Assembly (NCBI GenBank): GCA_964016885.1
Contig: OZ024742.1
Location: 253,518,001-253,582,000 of the forward strand
Length of the DNA stretch: 64,000 bases
Direction of reading: 5' to 3'
Origin: Eledone cirrhosa
Taxonomy: Eukaryota
The notes beneath the pieces are model-generated. The model saw only the letters and a program-made list of their open reading frames with translations, was not told the DNA's origin and ran no database searches. The first letter of the stretch is position 1. The number at the start of each line of letters is the position of its first letter. Position numbers and translations under genes: made by a program. This document shows positions 1 through 64,000 of the stretch, piece after piece.

Positions 1-100
1 ACACAGATACTCTTTATGTAATTCCCTGGCAGAATCAGCATCTCACAATATGTGGCAAAGCTGGTCTTTTGAATAACAGGTACAGTCCAGTTTGTATTAT

Positions 101-290
101 AGGGTGGATTGGCAGTATCGGTAGAGGATCGGATGCCATGTTTTGAAGCATAGAGTTACCTCCCTTTATGATCTGAGTTCAAATCCCGCTGAGGTTAACT
201 TTGCCTTTCATCCTTATGGGGTCGATAAAGTAAAGTACCAGTCATGCACTGGGATAATTGCTGGCCTTGTGTCAAAAGTAGAAACAATTA
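101..290 (+). mobile_element. tRNA-derived SINE (cephalopod-type); related copies at ~5855-6040(+), 25220-25383(-), 27610-27730(+), 42652-42870(+), 50993-51130(-)
   Basis: Box-B-like GAGTTCAAATCC followed by shared GAGGTTAACTTTGCCTTTCATCCTT..GGGGTCGATAAAATAAAGTACCAGT and tail GGCCTTGTGCCAAAAGTAGAAAC, repeated across the window. Confidence 0.8.
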
Positions 291-1865
291 TAGTTCAAGT
301 GTAGGTGGTTGAGTATTCCACAGACACATGTACCCTTAATGTAATTTTCAAGAAGAATCAGCCTTACTCGATATGTGACAAGTTTAGATCTTTGAATAAC
401 AGTTACAATCCATTTGATGGGCTTCCACACTGTTTCTGTCTACCCAAATTTTATTATAAATTATAGTTGAGAGGTTGGTGTTAGGAAGGGCATCCAGCTG
501 TAGAAATCAAGCCAGAATCAGTTCCCGTCCCACCCTTGCAAGCAGGGAAAAGTGGATGTAAAATGATGATGATGATGATGATGATAGTTGATCTATGATA
601 TACATGAAAAATAATTCCTGTTGTGCATCGACGACATCCTGCTGCAATGAAACAAATTAATGCATTGCAATAATGAATGTAATTGTTGGTTTATCAATGG
701 AAATGTTATTAGCGTACTTTGTTAGTCAATAACCACATTTCCATATTTCTAGCCCACGGTGCTATCAGTCTGAAATGACTGCTGGATTAAAATCTGATAA
801 TCAAATTATTTAGATGGACGAATTAGAAATATAGTAGCAATGAATGAGTAACAAGTCCATTAGCTAAATTATCTTGTCTTCATTAGTTTGTCAGAAAACT
901 TCAGTCACTGCAATTAACACACCTTACAGTTTATGATTAGCTATAGCTAAAGCAAAAAAAAATCATGTTTGAAGTTAAAGGCGGTGGCCTTTCGTAGTTG
1001 GTGCTTTATTTTAAAGGTAGATATGAGAGGAAAGTGACGTAAAGATACACTAACCCTAATGTGTCAAATAATGTCCATAAATAACACTCTCCCCATGAGA
1101 TGGTGAAGGGGTCATGGAAGCTAATGAAGAAGTCACTACCATTAAAATTAACAATTCTGTTACCAGGTTTCTAATGAAAGATACGACATGTAATTTTTAA
1201 ATCATTTTGAGAATAATCAAGAATTTGAAAGTATTTAGTAATGTAATAAACTTTCTCATTATTAAGTTAGTATTTGGGACATAACTAAACAAAGATTCTT
1301 ATAGAAAATTATGATGGAAGGTTTTTAGATAAATATAAGCACTTTAACCATGTTTCTAATGAAAGACGTGATTTTCAAAGCGTTTTGAAAATAATCTACA
1401 ATTTGGAGGGAATTAATAATGTAACACATTTTCTCGTTATTAAGTTAGTATTTGGGACATAACTAAATGGAGGTTGTTATATGAAATTATGATGAAACGT
1501 TTTTAATAAATATAAATAAATCAAAATATTTGAAAATAAACAGTTCTATATTATAGAACCCGAGGTTGTTTCAGATGATTTTCTATAAAAAAGGGTTATA
1601 TTTTAATCATGTTTTTCAGTCAACTATTCATTTTGATGTTCTACGTCCATTTTTCCATGCTAGCATGGATAAGACAAATTGTCTTATTGTGGGCAATGCC
1701 AGGTCAGGTGACTGTCTTGCTCATACAGAACTGATTTTGGCTTGATTCTACAGCTGGATGCCCTTCCTAATGCTAACCTCATTTACAGTGAGTACTGGGT
1801 GCATTTTGTCATGACACCTACATGATCACTACATCTTGTTGACCTACTTAACAGTTGCCACCTCT

Positions 1866-2155
1866 TATTTACCTGTCCACATATCTAGCAAAGAACACAC
1901 AGGTGTCACAGGAGCTGAGTACTCGGTGTTTGAGTCTGTTCATGTAAGAGATGGCCAGAAAACCTGACTGGCTGGATTCCATGGGTCCTCCAGAAGTCTG
2001 TTGGTAGGTACGGTCCAGGAAACTGAAAAAGGTATTGTTGAAAACTGGATAGTAGCTGGTGGATGTCAGTGGTGTGGTGGTGAGGCCAAAACAGTCTAGA
2101 TCACTGGAATAGACACATTCCGTGAGTATGTCCACAGCTGAGCGCGCAGCTACTA
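1866..2155 (-). pseudogene. Penelope-like RT fragment, same family as 2273-4802
   Basis: Translation CFGLTTT..NNTFFSFLDRTYQQTSGGPMESS..GFLAISYM..RYVD aligns to the ORF at 2883-4037. Confidence 0.85.
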
Positions 2156-2484
2156 ATGTACGTATATAGGGTTACATACATGCATACATACATATATACA
2201 TACATACATGATGGCTACCCCCTCGTTATCGAGTATGGCCATTGCACGATATACCATTATTAATAATTATTAGGTAAATATCTTTAAGTCGTTTGGAAGC
2301 CTCGACAATGCAAATGGGTAAATCTCCGGGTAACAAGATCCGGTGGTGGAGAGAGAGATGTAAGTGGATGTACGTTGAGATGCGTGGTGTGTATAACACA
2401 TGTAGAGGAATGAAGGAAAGAGTATAAAGGATAAAATAAAAATAACAACACGAGAGAGAGTTACCTTGGGAGAGATTTAATTGT

Positions 2485-2520
2485 CCCTATATATTTCGGA
2501 TTCACATCCATCAACTGGGG
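2485..2520 (-). ncRNA. Degenerate minimal type I hammerhead ribozyme in PLE 3' tail
   Basis: Minus strand CCC-CAGUUGA-U-GGAU GUGA AUCC-GAAA-UAUA-UA-GGG; stems I-III intact, core has U4A and A6U changes. Confidence 0.55.
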
Positions 2521-2720
2521 GTTTTTTCCGGGGTGGGGGAAAGGTTGTCTGTCGGAAAGGTGTGAAACGCGTCCTCCGCTGTTTGTTGTTTTGAATATCT
2601 GAGGTATTCAGCAGAGTGCGTGTGCGCGTGAAATGGGGTCGGTCGGGCAGAGGTCAGCGGCCGAATGTGGGAGTGGGGTGGCGCTAGCTGTCAGTCCATT
2701 CTCTGCCTATTTGTTAAATG

Positions 2721-2751
<31 letters not shown>

Positions 2752-2882
2752 TGTTGTCTCGCTTGAGTGTGTGTGTGTGTGCGTGTGTTGTTGCCTTGTT
2801 CCTCTGTATTGGCAGTGTAGTATGTTCGTATGGTAGAATGCTACTGTGTGTGTGTGCGTGTGTTGCTGCATGGTTTGTTAAC

Positions 2883-4037
2883 TTAAACTAGCCACCTCAT
2901 TTCGCTTCTCTCGGATCGATTGTTTATTTGCGGTGTCAGGCGTTTGATAAAAAGCGCTTCCTTGATACGTAACGTGCCGACGTTTCTTTCAGTTGCTAGA
3001 ATTGTGACAATGGGCCTTCCGTCTTTGTTTCCGCATTTGTCTATGTGTTTCCGGAAAGACGAGGCCCTGGTTTTAGTGTGTTCCTTGATCCGGATGTGCA
3101 AAGGTCGGATTGTGCTACCTATATAGTATTGGTTGCACCTGTCACATTCTATCTTATACACAACGTATGTGCGTAGGCAACAGTTTGCATGGCGTATCGG
3201 GCAGTCTCTGACTGAGCACGCGTCAGTAGATTTCCCGGGTTTCCTGGAGAGGCATCTTCGCAGGGAGGGGCCCGAGTGGGCCAGGTGGATGTCGAGGCCC
3301 TCCCTCCGTATAGCCTTGCGGATAGCGTTGGTGGTATTCTCGCCCAGGTGTAGTATTTTAAGGAAGCACTTGCTTTGGGTGCCTCTCTGTCTCTTGTGTC
3401 TGGTGTTTCCTACTCTGTCTGTGAGCGAGGTAGGGTACCCGTTCGTCTCCAGCACCTCGAGGAATCGCTTGGTATGAGTGACACCACTCGCGGGATCGCT
3501 GCATATGTTTTTGATTCGCGCGATCTCGTTTGTGATGTATCCTCTTTTGGCACTGTTAGGGAGGGCGAACTTGTAGTGAACGAACAGGTCCCTGCAGGCT
3601 GCCTTTCGGTAGAAGTTGCAGTGGATCCTTTCCTGTTCCGTGATGTTGATTCGGAAGTCGAGGAGGGCAAGTGACCCGTCTTCGTTGGGGTGCTCAACAC
3701 TGAAGTCAATGTTCTCGTCCGTGTTGTTGAACGTCTCATAGATTCTGTTCGCCGTGTCTTGGGAAGATGTGAGGATGAGGATATCGTCCACGTACCTTGA
3801 GAAAAAGGCGACGGCGTTGGAGTGACAGGCGTTGAGTGCCTTGCGCTCGAGGTTGTCCATGTAAGAGATCGCTAGCACACCCGACAGACTTGATCCCATG
3901 GGCAATCCCGAGGTTTGTTGGTATGTTTGGTTCAGGAATCCGAAGTAGGTGTTGTCGACGACGATGGATAGGAGTTGGTGGATGTCAGTGGTGGTGAGCC
4001 CGAAGCAGTGTAGGTCGGTGGATTGGACGCGTTCCAT
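2883..4037 (-). CDS. PLE polyprotein C-terminal part: RT core/thumb + GIY-YIG endonuclease
   Basis: Motifs QQTSGLPMGSSLS, RYVDD, FYRK, VVYKIEC..YYIGST..RIKEH..EALFI..PQIN. Confidence 0.9.
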   Translation of the reverse strand: MERVQSTDLHCFGLTTTDIHQLLSIVVDNTYFGFLNQTYQQTSGLPMGSSLSGVLAISYMDNLERKALNACHSNAVAFFSRYVDDILILTSSQDTANRIYETFNNTDENIDFSVEHPNEDGSLALLDFRINITEQERIHCNFYRKAACRDLFVHYKFALPNSAKRGYITNEIARIKNICSDPASGVTHTKRFLEVLETNGYPTSLTDRVGNTRHKRQRGTQSKCFLKILHLGENTTNAIRKAIRREGLDIHLAHSGPSLRRCLSRKPGKSTDACSVRDCPIRHANCCLRTYVVYKIECDRCNQYYIGSTIRPLHIRIKEHTKTRASSFRKHIDKCGNKDGRPIVTILATERNVGTLRIKEALFIKRLTPQINNRSERSEMRWLV

Positions 4038-4600
4038 CAGTATATTGACGGCCGGGAGTGCCGGGACCGAGGTGTAGAGCGACTACATCAAGGCTGAAGG
4101 CATATCTGTTATTCCTTCTGGTGTCGGGATCCATTTGATGCAGGCGCTTCAACACCTCCGCGGAGCTGTTAACGTGTCCCGGCAAGGTGTCTAAGATGGG
4201 TTTGAGTATTCTGGCTAGGAGCCATGAAATTTTGTAGAGTGGTCCCTCCACGCTCGATACAATGGGCCTGATCTTCAGGTCGGGTCCCTGTTTGTGTGTT
4301 TTCACGAGGTGGTAGAAGGCGGGTAGTCTGCTGTTCCTCGTGAGGAGGTTGTATCTCAGCTTCTTCGAGAGCTTCCGCCGGTCGCAGATGTTGGTCCAGG
4401 CGGCGTTGATGTGCTCTTCTATCTGCGCGGGAGTGATTCCCGTGACCTGGGAGTAGAGGTTGTCATCGTCAAGGTGTTGGAGGGCCAGGGTGTTGTAGGC
4501 CTCTCTGCTGATGACGCAGAAATCTTTTCCTTTGTCGGAGGGGAGGTAGATGAGGTTCTTCGATTTTAGGTTGGAGAGAGTAGTGAGTTGAGATTTGGTG
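3985..4600 (-). pseudogene. PLE RT N-terminal part (upstream frame)
   Basis: YLPSDKG..FYHLVKTHK..IRPIVSSVEGPLYKIS..AFSLDVVAL; frameshift near 4070. Confidence 0.85.
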
Positions 4601-4813
4601 AGGTTATGTGTTGTGCGTGTGTGTGTGTTTGTGAAGTATATCCGAGATGGAGTGTTTTAGCCTGATGAGTTTAGTGTCGAGTTCGTGGTTGGTGGGTGGG
4701 GGGTGGAGTGGGTTGTCGGGGTGGTAAGTGGGGAACTTGGGGTGGGTTGCGTGGGCGCTGTTATTTTCTGTGGCGCTGTTGATGGCGGTCGCCCATTTCT
4801 ACAATAATTATTA

Positions 4814-5325
4814 ATTAATTCTATCGTGCAATGCCTGTGCGTGAAGATATTTTTTAAAGTGAAAGTGAGGAAAGACTGTGCACTGAGCCAATCCCACTCT
4901 CTGAGTGACAGTAGCTATAACACGAAAAGAAGAAATGATCAACATCATCAGTAACTACTGAACCGCAGGTTTTATATCGGAGTTATCCCAGTTTCCTGAG
5001 TTGCCTTCTCCTAGAAGAATGCCCTGACAAAGGCTAGGGGTCCTTCACTCCCAGTAGTTTAACTGCACGATCGGGTGTCCAGCCCGACTATTTCAATGTC
5101 CCCACACATATACATACACATGCACCCATGTATATACACATATACATACATATTTACACACTTTTGGATGGCCGTTGACTCTTATGAGTTCTTCCTCCCT
5201 TTGTCAGGTTTTGATTTTTGTCCTGCAGGGTGTCCTAAATCACCCTCCTCACCAAGTAAACTTTGTGGGGCTACCGGTTTAGTCGCCGACGACCCGACCA
5301 TGTGACACGTTGTACTGGGTAACAT
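4814..5325 (-). mobile_element. RTE-related non-autonomous element / 5'UTR remnant (continues at ~2210-2261), host of the PLE insertion
   Basis: CATTGCACGAT (2240-2250) and ATCGTGCAATG (4823-4833) rejoin as one hairpin when the PLE is removed; GGCGACTAAACCGG motif recalled from RTE 5' ends. Confidence 0.45.
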
Positions 5326-6042
5326 ACATGCATACACACTGAACATATTTACTTACCTACCTACCTATCTACCAACCTACCTATCTACTTACGTACATGA
5401 CTATCTATCTGTTTCTACCAAACACCAAGAATGCACTCTTCATCCTCAGTTAGTTATTAGTGACATGAAAATAAGGACTCAACAAAATCAGAAATGTATG
5501 AAAACTATGAGAGAGGAGACAGGCATATGACAATTGGAAATTTCTACTGCGGGCTACTGATGAAACCTATTACTGAAGCAAGGATCGTCTGGTAATGGAA
5601 CAACACTGTAGACAGAGCCATTTATGCATAGAAAGACTGGGAAAATTGGGTAGTAACGAACAGTATGAAATAGCTTAAAGAGAAGATAGATGGAATGTTT
5701 ACTTAAGCATGTAAAAATATTGAAAACAGGAATTTTGTCAAAGTTATGTTGCAAAACAATTCCTCGTTGTGAATCAGTATGTTACTCAGGAAAAGTCTGT
5801 TCACTGGTGCATTTAGCTTCACTGATGCCCAGAAGAAAGAGGCTTGAGGACATTGGGATTGGCAGCATTAGTAGAGGGTCAGACGCCATGCTTAGCAGCA
5901 TAGAGTTATGGCCCTTTATGGTCTGAATTCAAATCCTGCTGAGGTTAACTTTTCCCTTCATCCTTTCAGGTTCAATAAAATAAAGCACCAGTAATACACT
6001 GGGATAATTGCTGGCCTTGTGCCAAAAGTAGAAACAATTATT

Positions 6043-7070
6043 ACAGAATTGATGAATATGGAGAATCAGTGGAAAACAGAGGTATTACCTGCAGTTGATT
6101 CAATAGATGGACCGGCTTTCAAAGTTGACAATCATAGGGTTAAAGAAACAACCAGAGAAATGGAAAATGGTACATCTGCTGGACCATCAGAGATAATCAA
6201 TGAGATATTGATATCACCTGGTGAAGTAGGATTTGGGCTAGTCACCTGCATACGCAATCAGTTAATAAATGATGGTGTTGTACCAAATGTCATGGCAGTA
6301 TACTCATTAATTGTTACATATGAAAAGATGGTGCTCTAGAAAGGAGAAACTACAGAGTAATAAACCTAATGAACCAAGTTATGAAAGTGACAGAAAGAGA
6401 TTAGGCAAAAACTAATTAAGGAAAGAGTCAAATTAGATGAGATACAGTTTTTAGTGAAACAACTACAATAGAAGTTTCCAGCTAAGACTAAGCCTCTATA
6501 TTTCACTTTGTTGATGTGTCTTTGACTGAGTACAGTGATCTGTCATCTGCTGGTCCCTAAGGAAACAAACTGTGTAAAAGAACAGTGCAAACCATGTACA
6601 GAGGAAGTCAGGAAAGTGCAAATAGGAAGTAAGTTTAGACAGGAGTTCGTGTGTAGAGGCCCACTTCTGTTTGTTATCTAGTTCTGCAAGCCATAACTAA
6701 GGAGTATAAAACTGGCTGTTCACGAGAAATTTTTTATGCTGATAGTCTCGTTCGTAGAGCTGACTTAAAGAAATTCCTACTGTGGAAACAGAACTTAGAA
6801 TCAAAAGGCTCAGTATAAACTTAACAAAGATCAAAGTTTTAATAAGTAGAAAAGAAGACAGAACTCTGGATCCATCAGGGATGTGGCCATGCATGCTCAA
6901 TATGTAGACAAGGAGTAGGTAAGCACTCTATATAATATTTACAATGTAAAATATGAGTAGAAAAGTGATGTAGTGGGATTGCAGACAGACAAAACGAAAA
7001 TGTAAGCTTTGTATATGGGAGGTGCTCAGGGGTAGTTAATAGTAAGATACCCAGTGAAAGAAGTTAAAAG
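6043..7070 (+). pseudogene. Degenerate RTE LINE RT fragment
   Basis: Colinear similarity to 8202-9300 (AGPSEI, GVVP, NYR, KTGC, LESK, SGMWPC) with stops and frameshifts. Confidence 0.85.
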
Positions 7071-7476
7071 ATCATGATTATGATATTCATATAACATCAT
7101 CATGATCATCATGATCATCATCATCAACGTTTAGCGTCCATTTTTCCATGCTTGCAAGGATTAGATGGGTCTTCCATGCTCTGATGAGGACTGTAAATTT
7201 GGCAGGCGATTTTACAACTGGTTGCATGCCCTTCCTAACACAAACCACATTTACAGTGTGGAACTGGATGGCACCGTTATGAGGAGGGACAGGCTGTTGG
7301 CCACACCGAACCCATCTCACAGCGGAACCATAGTTTTGAAGGAAGCCCAGTACTGGATAGCACTGATGTGAGGAGACTAACCCATCTTGCAGTATAGCCA
7401 TAGTTTTGGGGCCTGACACTGGATGGTACCAATACGAGGAGCCTAACCCATAGTTTTGGAGCCTGGTACTGGATGA

Positions 7477-7527
<51 letters not shown>

Positions 7528-7749
7528 GTGTGTGTGTGTCTGTGTTTGAGTGCGTGTGTATATAGGAATAAAAAAAGGAAACACACAAGACTAAACAACG
7601 AAAAAAATCAAAGAAAAATTGAACAGTCAACTTCTGGAAATCCCTATAAGTTTGGTGCATTAAAGTTGATACGATTCATTCCAGTGCACATGAGATGCAA
7701 CAAAACAGGGAGACATAAGACAAAATTGTGCTTTCTGAATATATAAATA

Positions 7750-8185
7750 TCATCATCATCACTGTTTTACGTCCGTTCTTCCACGCTAGCATGGGTTAGA
7801 CGGGTTGTCCTGTTGTTGGCAGTGTCCAGTCAGCTGACCTTGTCTTGGTTATACGGGAACTGATTCTGGCTTGATTTCTACAGCTAGATGCCCTTCCTAA
7901 CACCAACCTCATTTACAGTGAGTGCTGGATGCTTTTTTCCCATGGTGCCTACACGTCCACTTTACAGTGTGGGCTGGATGCTTTTTTGCTGTGGCACCTC
8001 CACGACCACTTTGCAGTGGAATGATAGGGACCCCAGTCCTATCATCTCATTTCTACAGCTGAGTAAACTGGAGCAATGTGAAATAAAGTGTCTTGCTCAA
8101 GGAAACAACACATCACCCGGTCCGTGTATTGAACTCACAACCTTTCGATTGCAAACCCAATGCTATAACCACTAAGCCATGCGCC
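7750..8185 (-). mobile_element. Composite SINE (tRNA head + Meta/RTE-like tail ending (GAT)n); near-identical copy at ~12770-13205
   Basis: GGTTGTGAGTTCAAT head, TTGAGCAAGACACTTTATTTCAC core, GGTGTTAGGAAGGGCATCCAGCTGTAGAAA tail. Confidence 0.8.
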
Positions 8186-8201
8186 TATATATATATATAT
8201 A

Positions 8202-10306
8202 TGGGAGAAAGACAGTCTCCCCCACATCGACCCAATAGAGGGACCAGCAGTGTTAGTCGAAGGTAGTATAATAAGTAAGGCAATCAAAGATATGAAGACG
8301 GGGAAGGCGGCTGGGCCTTCGGAAATAGTTGCTGAGATGCTGAAAGCCTCTGGAACGGTGGGACACACCATGGTCACCCAGATAGTAAACCAAGTCATAC
8401 AGAATGGGGTTGTTCCGAAGGACTGGCGTAGCAGCATCATCGTTAACTGTTACAAGGGTAAAGGAGACGCCCTAGATAGGAGTAACTATAGAGGCATTAA
8501 ATTAATCGACCAGGTCATGAAGGTCACGGAAAAAGTAATAGCGCAACTAATCAGAGAGAATTGATCTAGATGAAATGCAGTTCGGGTTTGTGTCAGGCAA
8601 AAGTAACACAGACGCTCTTTTCATTGTACGACAACTACAGGAGAAGTACCTAGCTAAAAGTAAACCCCTATACTTAGCTTTTGTCGACTTGGAGAAAGCC
8701 TTCGACAGAGTCCCCCGTTCCATTATCTGGTGGGCTCTTAGAAAACTAGGTGTTGACGAATGGCTTGTGAGAGCTATACAAGCCATGTATAAAGAAACAG
8801 TCAGCAAGGTTAGAATTAACAACGAATATAGTGAAGAGTTTAGCGTAAAAGTTGGTGTCCATCAGGGCTCTGTTCTTAGCCCCCTACTATTTATTATTGC
8901 CCTTCAGGCTATAACAGAGGAGTTCAAGACCGGCTGCCCATGGGAACTCCTATACGCAGATGATCTAACGCTCATAGCTGAATCAATGGCCAAGCTAGAG
9001 AAGAAATTCCAAACATGGAAGCACGGCCTAGAATCAAAAGGCCTTAAAATTAACCTGGCTAAGACTAAAGTTCTAGTTTGTAGGAAAGAAAATAAGGCGC
9101 CAGTCCCTTCCGGGAAATGGCCATGCTCAGTGTGTAGGAAAGGCGTAGGTAGAAACTCCATTTTATGTCCCAAATGCAAAGTATGGGTGCATAAAATATG
9201 TAGTGGGATCACAGGTAAGCTAACTAAGAACATAGATTTTACATGTGGCCGGTGCTCTGGTGCAATAAGTAGCAGCAAGTGCCCACAAAATACTAGCTCT
9301 ATCAATTGCGCAGAGGGTTCTATAGAAATAGTGAACAGCTTCCATTACCTGGGTGACAAAATCAGCAGTGGGGGAGGGTGCTCTGAAAGTACAGTAGCTA
9401 GAGTCAGAACTAGATGGAAAAAGTTCAGAGAGCTTATACCACTATTATCCGCTAAAGGGTTCTCCCTAAAAATGAAAGGCAGGTTGTATGATGCCTGCAT
9501 ACGAACAGCAATGTTGCATGGCAGTGAGACCTGGGCATTGTGTGCAGAGGATATACGCAGACTAGAGAGGAACGAAGCTTGCATGCTCCGCTGGATGTGT
9601 AATAGTAATATACGTGAACGGCAAAGCATAAACGAACTAAGGAAAAAATTAGAAATAAGAGGGATCAGATGTTGTTTACTCGAGAGAAGTCTACGTTGGT
9701 ATGGTCACGTGATGCGCATGAAAGACGACAGCTGTATAACAAAGTGCAGGGCAATAAAGATAGACGGTAGCCACGGAGTAGGCAGACCCAGAAAAACCTG
9801 GGACGAGCTGATAAATTCCGACCTCACACACTTACATCTCTCCAAGACAATGTCACTGGACCGAGACCTTTGGCGGTACTCAGTAATAGAGAAGACCCAC
9901 CTTACCTAAATACAAAGTAAAACCTACTACAGTCAGTAGGCATCTCTAACAAAATACACCCCCGTCCCACCACCCCCAGCCCATCCACACCGCCCCTTTT
10001 AATCTAAAGTTATGTTGGTGCCACAACATCCAGGCCGAAACAAATGAGATCGTGTAGGTGTCACGACAAAAAAACACACAGTCCACGCTGTAATGTGGCT
10101 GTGTAGGCAACACGGTAAAAACCTCCCAGCCCCACACTGTAAATGTGGTTGGTGTTAGGAAGGGCATCCAGCTGTAGAAAACCCGCCAGACAGTCCTATG
10201 CGAGCAATGACAACCACTCTTGCCTCAAGTGGGAAAACTCCCGTACAAACCCATGCAAGCGTGGAACATGGACGTTAAACGATGATTATGATGATGATGA
10301 TGATGA
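8202..10306 (+). mobile_element. RTE-clade LINE, 5'-truncated, young copy 1
   Basis: RT ORF segments 8250-8564 and 8575-9909, 3'UTR and (GAT)n tail; begins inside a (TA)n tract. Confidence 0.95.
8575..9909 (+). CDS. RTE reverse transcriptase with inserted PHD-type zinc finger
   Basis: QFGF, FVDLEKAFDRV, GVHQGSVLSPLLF, LYADD, C4HC3 CSVC..CPKC..H..C..CGRC, FHYLG, LRWYGHVMR, GRPRKTW. Confidence 0.93.
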   Translation: MQFGFVSGKSNTDALFIVRQLQEKYLAKSKPLYLAFVDLEKAFDRVPRSIIWWALRKLGVDEWLVRAIQAMYKETVSKVRINNEYSEEFSVKVGVHQGSVLSPLLFIIALQAITEEFKTGCPWELLYADDLTLIAESMAKLEKKFQTWKHGLESKGLKINLAKTKVLVCRKENKAPVPSGKWPCSVCRKGVGRNSILCPKCKVWVHKICSGITGKLTKNIDFTCGRCSGAISSSKCPQNTSSINCAEGSIEIVNSFHYLGDKISSGGGCSESTVARVRTRWKKFRELIPLLSAKGFSLKMKGRLYDACIRTAMLHGSETWALCAEDIRRLERNEACMLRWMCNSNIRERQSINELRKKLEIRGIRCCLLERSLRWYGHVMRMKDDSCITKCRAIKIDGSHGVGRPRKTWDELINSDLTHLHLSKTMSLDRDLWRYSVIEKTHLT

Positions 10307-10749
10307 TATATTTATATATATATATTTATGCATGCATATATATATATATATATAAATATATATATGTGTGTGTGTGTGTATATGGTAACTGCCACTCCTT
10401 TACAGAAGAGGGCCCTCTGTTCAACATTGTGCTGATTGGCCATGAGCCCACAAATGATTCTGCAAACCTACCTCACACCTGACACACTAGAATACTGTTT
10501 TACAGATGTGACACACATGAGGCTCTTGGACAATCCTGAACATAACTTCCTCCTTATGCACTCTCATGTGCCACTTGAGTCCCGTAGCAAACCCACAGGC
10601 TTTGCTGGAAAATTGCCACAAATATTTCGCAGGCCTTTCAGAGAAGACACCAACATAATCGGCCCCAGACTGTTGATTGCTATGAGCTCTAAAATTACTG
10701 GCAAGCCTGGCATGAGAAAGAACAACCTTTCTGCAGATGATACAGACAG

Positions 10750-11480
10750 GCTATGATCGGATATCTTCTGGGACTGAGTCTATATCACATTTCCTGAAAG
10801 CTACTTTAAATACCAAATGTGTCATCTTTTTGACCTCAAAATGATCACAACCATCATAAACCAGACTTCTCCAACCAGATCTACTCTCTACCTTGTCTTC
10901 CCTATCCTCTTCACTAATACCAAATGTATTCAAGTTGCTATTGATAACATCCTTGAAATGTTTCTGGGGCATTTATCAAATTCGCTTAGGCAACCCCTCA
11001 TCTCCAATTTGTTTTAAATGCCTTTCCTAACGCATATGTTTTTGAATGAGTAGTTTTTCTAAGCTGGATGTATTGGCCTCCTGCAGAACAATGGTGTCAT
11101 GTGTAAATGATTGTCACTTAATGTTCAAAACATGCTTTAGGCACTGTTGGTGGAATCTTTCCAATGTATTTTTATGATGACGGTATGTGGTCCAAGTCTC
11201 AGAAGAGTACAAGAGAGCAGTCCAAATACATGATTTGTAGACACTTATCTTAGTGCCAAACAAGATAAGTTTATCCAATCAGATCTGTCCCTTTAACCTA
11301 CCAAAAGCTTTGCTGGCTTTTTCGATCTTTAGTTCAATTTCGGAGTCCAATGAGACATCTCTGGAGAGAGCACTACCAAGGTAGACAAATGTGTCAACAA
11401 CCTTCTACCTATGACCTGTGTTTGGCTTGGCGTAATGTTACTTAGAAGGTGATGTGTACATGACATTGGTCACTCCTGGT
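10750..11480 (-). pseudogene. Degenerate RTE/BovB-like LINE C-terminal fragment
   Basis: Minus strand VDTFVYLGS..EIELKIEKASKAFGRL..LLYSSETW..LERFHQQCL..FKDVINSNL. Confidence 0.75.
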
Positions 11481-11509
11481 ATATTGACTCATGTTGTTTT
11501 TGTCCAATA

Positions 11510-11935
11510 ATGATTACAATCGATAGTGCTGTTGCCATGACAAAAAGCATCCTATCCATCCTATAAGCTGGTAGTGTTGGTGCCACAACAAAAGGGACAT
11601 AGTGCATCCTGTAAGGTGGGGGTCCTGGTGCCATATAAAAAGTATCAAGTCCATTGTGTGAGATGGTAGTGCCGGCACCATTAAAAAAATCGAAAGAACC
11701 TTGTTAGACAGTAGTGTTGGTGTCACAATAAAAAAACATCCAATAAACCCTATAAGGTAGTAGTGCTTGTTTCATGATAAAAACCACCAAGTCTGTCCTG
11801 TAATGTGGTAGTCTCTGTACCATGATATAATTCCCCCAGAACATATTGTAAAGTGGTTGATGTTAGAAAAGGCATTCAGCTAAAAACGAAATGTAGGAGA
11901 AAGTCATAGTCACCTGACCTGATTGGAAAACTGAC
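11510..11935 (+). mobile_element. SINE with tandem ~45-bp GTAGTGCTGGTGCCAC..AAAAAGCA units and Meta-like tail
   Basis: About 7 degenerate units ending in GGTTGATGTTAGAAAAGGCATTCAGCT. Confidence 0.6.
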
Positions 11936-14759
11936 ATAAAACAGAACTTAGCTTTGTTCAGACCTAGGAAGAGATGTGATCCACTAGGTTTAACCCTTTT
12001 AGCACTAAGCTTTGCCAAACCAACTCTGGTTCTATGAAATAAATCCACTTATGTTAAAGGGTTGCTATTTAAATTAATATCACGAAACTTAATTTTACAT
12101 AAGACCCATTTTTAAAGTTAATATCTTAATAATGAAATAATTCATGACTTCATTAAATAACTCCAAATTCTTCATTAATTAATTGGAACAGAGGGCATTT
12201 CATTAGAAATATACCCATAGAGAGTATTTTCTAACACACACTCTGTTGTAGCATGGATATTTATTATTAAATATATATTATCTTTTGTGTGTTTGTCTCT
12301 ATTTATGTGAATGCATGTGTGCATGTATTTATGTCTCTACACTTGCGTGTACGTGTGTGTATGTGTGTGTGGGGGGGGGGGGTCTGTGTGTGTGTGTCTG
12401 TGTGTGTGTCTTAGTGAAAAAATGTGGCTTAGTGTTTATGGTGTTTAGGTTACCTCCATAACTTCGAATCCTAGCAATGCAATGTGTCCTTGAGCAAAGC
12501 AATCTATTTCATCTTGCTCCAGTCCATACACCAAGGAAATGAATTTGTTTTGTTCATTGATTACAATCTCTCTGTGGATGATTTATGTTACACTTGAGTT
12601 ACACATCTTCGTTGGATACATACAGGTTGTGACACTGCACCAAGTTAACCCTTTCATAGGATATATTATGCCCTGTCACATTGCACTGAGTGGTACCCCT
12701 TCACTGGATATAGTTAACATGTCAAATTGCACATCAAAGTTTGGTTGCAACTTCTGAATCAATGTAGAATCATCATCACTGTTTTATGTCCATTCTGCCA
12801 TGCTAGCATGGGTTAGACGAGTTGTCCTGTTGTGGGCAGTGCCCGGTCTGCTGACCATGTCTTGCTCATACGGGAACTGATTCTGGCTTGATTTCTACAG
12901 CTGGATGCCCTTCCTAACACCAACCTCATTTACAGTGAGTGCTGGGTGCTTTTTTTCCATGGTGCCTACACGTCAACTTTACAGTGTGGGCTGGATGCTT
13001 TTTTGCCGTGGCACCTCCACGACCACTTTGCACTGGAATGATAGGGAACCCAGTCCTATCATCTCATTTCTACAGCTGAGTAAACTAGAGCATGTGAAAT
13101 AAAGTATCTTGTTCAAGGAAACAACACATCACCTGGTCTGAGAATTGAACTCACAACCTTTCGATTGCAAGGCCAATGCTCTAACCACTAAGCCATGTGC
13201 CTCCATAGAATATTTTAGAAAAATTTTAGTCACCTGAAAACGGGTTATAACACTATATCCGAATCTTAAACCAGCAAAATTCTCCTAAATTTGCATGTAT
13301 TTTCTACTAACATGTCTTGTCCTATGATTACCCTTCAAGACACTAATAATTGTTGATCATTTGAATACAAGAGTAATATAATTTCCCAAGGTATTTATCA
13401 TTTAGCCTAGTATTCATAACACCTACAACCAGTGCTATCGGAGTTAGTACATTCATACATATTTGGTACTATTTGCCCTTAATTTGACTTTTCTGTATCT
13501 TTGGTACCATGTCCAGATTTTTGGGTATGGTTTAAAGATTGTATTTGCTTTGCGAATTTGGCATTATTTATATTCTAAAATCACCATTTAATGATTTACC
13601 ATTCATCAACTATAACGACTTTTACATCAAGAAGCTATCCATTAAATCTATTTACCCGCCAGATCTCACTTGACATCAATAACTCTTCTGTGTAGTATTT
13701 CAAATCAGAAGCCAACCATCTTCTATATTATCCTGGAGGCCAATAATAATGCACTATTTGCTCACAATCAATCAGTGGATGTTTTACGTGAATAGATTCT
13801 GCTGACAATACACTAGGACATCTAAATATAGCTAGATTAAGATGAATTCTTGGAAGACAATCATATCAGTTCAGTTTAAATGATTGAGTCATGGTGTGTA
13901 GTGTGCTTTGGTGGTGTCATATTTCAATATTGAACTGTTTTGATTTGTTGGGAAACATTTTGAACCCATCATGATTGAAAAAAAAGGGAATATAGAATAT
14001 CATTTATAGTGACAAAAATGACACTCCTCAAGGAAAAACTGAAATCCACTTTCTATGATAGAAAGGTTCTGCCAAAATTATTAAACAATGAGAAATTTTC
14101 ATCATGGCTGGAATTTAATAAAAAAGAACGCAAATAAAGGCTACAGTGAATTGTGCAATTGCAAGATATCTGGTAGCTGAAGTCAAATAGTAAGACATGG
14201 AGAGTCAGGAAAACACCAAAAGAATGTGAATGTAGTAAAATAATAATGCACTATTTGCTCACAATCGATCAGTGGAAGTTTTACTTGAATAGATTCGGCT
14301 GACATCCAAATATAGATAGATTAAGATGAAGACAATCGTATCAGCTCAGTTTAAAAAGTTGTGACACAGAATGCCGTGTGCTTCGGAGGTGTCATCTTTC
14401 AATATCTGAACTGTTTTGCTTTTTTGAGAAACATTTTGAACCCCCTCATGAATATAGAATATCATTCTCATAGTGACAAAAGTGACACTCCCCAGAAGAA
14501 AAAAACTGAAATCCATGTTCTATGAAAGAAACATTCCATCAAAATTATTAAACAATGGGTTGTAATTGAGTAAAAAGAATGCAACTAAAGGCTACTACTG
14601 TAAATTATTAAATTATGTAATTGTGAGATAGCTAGTAGTTGAAGTAAAATAGTAAGGCATGAAGAGACAGAAAAACACCAAAAGAATGTGTATGTAGCAA
14701 AAAAAACCAGTGAAGGTGACATATTTCATAAAGACTGCTTAATATTTTGCTCACTTAAC

Positions 14760-16924
14760 GAAAATAGCATCAGCTTAGCTGAAAGTGTGTGGATTTATTG
14801 CTGAGCACAACCTACTTATTGCTATTTTGAATCATTTGCCTGGCCTTATTGCTAATGTATGCTCAGATTTAAAAAAAAACCCAAAGATATCAAGTGTGCA
14901 AGAACTAAAGGAATTTGTGTTTATTCAATGATTAATTGTCTAAGCTAAATTCAGCAGAGTTCTCCCTTATTGTAAATGAAACAATGGACATTTCTGCCAA
15001 CAAGCAACTTGTTCTACTAATGAGATATTACAACCCAAGAGACGGCAAGTTTTTTATGCTTCTGGAAATTAAAAACTACATTGCACTTGGCATTTACATT
15101 TGACTACAATTATTTTTCATTAAAAACACTATCTCCCTTGGAAACTTAATTTGTAATGCCAGTGTTAAGATGGGACGTCAAGGAGGTATTCAACATGTGT
15201 TGAAGCAGAAAAATCTTTGTGTTTGCAATTCCTCACATCTGTGCACTTCTAAAGCCTGCAATGAACTACCAAAACCTTTTGAAAGAATTAGAAAGAAATA
15301 TTTTTTCATATGTGAACAACAGTCCAGAGCGCCAAGCTAAATACAAGGAATTTCAAAAAATTACAGATATCAGTCCTCACACAATCTTTCATATTAACAG
15401 CATGAGTTTGAAACAAGTTGTACAAAGAATTTTGGCACAGTGGTCAGCACTTTTGTCATATTTTACAATGGCAGTATTGGAAGATGGTATCCCCAACAAG
15501 ACTTCCAAAGTCTTAAGGAAATTACACAGCCCCATGGCAAAAATGTATTTTGCTGTTTTTTGCTTATATTTTACCAGACATTGATAAGCTCAGTTTGGAG
15601 TTCCAGGCAGAAACATTTAGTATTAATAAATTACTAAATTACATTAAGACAGAAATAAAAGCTATTCTTAGTAACTTCATCAAAAGAGAGTTATTGAAAC
15701 TGAATGATATCAGTAAAGTAAATGTGAATGAACCTTCTACATACCTTAAAATAGAGACATCTGTTATGGTGCCTAGGGTCGGATTTAGACCTTGGTGGGC
15801 CCGGGCCACTCCAGGTTTGTGTGGGTGGTGGGGATGGGGGGTCCCACATACTAAACAAAAATACAATAAACACCAAACCCCCAATTTTACATATCAAATC
15901 AACTGGTACAAGTAACTGGAATTAAAAAGTTATACGTACAGGTATTAAATTTAAAAAATCTAACCCTCCTCATTTTACGTCCATTTTCAACACTGGCATG
16001 TGTTGAACAGGATGGAGTCTGAGACCAGATATATCAGAGTGATCTCATCTTGCTTTCACATACATATCTGGCATAGTTTCTATGGCTGGATGTCCTTCCT
16101 AACATAACCACTTTAGAGTGTTTAATGGGTGCATTGTTTTTCGATATCAGCATAACCACTTTACACAGCAACATCAAATATTTTTATTAACATATTATTC
16201 TGATAACACCTTGTCTCTAAAGTTGAGAAAAATTGATGAATTTTGCCATAGTAATGATATTAAATACTTTTTGTTAAAAGTATAGTTCTTATTGTCAAAG
16301 GGATAAAACTAAAAAAGATCAGTAGAGGGAACACATAAATTGCTATGTCTGTCGCTGGTGGGGTCCTCTGCTGCAGACGGCTCAGGGCAATTTCCCCCTT
16401 TGCCCCCCAATTAAATGATATACTACTATCGAATGTATTTTGATTGAAAACTCTGCCACCATTTCCCAAAAGGAATATCAAGAATTTTTAGTAAAAATAT
16501 TAAGTTCTTATGTGTGCCTTTCAAAACAAATGATGCAATGCTTCTTATCCTGTGATACGTTTACAAATTTAGGGTTTCTACCCAACCAATATTATTGAAT
16601 GTAAACCAAATCTACCATTGACAATGAAATTTTCCAGCCTCATACATAAACAAATAAATAGAAAATGGAGAAAATTAATTCTGCAGGATGCATTTTTTAA
16701 TGCTCAAAATGGGCTTGAGAAATACTGGCTTCTTGTTTTTGAAGGAAAATGTGTTGACATATATTGCTACCCTAACGTTCATGATGCAACTTCTTTTATT
16801 GCCATATTCTTTAGCAGTGACAGAAAGAGTTTTTTCCTTTCTCAACAACATAAAAACAAAAAATTGCAGTTCTTTAAAAACATCCACATTTAATGCCCTA
16901 CTAAGATCAAAGTTTCTTCTGTAA
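14760..16924 (+). pseudogene. hAT transposase pseudogene
   Basis: FIAEHNL, NIFSYVNNSPERQAKYKEFQ, VVQRILAQWSALLSYF, and dimerisation motif LPYSLAVTERVFSFLNNIKTKNCSSL. Confidence 0.85.
15775..16425. mobile_element. MITE-like insertion within the transposase, itself containing a SINE tail
   Basis: AGGGTCGGATTT..GGGCCCGGG left end and GGGCAATTTCCCCC..CCCCCC right end interrupt the coding frame. Confidence 0.45.
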
Positions 16925-17659
16925 AATTTTGACTGCACTACATGGTATCTACATCAGCAACTTTGTTTCAAACTGCAAGAAAGAAACCGGTATAGCAAGA
17001 AAAGTCTGGAAGAAATATATAAAGTAAATGTAAGATATTTTCTTTTTTTTTGACATTTGTTGGATTTCATATTGATGTAATTGGATTTGATACATTTTTG
17101 ATTATTTTGGTACCTTTTAAACAAAGTTTTTGATACAATTGAGAAAAGATTTTGGCAACCCTGCTTGCAACCCCTTACAAACAAAAACACAAAAAATACA
17201 TACACCCACATTAAATTATTTTCGTTGTAATCAGTGTCAGATTATTTGTGCGTAATATTTTTATGTTAATTTTCTTCTTCGTCCACTTATTCCTGAGAGA
17301 GTCATGGGGCAGAGCCCTCAAACACTCCTTTCAGCAGGTCCTGCCAGAAGCAACTGTCTCCAAATCGGTATGGCTGGATCCCAAGTGAAATCAGCTGAGC
17401 TCATGGATGTTATCCAACCATCTTGTTCGGGGTCTACCTTTAGGTCTCCTGCTAGCTGGTTTTACCTGTAAAATCTGTCCAGCGATTCTTTCCTGAGACA
17501 TTCTAACCACATGTCCCTAATATCAGAGCTGTGATATCTCAATTATATAGTGTAAATTAAGTAGATTTTTATTTATACACAGTTTTCCTTGATTCGTATT
17601 TAATAGACTGTGTTTTTGGTTTTCTCATTTATCTCTCATGCATTTGCATGACAGGTTTA

Positions 17660-18690
17660 ACATATATGCATCTGTGTGGGTATATGTATGCATGCGTATG
17701 TGTGAGCACATGTGTGTGTGTGTGTGTGTGTACATATATATGTGCATGTGTGTGTGATTATGTGTGTATGTGCATGAGTGTAGGTATATGAGCATAAGTC
17801 AGTGTATCTATGTGTACATGCATGTGAGTGTGTGTGTGTGTTTATGTGTAAATGCATGTATAAATATATGTATATGCATTTGTGCATGTGTATGTGTATG
17901 CGTGCGTATGTGTGCATGTATGTGTATATGTGTGTGTGCATGTATATGTATGTATGCATATGTATGTGTGTATGTATGAGTGTATGTTTGTATGTGTGTG
18001 TATGTATGTATGGATGTGTGCATATATGTGAGCATCTGTGTATGCATGTGTGTGTATGTATGTATGGATGTGTGCATCTGTGTATGTATGTGTGTATGTA
18101 TGTGTGTATGTGCGTATTGTGTGAATGTGTGCATATGTATGTGTATTTGTTTACGTAGGTATTTGTTTGTATATGTGTGTATGTATGTGTATGTTTGTGT
18201 GTCTGTGTATGTATGTGTGTATGTGTATATATGCATATATGTATGTGTGTGTGTGCATGTATGTGTACATATATGTTGTGTTTATGTGTGTGTGCATGGT
18301 TGTATGGATGTGTATGTGTATATGTATATGTGTGCTTCTCTCTCTCTCTATATATATATATGTGTGTGTGTGTGTATGTTTCTGTGTGTGTGTATGTTTC
18401 TGTGTGTGTGTATGTGTGTATATGTATATATGCATGTGTGTGTGCATATATGTGTGTGAATGTGTTTGTGTGCATGTTTGTATGGATGTGTGTGTGTGTG
18501 TATATATGTATACGTATCTGTTTATGTGTGTATGCATGTATATGTATGTTTGTATGTGTGACCCCCTCTCTCTATATATATGTGTGTGTATGTGTGTGTG
18601 TGTGTATGTATGCACGTATGTATGTACGTAAGTGTATGTTTGTATGTGTGCCTCTCTCTATATATATATATGTGTATATGTGTGTTTATG
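17660..18690. repeat. Compound (TG)/(TA)/(TATG) microsatellite
   Basis: Low-complexity tract producing spurious H/T/Y and C/V/M ORFs. Confidence 0.95.
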
Positions 18691-19419
18691 TAATAACAAC
18701 AAGAAATGTAGCTGCTTGTTCAGGAAATACAACAAAGAAAGGTGGGAACTAAACAATAGTGTGACAATATATTCCAAACAGTTATTGTCGACAATGCTGT
18801 TTCCTGAGGAAATATCGTGTCAAACAATTGCACACTAACTAATATTCCATATGATTCTTTGTACTGCGTGCATGACTTTACACTACATTTTACAAAACAT
18901 ACTTCCTACTGTATTACTAGTTTACTCTTTTACTTCTTCCTGCCGACTGGCTGAGGCCATGCTGCCACATCGCCATAGTCGGTACACTTTCTATAGTCTT
19001 TGGTTGGCCATTGATGTAAGATGGAGTTCGTTGCTGCTGACTTTATTTGTACTTCATCTTCGTCTCATGTTGTGGGTTCATCTGTGATCTTGGATAGCAG
19101 AATGTTGAGATGTTTCTTGAAAGCATCTACATCCATACCATGTAGATCTATTAAGTGTTTTTCGTAGCTTTTTAAAGACCTGGGAGCATATTCTTGACAA
19201 TTTTCGTCAATGATGTTTACTATATGTTGCAAGAACGGTTCAGATGTTGTTTCTGTTCATATCTATGCATATTTAGCTGATGTTTTATGAGGCAGCATTT
19301 AATAGGAACTTTCTCTGGTGTTTTAATGATCTGTCCATTAATAGTCAAGATACTTATATCCATTTGTATTAAGAAACGTGTTTTTATATATTTTCTGGTC
19401 AATCACTGCAGGATATGAA

Positions 19420-19900
19420 GAGTCAATTAACAATTACAAATAAGCAATGCTATATTTACCGTAATTGATTGCATCACATTAAATATTAGTCTGTACTGTA
19501 ATACTGTACATTTTCACAACAATCTGTCCACTAGTAAAGATTCTATAAGTATTTGAATTAACAAACCTCATTGAAACACATTAGCAAGATATTCTTGAAC
19601 TGTACGAAAGAACACTGTGATTGCATCACGTTAAATATTAAAACCTTTACTCTTATACTGCACCTTTTCACAACTATCTGACCACTAATAAAATTCTATA
19701 AGTATTCGAATTAACCAACCCCATGCAACAGCATTAACAAGATATTTTTTAAACTGTACAAAAAAGCACTATGACTGCATTACATTAAATACTGAAGTCT
19801 TTACTCTAATTCTGCAAATTTTCCTGATGATCTGTCCACTAATAAAGATACTATAAATATTTGAATTAAGAAACAGATTTTTAGATGTTTTCTGTCAAAT
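19420..19900. repeat. Degenerate ~120-bp tandem repeat (about 4 units)
   Basis: Recurrent ATCTGTCCACTAATAAAGATTCTATAAGTATTTGAATTAA and GATTGCATCACATTAAATATT. Confidence 0.8.
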
Positions 19901-20375
19901 TATTACAGGATGTTAAGAGTTAATTCGAAATACAGTCTAACGAGGGTGACTAACTCGTTTGAACTTCAAAGGAGAAAAACTAGACATAAATTTCTAAATA
20001 TCAGAAAAAAATCACTTTAACACCTGGTACGAAGAGAATATTGATTAACCTCCCCCAGATTCCAAAAGAAAATGGAAAATAAATGATCATAAGAAATATA
20101 AAACGAGAGACTTCACTCATTAAGAAATGTGCCTTCTATCCATAAAGGTATCTCGGAATGTTCACACGTGGGAAAAATGTCAATTAAAACTGAAAGAAAA
20201 ATTCTGATCAAATCATTCATTCATATATTTTCCCTTTTATCCTTCAGTCTCATTATCCTTTCAGTTTCTCTTTATCACACACACACACACAGAAGATGTT
20301 CATAGATACATATACGGATTTAATTCAATATATCATATGTCTCTCTCTCTCTTTTTCCATATATATAAATATATA

Positions 20376-20484
20376 TAGAATAGAATGAAACGAAATTTCA
20401 TTTCTCACTCTTAGTACGGCGCTTACTTAAATGTAAGTATGTATGTATACGTACATACATATATGTATACAAACGTACAGTAGC

Positions 20485-20545
<61 letters not shown>

Positions 20546-21000
20546 CAGGCACACATATATATATATATATATACATACAGGCACACATATATATATGCAC
20601 GTATCAGTTTACCGAACATTTATTATAATGATTTTATTATAAACATTTATTAGCCTGATTTACGCCGTACAGTGTTTAGGCAACCACGTCACCTTTTTGT
20701 TCAACACTGACACAGGAACGATGTACTAGTTTCAAGCTTGTTAGCTATCGTCAGCACCGTATACCTTTCTGCCAGATGGTTGAACGTCCGAAAGTATATA
20801 CTTACCTTATGAAAATTAACGGCTGAGCAGCCTAATTTGCATATCGAGTGAGTTCAGTCGGCCAGCCGCATCGAAAACGATAAATAGAATAGAATGAAAT
20901 GAAATTTCATTTCTCACTCTTAGTACGGCACTTACTTAAATGTAAGTATGTATGTATACGTACATACATATATGTATACAGACGTACAGTAGCATGTATA
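20376..21000 (-). mobile_element. Retrozyme-like HHR tandem unit (family A), about 1.2 units
   Basis: Period about 509 bp (GAAATTTCATTTCTCAC at 20392 and 20901); non-coding; contains an HHR. Confidence 0.8.
20718..20760 (-). ncRNA. Type I hammerhead ribozyme (family A)
   Basis: ACGGUG-CUGACGA-UAGCU AACA AGCUU-GAAA-CUAG-UA-CAUCGU. Confidence 0.9.
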
Positions 21001-21096
21001 TATATATATATTCGTTTGTTTACAAACGAACAAAGCGAACATTATGATAAATGTTCGGTAAACTGATACGTGCATATATATGTGTGTGCCTGTATG

Positions 21097-21163
<67 letters not shown>

Positions 21164-21395
21164 GCTACTGTAGTCTGTATACATATATGTATGTACGTAT
21201 ACATACATACTTACATTTAAGTAAGTGCCGTACTAAGAGTGAGAAATGAAATTTCGTTTCATTCTATTCCATTTATCGTTTTCGGTGCGCCTGGCCGACT
21301 GAACTCACTCGATATGCAAATTAGGCTGCTCAGCCGTTAATTTTCATAAGGAAAGTATATACTTTCGGACGTTCAACCATCTGGCAGAAAGGTAT

Positions 21396-21438
21396 ACGGT
21401 GCTGACGATAGCTAACAAGCTTGAAACTAGTACATCGT
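21396..21438 (+). ncRNA. Type I hammerhead ribozyme (family A)
   Basis: Stem I ACGGUG/CAUCGU, core CUGACGA, stem II AGCU/AGCU, GAAA, palindromic ACUAGU, predicted cleavage after GUA at 21432. Confidence 0.92.
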
Positions 21439-21568
21439 TCTTGTGTCAGTGTTGAACAAAAAGGTGACGTGGTTGCCTAAACACTGTACGGCGTAAATCA
21501 GGCTGTTCGTTTGTTTACAAACGAACAAAGCGAACATTATAATAAACGTTCGGTAAACTGATACGTGC

Positions 21569-21599
<31 letters not shown>

Positions 21600-21600
21600 C

Positions 21601-21650
<50 letters not shown>

Positions 21651-21797
21651 CTTAAAATACTGGAGCGTGTTGGAGATAAACACCCTCTTCGTATTATAGA
21701 AATGACAGTAAAAGGTATAGCTCAATGTAATTAAACAGAGCCGAAGAATTATGAAAATAAAACAGAGAAGCCTTCAATACATCAAAAGTCTTTATTA

Positions 21798-21835
21798 GCC
21801 AACAATATTTCGTCCTATTAAGGACTCATCAGGGC
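21798..21835 (-). ncRNA. Type I hammerhead ribozyme (family B)
   Basis: GCC-CUGAUGA-GUCCU UAAU AGGAC-GAAA-UAUUG-UU-GGC. Confidence 0.88.
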
Positions 21836-23821
21836 AATCAAAACTACAAGAAGCACTATCGGCCAATACAACCCGAAAACTCCGAAGAATATGGAGTGTA
21901 CATACACTAAAGTATTGGAAGATTATGGGTAAAAATATATAATAAAAATCACTAAAGAGGTGGATAACATTTTGAACCATATTACAAATATAGTCCAAAG
22001 CAAAACACTAGAGCTAAACAAAGGTGGTTATATAGAGCGGGAATTATAGTACTATATGTAATACAATATAATATAATATAATATACTTGTAACAATATTA
22101 AAATTAAAATTAAAAGCACAATATACATATGTATATATATACACACACGTACGCACATATACATATACATCAATACACATTTCCATCATTAACAGCACAA
22201 ATTAAACCTTATTAAGAGTTTAAATATAAATAAGCATAATAGGAATAAAAATAAAAATAATATGTATATCTAATATACAGTATAACATGAAGTAATGAAA
22301 TGATTAAAAGTAACACATATAATATATAATAAACTATATAATTATATAATATATAATATAATATAATAGATAATCTCCGGTTAATTTACACAAACAATAT
22401 AGATGTGACAATAACACTATAATAATAATATAATAATATATAATATATAATGGCATGTAAGTTAACAAATCAATTCATATAGAGTTACAGAGCAGGTGAG
22501 AAAAAAAAATATAAATTGTACAATACCCAAAATTATGATGGTACAAAAATATAAATATCTTACAGGATATATAAAATTTACCATATCATAATAGTACATA
22601 AAATCATCAGTAAGTAATAAGGATCAATAGTACATTTACAAAGAGTTGAATAACAACTTCAATATAAAATAATGAACATAATATAATATATAATTACTTA
22701 TATTTACAAGGTTGGTAAACAGACACATATGTGAATGAGTGAATAAGAGCCAGACAGAAAATACTATGCACAGTAGTTTTAATAAATAAATAAATAAAAT
22801 CGACCGGAAATCAAAAAACAAAAACAAAAGTATTTACTTAGGTCTCACATGCAGTTAAGTAAAAACTTATGAAACAACCCCGATAAATGACTAGAAAACC
22901 CTATTTGATAAATTAATATTGAAAATATTTAAAATACTTAATAAGGCAATACAATATTAGCTATGGTTTAAGTAATCAAAATCCCTAAACATTAATATAT
23001 CACTATAAATATATATAGAAAGGAATGAAATATTCTACTATCATTTACATAACGATATCATAATTAAGGGTAAATTTTATATATCCTGTAAGATATTTAT
23101 ATTTTTGTACCATCATAATTTTGGGTATTGTACAATTTATATTTTTTTTCTCACCTGCTCTGTAACTCTATATGAATTGATTTGTTAACTTACATGCCAT
23201 TATATATTATATATTATTATATTATTATTATAGTGTTATTGTGACATCTATATTGTTTGTGTAAATTAACCGGAGATTATCTATTATATTATATTATATA
23301 TTATATAATTATATAGTTTATTATATATTATATGTGTTACTTTTAATCATTTCATTACTTCATGTTATACTGTATATTAGATATACATATTATTTTTATT
23401 TTTATTCCTATTATGCTTATTTATATTTAAACTCTTAATAAGGTTTAATTTGTGCTGTTAATGATGGAAATGTGTATTGATGTATATGTATATGTGCGTA
23501 CGTATGTGTATATATATACATATGTATATTGTGCCTTTTAATTTTAATTTTAATTTTAATATTGTTACAATTATATTATATTATATTATATTGTATTACA
23601 TATAGTACTATAATTCCCGCTCTATATAACCACCTTTGTTTAGCTCTAGTGTTTTGCTTTGGACTATATTTGTAATATGGTTCAAAATGTTATCCACCTC
23701 CTTAGTGATTTTTATTATATATTTTTACCCATAATCTTCCAATACTTTAGTGTATGTACACTCCATATTCTTCGGAGTTTTCGGCTTGTATTGGCCGATA
23801 GTGCTTCTTGTAGTTTTGATT

Positions 23822-23859
23822 GCCCTGATGAGTCCTTAATAGGACGAAACATTGTTGGC
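23822..23859 (+). ncRNA. Type I hammerhead ribozyme (family B)
   Basis: GCC-CUGAUGA-GUCCU UAAU AGGAC-GAAA-CAUUG-UU-GGC; stem I extendable via AGUUUUGAUU/AAUAAAGACU. Confidence 0.9.
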
Positions 23860-23904
23860 TAATAAAGACTTTTGATGTATTGAAGGCTTCTTTGTTTTAT
23901 TTTC

Positions 23905-23965
<61 letters not shown>

Positions 23966-24197
23966 GCTACTGTACGTCTGTATACATATATGTATGTACA
24001 TATACATACATACTTACATTTAAGTAAGTGCCGTACTAAGAGTGAGAAATGAAATTTCGTTTCATTCTATTCCATTTATCGTTTTCGGTGCGCCTGGCTG
24101 ACTGAACTCACTCGATATGCAAATCAGGCTGCTCAGCCGTTAATTTTCATAAGGAAATATATACTTTCGGACGTTCAACCATCTGGCAGAAAGGTAT

Positions 24198-24240
24198 ACG
24201 GTGCTGACGATAGCTAACAAGCTTGAAACTAGTACATCGT
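24198..24240 (+). ncRNA. Type I hammerhead ribozyme (family A)
   Basis: Identical to 21396-21438. Confidence 0.92.
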
Positions 24241-24393
24241 TCCTGTGTCAGTGTTGAACAAAAAGGTGACGTGGTTGCCTAAACACTGTACGGCGTAAAT
24301 CAGGCTGTTCGTTTGTTTACAAACGAACAAAGCGAACATTATAATAAATGTTCGGTAACCTGATACGTGCATATATATATATATGTGTGCCTG

Positions 24394-24434
<41 letters not shown>

Positions 24435-24594
24435 GCTACTGTACGTCTGTATACATATATGTATGTACGTATACATACATACTTAAATATATATAAATAT
24501 ATATATATAAATATATATAAATATATATAAATATATATAAATATTTATAAATATATATATATATATAAACAGATATAAATATATATAAATATAA

Positions 24595-25472
24595 ATGGAA
24601 TAGAATGAAACGAAATTTCATTTCTCACTCTTAGTACGGCACTTACTTAAATGTAAGTATGTATGTATACGTACATACATATATGTATACAGACGTAGAG
24701 TAGTATGTATATATATACATACATGCACACATATATATATATGCACGTATCGGTTTACCGAACATTTATTATAATGCTCGGTTTGTTTGTTTGTAAACAA
24801 ACAAACAGCCCGAATCACGCCGTACAGTGTTTAGGCAACCACGTCACCTTTTTGTTCAACACTGACACAGGAATGATGTACTAGTTTCAAGCTTATTAGC
24901 TATCGTCAGCATCGTATACCTTCCTGCCAGATGGTTGAACGTCTGAAAGCATATACTTTCCTTATGTATATTAATGGCTGAGCAGCCTAATTTGCATATC
25001 GAGTGAGTTCAGTCGGCCGGGCACACCGAAAACGACAAATGGAATAGAATGAAACGAAATTCCATTTCTCACTCTTAGTACGGCATTTACTTAAATGTAA
25101 GTATGTATGTATGTATAGGTACATACATATATGTATACAGACGTACAGTAGTATGTATATATATACATACATGCACACATATATATATGCACGTATCGGT
25201 TTACCGAACATTTATTATAATTGTTTCTACTTTTGGCACAAGGCCAGCAATTACCCAGTGCATTACTGGTACTTTATTTTATCGACCCCGTAAGGATGAA
25301 AGGCAAAGTCAACCTCGGCGGGATTTGAACTCAGATCGTTAAGGGACGTAACTATGCTGGCCCTACCGATACTGCCAATCCACCGAACATTTATTATAAT
25401 GCTCGGTTTGTTTGTTTGTAAACAAACAAGTTTTCGGTGTGCCCGGCTGACTGAACTCACTCGATATGCAAA
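24595..25472 (-). mobile_element. Family A retrozyme-like array, more diverged, interrupted by a SINE at ~25220-25383
   Basis: Same unit in reverse orientation with several substitutions. Confidence 0.8.
24873..24915 (-). ncRNA. Type I hammerhead ribozyme (family A variant)
   Basis: ACGAUG-CUGACGA-UAGCU AAUA AGCUU-GAAA-CUAG-UA-CAUCAU; core unchanged. Confidence 0.88.
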
Positions 25473-25529
25473 TTACTTTTTGAAAATAAATATAAAAACA
25501 AAAGACACACAACTCCAGGGTCTTCAGCT

Positions 25530-26090
25530 GTTGAGATGGATTTTGACAATTTCGACCCCTACCAATGGTACAGCTGGTCCACCCAGGGTCACAGTATTTG
25601 ACACAAGCCAAAGCACTGTCCGCTGGAAAAAAATTGTTATTTGATAGTTCCCGGTATTTTAGGATTTTATTCCATTCAGCAATGCAAGCAGTGACCCTCA
25701 CATTTACCGCAGCATTCATGATGTGGGAGGTAGCAAAAGAGTCACTGACTGTGCTGTCCTAGATGAGACATCTTACTCAGGGACAAATAATAAGACCATC
25801 TGGTCTCTTCCCATCAATTCTGGATAATCTAGCTGACTCCAAGACTGAGGGGATATTTACCCGAGCTAGAGCCTGCTTAATGATCAGGTTTAGCTCGGTG
25901 TGGCAGGTGAAGCAACAAGCATTCAAGTGGCAGGACAAGCCATGGATGTCTCTGGAGTTGAGGGACTTACCACAGTGACATCTCAGATCTCCACAGACAT
26001 CAGCTTCTACTCTGAGTGCAATGGAGATGTGGAGCTCACCCAGACTGAGAAGACCACCAATGTGGGCCACAAACACGGCATCAATATATG
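25530..26090 (-). pseudogene. CRE-like non-LTR retrotransposon C-terminus (zinc knuckle + restriction-like endonuclease)
   Basis: ALRV..CHCG..DIHGLSC..HTELNLIIKQAL..IPSVLE..DGKRPDGL..KY.EL. Confidence 0.75.
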
Positions 26091-26094
26091 AGCT

Positions 26095-26483
26095 CCTCTA
26101 ACAAATTTAAAAGTGAAGTTACAACAACCTAATGTAGCGGGATGTTTGTGCAGGAACTGGTTGACATGCTCACTAGACAGAGCCTATAAATCAGATGCTA
26201 TAATCTATGGGTTAACAGTTAAGTCAACTAATCCCGACCAGAACACCAACCTTAATTGATATGTTGGGCTCATGGAACGGCAGTTCAAAGAGCATTATAA
26301 TATCAATACAGTGTCATTTCATTACTGGGATGAAAGAAATTCAACAAAATTCTCCAGTTATACCTGGAAATTGAAAGAAAGCTCCATAGATTATAACATC
26401 AACTGGAAGATTGCAAAAAAGAGGAGACTCTTTATTAACGGAAACAAGAAATGTGGATTCTGCTATGCAGAAAATGGCTCAGC
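26095..26483 (+). pseudogene. PLE GIY-YIG fragment (Naiad-like)
   Basis: YVGLMERQFKEHYN..NSTKFSSYTWKLKE..INWKI..KKCGFCYAE; homologous to 29333-29800. Confidence 0.7.
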
Positions 26484-27050
26484 TTGAAGAGGGTACATAA
26501 GAAATTAAATTGCATACATATACAACAGATGCAGTGAGACTTCCAGTGGAGCCACCCACATTAGAAAGTTCTGCAGGGTGTTAGAAACCCAGCATCTCTC
26601 TACACACCACGGCAGAACCCCTAATCTAGAAGAAGGACCAACCCAGATAATCTTTGCTTCTTCAGAATTCCACACTTTAGCGAAGAAACAATCAATGCCA
26701 TAGACAGGGATGTTGGGAAGGAAGGCGTTAATATCAGACTGGTCCACTTAATACATTCCCTGCAGAGATGCCGATCTAAAACAACAGCTTCTCAGCGAAC
26801 AGAACACATGCACCTGAAGCAATTGCCCCATCCACAGCACCAATTATTGCCTGTATACCTATGTAGTGTTCAGGTTGGAAGTGCAGCCAATTCCATATTG
26901 CCAACCCTATTCGACCCCTGCACGACAGAATAAAAGAACTTGCTACCACTAACTCCTCATCATTCTACAAACACATGAAGAAATGCAAAAACAAGGATAG
27001 GAAAATAACCACCACCATCTTGGCTACTGAATGCAGTAAAGGCACCCTGA
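26484..27050 (+). pseudogene. Degraded PLE thumb/GIY-YIG fragment of the 2273-4802 family
   Basis: CSETSSGATH..VLET; CPIH..IRPLHDRIKE..SSFYKHMKKC..TILATE. Confidence 0.75.
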
Positions 27051-27550
27051 ATTGCACTGTATTGCTTAATATAACATAATTATGTTCTTTATTTTTAATA
27101 TTATATATATATATATATATTTAATTAGAAAGTGAACAACGCAAAATATAACTACTCCATTACCAAAGGTTTCTGGATCCCAGACAATATTAATATATGT
27201 CTGGATCGGTCATAAGGCAGAGATGTTATGGATAAAAAATACGAAATGTGATTTAAAATCTGTTAAAAATTGGAAGTGAGGCTGGAAAAACCCCGGAAAT
27301 ATACATAAGGAAAAATATATAAAAAAATGGTAAGAAAAATAATATATAAAAATAAATAGCAATATATAAAAAATCATATGTGTATATACATATACACACA
27401 GATATAAGTGAAATATATATATGTATATATACATACCTATATATATATATACGCAAACATACATATACACGGACACCCATATACACCCATACACACACAT
27501 ATATAAATATATATACACATACACACACATATATATATATACACATACAT

Positions 27551-27584
<34 letters not shown>

Positions 27585-28619
27585 GGAAACTATATTTATA
27601 AAACGATATGATCCGAGTTCAAATCCCGCCGAGGTTAACTTTACCTTTCATCCTTACGGGGGTCGATAAAATAAAGTACCAGTAATACACTTGGATAATT
27701 TCTGGCCTTGTGCCAAAAGTAGAAACAATTATATATATTTCAAGGGTACCAAAACTTTCGTACGCTTTCATCAGATAAAACACAAAGTTTGTTTTATAAA
27801 TTTTGACATAACCAAGAAAAGATACCTTAACGGTTCATGTTTTTCTTGGATAGTGAAGGGAAAGAGAAGAAAAGTCAGATATTTAAAATTATTAAGATGA
27901 GTATGCAAATGAGGTTGAGGTATAGGGCTGAAAAAACGTTATTTTAGACGCTATGCAGAATTTAAATAATTAGGATATATGTAGGAGTAGGAAGAAGAAA
28001 AAAAGAAAGAAGAGATTGTATTTATGTTAATTTAAAAGGAATTAACAATTTGCGGGAAATTGTGGAATATGATTCCAGAATTTAAAATTATTTAGCTATA
28101 TTTAGAAAGCACCTGCATACCGAAATATGGCTTTCTCAAGATTCTGTAACTTGTGTATCGAGGAAATTTTTTTATATAATTAACTGTCAAAACTCTATTA
28201 ATCTTAAAACAAATATACACACACAAGTATATATATATATATACACACAAGTATATATATATATATATATACACACATATATATACATATAAATAAATAT
28301 ATATATGTACACACATACGTATGCAAACATATAAACACACACATACACAAGTACAAATATAGATTATATATATAGAATATATGCATATATATATATAAAT
28401 AAATATTTTATACATATATAAACGCATGCATACATATATACATATATACGTTTACATAAACATACATATACATACATGCACACGTACATACAAGTACATA
28501 CATACATTGGCGCGTACTTACGACCATACAATCGTATACATACATAGACATGGTCACCTACAAAAATACATATATAGGTGGGTTAAGGATTAAGAGGACT
28601 CAGTAAATGAGTGAAAAAT

Positions 28620-29340
28620 AAAAATATAATTGTGGTATAAAATAAGTGTTGAAAGTATGTGATAAAGGCCCAGGGTGGTTAAAATAAGAGCGAAAGTTCA
28701 GGAGATGATGAAGTCAATAAGTAAATAATATATAAGTGTAAAATAAAATAAAGTAAAATAAAATAAGTGTTGAATATGTAAAAACGTTCAGGATGTTTAA
28801 AATAAGTGGTTAAAATTAGAGAGAGTGTTCAAGGTAAAAGTCGATGAAGAAATGGATAAAATAGGTGTAATATAAAATAAAAGTGTTGACAGTATGTGGT
28901 AAAGGGTGGTTAAAAAAGGGAGAGTGTTCAGGAAATGAAGAAGTCAATAAGTGAATAATATAAGTGTAAAATAAAATAAAATAAGATAATATAAGTGTTG
29001 AATATGTACGAATGGTGTTAAAAATAAGAGAAAGTGTTCGTGGTAAAATAATAGGTGTTCAAGGTAAAAGTAAAGGAAAAGAAGAAATGAATAAAATAGG
29101 TGTAATATAAAATAGGAGCATAAAATAAAATAAAATAAAATAAAATAAAATAAAATAAATTAATAAGTGTTGAAAATGTAAAAAAAAGGGTGTTTAAAAT
29201 AAGGGAGAGTGTTTGTGGTAAAATAAAAGAGTGTGTTCAAGGTAAAAGTAAAGGAAATGAATAAAATAGGTGTAATATAAAATAAGGGCATAATATAAGA
29301 TAAGTGTTGAATGTGTGATAATGAGAGAGTGTTCAAGGTG
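28620..29340. repeat. Degenerate purine-rich tandem repeat in the probable PLE 3' UTR
   Basis: Recurrent AAATAAGTGTTGAA, GTGTTCAAGGTAAAAG, AATAGGTGTAATATAAAATA. Confidence 0.75.
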
Positions 29341-31177
29341 GATAAGTGTTCAAAATTGTGTTTTGATGCCGAGAAAAGAGATGCGTTCTTATATGTGGAC
29401 AAATTTTAAATATTTCAGAATTAGAGTTAAGACAGGTTTTGGAAGATTTCAGATTTTGTAGAATTCTATATTTTTCTGTTACAAACAAGGTAAACCTTCT
29501 TGTACTTTTAACATATTCTTTTGACTGGTCTAAAATAGACCAATCAATTTCATATGGGATCCCATGCTCTTTCATCTCCCACACTCTATTTGACAGCGCC
29601 GTGGTTTTCTTTTTATCCTGGTGACGAAAGGAAGCGACGTGTGCATAGTATCTTTTTTTAAGGTATCCTGGGTCATGCCCACATAACGTTCTCCGGTAGA
29701 AGGTTGGTTGGTATGAATAGGTCTTATAATTGCCTCATATACAACGGATATAATGTTGCATTTGTCTTGCAAAGGACATTCACCTGGATTTCTGCACGAA
29801 CATCCTGGGATTCCTCTGTCAGTTTTTCCGGTGATGATTTTTGATTTTATGGAAGGAGTGCAAGAATAGCTAATCTTGACACAGTTTACATTACAAATTT
29901 TGTTATATTTATGGTGATGGGTGAAATGATTATCTACTAATTCTAGGGAATTTCTACCTACATTAGTTTTGAGTGCTAAAGAGAAGGATGGTGTGAACCA
30001 GATTATTTTTATTTTCCTATTATTATGTTTAGAGGGCTTAGAAATATATTTAATTTGTTTAGTGAATCCGCTATTTTTAAGGGCCTTATTATAGCAAGGA
30101 GCTGCTTTATTAAATATTTCTTCAGAAGAAGAGAGGGTAGATATCCTGCAGCTAATATTAGGGATGAGGTTTTTAAATACTATGGGAGGATGGCATGACT
30201 GTTTATATATTTTAGATTCTCATTAGGTTTATGGTAAGGTTTAAATGAAGCAGTGAGTAAGTCAAGATTTATATCGAGGAAATTTACGTTGGTGAGATTA
30301 GTATCTATAGTAATTTTAAGGTTTAGGTCAGAGAAAATTTTAATTAAATCTTTACGAAAAGTGTTGAGGTCCTTGCCATTGGTGGTATGAGAAACTGCTA
30401 GTCCGTCGTCTCGATATAACCCGATAGTATGATTTGGGAGTTTTTCCTTTATTGTGTGTAGAAAGAACAAGCCGACCAAATTACACACATTTGCACTGTC
30501 AAAGGAACCCATAGAGGCAACAAAAGGGTTTTCTGGCTTTTATTTTTTTTACCCAAGTTTCATTTTTGGCAAAAAGTAGCGTTTTCTTGGCATGTAAAAT
30601 TACTTCCTCTTCTAAATCGGATATATTAGTGTAATTTTTAACGAATTCTAATGCTTTGGCTAATAAGGATTGAGTTATAGAGGGGTAGAAATCTATTATA
30701 TCGAATTGAGTGAATCTAGATCTATTTTTTTCAGGTATATTATTAACCCATGAAACTACTGAAGATGTATTAAGCTATTGATGAAGTTTTGTTTTACTTC
30801 TTATTTTAATATTATATTTCTTAAGATTTTTTCACTGGCAAGTCCAATTTCTCATTTAGCAGGGTTAATGAGTCTACAACTAGGTCTGTTATTGAAATCT
30901 ATTTTGTGGTCTTTCAGTGTAATATAGGCTTTACGTTTAGTTAGGCTTTCAGTTCTATTGTCTATTTTTAATTTACTTGCAATGTCTTTATCTTCATAAT
31001 TTATATTATTAAAGGTGTTATTTTTTGTTTTTTCGATATTTGGTAGTGATATTATCTGTTAAAAGTTGGTTATATAAATCGTTATTTACTTCATATAAGC
31101 TTTTAGTCTTATCAGAAAATACGAACTTATTATTAGAAATATCATTAGCAAGTTTAGTTTGAAAATTATTATTGTAG
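29333..31177 (-). pseudogene. Decayed PLE ORF (RT + GIY-YIG), Naiad-like
   Basis: CRLINPAK, QFDIIDFYPSIT, MGSFDSANVCNLVGLF, GLYRDDGL, IIWFTPSF, KISYSC, linker CSCRNPGECPLQDKC, VYEA..YVGMT. Confidence 0.88.
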
Positions 31178-31202
31178 CATATATGTGTATGTATATATAT
31201 AT

Positions 31203-31645
31203 ATTAGAATTGGTGCTCTGAAATAGCGATATATATATGAATGTATATATAGTGTATTTTGCAATACACTGTATGCTTAATTAAAAGCATTTTGAAGACC
31301 TTACGCTATTGTTTTAAAGTAGTGACTATATCCTTTACTTCTTTTTTCAGCAACCAAAGGGAGATAAGCTGACAGATCTCTGCTTCGTACTGTTGGTACT
31401 CCTCAGAGCTTAGCATTCCTTTTGCCTGCTGAAAATTATGAATGTTGGATTCTTATAGAATTCCAGTAATAATCAAGAACTGATTATACAGAGCGGCTGC
31501 CGGTCCAGCAAAAATTGAAAATTAGAATTGGTGCTATGAAATAGCGATATATATAAGAATGTATATATAGTGTATTTTTCAATTCACTGTATGCTTAATT
31601 AAAAGCATTTTGAAGACATTACGCTATTGTTTTAAAGTAGTGACT
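31203..31645 (-). mobile_element. 318-bp HHR-containing unit, about 1.4 tandem copies (retrozyme-like, family C)
   Basis: Direct repeat 31203-31327 matches 31521-31645; HHR lies between them; no ORF. Confidence 0.75.
31365..31412 (-). ncRNA. Type I hammerhead ribozyme (family C)
   Basis: UAAGCU-CUGAGGA-GUAC CAACA GUAC-GAAG-CAG AGAU CUG-UC-AGCUUA; GUC site; A15.1G substitution. Confidence 0.85.
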
Positions 31646-31649
31646 GTAT

Positions 31650-32350
31650 TGCAAAAGAGATGAGTCATAGTTTAAAAGACCACCACACACTGTGAGTAAG
31701 GGAGATGAAGTGAAGAGCAATGGGTGATGTGTTATATAAGTGAATGTCTTATAGATGTTCAGTGAAAGAATCTACTAGCCTACAAATAGTCTCACCTGTG
31801 TATATGAGATTACAGAAAAACAGTTAATGCAATAGATTACATTTCTAGTGGTACAGGGATAGGAAGTGAACATTGGCTTGGTCCAAGGATGGTGGTATTG
31901 TTGTTGATGTATGGCTAATGGTTTTAACATATTCAGTAAGAGATTCTGCAAGTTAGGGGCCTATTGAAGAAGGAGAGGGGATGTTCATGAAATATGGATG
32001 AGATGGTGAAGTCTAAACAAAGTAAGTGAGAATTATGTAGAATGGACCGTCACAGAGGTGAGGTTTTAGGCTGGAAATTGAAAGGGATGGGCAAGTGGTC
32101 GAATTTAGGTTGAGTTTAGGTTGTGAGGTCTGAAGTTTCATCAAGGTTGCTAGCTCAAAGAAGGGTGTTGTGAATTAACATTTGTAGGTAGGCATGCCAC
32201 ATAAAATGCTAGGCCATTATGTGGGATTGGGTTTCAAAATTCTTGTTCAAAGGTGGGTGGCAAAGACATAATAACTGTGAGTAGGGAATGGAAGATTTAG
32301 AGTTTGAGGGATGAGAAAAAGTGAAGTTGAGGTAATAGTGGGAGACAGTA
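31650..32350 (-). pseudogene. Old PLE GIY-YIG fragment
   Basis: Minus strand CTTRNVIYCINC..CNLIYTGETICRLVDSFTEHL. Confidence 0.7.
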
Positions 32351-32690
32351 AGTTATGTATGTCAAAAATCAATCGATATTAGATATAATTTTGTTATGTG
32401 ATACTATATCAATCGACTAAGATATAATTTTTGATGTGATACTATAGTAATGTTCTACTGAAAGAAACACGAAACACTTTTCTATTTCGTCGGATGTTTT
32501 ATAGATACAAATGCAAATGCGAACATAAAAATGAATAAAAATAAAAATAAAGATAAAAAATGAAAGAAAGCAATAAGAATATGAATAAAGATACAAAACA
32601 AAATAAAAGGAAGAAAGAATTGTAAAGAAATGAGGGGAAAGAGGAAGACACATGAGGAATGAAATGATATGGTTGTATAAAAGAATACAT

Positions 32691-32743
<53 letters not shown>

Positions 32744-33127
32744 CATCGGAAGTCGAATATACACCGGAAGTCTAATACACGCCGGATACTGAACATAGCT
32801 TCAGATAAACTTATATGTAAATATATGCGAACTAGACAGAATAATGTTGTTTCATGATAAGAAGATTTGGGGGCTTTTTAAAGTGTGAAAATCGGAGACA
32901 GGATATTAAACAGAGAAAACTATGGTGGTTTTTGTAAAAGACAGCCCGAGCAGAACTATGTGTGGAATACCGGAATTTTATTGAAGAATCACCATTAATA
33001 TATTAGATTTACTTCGAAATAGAAATATATATTTATATATGTATGTTATGTATATATGTATGCGTGTGTATTTCCCCCTACTATATACAGAATGTAATGA
33101 AATGAAAATATATGCTTGTTATACACT

Positions 33128-33167
<40 letters not shown>

Positions 33168-33168
33168 G

Positions 33169-33207
<39 letters not shown>

Positions 33208-33267
33208 CATATACTATCATCATTTAATGTCAGTTTTCCCTGTTAACATGGGTTAGATGTATACATT

Positions 33268-33304
<37 letters not shown>

Positions 33305-33749
33305 AAGAAAGAAAGATTTGTATTTCCTCACATAGGTAGAAATATAAAGAAAAGAAGTTGAAAATGCTCTTGAAGAAGATTTATTTATATGAACTCAACT
33401 GGTTTCATAATTTCATGATTTTCAATGGTTATGTGAGATGGAGCAGCTTGGAGCTATGCTGATAGATGCATTTCACATAACCTTTGAAAATCATTTAGTT
33501 TAATTTTCTCCAGTTCACTGAACTGACAAAAATGAATTCGATCTGCAATTCATAGAGCCGGCTTTTGTCACACTCTGTGTCATACTGAATCTTCCTGAGA
33601 ACTACTTTTAGAGAGCACATATCTGGAACGCTCAGCCAATTTCATGTTAATTTCACAAGGTGGATGTTCCGTTCATTGGAGCATTTTTTGTTGGAAATGA
33701 TAGAGATCTTACCTATATATATATATATATACATACATATATATATGTT

Positions 33750-34625
33750 GATAAGTAGAAGAGAGGACAATACTCTGATTCCATCGGGGGAAATGGCCAT
33801 GTTTGATATGTAGGAAAGGAACTGGCATAAATTCCCTAAAATGTATGCAATGCAGATCTTGAGTACACAAGAGATGTAGTGGGGTAGCAGGCAAACTAAC
33901 AGGTAGGGAAAACTATGTATGCAGTAGATGTACAGGGAAAGTTGGCAGTAGTAATCGCAGTGATAGACACATTTTTTCCAATGCAGGTGGGTTCTATAGA
34001 AGTGGTTGATAGCTTCTGGTACCTAGGTGATCAGATTAGCATGGGAGGGGGGTGTTCCGAGGCCATAGTATCTAGAATAAGGACGGGTTGGAAGAAGTTT
34101 AGGGAGCTGCTTCCTCTGTTGACAAAGAAGGGTTTCTCCCTGCGTACAAAAGGACGGTTATATGATGCCTGTGTGAGATGCGTGATGCTGCATGGTAGTG
34201 AGACATAGGCAGCAACTGCAGAGGATATGCGACGACTGGAGAGAAAGAAGCAAGTATGCTCCGTTGGATGTGCAATGTCAATGTGCGTGAACGACCAAGC
34301 ATGGATGAGTTGATAAAGAAACTGGGTATAAGAAGGATAAGTTGTAGTGTGCAGGAGAGAAGGCTGAGATGGTATGGACATGTGATGCACATGCAGGATG
34401 ACTGATGGGTAAAGAAGTGCCAAGAAATCCCAGTAGAAAGAAGACGCAGTAGAGGTAGACCACAAATAACATGAGCAGAGGTGGTGAGAGCAGACCTCAG
34501 ATCGCTGAAACTCACCGAGGAGATGACAAAGGACTGTGACAAGTGGAGAGATGCTGTGCTGAATAGGACCCGTCCAACCCTTGCAAGCAGGGAAAAGCAA
34601 GCATAAATGATGATGATGATGATGA
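33750..34625 (+). pseudogene. RTE LINE 3' fragment (PHD + C-terminus)
   Basis: GKWPC, IEVVDSFWYLGDQ, GWKKFRELLPLL, KGRLYDACVR, LRWYGHV; (GAT)n tail. Confidence 0.9.
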
Positions 34626-36743
34626 TATATATATATAGAGAGAGAAAGAGAGAGTGGAGTTACATATTCAATTATCTTGGAGTGGTTTTCACAAGTGATG
34701 GAAGGCAGGGGCTCAATTAAATGCGAGAATTGCTAGAGCTCGTGCAATAATGCACCAACTTCCGTATTTTGGTCATCAGTAGGTGTAAAAGCCAAACAAT
34801 TTGGGGCTTATGCTTATCTTTACCTATGGCCATGAATGACTGAAAGAATACAATTGAGAATACAAGTAGCTATATGGAGTTTGTATGAAGGATGTTTGGA
34901 GTAACATAATTGTATAAGGTTTATAGCCTGGTTACCTGATGTCACTCCAGGTACAGGCACTACTTTTCTGTAGGTCAATTGTAGACAGTTGCTTAGGACC
35001 CTCTGAAAGGTGTATCTGAGAACTGTCTCCATGAGCCCTGCAAAAATAAACGTGTGATGAAAAAGATGAAGAAACAGAGAGAAAGAGAGGGAGATAGTAC
35101 ACATTCACAGACACACATACATTCACACATCTCTCTCTCTCTCTCTCTCTCTTAGAGAATTTCTTAGAGAACCACCATCATTTAAACACAGAAATAGGTA
35201 ACCAAGGAGAAATAAAATACCATAAAAATAGGTCTATATAAATAATTCCAGAGAAAACTACTCACTCCAAAGGAAATAATCACCAGTATACATATAAATA
35301 TAGAACTACAACAGAAATCAAAACTTCAAAGAAAATAGACTCGACAATTGGGAATACAGAAATAATTGAATATAAGACTTAGAATTACTAAGAAAAGATT
35401 AAGACATGATATTTAATTAAACAGCAATTATTTTGATGATTAAAAGATATCTCATGGTGAAGTAATTTTAGCCATTAAAAAAAACAAGAAAGATGAATTT
35501 TTGCAACTCCTGGTATGTTATTGAATGACAAACACAGCAAAGTTTCGAATGATGATCACAACTTACAGTACTGATTTTAAAAAAAAAACATTTCATTAGC
35601 GCATTTCTTATAAAAACATGCCATATAATTATACATTTTAAGAGATCTAGTAATATGATTCATGATTAACCCTTTAGCATTTAAACAAGCCATAGCTGGC
35701 CAGAATTCTTTCACCTTTTTCTTTTCAAACTGGCTGTAAATTGCTCCTCATACTGAATTTAAGGTATAGTTCTCAAAATAAATAATATCAAAATTGCATA
35801 GATTAGATATTATGTGAGATATTATGTAAGGTAAAGCCTTTACTGTGAAAATCCAAAAGAAAATACAGAGTAAAATAAATGCTTAAGATATAACTTAACA
35901 AACGTTCTTCCCTATAATCATGATGAGAGAAGTTGTTTTTAGATAAATGTTATAAAATCAGTAACTTTTTATCATATAACAAGGAACAATTTCAGGTAGT
36001 TTGGTATTAAAAGGGTTAAAAAAACTTCTTCTATGTTTCTGTAATCAGATGAAGAGATGGCATCTACTGGCATCATTTCTAGATCAACACAGCCTGAACA
36101 CACATATACTGAATAGCATTGATTCAGTCGTTGTTTGACTGAAAGATCAGTGAAGAAGGAAACTGCAAACGAATGAATGAAGTAATTAATAGAAATTAAA
36201 TTAATCATTAGTAATCAAAAATTATTTTCATCTGGTTTTAGCTGTAAGCTTCATTCTCAATCGTCCGTGTTATTCTGGCAACACTATTTGATTATAATCA
36301 GTGATTGATCTCTGACATAGATAGAAATATCTCTTAAATATATTTTTGTAGGTTAGTTAGAAAGGAGGTGTCAGTGAAATAGCAATTTTGCAAGCTATCT
36401 TCAACTGACAAGAAAAATAGATTATGTTACTTATAATTCTTCTGCAAAGGTTTTTTTGTGATAATATTATCAACCTGCAATCATCATAATTCTATGTCTG
36501 CTTTTCCATGCTCACATGGGTTGGATGGATGTTTTATGCCCAAACTTTCTTCCGTTCATTGCATTCCCTAATCACCTGTAAGTTTCAGTATTTTCAAATC
36601 AGTTCTCACCACTTCTGTCCATGTCTTCCTTGATCTTCCTCGACTGCAGTTTCCTTTCACTGACAGTAGATCAATAATTTCAGAATAAATGTGTTTAGGG
36701 ATTCTTAGCAAATATTACTCTTTTGGAATAGGTATACTTTTAA

Positions 36744-36942
36744 CCCTTTAGCATTTAAACTGGCTGTAACCGGCCAGAATTCTCACACCTCTTTCTGTTC
36801 AAACCAGCTATAACTGACAGCTCATACGATATTGTTCTCAAAATAAATAATACCAAAATCATATAGATTCGATATTATGTGAGGTAAAGCTTTTACCGTG
36901 AAAATATAATAGTAAATAAAGAGTAATGTAAATACTAAAGGA
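36744..36942. mobile_element. TTAA-flanked piggyBac-like MITE; similar copy at ~35670-35895
   Basis: TTAA-CCCTTTAG...CTAAAGGA-TTAA termini; internal homology to the 35670 copy. Confidence 0.55.
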
Positions 36943-37374
36943 TTAAAAGAGAGTAATCTGCTAAAAACATCCAAGAAACAGGTGATAGTTTTAAACCATG
37001 CATTGTGTTACACCTGATATATGTAGTGTATACACTCCTTAAGAAGTCAAGCTCTTATATTTTGCCAAAGCATTTGGATTATTCAGTGTATCCCCATGTA
37101 AAAGCCAACACTATTTCTCTACACAAAACAAATCAATGTTTTTTAATCAAATGTTCTATGTCATTATATTTAGATTCATGCATGTGGAAATATTTACAAG
37201 AGCTGCAAAACATTATTTATGTACTTGGAGGTGTAGAAATATCAGTATTTATAATATTAATCTTAGTATCCATTTAGAGACTATTGGTATTTATTTATGA
37301 ACCACATGTTTATTGATACAATATTTTGGATTGTAGTGCAAATATCAGTCACTTGAGGGAAGAGAATGATAATG

Positions 37375-38200
37375 GGGTAGAAGAAATTCCTGTTGTGGAA
37401 ACATAACTTAGAACCAAAAGTGCTCAGATTAAACCTAACAAAGACCAAACTTTTAGTAAGTAGGAAAGAGTACAAGACTCTGATTCTATCAGGGAAGTGG
37501 TCATGCTCAATATGTAGGAAAGGAGTAGGTAGGAACACTATAAGATGTACACAATATAAGATATGGGTATACCAGAGGTGTAGTGAGATAGTACGCAAAC
37601 TAACAGAAAAAGTAAACTTAGTTTCTGCTACTTAGGTAACTTAATTAGCAGTGGGATGCTGTTCTGGGAGGATAGTGGCTAGAATAAAAACACGCTGGAA
37701 AATGTTTAGAGAGCTACTGCCTCTGTTGACAACAAGTCAAGGTTAGACTGTTGACAACAAGTCAAGGTTACTTGCATGAGAAGTGCAATGTTGAATAACA
37801 GTGAGACATGGATGGTAAACACAGAAGATATATAGATGCTGGAGAGAACTGAAGCAAACATGCTTCATTGGATTTGCAATGCTAGTGAACAACCGGACAT
37901 GGGTGAAGTGAGAGAAATATTGGGTTTAAAAGGAATCAGATGTAGTATGCTAGTATGGACATGTGACATGTATGGATGAGGAATGTTGAGTGAAGAGGTA
38001 CCAGGTGATGCCAATTGAAGAAAGCTGCAGTAGAGGAAGACAGAAATACTTGGACAGTGGTGGTAAGAGCTGATCTCAAAAAGCTGAACCTCACAGAAGA
38101 AATGATGAAGGAATGTTGTGAGTAAAAGCAGGCTTTGCTGGAAAAGACCCATCCAACCCATATAATCTTGGAAAAACATGCAAGATGAGAATGATGTAAT
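37375..38200 (+). pseudogene. Degenerate RTE LINE 3' fragment
   Basis: NLTKTKLLVSRK..SGKWSCSICRKGVGRN. Confidence 0.85.
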
Positions 38201-38331
38201 TGTTGCTCAGATAAATTTAACCTAAAATTATTCTAAAAAATTTAACAATTACATGAGTATATATTGTATGTATCTATACATGAGTATATATGGTTTCTAT
38301 AAGTGTATTGCATGTACCTATATATGAGCAT

Positions 38332-38375
<44 letters not shown>

Positions 38376-38577
38376 TTTACGTCCGCTTTTCCCTGCTTGC
38401 AAGGGTGAGACGGGTCTTATTCAGCACAGCATCTCTCCACTTGGAGTACATATATATATGCATATACTTGGTATGTATATACACGAGTATATATATGAGT
38501 ATATATAGTATGTGTATATACATGAGTATATTTAGCATGTTTATTTTGCTGAAAATGTTCAGAACAATTTGTCTACT

Positions 38578-39890
38578 TATATATATAACCAGCAATTTCT
38601 CTGTCTGTCTGTCCGACAGTGGAAACACGTGCGTAGAGAGAGAGTGAGAGTGAAAGAAAGAGACAGACTACGAGAGGGGGATAGCAGGAGGGAGAGAGGG
38701 AGAGAGAGAGAGTGAATAGACGCTAAAACACGTGCTATAGAAACATTACCTTCCCCTCTCCACTGACTTTGGTCACTGAGACCGAGGGAATCGCTGGTTG
38801 CTATAGAGACACCTTGCACAAGCCAGGAGTAACCAGTTCGAGGCGGTTCTGACTTGACACCATGTGGTTTGAAGAAGGTTGCCATTGAATTTATGGTTGT
38901 TGCTGCTGATAATAAGGACCATTTGAAGAAGGTTGTTGCTGATGAGGTAATTTATTAATCAGATTGCGCAGTTCCATAACCTATGTTTGATTTGTTCAAT
39001 TTTTTTCTTCAATTTTTTTTGTTGTTTTTTTTATTTCTTATTGAAAAAATATAAATAATAAAATAAGGTTAAAAATTTAAATACAATTAAATACGATTTA
39101 ATTTCCATTTCCAGCAGCCAATGTCCAGTGTTCAATTTCATGAAAAAATTAGAAATAATTCAAAAAATTGAAGTTTAACTTTTGAACATTTGTTTTGACA
39201 ATAAAAAAATATTTCCTTATTCACACCTAATGGTATGATTAAAATTTCATAGGAATATTTTTTTCTAACCGCCAGTTATTTAAATATTATTAAAAATAAA
39301 TTATTTTTAAAAAGAATGGAAGATTTTGTGGATTTTTTTTACCACCTTCCAAGACTTAAACACTAATTCTTGCGAATTTGTGTTTTGTAATGACCCTCAG
39401 GACGCTGCTATTGTTGATTCCAATAGTGCTTGGTATTCGAATATGTTAGTATACAATTTTTTGAATAAAATTAAGGTGCAATTAGAGCTGCCAAACAAAA
39501 TTTTTTTCGGCTTCGGCCCATATTATATATATATATAATGGGATGATGATGATGATATACATAGTTACATATGTATATGTAATCTCCTTATAATATATAA
39601 CCAGCAATTTCTCTGTCTGTCTGTCCGACAGTGGAAACACGTGCGCGCGTGCGAATGTTTTTTGCGCACGTGTAGAGAGAGAGTGAGAGTGAAAGAAAGA
39701 GACAGACTACGAGAGGGGGATAGCGGGAGGGAGAGAGGGAGAGAGAGAGAGAGTGAATAGACGCTAAAACACGTACGCGCGTGCAAATGTTTTTTGCGCA
39801 CGCGTAGATAGAGAGTGAGAGTGAAAGAAAGAGACAGACTACAAGAGGGGGATAGCGGGAGGGAGAGGGGGGGAATTGAGGAGTGCTACA
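38578..39890 (+). mobile_element. Two copies of a Helitron-like 5' segment (starting 38578 and ~39590)
   Basis: TATATAACCAGCAATTTCTCTGTCTGTCTGTCCGACAG plus GA-rich block duplicated. Confidence 0.5.
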
Positions 39891-40197
39891 GAAACATATA
39901 TACATTTCTGTGTGTGTGTAATATATATATATATACACACACAGAAATATATATATATACACACAGAAATATATATACATTTCTGTGTGTGTAATATATA
40001 TATATATACACACAGAAATATATATACATTTCTGTGTGTGTAATATATATATATACACACAGAAATATATATACATTTCTGTGTGTGTAATATATATATA
40101 TACACACAGAAATATATGTACATTTCTGTGTGTGTAATATATATATATATACACACAGAAATATATATACATTTCTGTGTGTGTAATATATATATAT
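39888..40197. repeat. Palindromic ~43-45-bp minisatellite (about 7 units)
   Basis: ACACACAGAAAT-ATATATAC-ATTTCTGTGTGT plus (TA)n. Confidence 0.9.
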
Positions 40198-40235
40198 ACT
40201 AGCAGAAAACCACCCGGTGGGTGGTTTTCTGCTAG

Positions 40236-41118
40236 TCTATATATATAAAACTGAGGATGTCTGTCTGTGTGTGTGTGTGAGTTTGAATCTCTAAAACTCG
40301 AGAACCACCCAACCGACTGTTTTCAAACTTTACACATGTAATACTTATGTTTCAGGGAATGTTCTGAGCAAAGAAAATTTTAAATTTTCAATGCCCTAGG
40401 GACCGCATTAGGCGATTTAGCGATTTCTCTCTATAATTCTTAGTTTTTCTTTTTTAGATAGATACATATAATGTCGCACCCTTATATCTGTCTGTATGTC
40501 TGGCTGTCTGCATTACGTTACTTCCCTGAGGATCTCTCTGTGTGTGTATGTCTGTGAGTTTGAATCCCTAAAACTCGAGAAGTACCCAACCGACTTTTTT
40601 CAAACTTTACATGTGTATTACTTATGTTGCAGGGAGTGTTATGCACATAAAAAATGTTGATCCCCTAGGGACTGCATTAGTTGAAAAACTGCATTTTTTC
40701 AGGTTTTTAGGGTTTTTTTGAGTCGTTACGTCTGACTGATTTCTTTGAAATTGTAACTATATATTAGTCAGTCTCTTCTTCATACTGTGAGCAAAGAAAA
40801 TCCAACTTTTTAGGTGAAAAACTTCATTTTTTTCAGCTTTTTAGGGCCTTTTTGAGGCGTTACATCTAGCCGATTTTCCTGAAATTTCAATGCACATAAA
40901 AAAAATTCATTTTCTTGATCCCCTTGATCCCGCATTAGGTGAAAACCTGCATTTTTCCTGCTTCATCAAGGAAAATCTTAAAGATTATCCAGCCATCAGA
41001 GTATTCGGTTTATTTTCTTTACATATTGTCTAGGCATGCAGTTTTTCCACGATTAGATCTGTTGGCGGCCCGCGTTCCAAAATACCTTATCCCGTGCAAC
41101 GCTGGGTACCACTGCTAG
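40236..41118 (+). mobile_element. Non-autonomous Helitron
   Basis: 5' TCTATATATATAAAA, (TGTC)n, 3' hairpin CCCGTGCAACGCTGGG, terminal CTAG followed by T. Confidence 0.8.
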
Positions 41119-41314
41119 TTAATGATATTATAAACATTTGAAACAGCTGTTTTATGATTTTTTGCTTAATCATGACAAGATATTAAGAATGAAATACAAT
41201 ACCAAGAAAAAGTTATATTTTGGTAGAAGACCAGTTATATAGAATAGCAATAATGACAAAAACAATATCACACTCTAAATACATTGTATTGCTTCCTTGT
41301 AGCTACAAGGGTAA

Positions 41315-41535
41315 CAACAACAGCATCACTACCAACAACAGCAATAACAACAACAGCATTAACAGCCACCATAACAATAACAACAACCACAAACAACAAC
41401 AAAACAAATAACAACAACTACAATAATAACAACCACAATAATAACAACCACAAGAGCAACCACAACAGTACAAATAATAACCACAATACTAACACAAATA
41501 ACAACAACAGCAACAGCAAGAACAACAATCCCAAA
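41315..41535. repeat. (AAC)n/(AAT)n degenerate microsatellite
   Basis: Direct observation. Confidence 0.9.
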
Positions 41536-41643
41536 AATAAAATGTTACATGAGAATATGAAGAATACATTTGTCATTCAAATCTGTTGAAACTTTCAGCA
41601 ACACCTAAGGGAGAAATCCTTCTGATTTTCATTTTATCGATTA

Positions 41644-42554
41644 CTAGCAGTAAAGCCCGGCGTTGCTCGGGGTCGCTCAGTAGCTGTGTTAAAGTTACAA
41701 TGTTAAGTTTCTTTCTTGGCTTAAAAACTGTAGTGTCTACTGTGCAGACTTGCATGTGGTGTTTTTGATTAATATTCCCTCAACCAACAATATGCCTTGT
41801 GAAGTTAAGAAAACATAACGATAACCCGAATGTTATAACAAAAGAGGATGCTGGGGATAGAAACTGCACTGGTTATTTATTAACAAAGATCGAAAATGTA
41901 AACACTGCAACGCAGAGAAAAACATTAGCGTAACCAAATTATCAGTTATGTCTGTTTGCACGCCTATATCACCTCTCTGCACGACTGTCTGTCTGCACGC
42001 CTAAATCACCTCTCTGCACGACTGTCTGTCTGCACGCGTATATCACCTCTCTGCACGACTGTCTGTCTGCACGACTGTCTGTCTGCACGCCTAACGACGA
42101 AATATTTGCTTGTTTTACGTAGTCTTTAAATAGACTTGTTTTCAAGTAAAAATATTGTTTTAAAATGCTTTTAAATGGAAATGAAGCAAAACGGAAGCTT
42201 AGTGTTCGAACTGATGAATTTTGCAGGTCAATATTTTGCTGGCTCGACAACTGTTCGTGTATTGTGTTAATGTCATTTTAAACGCTGAGAAAGCCAGCGT
42301 AATTTTTTACGTAAGACGCTCAATGTAAACAGAACAAAGGGAAATAACTGATAACTTACGCTCAAAAATCGATACATTATATTCGATTTCGTCACATAGG
42401 GTGGGTCAATTTGAAATATTTTTTTTCCGATGTCTTCGCTAGGGCTCAATGTACAAGTATAGCAATTTCGGTGCAATTCCGTGAGAGATTCTAAGAGGAG
42501 ATGTGTGTCAAAAATCGATAGACAGACAGACAACCACAGTTTTATATATATAGA
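41644..42554 (-). mobile_element. Non-autonomous Helitron with internal ~37-bp tandem repeats (41950-42093)
   Basis: Minus strand A|TCTATATATATAAAA start, hairpin CCCGAGCAACGCCGGG, CTAG|T end. Confidence 0.82.
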
Positions 42555-43204
42555 TTATTATTGTTGTTGTGTGAAATGGCCAGTCACACTTTGTGTAATA
42601 GTAATGCAGCTGCCTGGCATACCACTTCTTGAACACAGTTTATTCATTATGTAGGGGAGTAGATTGGTAGAATCGTCAGAGTGGCCATTGGATAAGATGC
42701 TTTGCCACATTTCTTCTGGATCTTTACATCCAGAGTTCAAATCTAGCTGAGGTCAACTTTGCCTTTCATTCTTCTGAAATTGATAAAATAAAGTACCAGA
42801 CAAATACTGGGTTGACATAATCGATTTTCCACTCTACATATATTACAGGCCTTGTACATAGATTAGAAATCTTCTTCATCTCCTCCTTCTTCTTCACTCA
42901 CTTATTCCTGAAAGGATTGTGGGAGCAGAGTCCTCAAACACTCCTTCTAGCGGGTCATGTTAGAAGCAACCATGTTAGAAGCAACTGATCTGACTGGATC
43001 CCCAAGCAAGACCAGCCAAGCTCATGGATGTTATTCAACCATCTTGCTCAGGGTCATTCGTTTTCTTACACTTCTTGAAACAAAATACTAATAAAGATAA
43101 ATAAAAACAATAAATTCTTCATTTATATAGTGATGATCATATATGGTTGTTGAGGTCAGGAACTGTGTTATCATCATATTTAGCAGTGGTGTTGCACTCG
43201 GAAT

Positions 43205-43500
43205 TAGCTGGACAGCTCACAGAACAAATGAATCTGTCCTGGAAGAGATTGGTGCTGCTTGACAGTTGGTTGAAACAGTAAGGAAAAGGAAACATCAGTA
43301 TTTTGGTCATGTCATCAGGGCCCAAAATTTGACTACTCACATCCTTGAGTGACAAATACAAGAGAAAAGGGCCAGGGGGCAGCAGAAAAGGAGATGGACA
43401 GATGATATTAAGGAATGGACAGGAAGGAGTTTAGTAGAATGTACAGTAATGGCAAGAGACAGGAAAATATGGAGAGTGCTGGTCGATAAGTCCATGAACC
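43205..43500 (+). pseudogene. RTE-type LINE 3' end fragment
   Basis: RKRKHQYFGHVIR..GQQKRRWTDDIKEWTG..MARDRKIWR. Confidence 0.75.
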
Positions 43501-44508
43501 CTGACCCTCAGATTAGCGGATGCTATGAGGCAGGCAGGTTGCAGAGTCAAGAACTAAGTCACCATCATATATGGGGGTGGTTGAGGTCAGGAATAGGCTC
43601 ACCATCACATGTTGTGGTGGTCAAGCACTGGGTCACTATCAAATGGGGTGGTGTTGGTAGGTGGGTGGGGGTGGGAAGTCAGGTACTGGATCACAATCTA
43701 ATGTGGTGGTGATGGTGGCGGTTAAGAACTGGGTTGCTGTCACATGTGCTGATGGAGTTCAGGGTCAGAAACTGGGTCACCATTTCATTTGGTTGTAATC
43801 AGGGTCAAAATTGAGTCACCATCACATGTAAGGGAGTGGTGGGCAGCAATTCATATTGGCTATTAGTACTTTGTTTATCAAGAAAGAATTCTTTGTATCA
43901 TACAAAAGTGAAAATGAGAGACAGATTCGACCAGCTATTTGTGTTAAGAATAATAATTGGCAAATAAAATTGTGATGATGTGAGAAACAATTATTACTTA
44001 AACCTTTAATACTTTTTACTGCTTTTAGTTCATTATATCAAAATCTGTACTTATTTTTTTAAGTGTCGCTCATATTTTATCATTCTCTTTTCTTTTGTTG
44101 AACTGCTCATTTACAAGACATTCACATGGACACAAATGTAAGCATAGACCCTAGCATACACATATACACATATAGGGCAAAGGGTAAAGACACACTTCTG
44201 TCATGAATGCCTATGGGATTTGCACCTAGAAAGTTGTCCTTCCAAGGCACATATCTGGGCAAAGTTGTTTGTGGAAGACTAGAAGTCACTCATGCATACC
44301 AATCTCCCTTCTCCACACAACCGATGTTGTCCAAAGGAGAGAGAAGCAATGACCAATACATCGCAACTCATTTCTACAGCTGAGTGAACTGGGGCAATGT
44401 AAAATAAAGTGTCTTGCTCAAGGACACAATGCATCTTCTGGTCCAGGAATTGAACTCACAACCTCACAATTGTAAGCCCAATGCTTTAACCCCTAAACCA
44501 CATGTCTT

Positions 44509-44541
<33 letters not shown>

Positions 44542-44829
44542 GTACGCACACACATACACATACATATTTATATATCATCCAACCGTTGCTAGGAGAGAGA
44601 ATGGAAGATAAATGATGTATATATATCATCATCATTACCATTTAACATCTATTTTCTATGCCTGCATGGTTACTATGACTGAATGTCCTTTCTAGTGCCA
44701 AACAATTCACAGCATGTGAATTGTTATGGTCATTTGCCTTGGGATGCACACATTGTAGATAAGTATAAAATTGTATATGTATGTGCTTCTTTGTGAGTTT
44801 TCTTTCTTTTTTTTTTTGGAACACATAAT

Positions 44830-45375
44830 AAATTCCACTGAAACTTTAGTATGAAATATAATTCCTTGCTTTGGTGTATTCTCATGAGGTTCTTTTGCAA
44901 AAAAGTGAAATGAGAACAGACCAGTGGATTAGTGGAGTATTGATGAGTGTGAGGAAGACAAACAAGGAATTGCAGTGCATGATGGGAATGGAACCACTGA
45001 TAAATGTTGTGAAGAGAAATAGAATGAGATGGTTGGGTCATGCGTTAGGGAAGGATGAAATTGACTGGATGTGAGGAATAGAAACACTGTTGAATATTGT
45101 AAAGAGAAATGGAATGAGATGGTTAGGTCATGTGTTGAGGTAGGATAAAAGAAACAAGATGTAAGTAATAGAACCACTGATGAATGCTGTGAAGAGAAAT
45201 GGAATGTGATTGAGTCATGCATTTAGAAATGATGAAAGTGAGTGGATGAGAGAAGTGATGGAAATGAATATGGAAGGAAGTGGAGAAAGAGGAAGACCAA
45301 GAAAGTCATGGCTAAAAATGATGAAGGAGGAAATGAAAGCTAAGGGGTTGGTGAGGTGGGATACAGATGAGGAAA
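44830..45375 (+). pseudogene. RTE-type LINE 3' fragment with triplicated RMRWLGH segment
   Basis: RNRMRWLGHA repeated three times, then ERGRPRKSW. Confidence 0.75.
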
Positions 45376-46958
45376 TTGAAAAAGGTTGTGATGGGGACTG
45401 CATAGTTAACTCCTACTTAAGCAGGGATAATCTTCTTAAAATTCTTATATTTTTTATGCATTCTCAATTCAATAGGAATGGTGATGAAGATGATGATGAT
45501 GTCTGTTTTAGTAATACAGCTAAATTCACTTTGTTACCTGTTGCAATTAACTCAGATGATCATAACAATGAAACAACTCAAAGTAAGCACACAACTGACA
45601 AGCTTATTGGAAATAAATCATGAGAATTATAAATAAGTTATATTAAATACATTTCATAATATTTTTATCAGTTAGAATTAGATAAGTTGAATAATACACA
45701 CACATATGTACACATACATTAACACACATATATGTACATTGATATAAACACACAAATACATATGTACTTAAACACACATATTCATACACACATACATAAA
45801 CCCACATACATATACACACATATATATACAGACTCATAGATAAATACACACATACATATACACACTCATTCATAAACACATACATACATAAACACACACA
45901 TACAGTCACTAAATCAGTCGCTAAATTACTATATTTTCATTTTCTTAGGTAGATATTCTGGATTTATTTATATTTCTTATTTCCTTTATTAAAATAGATA
46001 TTTTTTAAAAACTTTGATTCATATAATTATAATGGTAGTTAAATTGAAAATTATTGGGAAGAATAACAAAACTTGTATTTATGTTGAGAGTAATATAAAT
46101 ATCGATAATTTTGCTAAATTGCAGAAAAGCAATTACGATGTAGTCATGATGTATTTTCAGATGATAGTTATGGATGTTTAAATGTGTTTTCACCTGAGAA
46201 GTTCTTTCAAACTGTTGATGTTTTGCTTGCTATGAAATACACCAAGAATTATTTGCAAACTGTTTTCTCTAGCCTGTGGCATTCAAGACATTTTGGGGAA
46301 CCCATTGTTGTTATCTCACTTTACCAATGTATCAGGTGTTGTTTATGAGACTGTTTGGTTATTCTAGCACTTTGGCCATGCTATCACTCACAACAATGTT
46401 ACCTATCTGTTGGGTTGCCTAAAAAAATATTAGAAGTAAACTCCAGAGCTCCTTGTAGTATGTGATTGAGTGTGTGTTTTCTCACACTTAGGTTTTACCT
46501 CTTATTTTCTTAATGATTTGGGTGGAGCTCGTCAAATGGATCTGAGGAAACAATGTTTCCATTTGTCTTTCCAATTGCTAATACTATCTACTGGTCACAA
46601 ATCCAGACAGAAGGAGCAACCTGAAATAAAGTGCCTTGCTCAGGGACATAATGCATCATCCGGTCCAGGAATCGAACTCACAACCTCATGATTGTGAATC
46701 CAATTCGCTAGCCACTCAGCCATGCACCTTCACTTTCTTATATAAATTGTGTTGAATTATTTATATACATGCTATTTAAGTAAATAACTTAACAGGCATT
46801 TATAATTTCTTACTCCACTCAAAGTGCAATTTTCAAACAAAGTAGACAGACTTCACTTAAAAATAAAGTATAAATCCAATATCTATTGTGTAGTAGATTG
46901 TTCTACTATACAGCCAAGTCTTTTTTCTTACTGATTCAGTATTTGGGGACTATAGTAT

Positions 46959-49783
46959 TTTAGCAGGATGGTAGAATCAGTGGTCGCCACTTTAACAGGG
47001 TAGATGATTGATGGTCGTGAGTTGCCAGTGAGGTAAGTGATAGTATCCTCGTTGGATTATCTTGTTGACATAGACGTGAGGGAAGGTCCCTCGATCTATT
47101 TACCATCTATTTACAATATTCCTTTCGTCAGGTCGCCAATTCTAGCAGCATGGGTTATATATGTTATTGAGACACGAGTAACATAATAATGATTTCAACA
47201 GCAGTAATTAGAGATGAAATGTATGTTTATTTTTGATGTAGCACAAACAATGTTTGTTAACTTATATGGTTGAAGTTACAGATAAAAAAGAGGTTACAAA
47301 AGGGAATGTGCCATTGCGCCGTTAAGCCGGCGAGGCTAGGGTGCAAGATCTCACCATTACATTATGCGTGTTTCTGGCTTGAAGTTTCCGGTACAAGAGA
47401 AAGATTCTTCAAATCTCCACGGGGAATTTCTTTCCCAGGGCACGTAGGGATACATCCTCTTCTACTGGCGCTGATTGGCTGAACTGAGCCAAATCACGCA
47501 TAGAGAATGTATGTGAGCCCGCGGAATGTAGGTCACTACATCACCTCCGACCAGATTTTCAGCCGAAAATCGATAACGAAGAAACCAAGGACCCACATAT
47601 TATTGAATCAGCAAGAACAAATGGTGAAAGAGCACATCAGTGAACAAATAATTGAGCAGAAAGATTCATGCAAGAACAAAAAAAAATTAGGCGCGACGGG
47701 CCGTGTTGAGCCGCTGTCAAATGACTAGCTGTTTTGTAGTTTAAACGAGACCCTCAAGGGCCTACCAGAAAACAGATAAAGTCTGATATGGGCGAAGTTG
47801 CTGTTCTTGCATTAAATGTTAATGGTAAGCATTGTACCAGTAGCTGTGAACGAAGCTATTATGGTAGTTTACCAGTGCTGGCGAGAAAATGATGGCCCCC
47901 AGATATATTGTCGAATGTGCTGTGGAGCCAGGAAAAAATGGCTGGTTGCTTTGTAAAGAAAAAAAAAAGCAAGTTTAATCTGTAGGTGGGCTGCAGTGTA
48001 AATTCCATAATTCGGGCGAATCCACAGAAGTGGCCGAAATGCTGACAAGTCCAGTTCAATTTGTTGCTTTCCCAGCGAGTCGGGCAAAAACAACAAGATG
48101 GATGGCCGTCATGGACGATCAGTGTGCAACGAGATGCGAAGCTGTTTGAGTTCAGCTGCAATTAGTATTCTCGTGTTGCGGTGCCTGTTTGAATCCAGTG
48201 GATTAAGCTCTGTGAGCTGCTAGCATGTGACAGCATCTCAACCAGGTGAAAAGGGACTCGCAGAATATTACGTTTGAAGAACATATACCAAGAACAACAT
48301 GTTGGTGTGTGATAAAAAAAATGTGTGCATATGCAGGCATGTAATACAGCAAAGAATGTGAATGAACAAAAACCATTAGCAAGCAAATAGCAAAAGAGCA
48401 CAAAACAAGTAAATGCATTCTACAAAGAAATATGTGAATGTAAGAAACTGATAATTCAAAGTCAATCTAAGGGAGCAGAGAAATTGCTCAATAAGTTCAA
48501 AGTTTTTCAAAGTCAAATAGTTCACACATCACTAGTATCCAGACACTAGTTATATCTGAAAACTGAAAAAGAAGTTTGTTAATGCCGTTAGGGGTTAGAT
48601 GTATGGTGTTTTTGAGAGTTTTCGGGGCCATTCTACCGTCTTGTCACCTTGTGTGACATAAGGTTTTGTTGTTAAAGCAAAGTCAATGAATCTTCTGTAG
48701 AGTAGCAGTCAAGCGTTGAAGAACCCAGAGTCCAACATGGCAGCCACGTCTGACGCCATAATGGTGAGAAAACTACTGTCTCAATTTCTCGAGTCCCTGT
48801 GGTAACGAGACAGAAGGTATGGTGGTTGCGTCGGTAAAGTTACAAGCCGTTTTGCAATTTCCGATGTGTGGTGGTTTGCGTCGGTAAGGCTATGAAGCTG
48901 CCACTCACTATTCCCTGTTTTGGTCAGTGGCTAAACAATGTTGTCGCTGCTGCTGCTGTCGTTGTTGATCGTAGACAGAACTTGTCGGTAGCCATTTTGA
49001 AATTTCTTCGTGGCGAAAAGTTTTTGAAATACTGCCAATTTTTCAAAAATCTTAAAAGGAATATTTTTATTTTTCGCAAGTTGCGAAAAGGTTGGCAACG
49101 TGGCAATAAAAGTTCAACTGAATAAAAAAGAAGGGCTGCGTTAAATTCTTACGTCGGTCACCACTTTACCAGGATTGAAGTTGAATAGTCGTGGTCGCCA
49201 CTTTAGCAGGATGGTAGAATCAGTGGTTGCCACTTTAACAGGGTAGATGATTGATGGTCGTGAGTTGCCAGTGTGGTAAGTGATAGTATCCTCGTTGGAT
49301 TATCTTGTTGACATAGACGTGAGGGAAGGTCCCTCGATCTATTTACCATCTATTTACAATATTCCTTTCGTCAGGTCGCCAATTCCAGCAGCATGGGTTA
49401 TATATGTTATTGAGACACGAGTAACATAATAATGATTTCAACAGCAGTAATTAGAGATGAAATGTATGTTTATTTTTGATGTAGCACAAACAATGTTTGT
49501 TAACTTATATGGTTGAAGTTACAGATAAAAAAGAGGTTACAAAAGGGAATGTGCCATTGCGCCGTTAAGCTGGCGAGGCTAGGGTGCAAGATCTCACCAT
49601 TACATTATGCGTGTTGCTGGCTTGAAGTTTCCGGTACAAGAGAAAGATTCTTCAAATCTTCGCGGAGAATTTCTTTCCCAGGGCGCGTAGGGATACATCC
49701 TCTTCTACTGGCGCTGATTGGCTGAACTGAGCCAAATCACGCATAGAGAATGTATGTGAGCCCGCGGAATGTAGGTCACTACA
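46959..49783 (-). mobile_element. Non-autonomous Gypsy-type (CsRN1-like) LTR retrotransposon
   Basis: 582-bp LTRs 46959-47540 and 49202-49783 (about 9 differences by eye); 4-bp TSD GTAT; purine-rich GGTCGGAGGTGA before TGT; PBS motifs; decayed gag knuckle/protease (DNISGGHHFLASTG). Confidence 0.85.
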
Positions 49784-49811
49784 GTATCAATTTTAACTCC
49801 TTGAAGATAAT

Positions 49812-50087
49812 ATCTATTTAATGACCAACCCCATTAATTCCAACCTCATCAAAGTATTATATGTTTAATGGACAGCCCCATTAATTCCAGCCTTATCAGA
49901 GTTTTATATGTTTAATGGCCAACCCCATTAATTCAAACCTTATCAAAGTATTATATGTTTAATGGGAAATCCCATCAATTCCAATTTTATCAAAGTATTA
50001 TATGTTTAATGGCCAACCCCATTAATTCCAGCCCTATCAAAGTATTATATGTTTAACGACCAACCCCATTAATTCCAGCCTTATCAA
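49812..50087. repeat. 47-bp minisatellite, about 6 units
   Basis: TTATCAAAGTATTATATGTTTAATGGCCAACCCCATTAATTCCAGCC. Confidence 0.9.
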
Positions 50088-50267
50088 AAAATCTAAAAAT
50101 GATCGACTTTTACATGAGTATACATGGTGCATACTATATTCTTAATGAGACATAAGTGAATTAGCAGGACTAGATAAGAAACAAACAAGGAAAGAAATGC
50201 ACCTATTTAGATTACATGGCCTAAAAGTAGATATATCAAATGTACCAGAAAAAAGAATAGGTGTAGG

Positions 50268-50540
50268 TATATTATATTTACCAGAAAAACAGATATAGAC
50301 ATATAATATTTATCAGAAAAACAGATACAGATATATCATATTTATCAGAAAAGCAGATATATATAGTATATTAACCAGAAAAATAGTGATAGATATATTA
50401 TATTAACCAGAAAAACAGATATATTATATTTATCAGAGAAACAGATATTGATATAATATATTGACCAGAAAAACAGTTATAGATATATTATATTTACCAG
50501 AAAAAAACAGACATAGATATATTATATTTACCAGAAGAAT
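50268..50540. repeat. ~29-bp minisatellite, about 9 units
   Basis: ATATATTATATTTACCAGAAAAACAGATATAG. Confidence 0.88.
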
Positions 50541-50960
50541 CTCTATGGAACAAAAAAAAAACTAAAGTGTGATAATCAAATAAAATTCATAAAATTGATT
50601 GTGAATCACAAAATTGAAAGATGAGACAGAAAGAGGTTTGATAATTGCATTACAATTGTTTGAACAATTGGAAACACAAGCAATAGTATAGTAGCCACTA
50701 CAAAGTAATATAGAAACTACATAATATGATGTCTGTAGCCATACCAATAACTGATGTAGGTTAGTTGTTTTGACTGCAGACCTGTGGTATTGTTTCAAAA
50801 GATATGTTGGATTTTTAATTTGTTTTATGTGATATTGGTCTGACAGTGGGGTTTAATGTACATTTATGGATTGTCTTCCCTTGAGTTTGTAGGTAGCAAT
50901 TGGATTGATAAAGGTTGATATAGATTTCTTTACATTAAAAATAAGGTAATTGATGGCTTT

Positions 50961-50993
<33 letters not shown>

Positions 50994-51581
50994 ATTGTTT
51001 CTACTTTTGGCACAAGGCCAGCAATTATCCAGTACATTACTGGTACTTTATTTTATCAACTCTGTAAGGATGAAAAGCAAAGTTAATCTCGGCGGGATTT
51101 GTACTCTACCGATACTGCCAATTCACTATATATATATATAATGCAAGAAGCAAAGAAAATATGAATGATTCGAAAAGATTTCCTGGTTTAATTTCAGGTA
51201 AACTCTGGGTGTAGATCCAGTTTCAGAGTGAAAATCCAATTTGAAAATCCAACATAGTTACTTAACAGCATTATGTAAGTGTACCAGTTATATTTCATGC
51301 TAGGTGCAGGTTATTTTCTTGGAGATACTGTATTTTCATCAGATCTAAATGTTATGGTTTGAAACCAGCCAGTAGTCTTATGCAATATTGTATAATATTG
51401 TTATTAAATAACTTTATACTATGGACATGTGGTGCAAATGTCTCAGGAAAGAATCACTGGAAAGATTTTATGAACAAAACTAACTGGCAGAAGATTCAGG
51501 GTTAGACTGGATCAATTAGATAGGGTTGCTTCAGATAGGATCTGCAGGAAGGAGTAATTGAGGACTCAACAACTCTCCCAG

Positions 51582-51663
<82 letters not shown>

Positions 51664-53049
51664 AAGAAGAAGAAGAAATTCTATAGCTCTTCTACTGATA
51701 TAGAGCTCATTCATCATTTGTTGATTATTATGCTACACATATAGCCCCACCCCCAGCAACACAGGCATACGCACACATCTACTATATAAATGGCAAATTT
51801 CTGTCTGTCTGTGTATCTGTGTATCTGTGTATAACCAGTTGGCGCCTACACTAGTGATCTGATCCTGCTGAAACTTTACACACATGTTAAGCTAATATTC
51901 AGAAACAAGACTGGCTAATTGGATTTCAATAAAACTCAATAATGGAACCCTGGGGACATCTTTATAATGGAGGAGGAAAGAGAAGACGTTTCAGTGAAAG
52001 AGGGGGAAGAGGAGATACTACTACTGTATGTTAAACCCTCCCTCCTAATACTCAGTCCTCCAAAACGAGGCAACAACTTATTAGAAATATACATAAAGAA
52101 ATTTAAAACAAAGCCGACTACAATCTAATTTATATATATATATATATCAACTAGAAATTGATTGACATATATATATATCTAAAATAAACATATGAAACAA
52201 TCACAGGGAATAATTTGTAAAAGTGTGTAAGCACACATAGCCAGGTAGGTAACTAATTAAAGTTTATCTAGAACTTTAAAAATAGATACCTTATAAATTG
52301 ATTAATCTTCCTTTATATATTTCATTAAAGAAATATATTTCACCATTAATCGATCGGTAAACCACAGTAGCCAAATCTCGGATTTTCAACAAGGGAGAAG
52401 ATCTAACTATCTGTGTTTACACAACAAATTCAAATCAGCAAATGACTAGTAGCTCGTGTTGCATTTTTCAAAAATACACACACCGTACCAGCTTCATCCC
52501 AGTGGCGTGAATAGGGTTATCAACAACTAGAAATAGCAGCCGAGTCCTTTCAACTGAGTTAGCTCTACAATTAAGGGGCCGTGTATATATCCAAAATTAA
52601 ATTACGGGTGTCATGTCAGAGAGACATGCGCCATATCCACTGTAAAATATGCTCCTAGATTCCAATGAATAGATCCGAGCACTTTATATCAACTAGATAA
52701 TGATTGACATATATATATATATATATAAAATAAACATATGCAACAATCACAGGTAATAATTTGTAAAAGTGTGTAAGCACACATAGCCAGGTAGGTAACT
52801 AATTAAAGTTTAACTAGAACTTTAAAAATAGATACCTTATAAATTGATTAATCTTCCTTTATACATTTCATTAAAGAAATATATTTCACCATTAATCGAT
52901 CGGTAAACCACAGTACCCAAATCCAGGATTTTCAACATTGGAATCTTGGAGCATATTCTACAGTGGATATGGTGCATGTCTCTCTAACATGACACCCTTA
53001 ATTTAATTTTGGATATATACACGGCCCCTTAATTGTAGAGCTAACTCAG

Positions 53050-53679
53050 TTGAAGGGACTCGGATTTTGGAATAGAATAGAAAGAACTATGAATAAGGCT
53101 AATAGATTAAACTCATGGTATGATAGCAATAAATACCAGAGTGTAATGTCCATCGATACAACCCCTAGAGGTGAATTAGCTTACAAATTTAGAAGGGCCC
53201 TAGATAAACATAAACTCAATATTAAGATAGTAGGAAGACCAGATACCTCCATAAAAACACTTATTAGCAAGACATACCCTTTTCAAAGACCTCCCTGTAT
53301 AGATAAGAAATGTATAATCTGTAAATTAAGCCCCCATATTAACTGTAAAACTAGAAATGTAGTATATAGCATAAGATGTACTGAAGGACAATGTAGAGAT
53401 AAAAATATAGTGTACATAGGTGAGACAGCTCGTAGTATAGGGGAACGGATAAATGAACACTGGCGAGACCTTCAAGATAGTAAAGAATCATCTGTACTCT
53501 ACCAACATGTTAAAATAGAACATAAGGGTAAATTAGAGAACATAGAAATAAAAATAGAATCTACACACAGAAAAGACGCAATGTTTAGACAAATCACAGA
53601 AGCAATAAACATAAATGAACTCCAACCAAAATTAAATAGAAAACATGAGTGGAACAGCAACATCACAACTTACAATTAA
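53050..53679 (+). CDS. 5'-truncated PLE ORF: linker zinc finger + GIY-YIG endonuclease
   Basis: CIDKKCIIC..CKTRNVVYSIRC..C..VYIGETARSIGERINEH..RQITEAI..PKLNRKHEW. Confidence 0.88.
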   Translation: MKGLGFWNRIERTMNKANRLNSWYDSNKYQSVMSIDTTPRGELAYKFRRALDKHKLNIKIVGRPDTSIKTLISKTYPFQRPPCIDKKCIICKLSPHINCKTRNVVYSIRCTEGQCRDKNIVYIGETARSIGERINEHWRDLQDSKESSVLYQHVKIEHKGKLENIEIKIESTHRKDAMFRQITEAININELQPKLNRKHEWNSNITTYN

Positions 53680-53880
53680 GGACAGAATGAAAACACACAC
53701 ACACATAGAACAAACAACCAACCAGTAACATGTAAACAAACAAATAAATAAACGAATATAAACACACACAGACACCTGGATGTGGCGCATGCGCAGACTG
53801 AGCACACAACACACACACAGAAACAAGATGGCGTAAGACAGAACAAAGGAGAGGCACAAAAACAAAGAAAAGAATCCCCA

Positions 53881-53923
53881 GTCACTGAGGAGGTCACATA
53901 ATGTGTGACGAAAGAACTTTGAC
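53881..53923 (+). ncRNA. Minimal type I hammerhead ribozyme in PLE 3' pLTR (family D)
   Basis: GUCA-CUGAGGA-G-GUCACA UAAUG UGUGAC-GAAA-GAAC-UU-UGAC, about 200 nt after the ORF stop. Confidence 0.82.
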
Positions 53924-54069
53924 AATATATAAACAACTATCTGGTTGTGGAACCAACCAACCAGCTGGAAATTTATAAATTCCTAAATTTATAAATAAAT
54001 TTTAATAAATTGAAGTGAAAGCAACTGGTGCGTGTGTTTCTTATTGGCAACATGACCCTCCCAAAGTAT

Positions 54070-54114
<45 letters not shown>

Positions 54115-55086
54115 CCGGGTACTGCAGCTAGTATATTTATATATATATATATATAAACATTGTTGCCTCAAAAATATCAGTGTATGTGATATATATATAT
54201 ATATATATTTCTCACATCCACTGATATGGATTCTGAACACGTGCATATGCTTAGTTCACATTAAGGTCAACTGCAGGAATCGGTGATAAGTTACAAAAAA
54301 GTGTGATGATCAATGACCTGGGAGTTGGCTTACCATGAGATTAGTCTGAAGAATAAAACCCAAATCGCATGTTGACGAATATTCGTACTCCCGGCTTGTT
54401 AATTGTAACATGCCGTCTTTGAGAGTAGAGTTTATTTTGTCGATATTTCAAGGTTTTGGATCGTGGGAACATTAACATGAATTAAGAAGATGTAACTTCT
54501 CCCCCATTATTGACACTTTGCAACAGTGAATGTTACAAGGCCCTCTTTAGGACCAACACTTCTGATTGTTTATCCATCTTATTATGGTGTGTTTTTTCAG
54601 GTTATGTCTACTATAGGGGAAAAACAGGATGGTTTTATTGAATTGCTTCAGTCATTTGAAGCGCTTTACAAACAATGATATACAGGGTGCTTGAACTGTA
54701 CCTGAATATGTTCACTCAGTTATAATTTCTTCATTTTTTTCAATAATTGCGATGACTTCGACAATCGTTCTGTGTTTGTTCTTGAGCGCCAAGGCAGTAA
54801 GTTTGCTATTCTTATACATAAGTTTGTTGAATAAGTTTGATACTCTTCGAGCTCAAACTTCCCTGGCTTATTCACTCTGAATGAAGAAAGCTGGATGGAA
54901 GAAGGACTTATGACTTAAACAGCTATTGATAGTTTCACACAAAAAAATGGATCTGCCATAAACACACCTGGCAAAGGTTGCTATTGAAAATCCAGTATGG
55001 GCACCCATGTCGCTAGCATTTTCAGGTGCACTCTGGGAACTGCGAATAACCCCACCTTTCCTGGGTATTACCGAGCACTGCAGCTA

Positions 55087-55120
<34 letters not shown>

Positions 55121-58100
55121 ATCGTTGCCTCAAAAATCGAGATGAAACATGAGTGTATTTGAAATTCATAGGAATAATTTGAGAACTTAAGCACAAAGAA
55201 TAACTGTTAAAACAACTGAATGCTGTAAATGACAACTGCATGTAAGTCAGGTAAGAATACACCTAAGGACAGAAATCAGTGGCCTGTAGATGATAAAGAG
55301 AAAAGTAAAGTTGTGAGGTGGGTGACAGGTAGATAAAACATAGAGATGATTGAGAGAGGAGTATGTTGGTAGATAGGAATGATAAGTAAAGAAAAAAGAA
55401 AGGAAGACAAATGGCAATTAGGGTTATTATAAAATTTACAATAAGGTTTACAATAAGAGTCGAGATCAATGTTATAAACAATCAGATACCACAGACACAT
55501 CTGATGTCGTCTGCTCTCAATCTGGCTTGCAGTTTTGCATGGATTAATTGAGAGAACTACAATGTTTTATGCTAACTTATGCAACAGAAAAACATAAACA
55601 TTTATGCTGATATGATGCATGTGCAACAACAAAACAAACAGAATAGATGAACAGACAAATGTTGCCGGCAGGGCATGCTTTATCTCATTATCTGTGCACC
55701 TCCTCCAATTTCACTCTGCTATTCTCTCCATCACTACACTCAACACCCATGTGTTATTGACCACAACATCTACACATCCCACTGCTATCTTTGCTAAGGT
55801 ATTCTCACCAACATTAAATTCCCTTTTCCTCTATACTATTGGTCACCTTTTTCCCCAACTCAGTACCCTGTCAAATCACATCACACTTTCCATACATCCA
55901 TAACTTCATACTTATCTTACGTCTCTTCTCAACCCTAAACCTCCACAGAGCAGAGAGGACTCTTCAGTTGTGTCAATGACCAATAACCTCTTTAGTGATG
56001 GTACCATGAAATTGGACCTGGTATACCCTATTAGGTAGTTGGCAATAAGAAGGGCACCCCAATGCAGAAATGAGGCCTAAAAGGGTTGAGCAGACCCTTT
56101 AATTGTGTCAATAGCACAACAACCTCTCTAGTGCTGGTGATCTACACAATAATTACTGCCAGTACACACTGTAAAGTGGTTGATGATAGGAAAGGCATCT
56201 AGCCATAGAAAACTTGCTAAACAATGGGTTGGGAGGACAATTAGTTGTGTCAAAGACATGACAACCTCTCTAGTGCTGGTGCCATGCTAAAATGCACTCT
56301 GTAAAATGTATGAATGTAAGTACATGTAAATATATATACTATATATGTATTTTTCACCCAACAATCATTACCCATATCCATCATGTGAACATACCAGTAT
56401 AGCTGTTTCTATTGCACTATATGATTCCTCATACGTCTAGTTTTTATGCTCAACTCTATCATATTAATATATTTTTACAAAACCAATTTTTTTTCCATGA
56501 ACTAGATTATTAGTGTTTCAGTTGAGAAGCATTATCATTTAATAATTTCATTAACTTGTAGTCTTGTATATTTTAGTATATTTTCTTTATCTGTATTTAA
56601 TTATGATAATACTATATTTTACTATAGCTAAGATGTACTGTGTATTCTCATGTATAATACAAGAAATTTTGAACTAATATTAAAAGCAAAATTGAGATCC
56701 AAGCACTACAACACAATGGAAGAATTGTGTGAACCACAAGGGGGACTGTGTTGAAAAATAAATCTCAATTGGTCACATTCCATGAGAGAATATTGGTCAG
56801 CCTATGAACTTTTCAGCTGATCATTGTATTTGCTGATATTGTTTAATATCATAAGAAACTGAATATTGTGAAATGTATGTGTAAGATCAAATTTAGATGA
56901 ATAATATGGTACAATTTAAAAAGAAAATATTACATAGCTATACTTCGATGTATTATATACAAGGAGGTAATGTTTAGCTTCAGAAATAGGGGCCATATTT
57001 TACTTAGAGAAATACAATATTATTATTTAGTAATTTCCTTAACTGTAGACGTGTGAATTCTAATATATTTTTTCTTTGTTGTTTTTGATTCTTATGATAT
57101 ATTTTAGAATAGGTTATATGTAGTTATTTCAAACATCTGAGATACAGTTTTCTGAAACAGACAGGCTTCAGGTTATTTTGAAGCTAAAATAATTGAATCA
57201 ATGTGAAAGTCATTCTTGATCAATCACCAATTTTTACGCAATTCTGCTCTCGCAATTGTGTTTAATTATGGTTCGACCGCAACTACTCGCGCTAAAACTT
57301 TCTGATATAATTTAATTCTAGCTGAGCTTGAGTTTTAATTAGGTTTATTTTAAATTTAGCACTGTAGGGGGAAACTACAGTGCTGCTTATATCTCACAGA
57401 ATATGTTGTAGTAGCAATAGAACAATCGATGCGCATTTACTGCAGATAATAAAATGAATGAATGAGAATATGTTTGATGTTAAATTACATGAAGATAGTA
57501 ATGGTGATATTTGGTAAATAAGTTACATCAAGAGTGTGTGTTGTCAGTTTTTCATTACGTAACCTTCTACACATTCTTTGAATTCTTTCTGTGTTCACTA
57601 GACCATGTAGGTTGAAAACTTGGCAAAAATCTAATAAAATCTTTATTTTTTTAAATAGTGTTAGTCAGGAGGAACAGAGTGTGTCCCCTTCCCACTCTAG
57701 TCAGCTTCATGCAATTGATGTTCAGTTTGAACAGCTAAGAGTGGAAACCTGAATGAAAACTTAAAGATGGTTTCAGTTAACCCTTTTGATAGCAACCCAG
57801 CCAAAACCAGCTATCGTTCTATAAAACAAAATCACCCATTTAAAGGGTTTCTATTTAAAGCTTTCAACATCATCCTATATACAGACCATATGGTAAATTA
57901 CTATTCTAATAATGAAATAATTAATAAGTTTAGAAAATCTTTCAAAATTACCCATTAATTAAATGAAATAGCGTATATTTCAGTACCAGAAGCTCATCAG
58001 AGCCAGAGCTTACTCTGGTTTCTATGACATTAAGTGCCTGATAGTCAAAGAATCCCTTCTGGACAAGGTGACAGCTTTAACTGCTTGCAGAGGTGGTATG

Positions 58101-58459
58101 TTAATATCTAACTCTGAAAAGTGGAGGAGGTAATTTTAGTACACATAGAAGAAGTAGTTGATGTAGCGTATATATAATTATTTTCATATATATAATTATA
58201 TATATAAGCAGTGTTTTTCAGTAAAAATATAGTAATATACTATGAATATGGAGAAATTTTGTAATATAACTAACTTTCTCATTAATTAGGATGGAGGATT
58301 AGAGATAAATAAACACAGTTTAACACTTTTGTTACCATATTTTTAATGAAAGGCACTGCCTATAATTTTAAAATCATTTTGAAAATAATCAAACATTTTG
58401 AATAACATAATAACATAACTAACATTCTTATTATTAAACTGGTGTTTTGATGCTTTAAC

Positions 58460-58725
58460 TAATGGTTAGAGCGTTGGACTTATGATCATATTGTTGGTTT
58501 GATTCTTGGACAGAGTGCCATGTTGTGTTCTTAGACAAAACACTTTATTACACATTGCTCCAGTATACTCTACTCAGAGTGAGTACCAGCAGTAGCTGGG
58601 GAGTTAACTCTGTGAAAGACTGGTGTCCTGTTCAGGGCAGGGGAGTCTTGTACTCTTAGTCGCTTAACTTTAAGGAAAGTGGAGATAAGCTCGGACCTGA
58701 CGAAATTTCAGCTTCGGACAGACAT
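58460..58725 (+). mobile_element. tRNA-derived SINE with CORE/V-like body
   Basis: TAATGGTTAGAGCGTTGGACT A-box, GGTTTGATTC B-box, GACTGGTGTCCTGTTCAGGG, GGAGATAAGCTCGGACCTGA tail. Confidence 0.65.
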
Positions 58726-59382
58726 TGTTTGGAAAAAGACAAAACTTTCTTATATTAAATTATGATGGAAGGTTTTTAGACAAATATAAACACTTTAAAA
58801 CAAACAGTATGGTATCATAAAACCAGTAGTTTTGAGCAGTTTGGTATGAAAATAGTTAACTATTCTATTCCACTACAAGACTGGCCAGTAGTCAATTGTC
58901 AAAATAATGAAGAGAGAAACAGCTTCCATTGTAGGAAGAACACACAACACAACTATAAAAATAAGAAAAAAATCAATAAATATTAACTTACTTATTTTTC
59001 AACTGATGTTCAACAATTCTCTAAACTAATGATGGCTTTATTTTATTCTATTTATTTATTTATTTATTTATTTTGCTCATAGCCAGCAATAAACAGACTG
59101 GACACTGATTGGTTTTAATTTGACAAGCAGACCATATTAACTATGCGAATTTTCACGGACTGATATCTCCAATCACATTATAAGTTTAATCACATACACA
59201 ACATACACTCGTACATTTGCATGTACAAAAAATAATCATACACACAAGTACATACACATATATGCAAATAAACACAAGCATATATACTCTAAAAAGGTGT
59301 ATTCACTTGCATACATTTATTTAGATATGTAAAATCTTATATATACAGATATACATATATGTATATATATACACATACACAC

Positions 59383-59454
<72 letters not shown>

Positions 59455-59739
59455 ATATATATATGTATGTATATATATATGTATATATACATGTATATAT
59501 ATAGATGTATGTATATATATTTATATATATATATGTATATATTCATGTATATGTAAATATATATACATATGTATGTGTATATATATATATACATATGTAT
59601 ATATATATACATATGTATGTGTATATATATACATATGTATGTGTATATATATATATATAAACTCATATATATATGTATGTATATATATACTATGTATATA
59701 TCATCATCATTGTTTAATGTCCATCTTCCATATATCCAT

Positions 59740-60048
59740 CATCATCATCATCAACGTTTAACGTCCGTGTTCCACGCTTGCATGGGTTTGGACGGGGGTA
59801 GTCCCACTTGAGGCAAGAGTGATTGTCTTGCTCGCATAGGACTGTCTGGCAGGTTTTCTACAGTTGGATGCCCTTCCTAACACCAACCACATTTACAGTG
59901 TGGGTCTGGGAGGTTTTTACCGTGTTGCCTACACGGCCACATTACAGCGTGGACTGTGTGTTTTTTTGTCGTGACACCTACACGATCCCATTTGTTTCGG
60001 CCTGGATGGTGTGGCACCAACACAACTTTACATAGAACGGGGTGGCGT
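59740..60048 (-). mobile_element. RTE-tail/SINE element matching the tail of RTE copy 1
   Basis: Reverse complement matches ~10000-10300. Confidence 0.85.
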
Positions 60049-60062
60049 GATATATATATATT

Positions 60063-60146
<84 letters not shown>

Positions 60147-60157
60147 TATATACATAT

Positions 60158-62078
60158 ATCATCATCATCATCATCATTTTACGTCTGCTTTTCCCTGCTT
60201 GCACGGGTGGGACGGGAACTGATTCTGGCTTGATTTCTACAGCTGGATGCCCTTCCTAACACCAACCTCATTTACAGTGAGTGCTGGGTGCTTTTTTGCT
60301 GTGGCACCTCCACGACCACTTTGCAGTGGAATGATACCCCAGTTTGGATGTTGTGGCACCAACATAACTTTACATTGAAAGGGGCGGTGTGGATGGGGTG
60401 GGGGTGGTGGGACGGGGGTGTATTTTGTTAGAGATGCCTACTGACTGTAGTAGGTTTTACTTTGTATTTAGGTAAGGCGGGTCTTCTCTATTACTGAGTA
60501 CCGCCAAAGGTCTCGGTCCAGTGACATTGTCTTGGTGAGGTGTAAGTGTGTGAGGTAGGAATTTATCAGCTCGTCCCAGGTTTTTCTGGGTCTGCCTATT
60601 CCGTGGCTACCGTCTATCTTTATTGCCCTGCACTTTGTTATACAGCTATCGTCCTTCATGCGCATCACGTGACCATACCAACGTAGCCTTCTCTCGAGTA
60701 AACAACATCTGATCCCTCTTATTTTTAATTTTTTCCTTAGTTCATTTATGCTTTGCCGTTCACGTATATCACTATTACACATCCAGCGGAGCATGCAAGC
60801 TTCGTTTCTCTCTAGTCTGCGTATATCCTCTGCACACAATGCCCAGGTCTCACTGCCATGCAACATTGCTGTTTGTATGCAGGCATCGTACAACCTGCCT
60901 TTCATTTTTAGGGAGAACCCTTTAGCGGCTAATAGTGGTATGAGCTCTGAACTTTTTCCACCCAGTTCTGACTCTAGCTACTGTACTTTCAGAGCACCCT
61001 CCCCCACTGCTGATTTTGTCACCCAGGTAACGGAAGCTGTCCACTATTTCTATAGAACACTCTGCGCAATTGAAAGAGCTAGTATTTTTGGGGCACTTGC
61101 TGCTACTTATTGCCCCAGAACACCGGCCACATGTAAAATCTATGTTCTTAGTTAGCTTACCTGTGATCCCACTACATCTTTTATGCACCCAAACTTTGCA
61201 TTTGGGACACAAAATGGAGTTTCTACCTACGCCTTTCCTACACTCTGAGCATGGCCACTTCCCGGAGGGGACCGCCGCCTTATTTTCTTTCTTACAAACT
61301 AGAACTTTAGTCTTAGCCAGGTTAATTTTAAGGCCTTTTGATTCTAGACCGTGCTTCCATGTTTGGAATTTCTTCTCTAGCTCGGCCATTGATTCAGCTA
61401 TGAGCGTTAGATCATCTGCGTATAGGAGTTCCCATGGGCAGCCGGTCTTGAACTCCACTGTTATAGCCTGGAGGGCAATAATAAATAGTAAGGGGCTAAG
61501 AACAGAGCCCTGATGAACACCAACTTTTACACTAAACTCTTCACTATATTCGTTGTTAATTCTAACCTTGCTGACTGTTTCTTTATACATGGCTTGTATA
61601 GCTCTCACAAGCCATTCATCAACACCTAGTTTTCTAAGAGCCCACCAGATAATGGAACGGGGGACTCTGTCGAAGGCTTTCTCCAAGTCGACGAAAGCTA
61701 AGTATAGGGGTTTACTTTTAGCTAGGTACTTCTCCTGTAGTTGTCGTACAATGAAAAGAGCGTCTGTGATACTTTTTCCTGACACAAACCCGAACTGCAT
61801 TTCATCTAGATCAATTCGCTCTCTGATTAGTTGCGCTATTACTTTTTCCGTGACCTTCATGACCTGGTCGATTAATTTAATGCCTCTATAGTTACTCTTA
61901 TCTAGGGCATCTCCTTTACCCTTATAACAGTTAACGATGATGCTGCTACGCCAGTCCTTCGGAACAGCCCCATTCTGTATGACTTGGTTGACTATCCCGG
62001 TGACCATGGTGTGTCCCACCGTACCAGATGCCTTCAGCATCTCGGTAACTATTTCCGAAGGCCCAGCCGCCTTACCCG
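60158..62078 (-). mobile_element. RTE-clade LINE, 5'-truncated, young copy 2 (RT + PHD; frameshift near 60945)
   Basis: ORFs 60922-62040 and 60468-60905 nearly identical to copy 1; begins inside a (TA)n tract. Confidence 0.95.
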
Positions 62079-63160
62079 TATATATATATATATATAATAT
62101 ACATTTATTCTATGTATATATGCACATATGTATGCATTCATATGAATATATGTATATATAATATATATATATATATATATACATATGATGATAATGATGA
62201 TGATGTACATCATCATCATCATTACTATTCTATGTTTTACACTTATTTTCCATGCTTGCATGGGTTAGATGAGTTGTCACGTTCTGAAACTAGACAGGCA
62301 GGCCAGACAACAGTATCGTGCTCATGCATTCAACTTTGGCATGGTTTCTATGGCTGGATGCTCTTTATAATGCCACTTCACAGCATGTTCTGAGTACATT
62401 TTTTCACGGCACCACTACTATTACCTGGCAGGGTGACCTGGGTGGGGTTTTTCTTTTTCATAGCATCAACACTATTGCTTTCCAGTGTGGACTGGGCGAC
62501 CGTACTACTACATTTTCACATTAGGGCTCTTTATCCAAAGACAGGCTGGGAGGAGAGGGTAGGGATTGGGGAGATGAGAGAAAAGTATAGACTGTCTGGT
62601 CTGATACTAGCCCATGGGGGAGTTTGGGGTTTAAAGGAAGTGAATGACATCTCGTGATATTGTGGGGTGAACATGGCTTTCCATGTTGGTATGTTTGTGC
62701 GAGGCAGTGGGGAATTCAGGGATAAATTTGGCAGTGCGAGTTTTTGGAAAGAGCAAGAAGGGAGAATCAATGGTTCATAGGGTAGTTTTGGAAAGAAGGA
62801 GAGAAAGAGTGGGCAAGCAGCATCGGGCAGTACAGTGAAGATACATCCACCTTTGGATAAAAGTAAATGGAGATGGAGGGGAGACTATGTTGGAGGCTAT
62901 GCTCAGAGAAGGGGAGATTATATATGCAAGGGGATTACTAGCAAGGAGTAGGTCATGGACAGGGCTGCCTAAATGTTGTTTCCAACTTTCTGTTTTTTAC
63001 AACAATCTTCAACATGTTCATTTAATCCTTGCTTGTGTAGAGATGATGGGAGCTTTCTGTGGTATTGGCATACCACCACCTGGCTAGTGCTTGTATCATT
63101 TCCACCATGAGATATAGCTTTTTGAGGTCAGCTTTAACCAATTTGTCCTATTGCCCAGTT

Positions 63161-63222
<62 letters not shown>

Positions 63223-63264
63223 GAAAGTAAGGATTTTATTATATCTCACATGGGTAAAATTATA

Positions 63265-63774
63265 GGAAAAAGAAGTTGAAAATGTAACTGGAGTCTTTAG
63301 AGTTATTTATAACTTTATTTAAAGTAATTTATAACATTACCGGTTTCACATGTTTCCTGACTTTCAAAAGTTCAGAAAAATGGAGAGATGGGTGGCTACA
63401 CTGACTTGTAACTCACACTTAATCTAACTGATATTATTATGTGTGTGCATGCATGCACACATGCACACACTCACACATGCACACACACAGTCACATGCAA
63501 TTCTTGTTTATTTTGCTGATTGGATCAGTATTATTTTGTTGTCATTACGATGGTAATTTTAAAGGTAATAATTATTATTTCCATTACTATCACCATAGTA
63601 ATAACATCAATTAGGTGTGATGTTATTACTATGGTGATGGTAATGTCAGTATAGCCACACATCCCTCCATCTCTCTTAACTTTTCTAAATCATGAAACTT
63701 GTGAAACCGGTAAAACTATAAATTTATTGTAAATAAACCTCTTTAAAGACTCCAATTACATTTTAAACTTCTTT

Positions 63775-63775
<1 letters not shown>
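63265..63775. repeat. Diverged inverted repeat (~63265-63405 and ~63645-63775) of a family also at ~33345-33465
   Basis: Shared AAGAAGTTGAAAATG..GGTTTCA..TTTCATGA..GAGATGGA..GCTA.ACTGA. Confidence 0.7.
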
Positions 63776-63809
<34 letters not shown>

Positions 63810-64000
63810 AGATGAGGTCAAACTACTCCTAATTAGTGAATGGTAACTGTCTGGGTTGACGAAATATAGATTTCCCGTTTTGTCTTAATGCACAAGGATG
63901 TCATTGGTGCTTCTGTACTCCAATATTTTGCTACGGAGTTGTTGTTGGAATCGATTATGTCTAGGTTTGAATTTCTCTACTACCCTAAGTATTGAGTACT

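What the first reader, a model, noticed from the sequence alone, without database searches (positions are those of the whole stretch)
20376..25472. Retrozyme-like tandem RNA unit (~500 nt) with an intact hammerhead ribozyme, four copies
Seen: a non-coding unit repeated head-to-tail on both strands carries a complete type I HHR (CUGACGA core, GAAA, palindromic ACUAGU stem III, GUA site). Stem I extends further (AGG/CCU, CUGGCA/UGUCAG, GUUCAAC/GUUGAAC). The rest of the unit is rich in hairpins (GAAAGUAUAUACUUUC, ACUUAC/GUAAGU, GUUCGUUUGU/ACAAACGAAC) and long-range pairs (GCCGUAC/GUACGGC, UUAGGC/GCCUAA). The most diverged copy keeps the core and changes a stem I G-U pair to A-U. Established: metazoan non-LTR retrozymes are tandem units with minimal type I HHRs that give circular RNAs and are thought to be mobilised by PLEs. 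Inference: this is a cephalopod retrozyme family, unusual in its length and in carrying variable (TA)n tracts inside the monomer.
Basis: partly seen in the sequence, partly recalled or inferred. Interest (0 to 1): 0.9.

Follow-up and report, generated by a model that had tools for sequence, protein, structure and literature searches.

The report
Hammerhead retrozyme copied by Penelope enzymes
These are four copies of a roughly 500-base non-coding repeat, present about 28,000 times in this animal genome, that carries a predicted self-cutting RNA motif and is likely pasted into TA microsatellites by a Penelope-type jumping gene's enzyme; it belongs to a known kind of element, and its ends and two hybrid copies point to a likely partner enzyme.

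Summary
The four hammerhead cores are real (20754-, 21402+, 24204+, 24909-), but they are not four head-to-tail units. They form two back-to-back insertions, and a 2.26-kb Penelope-like (PLE) fragment splits the only former dimer, so this locus cannot release a ~500-nt circle. Genome-wide there are 28,293 exact cores, many in tandem arrays, plus 467-nt and 310-nt relatives. The circular fold is conserved, with compensatory changes at 24 of 115 pairs. Copies have variable 5' ends and three fixed 3' ends, mostly in (TA)n. The two arms never both use the long site (0 of 78; 13 expected), which is the PLE 'tail' footprint. Two of 166 insertions are hybrids with one young Neptune-type family and keep the long/short rule, pointing to a likely mobiliser. 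No coding parent was found. Cleavage, circles and expression are untested. The hammerhead has U-U instead of G10.1-C11.1 and a 2-bp palindromic helix III, so it likely cuts weakly and as a dimer. Verdict: a new member of the known non-LTR retrozymes.

The parts
20371..21010 (-). Insertion 1, left arm: one full unit (copy A) plus 137 nt, ending at the long 3' site A in (TA)n
20718..20760 (-). Hammerhead A (core starts 20754; predicted cut after 20724)
21011..21647 (+). Insertion 1, right arm, first part: 5'-truncated unit (unit 367-508) plus full copy B (21140-21647), head-to-head with A
21210..21227 (+). Hairpin holding the short 3'-end site B (about 21219), a predicted RT start site
21268..21277 (+). 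Long 3'-end site A (about 21276) in a single-stranded U-rich linker, a predicted RT start site
   Evidence: loose ends at 21276 run into (TA)n
21314..21321 (+). Octamer-like ATGCAAAT, kept in the 467-nt sister family; role unknown
   Evidence: U2 promoter comparison negative
21371..21457 (+). Hammerhead B with extended stem I (core 21402-21432, U-U at 10.1-11.1, ACUAGU helix III, GUA site; predicted cut after 21432)
21565..21647 (+). Internal (TA)n-rich tract: tip of a long hairpin arm, third 3'-end class, and target of the nested PLE
21648..23908 (.). Nested two-armed 3' fragment of a young Neptune/Nematis-type PLE family ('NepA'): main arm 23059->21648 (-) with a 100-nt tail (21648-21747), inverted arm 23069->23908 (+) without the tail
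23819..23863 (+). The PLE's own type I hammerhead (G-C base, GUU site); mirror copy 21794-21838 (-)
   Evidence: RF00163, 29.1 and 26 bits, below the cut-off of 34
23909..24485 (+). Insertion 1, right arm, second part: copy C (98.5% identical to B) plus about 76 nt, ending near site B in degenerate (TA)n
24198..24240 (+). Hammerhead C (core 24204-24234; predicted cut after 24234)
24591..25429 (-). Insertion 2, main arm: about 1.5 units (copy D, 93.7% identical to B and C), ending at site A
24873..24915 (-). Hammerhead D (core starts 24909; predicted cut after 24879); one stem I pair broken
25222..25381 (-). SINE-like repeat (B-box match) inserted in the D arm with a 19-bp target duplication (25203-25221 / 25382-25400)
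25430..25475 (+). Insertion 2, short inverted arm (unit 139-184)

Best explanation
These are copies of a protein-free, roughly 420-540-base repeat with a hammerhead motif, present in about 28,000 copies, that is likely copied from RNA into TA microsatellites by the enzyme of a Neptune-type Penelope-like element, probably from a circle made by predicted dimer-dependent self-cutting. Steps: (1) A tandem array is transcribed; the promoter is unknown (inferred). (2) Two hammerheads pair through the self-complementary ACUAGU and cut after GUA, and the monomer is ligated into a branched circle (inferred from the motif, its covariation and published retrozymes). (3) The PLE protein nicks (TA)n and starts reverse transcription inside the RNA: one arm at the long site A, the other at site B or the internal (UA)n tip (the ends are shown; priming is inferred). 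(4) Copying can run more than once round the unit and stops at random, and the two cDNA arms join head-to-head (the layout is shown). (5) The enzyme occasionally switches between this RNA and the PLE's own RNA (two hybrids are shown; the switch is inferred). The window holds two such insertions; the larger was later split by a PLE fragment landing in its internal TA tract.
For: Copy number: 28,293 exact cores against 1 control match. Arrays: tandem arrays with monomers of 422-541 nt. Ends: 127 of 140 outer 3' ends in 95 insertions fall at three sites (A 57, B 35, TA tract 35), and 95 of 103 in 71 further insertions. 46 of 57 A ends and 32 of 35 B ends run into alternating TA; 5' ends are scattered. 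Pairing: A/A occurs in 0 of 47 two-armed insertions (6.4 expected, P=3e-5), in 0 of 31 in a new set (6.6 expected), and in 0 of 78 pooled (13.0 expected). Coding PLEs in this genome show the same long/short ends: family 'NepD' in 6 of 6 two-armed copies with both ends seen; NepA in 3 inverted arms plus the window's. Published match: the tail at one end only (PMC8557442) and two internal RT start sites that define the tail (PMC11167929). Hybrids: L176 pairs retrozyme short site B with the NepD long end; L179/L293 pairs the NepD short end with retrozyme site A. Both have direct ORF-retrozyme junctions and no remainder on the far side. RNA structure: circular folds z -6.2 to -12.0 in 9 of 9 monomers, with the hammerhead strand 15-62 kcal/mol more stable than its antisense; 24 of 115 pairs change on both sides, against at most 7 in the slid controls. 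The 467-nt sister, found by homology away from the ribozyme and about 63% identical, keeps the core and changes stems I and II in pairs. In genomic contigs of run X2, none of the 15 fixed core and helix III positions has a variant at 3% or more; only N7 and H17 vary. Helix III is a perfect palindrome in this family, both relatives and NepD. Mobilisers with long open frames exist (up to 1,081 aa).
Against: No RNA evidence of any kind. The U-U base and 2-bp helix III predict a weak ribozyme, and the monomer's best fold buries CUG against UAG. The two-molecule fold did not give the active dimer. In PMC11167929 hammerhead cleavage was not needed for insertion and no reads ended at the cut; in the 2026 preprint 8 of 9 tested dimers did not cleave. 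Units within one insertion were closer to each other than to the nearest other insertion in only 8 of 29 cases, so single-circle copying is not general in my sample. Variants shared by all units of an insertion were A>G in 6 of 15, against 19 of 185 single-unit variants (P=0.005), but T>C was 3 of 15, and 'private' refers to about 95 of thousands of insertions. Hybrids number 2 clear cases in 166, both in the 92%-identical CTGATGA subfamily rather than the window's; the 71 new insertions gave no clear case. The covariation structure was derived from the same 9 sequences, which were picked by the core motif. The invariance is modest against about 12% variable sites.
Confidence: 0.65

Rival explanations
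1. The same PLE passenger, but the template is an uncut linear tandem transcript; the hammerhead is weak or needs protein help, and circles play no part in copying.
For: Unprocessed RNA was the main substrate of an anole PLE (PMC11167929). Attenuating features occur in both families: U-U here, a GUU site in the sister. Many arrays hold heterogeneous units. Passing the cut site twice or more (31 of 145 runs) fits a multimer as well as a circle.
Against: The core and the dimer palindrome are kept across three families, with compensated stems, so cleavage is selected at some step. A few insertions repeat private variants in every unit and in both arms: two variants in 10 of 10 units at C1:9.97 Mb, and one in 7 of 7 at C1:5.54 Mb.
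Confidence: 0.22
2. The unit is only the pseudo-LTR of a coding PLE that I did not sample.
For: It shows the full PLE insertion footprint. PLE pLTRs carry type I hammerheads (PMC4209133), and Xenopus retrozymes resemble pLTRs. Only four PLE families were examined, out of 58,795 first-look RT candidates.
Against: In 166 insertions the sequence upstream of a unit is another unit, a head-to-head junction or unrelated flank; no shared ORF-bearing flank was seen in the 30 loci compared all against all. The junctions with PLE ORFs fall at different places in both partners. No similarity beyond TA-rich stretches to the NepA element or the NepB UTR. NepD ends in a different hammerhead.
Confidence: 0.07
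3. A satellite or rolling-circle DNA repeat that spreads at DNA level, with the hammerhead as a relic.
For: Long arrays exist, some with higher-order patterns (C14:25.12-25.13 Mb). Hairpins and microsatellites also occur in non-autonomous Helitron-like elements (recalled).
Against: Fixed 3' ends with random 5' truncation, strand-specific folding with G-U/A-U exchanges, the long/short pairing shared with coding PLEs, and hybrids with PLE sequence. Local unequal exchange may still lengthen arrays after insertion.
Confidence: 0.03

Closest known systems
Metazoan non-LTR retrozymes (coral, mussel, axolotl Rtz331/Rtz353; PMC7229834, passages and sections 14 and 17 read; bioRxiv 10.64898/2026.07.22.740005, parts 1-3 of 5 read)
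   Same: Non-coding tandem unit with one type I hammerhead each, low GC (35-38%), highly paired circular fold, thousands of copies, coexisting with PLEs. A short helix III (Amex1) and a U-U at the base of helix II (Amex2) are each described in axolotl.
   Different: Both weakening features occur in one ribozyme. The monomer (422-541 nt) has a (UA)n-tipped arm. The parts I read do not describe two-armed insertions, fixed long/short 3' ends, TA targeting or hybrids with a PLE. Cleavage and circles are shown there and untested here.
EN+ Penelope-like elements and their pLTR hammerheads (PMC4209133, parts 1-2 of 4; PMC8557442, passages; PMC11167929, parts 1-2 of 4)
   Same: 5' truncation, partial tandems, an inverted 5'-truncated arm, a tail at one end only, microsatellite targets, and a palindromic dimer-type helix III.
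   Different: No ORF. The unit alone is repeated, the tail is about 57 nt, and there is a third end class inside the internal TA tract. It lacks the G10.1-C11.1 pair typical of PLE hammerheads.
Rfam RF00163 Hammerhead_1
   Same: Type I order of stems, and all conserved core nucleotides.
   Different: No match even at E<=10, so Rfam-based screens would miss this family.

Membership tests
Non-LTR retrozyme | Tandem units, each with a type I hammerhead | tested here: met
   Met for the family: arrays with consecutive cores 422-541 nt apart.
Non-LTR retrozyme ('active' locus, 2026 preprint) | [quoted passage not shown] | tested here: not met
   In this window B and C are 2,802 nt apart around a nested PLE; A and D are single.
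Non-LTR retrozyme | No protein coding, no LTR architecture | tested here: met
   Frames over the units are low-complexity or at most 92 aa; no shared coding flank in 30 loci.
Non-LTR retrozyme | GC below 45%; highly self-paired circular fold | tested here: met
   GC 0.35-0.38, 64-71% paired, z -6.2 to -12.0 in 9 of 9 monomers.
Non-LTR retrozyme | Short monomer | tested here: inconclusive
   422-541 nt: above the 170-400 nt of PMC7229834, inside the 51-972 bp of the 2026 preprint.
Non-LTR retrozyme | Self-cleavage in vitro | not testable with these tools
   Needs transcription assays.
Non-LTR retrozyme | Expressed as linear and circular monomers | not testable with these tools
   No RNA run was available to lay.
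Type I hammerhead | Core CUGANGA, GAAA, UH with helices I and II | tested here: met
   4 of 4 window copies; compensated helices I and II across families.
Type I hammerhead | G10.1-C11.1 pair | tested here: not met
   U-U here and in the 310-nt family; G-C in the 467-nt sister. U-U is tolerated in HHR_Amex2 (PMC7229834).
Type I hammerhead (dimer type) | Short palindromic helix III | tested here: met
   ACUAGU; self-duplex -4.8 kcal/mol; other families use other palindromes.
Rfam RF00163 | Score at or above 34 bits | tested here: not met
   No hit.
Autonomous PLE (unit as pLTR) | RT + GIY-YIG ORF between the repeats | tested here: not met
   None in 166 insertions; only scattered junctions with PLE ORF pieces. 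PLE census incomplete.
PLE-mobilised element | Partial tandem plus inverted arm, tail at one end, microsatellite target | tested here: met
Neptune clade (nested and partner elements) | RT followed by a Cys-rich linker and C-terminal GIY-YIG; placement by RT phylogeny | tested here: inconclusive
   YRDD, CxC..CPLxGxC and IVY..YIG motifs present; atlas look-alikes carry GIY-YIG and HTH_animal; no Pfam hit. No tree was built, and Nematis shares the linker.

The most novel reading that the evidence does not exclude
The retrozyme RNA mimics the two internal start sites of a Neptune-type PLE. One dimeric PLE enzyme primes one 'long' and one 'short' site per insertion, can load the retrozyme circle and its own mRNA together, and swaps between them. 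The hybrid insertions would then be direct genomic proof of which enzyme moves an animal retrozyme, and a ready assay for how PLE two-armed insertions form.
Probability: 0.35. Interest if true: 0.7.

Novelty: new member of a known kind. Interest (0 to 1): 0.5.

Why it matters
The papers read propose that PLEs mobilise animal retrozymes, from co-occurrence and pLTR similarity, but do not show it. This family gives a quantified footprint (0 of 78 long/long pairs), exact candidate start sites, and a named young partner family with hybrids. Together these make the question testable with the published in vitro PLE assay. The family also has about 28,000 hammerheads that Rfam's model misses. The element kind itself is known, and this scan has reported the family before.

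Tried and rejected
Rfam at the gathering score gave no hit in 64 kb. At E<=10 it gave mostly miRNA-family matches on the TA hairpins, judged chance, and RF00163 only on the nested PLE.

Sequencing runs: no RNA holder listed; no evidence either way. Run X4 (organism B) laid 0 records, which is uninformative.

snRNA-type promoter idea (octamer; the newt satellite 2 parallel is recalled, and the search found no supporting paper): no octamer within 1.5 kb upstream of 4 U2 loci examined, and no PSE-region match better than shuffles for 2 of them. No sense-strand A or B box. The promoter stays unknown.

NepB as parent or partner: it lies near several insertions, but it shares no sequence with the unit and had no hammerhead in the loci scanned; put down to shared TA targets. 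L023 (head-to-head with an older NepB piece) and L087 (a retrozyme carried antisense inside a 'NepC' copy) were not counted as hybrids. L381 is a possible third hybrid with an unresolved far end and was not counted.

Rolling-circle test by within-insertion homogeneity: inconclusive. Pfam found nothing in 6 PLE-like proteins. The two-molecule fold did not return the active dimer; the energy model has no terms for the core. One search failed on an index error and was rerun.

Rows dropped: 18 of 113 clusters below 76% identity (sister family), and 1 of 48 two-armed insertions cut by a locus edge before the permutation test.
Full report
Observation. A scan of both strands finds four identical-type cores, CTGACGA-N14-GAAACTAGTA, at 20754(-), 21402(+), 24204(+) and 24909(-), and two copies of an unrelated hammerhead at 23825(+) and 21832(-). 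Self-comparison shows the layout. Taking unit 1 as window 21140, insertion 1 has a left arm 21010->20371 (copy A plus 137 nt) and a right arm from 21011. The right arm runs through B, is interrupted in its internal TA tract by 21648-23908, continues through C and ends near 24485. Insertion 2 has a main arm 25429->24591 (copy D, interrupted by a SINE-like repeat with a 19-bp duplication) and a 46-nt inverted arm, 25430-25475. B and C are 98.5% identical and D is 93.7% identical to both. Before the nested insertion B and C were a dimer with a 541-nt period (2,802 minus 2,261); now no two cores are adjacent.

The ribozyme. All core nucleotides are present, helix I has 6 bp plus a long irregular extension, helix II has 4 bp on a U-U base, and helix III is the palindrome ACUAGU with a GUA site. 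The monomer's best fold collapses the core; ACUAGU can pair with a second copy (-4.8 kcal/mol), which is the dimer arrangement described for metazoan type I motifs in PMC4209133 (parts 1-2 of 4). My two-molecule fold did not return the active dimer. Rfam does not recognise the motif. A U-U base is described for an axolotl retrozyme that cleaved 22% as monomer and better as dimer (PMC7229834, passages).

The family. Exact cores number 15,827 (CTGACGA) and 12,466 (CTGATGA), against 1 and 0 for the reversed patterns. Best hits are 98-99% identical, so part of the family is young. Subfamilies differ by 3-20%. A 467-nt sister (9,487 pattern matches) was found through homology away from the ribozyme and is about 63% identical; a 310-nt relative has 14,189 cores. 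Nine natural monomers, taken from cut site to cut site, fold as circles at z -6.2 to -12.0 with one topology, always better on the hammerhead strand. On their alignment 24 of 115 pairs change on both sides, against 12.5 in shuffles and at most 7 in slid controls; the structure came from the same sequences, so this is partly circular. In genomic contigs of run X2, 38 variants reach 3%, and within the core only N7 and H17 vary. The (TA)n tract forms the tip of a hairpin arm and accounts for much of the length spread.

How it inserts. In 95 insertions (113 clusters, 18 sister-family clusters dropped), 49 have opposed arms. Of 140 outer 3' ends, 57 lie at site A (about 21276), 35 at site B (about 21219), 35 in the internal TA tract and 13 elsewhere; most A and B ends run into (TA)n; 5' ends are scattered. 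The sister families end at two sites too, homologous to A and B in the 467-nt family. Both arms never end at A: 0 of 47 (6.4 expected), 0 of 31 in 71 newly fetched insertions, and 0 of 78 pooled (13.0 expected). Craig et al. describe this for PLEs as partial tandems, an inverted arm, a tail at one end and a TA bias (PMC8557442, passages). Frangieh et al. showed in vitro that the tail lies between two internal RT start sites (PMC11167929, parts 1-2 of 4). 31 of 145 runs pass the cut site at least twice, so the template cannot be a cut linear monomer copied once.

Who moves it. The nested fragment belongs to a young coding family (NepA) with open frames up to 1,081 aa and RT, Cys-linker and GIY-YIG motifs. 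I call these families Neptune-type from the motifs; no tree was built. NepA shares no sequence with the unit. Searching insertion flanks for such ORFs gave two clear hybrids with another young family, NepD, whose best copies are 98-99% identical. In L176 the left arm starts at retrozyme site B in (TA)n, goes once round and joins the NepD ORF directly; the right arm is NepD's tail-bearing end. In L179/L293 the left arm starts at NepD's short end, joins the retrozyme directly and goes about 1.7 rounds; the right arm starts at retrozyme site A. Neither has a remainder on the far side, as a later nested insertion would leave. NepD's own two-armed copies are short plus tail in 6 of 6 with both ends seen, so both hybrids keep the long/short rule across two RNAs. 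This is 2 of 166 insertions, both in the CTGATGA subfamily (96-99% to its representative, 91% to window copy B). Insertion with a large target deletion, or copying of an earlier hybrid locus, is not excluded. L023, L087 and L381 were examined and not counted.

Circle or multimer. Undecided. Units of one insertion were closer to each other than to the nearest other insertion in 8 of 29 cases. Some insertions repeat private variants in all units and both arms, with an A>G excess (6 of 15 against 19 of 185, P=0.005, but T>C 3 of 15). No RNA run could be laid.

Comparison and novelty. It works like, and at family level meets the testable criteria of, a non-LTR retrozyme (PMC7229834; 2026 preprint); the window locus itself fails the preprint's 'active' criterion. 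Paper searches for retrozyme+hammerhead+octopus (3 papers, 2 listed), hammerhead ribozyme+cephalopod (4 papers, 2 listed) and retrozyme+Neptune+template switch (0 papers) listed no description of this family or of hybrids; the library is incomplete and supplements were not seen. The scan's own notes already report the 422-nt subfamily, both relatives and the two-site footprint; I had reached the footprint before opening them. A sequence look-up and a word look-up for hybrids returned nothing.

Verdict. A real, abundant, structured retrozyme family, and a new member of a known kind. Interest 0.5, resting on the quantified PLE footprint and the hybrids, which make the mobilisation question testable.

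Noticed in passing
window 21648-23908; L051: Two-armed 3' fragment of a young Neptune-type PLE family with its own hammerhead and a 100-nt tail on one arm; many genomic copies keep long open frames.
   Followed up: yes
L055:1-1560; L104; L113-L142: 467-nt sister retrozyme (9,487 pattern matches) with a G-C helix II base but a GUU site, the same fold and homologous end sites.
   Followed up: partly
L048:2234-2964; L070; L193-L212: 310-nt family (14,189 cores) with a U-U base and an ACGCGT palindrome; very regular arrays; weak, same-order motif similarity to the 467-nt family.
   Followed up: partly
window 25222-25381; L185 (G000:C1:42.275 Mb): The same SINE-like family is inserted at about the same loop (unit 394-411) in two independent copies of the retrozyme; five more copies lie in the window.
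   Followed up: partly
window 26119-26487 (+) and 29333-31164 (-): Decayed RT/GIY-YIG pieces of other Neptune-type PLEs flank the finding.
   Followed up: no
L087 / L264 (G000:C1:18.487-18.491 Mb): A two-armed PLE insertion that seems to carry an antisense retrozyme copy as a passenger in both arms.
   Followed up: partly
L301:2716-2780; L293: NepD ends in a type I hammerhead-like motif with a long helix II and an 8-nt palindromic helix III, missed by my short-stem scans.
   Followed up: partly
L059, L119, L120, L026, L044: Further hammerhead-like motifs with other helix III sequences, probably more families.
   Followed up: no
G000:C14:25116000-25134400 (L052, L053): An 18-kb composite array of about 45 units in several orientations, with heterogeneous units and higher-order patterns; a possible source locus.
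   Followed up: partly
G000:C3:307.35-307.45 Mb: A tandem array of U2 snRNA genes with a period of about 2.2 kb.
   Followed up: no
window 19466-19874: A 154-bp tandem repeat (2.7 copies) upstream of the finding.
   Followed up: no

Follow-up and report, generated by a model that had tools for sequence, protein, structure and literature searches.

Organization of the locus

The 64,000-nucleotide stretch of DNA analysed here, referred to below as the window, carries on its minus strand a 2,825-bp LTR element without proteins, and an array of stacked junction modules straddles the boundary between its 5' LTR and the primer binding site (PBS). A repeat search recovered a long direct repeat with copies 2,243 bp apart, and the two LTRs, when aligned over their 582 bp, are 98.5% identical, the 9 differences being 7 transitions and 2 transversions. 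The element and its flanks are composed of the following features.

49784..49787, minus strand: target-site duplication (TSD) ATAC, upstream copy
49202..49783, minus strand: 5' LTR, 582 bp, starts TGTAGTG and ends CCTGCTAAA
49509 and 49474, minus strand, within the 5' LTR: TATAA and AATAAA, respectively, consistent with a putative U3/R/U5 division
47541..49201, minus strand: internal region of 1,661 bp in which no coding remnant was detected
47541..47552, minus strand: polypurine tract (PPT)-like purine-rich 12-mer directly before the 3' LTR, with a putative function based on its position
46959..47540, minus strand: 3' LTR, 582 bp, starts TGTAGTG and ends CCTGCTAAA, the same module as in the 5' LTR
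46955..46958, minus strand: target-site duplication ATAC, downstream copy

The LTR ends are TGT...AAA and depart from the TG...CA that is usual for LTRs. A 5-bp TSD with one mismatch is possible but is less simple than the 4-bp ATAC, and the purine content of the PPT-like 12-mer is only moderate. Pfam returned no family in any of the six frames of the 1,661-bp interior with stops read as X, and nothing at a meaningful E-value for nine short interior ORFs, while a phmmer search of one of the six interior frames against 1.84 billion proteins gave no hits. Additionally, ARAGORN found no tRNA genes in the element and Rfam gave no match above gathering score in 46000-50500. The locus has TSD-flanked direct LTRs, a PBS behind the 5' LTR, a PPT-like stretch, no coding capacity and dispersed copies, which are the characteristics of an LTR retrotransposon, and it is a young non-autonomous LTR element.

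Approximately 30 bp outside of the 5' LTR a 47-bp tandem array of 5.8 copies begins (49817-50088), and a 32-bp array comes next (50227-50536); the other flank is not satellite. Elsewhere in the window, inverted LINE-like copies that are 94-97% alike and encode a reverse transcriptase followed by a PHD finger occupy 8290-10207 and 59828-62109. A minus-strand region at 2883-4656 exhibits a reverse transcriptase along with a weak GIY-YIG match, and a second weak GIY-YIG ORF is present at 53002-53679, both of which we take to be Penelope-like. Nested inverted repeats at 20371-25132, with arms of 150-470 bp at 87-99% likeness and rich in AT microsatellites, are foldback- or MITE-like.

Five junction modules at the LTR boundary

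A preliminary description of this DNA had listed five TGG-starting motifs on the minus strand, and its positions and spacings are confirmed. These sites, at 49381, 49270, 49232, 49200 and 49163, are termed U0, U1, U2, U3 and U4, respectively. U1 through U4 are spaced by 38, 32 and 37 nt, with U0 180 nt away and off this 32-38-nt rhythm.

49364..49392, minus strand: U0, decayed module in the LTR; LTR-end-like GCTGCT(G/A)GAA, 1-nt spacer (T), apparent Arg-type PBS with a 2-nt insertion
49258..49278, minus strand: U1, weak PBS-like site in the LTR; TACCACA-C-TGGCAAC...
49223..49242, minus strand: U2, module in the LTR; CCTGTTAAA-G-TGGC(A/G)ACCAC; missing in some relatives
49189..49210, minus strand: U3, LTR end and PBS of this copy; CCTGCTAAA-G-TGGCGACCACGA; matches the tRNA-Arg PBS string over 12 nt
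49151..49173, minus strand: U4, module in the leader; CCTGGTAAA-G-TGGTGACCGACGT; tRNA-Trp/CsRn1 PBS if a 2-nt gap is allowed, alternatively an Arg copy that differs by three changes

U0, U1 and U2 are located inside both LTRs, with 3' LTR copies at 47138, 47027 and 46989 that the preliminary description had not included, while U3 begins one nucleotide past the LTR end and U4 resides in the leader. The module that recurs spans 18 nt, made up of the LTR end, a single spacer base and 8 nt from the start of the PBS. Among U2, U3 and U4 the modules agree at 15-17 of 18 positions, and U1 agrees with the module at 9-11 of 18. The motif CCTG(T/C/G)TAAAG does precede three of the sites, as had been described. 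The sequence TACCACA-C before 49270 is also present as described, but its reading as an LTR end is not supported since the ends of the element are AAA and 49270 is the weakest site.

With up to one mismatch allowed, the pattern CTGNTAAANTGGYRACC has four matches in the 64-kb window (three in the array and one in the 3' LTR copy) against a shuffle mean of 0.05, with none of 100 shuffles reaching four, an enrichment that is inflated because the pattern was derived from the same sites. The LTR-end-like pattern of U0 has two matches versus 0.38 expected and 7 of 100 shuffles reach two, which is weak when taken alone. The spacers between modules, which had been described as unique, do differ in length (20, 14 and 19 nt). 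They are not unrelated, however, as 10/21, 14/21 and 11/19 aligned columns are alike (48-67%), and the likeness between the U1 and U3 units is 76% along 46 nt with the spacer included. Considering the spacers alone, p is a borderline ~0.04 for the U1/U3 pair and 0.37 and 0.08 for the other two pairs. The modules are thus better kept than the spacers, indicating that conservation is concentrated on the functional signal, although this contrast is inflated by the modules having been chosen for their likeness. Tandem Repeats Finder reported no array at the junction modules. The predicted RNA fold of 49130-49420 is no better than that of shuffled sequence (z 0.57; 141 of 200 shuffles fold as well), and given this value pairing of CACTTACCA with U4 is not claimed.

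The stack is a set of LTR-end/PBS junctions of an LTR retroelement, an identification proposed earlier that is now supported by the LTR pair, the TSD and the 1-nt spacer. Both LTRs of this copy end at U3, which has an Arg-matching PBS and is the primer site of the copy.

Primer matches of the modules

The PBS strings used for comparison are human Arg and Trp sequences printed in papers, and may differ from those of the host tRNAs. One string is ambiguous between Arg and Trp in the available portion of PMC4724089 and is assigned to tRNA-Arg after GtRNAdb in that of PMC11905727; the human tRNA-Trp complement string is from an excerpt of bioRxiv 10.1101/400127. U3, at 49200, exhibits 12 contiguous matches to the human Arg string with a duplex energy of -23.8 kcal/mol, upholding the tRNA-Arg match that had been proposed. 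U0 pairs with the human Arg string as strongly as U3 does (-23.9 kcal/mol), but with a 2-nt bulge. For U2 the energy is -20.2 kcal/mol in the 3' LTR allele (46989, 10 contiguous matches) and -14.2 kcal/mol in the 5' allele, and U1 is the weakest site at -14.0 kcal/mol. By their likeness to the human string, U0, U2 and U3 would be Arg-type sites, with U1 probably a weak one.

The assignment of 49163 (U4) to tRNA-Trp, the primer of the CsRn1 clade, stands as a fit in which 13 nt agree with the human tRNA-Trp complement once a single 2-nt gap is allowed; for the 5 nt beyond the gap, p is ~0.005 against the element's own sequence. As a choice of primer it is only slightly better than Arg, since the duplex energies with the human strings (-19.7 kcal/mol for Trp versus -18.6 kcal/mol for Arg) are barely separated and U4 is derivable from U3 by three changes. 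A tRNA-Ser(GCT) match that had been suggested at ~49288 is rejected as chance-level, as the Ser-like 8-mer ATCCTCGT lacks a CCA complement and chance alone would give ~1.8 8-mers of this kind in 231 nt. The anticodon TCG for the Arg site and the label Ser(GCT) are presumed identities taken from the preliminary description. With Ser at chance level and three or four of the five sites apparently Arg-type, the claim that the array matches several different tRNAs is not borne out; at most two types, Arg and Trp, would be represented.

Copies of the family in public contigs

Nine public runs were listed, none with RNA data, and contigs of four of these (X1, X4, X5 and X6) were compared at a likeness cut-off of 80. 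X1 is from organism A, X5 from organism B and X6 from organism C; X1 could be the sample that the window derives from, and is left out as independent evidence. Over the element, contig depths in X1 sum to thousands versus 10-15 over its flanks, a value that is not a copy count, and this fits with the element being a dispersed multi-copy family. Depth in X1 is 4,829 at the last LTR bin (46960-47064) and 74 beyond it, indicating that a large part of the family extends as far as the U3 end. One X1 contig (record 1) spans the 3' junction without differences. There was no empty site among the contigs listed for the four runs, nor was a pile of ends reported.

Several contigs differ from the window within the array, with the array joints resting on single contigs, two of which have intervening sequence that is not given. 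A 670-bp X5 contig from organism B skips 49224-49254 and an X6 contig from organism C starts with a matching 12 letters as a loose end, from which it follows that the U2 module is absent in the contigs of both organisms B and C. For this 31-nt difference, loss in B and C would be simpler than gain in A, and a recent duplication in organism A was rejected since the segment and its neighbour are only ~70% alike, a much lower likeness than that between the species. An X1 contig with a depth of 5.2 skips 49191-49228, a gap compatible with the U2 unit of 32 nt having been lost in register and six letters lying between. Both of these array gaps lie between short direct repeats, of 6 nt in the 3' LTR allele and of 18-19 of 20 nt. 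In the main X4 contig the TGG of U2 is altered at 49230 and this accounts for all depth there, and at 49262 in U1 the C of the window is replaced in all four runs compared.

In at least three X1 and X4 contigs the match breaks off at 49172, and in one X4 contig, with a depth of 155, 49172 is joined to 49637. At a cut-off of 80, this one contig gives a hint that a sister family may have U4 and the leader in common but carry different sequence upstream of U4. Two differences lie outside of the array: the main X4 contig (depth 431) is without 31 nt at 49474-49504, between the TATA-like box and AATAAA of the LTR, and in the leader, where a 17-nt direct repeat occurs at 50-bp spacing (48826-48892), X1 and X4 variants differ around 48846-49016.

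Comparison with known elements

CsRn1-like Gypsy elements (CsRn1, PwRn1, AgCR) are described in the available text of PMC2582038 as having 4-bp TSDs, TGT...AAA or TGT...ATA ends and a tRNA-Trp PBS, and the clade is present in 9 of 12 cephalopod species examined according to an excerpt of PMC6238403. The window may itself be cephalopod, as its microsatellite content suggests. Our element resembles this clade in its 4-bp TSD, its TGT...AAA ends and a TGGTGACC... Trp-type site near the LTR end. It differs in being without gag/pol, in having an apparently Arg-type site at the LTR end with the gapped Trp-type site 37 nt downstream, and in having several junction copies. No coding remnant was found in the element to compare with the Gag CHCC motif or pol of the clade, and a helper element was not found. 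The element works like a CsRn1-type passenger and is a candidate member of the clade.

Among non-autonomous elements, the TRIM/LARD-type animal Helenus families (PMC10886601, in part) likewise have two LTRs, a PBS and a PPT without proteins, with a 4-bp TSD in animal Gypsy-dependent families and a primer type that varies among families. In contrast to TRIM and TRIMp3, our element is 2.8 kb versus a 1 kb limit and has no tRNA gene in its LTR. Culex cqUNK_4 is a 2,990-bp non-autonomous, Arg-primed element with a 4-bp TSD (PMC3286476, in part). The accessible portions of PMC10886601 and PMC3286476 do not describe stacked junction modules for the Helenus or cqUNK elements.

Extra primer sites have precedents elsewhere. 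In HIV-1 MAL-type isolates (PMC3185550, excerpt) a PBS-like sequence additional to the one indispensable PBS is tolerated, as it is here, but that sequence is one 23-nt partial copy located downstream. Drosophila Gypsy also has two tRNA-Lys sites of which the extra one is tolerated (PMC1635307, excerpt), but the second of these lies at the 3' end and is bound by a different region of that tRNA. Unlike in both of these cases, the copied unit here includes the LTR end and is found on both sides of the LTR boundary. A literature search on multiple or duplicated PBSs, or on stacked LTR-end and PBS modules in retrotransposons, returned nothing relevant, which does not imply absence from print as most subscription journals and Repbase Reports are outside of that search; PMC6407205 ('LTR extension') and PMC4139406 were set aside as irrelevant as precedents.

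For completeness, a metagenome scan for two tandem junctions gave eight loci, apparently three distinct sequences, none of the eight with a BLAST match to the element. They were rejected as relatives, being unrelated short tandem repeats in which AAAGTGGYRACC occurs by chance within units of 31, 42 and 27 bp (L002 at 2971-3075, also L003-L005, L007 and L008; L006; and L001). Two viral-contig scans gave no matches each.

Origin of the stacked junctions

In LTR reverse transcription, everything between the primer and the RNA's 5' terminus is copied into both new LTRs. Upstream modules therefore enter U5, because minus-strand strong-stop DNA copies all sequence 5' of the primer, and the earlier suggestion that priming further downstream would lengthen the LTR is mechanistically coherent. 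We consider there to be an even chance that the array consists of stacked, duplicated LTR-end/1-nt-spacer/PBS modules at the U5/leader boundary, that these are relic junctions with one probable Trp-to-Arg switch, and that they belong to a young non-autonomous Gypsy-type element with CsRn1-type ends. The combination of CsRn1-like TGT...AAA ends with a Trp PBS makes AAA-G-TGG a normal junction for the clade, and the CsRn1-type ends, the 4-bp TSD and the Trp fit of 49163 together make one primer switch plausible. U4 would then be the tRNA-Trp junction of the clade, bypassed and damaged after the arrival of an Arg junction upstream, either via local duplication or via a template switch with an Arg-primed relative. 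A helper element would reverse-transcribe the family from tRNA-Arg at U3, while U0 and U2 may be earlier Arg junctions that were absorbed into U5 once priming had moved to a downstream copy. A working module would have to supply the integrase end and the PBS together, and the extra modules would be tolerated relics or spares with no acquisition system involved. In Ty1 and Ty3 the PBS is inherited and not recopied from the tRNA (PMC7472051, excerpt), and with such inheritance selection is a likelier source than refreshing for the better match of U3. Several points count against relic junctions with a primer switch. Simple downstream growth leaves the presumed ancestral Trp site most downstream, so that a further event has to be assumed; the element has no coding remnant by which it could be linked to the CsRn1 clade; and the U4 duplex energies barely split Trp from Arg on human strings that may differ from those of the host.

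This last point favors a serious rival that we nevertheless consider unlikely, namely that slippage tandemly duplicated one Arg junction that then decayed like a minisatellite, with U4 a mutated Arg copy and no primer switch. U4 pairs with Arg almost as well as with Trp, the likeness of the U1 and U3 units extends through their spacer, the short direct repeats that flank both contig deletions are as slippage predicts, the TGG of U2 is altered in the main X4 contig, and HIV-1 MAL-type isolates have partial PBS duplications (PMC3185550, excerpt). However, slippage does not account for modules that are kept much better than their spacers, for a U0 that is off the rhythm of the others, or for the failure of Tandem Repeats Finder to detect an array here; moreover, the Trp fit of U4 is one event versus three and agrees with the clade-type LTR ends. 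The model of the preliminary description, in which U0, U2, U3 or U4 each prime with Arg or Trp to give LTRs of ~401, 550, 582 and 619 bp, is in our judgment improbable. It gains from each module pairing an LTR-end signal with a PBS at an identical 1-nt register, from the duplex strength of U2 in the 3' LTR allele, and from the contig breaks at 49172. The X1 contig that lacks a unit could also be explained by priming at one site with strand transfer at the next, and dual initiation is said, going by a reference title, to occur in two-PBS HIV vectors. Yet this copy ends at U3 in both LTRs, U0 and U4 have indels within their PBS, U2 is missing or altered in relatives, and the X1 depth indicates that much of the family reaches the U3 end. 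If several modules were live, a protein-less element could ride on two helper families. Its strongest form, a cassette of interchangeable LTR-end and PBS modules for Arg and Trp in which LTR length toggles with the primer and two differently primed helper families are utilized, is slightly more doubtful. Scarcely credible is a repeat-spacer system that acquires the 3' ends of different tRNAs as spacers. A conserved module with diverged spacers does have that appearance, but the tRNA-like part is the repeat and not the spacer, there would be at most two tRNA types, and the spacers are partly related to each other and, among the contigs listed, appear invariant across family copies except for whole-unit loss; nor is there a protein nearby, an Rfam match or a stable fold.

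Implications for primer change in LTR elements

The stacked junctions are an uncommon variation on known retrotransposon biology. Particular to this case are the presence of modules on both sides of the LTR boundary, their occurrence in a young multi-copy family, a number that varies between relatives and, possibly, two primer types. LTR and PBS annotation tools can misplace the boundary in such elements. If slippage alone is responsible, then the array is a tolerated quirk of one transposon family, whereas if interchangeable modules are in use then it would be a readable, dated record of a primer change in an LTR element. Primer changes among related families are known (PMC10886601, PMC12471100 and PMC7472051, each in part), and the mechanism of such changes in LTR elements is unknown in detail according to the available text of PMC10886601. 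Old and new junction modules side by side would provide a concrete route, in which a whole LTR-end and PBS junction is duplicated or recombined and the unused one decays, and this route for primer change is testable in one genome assembly.
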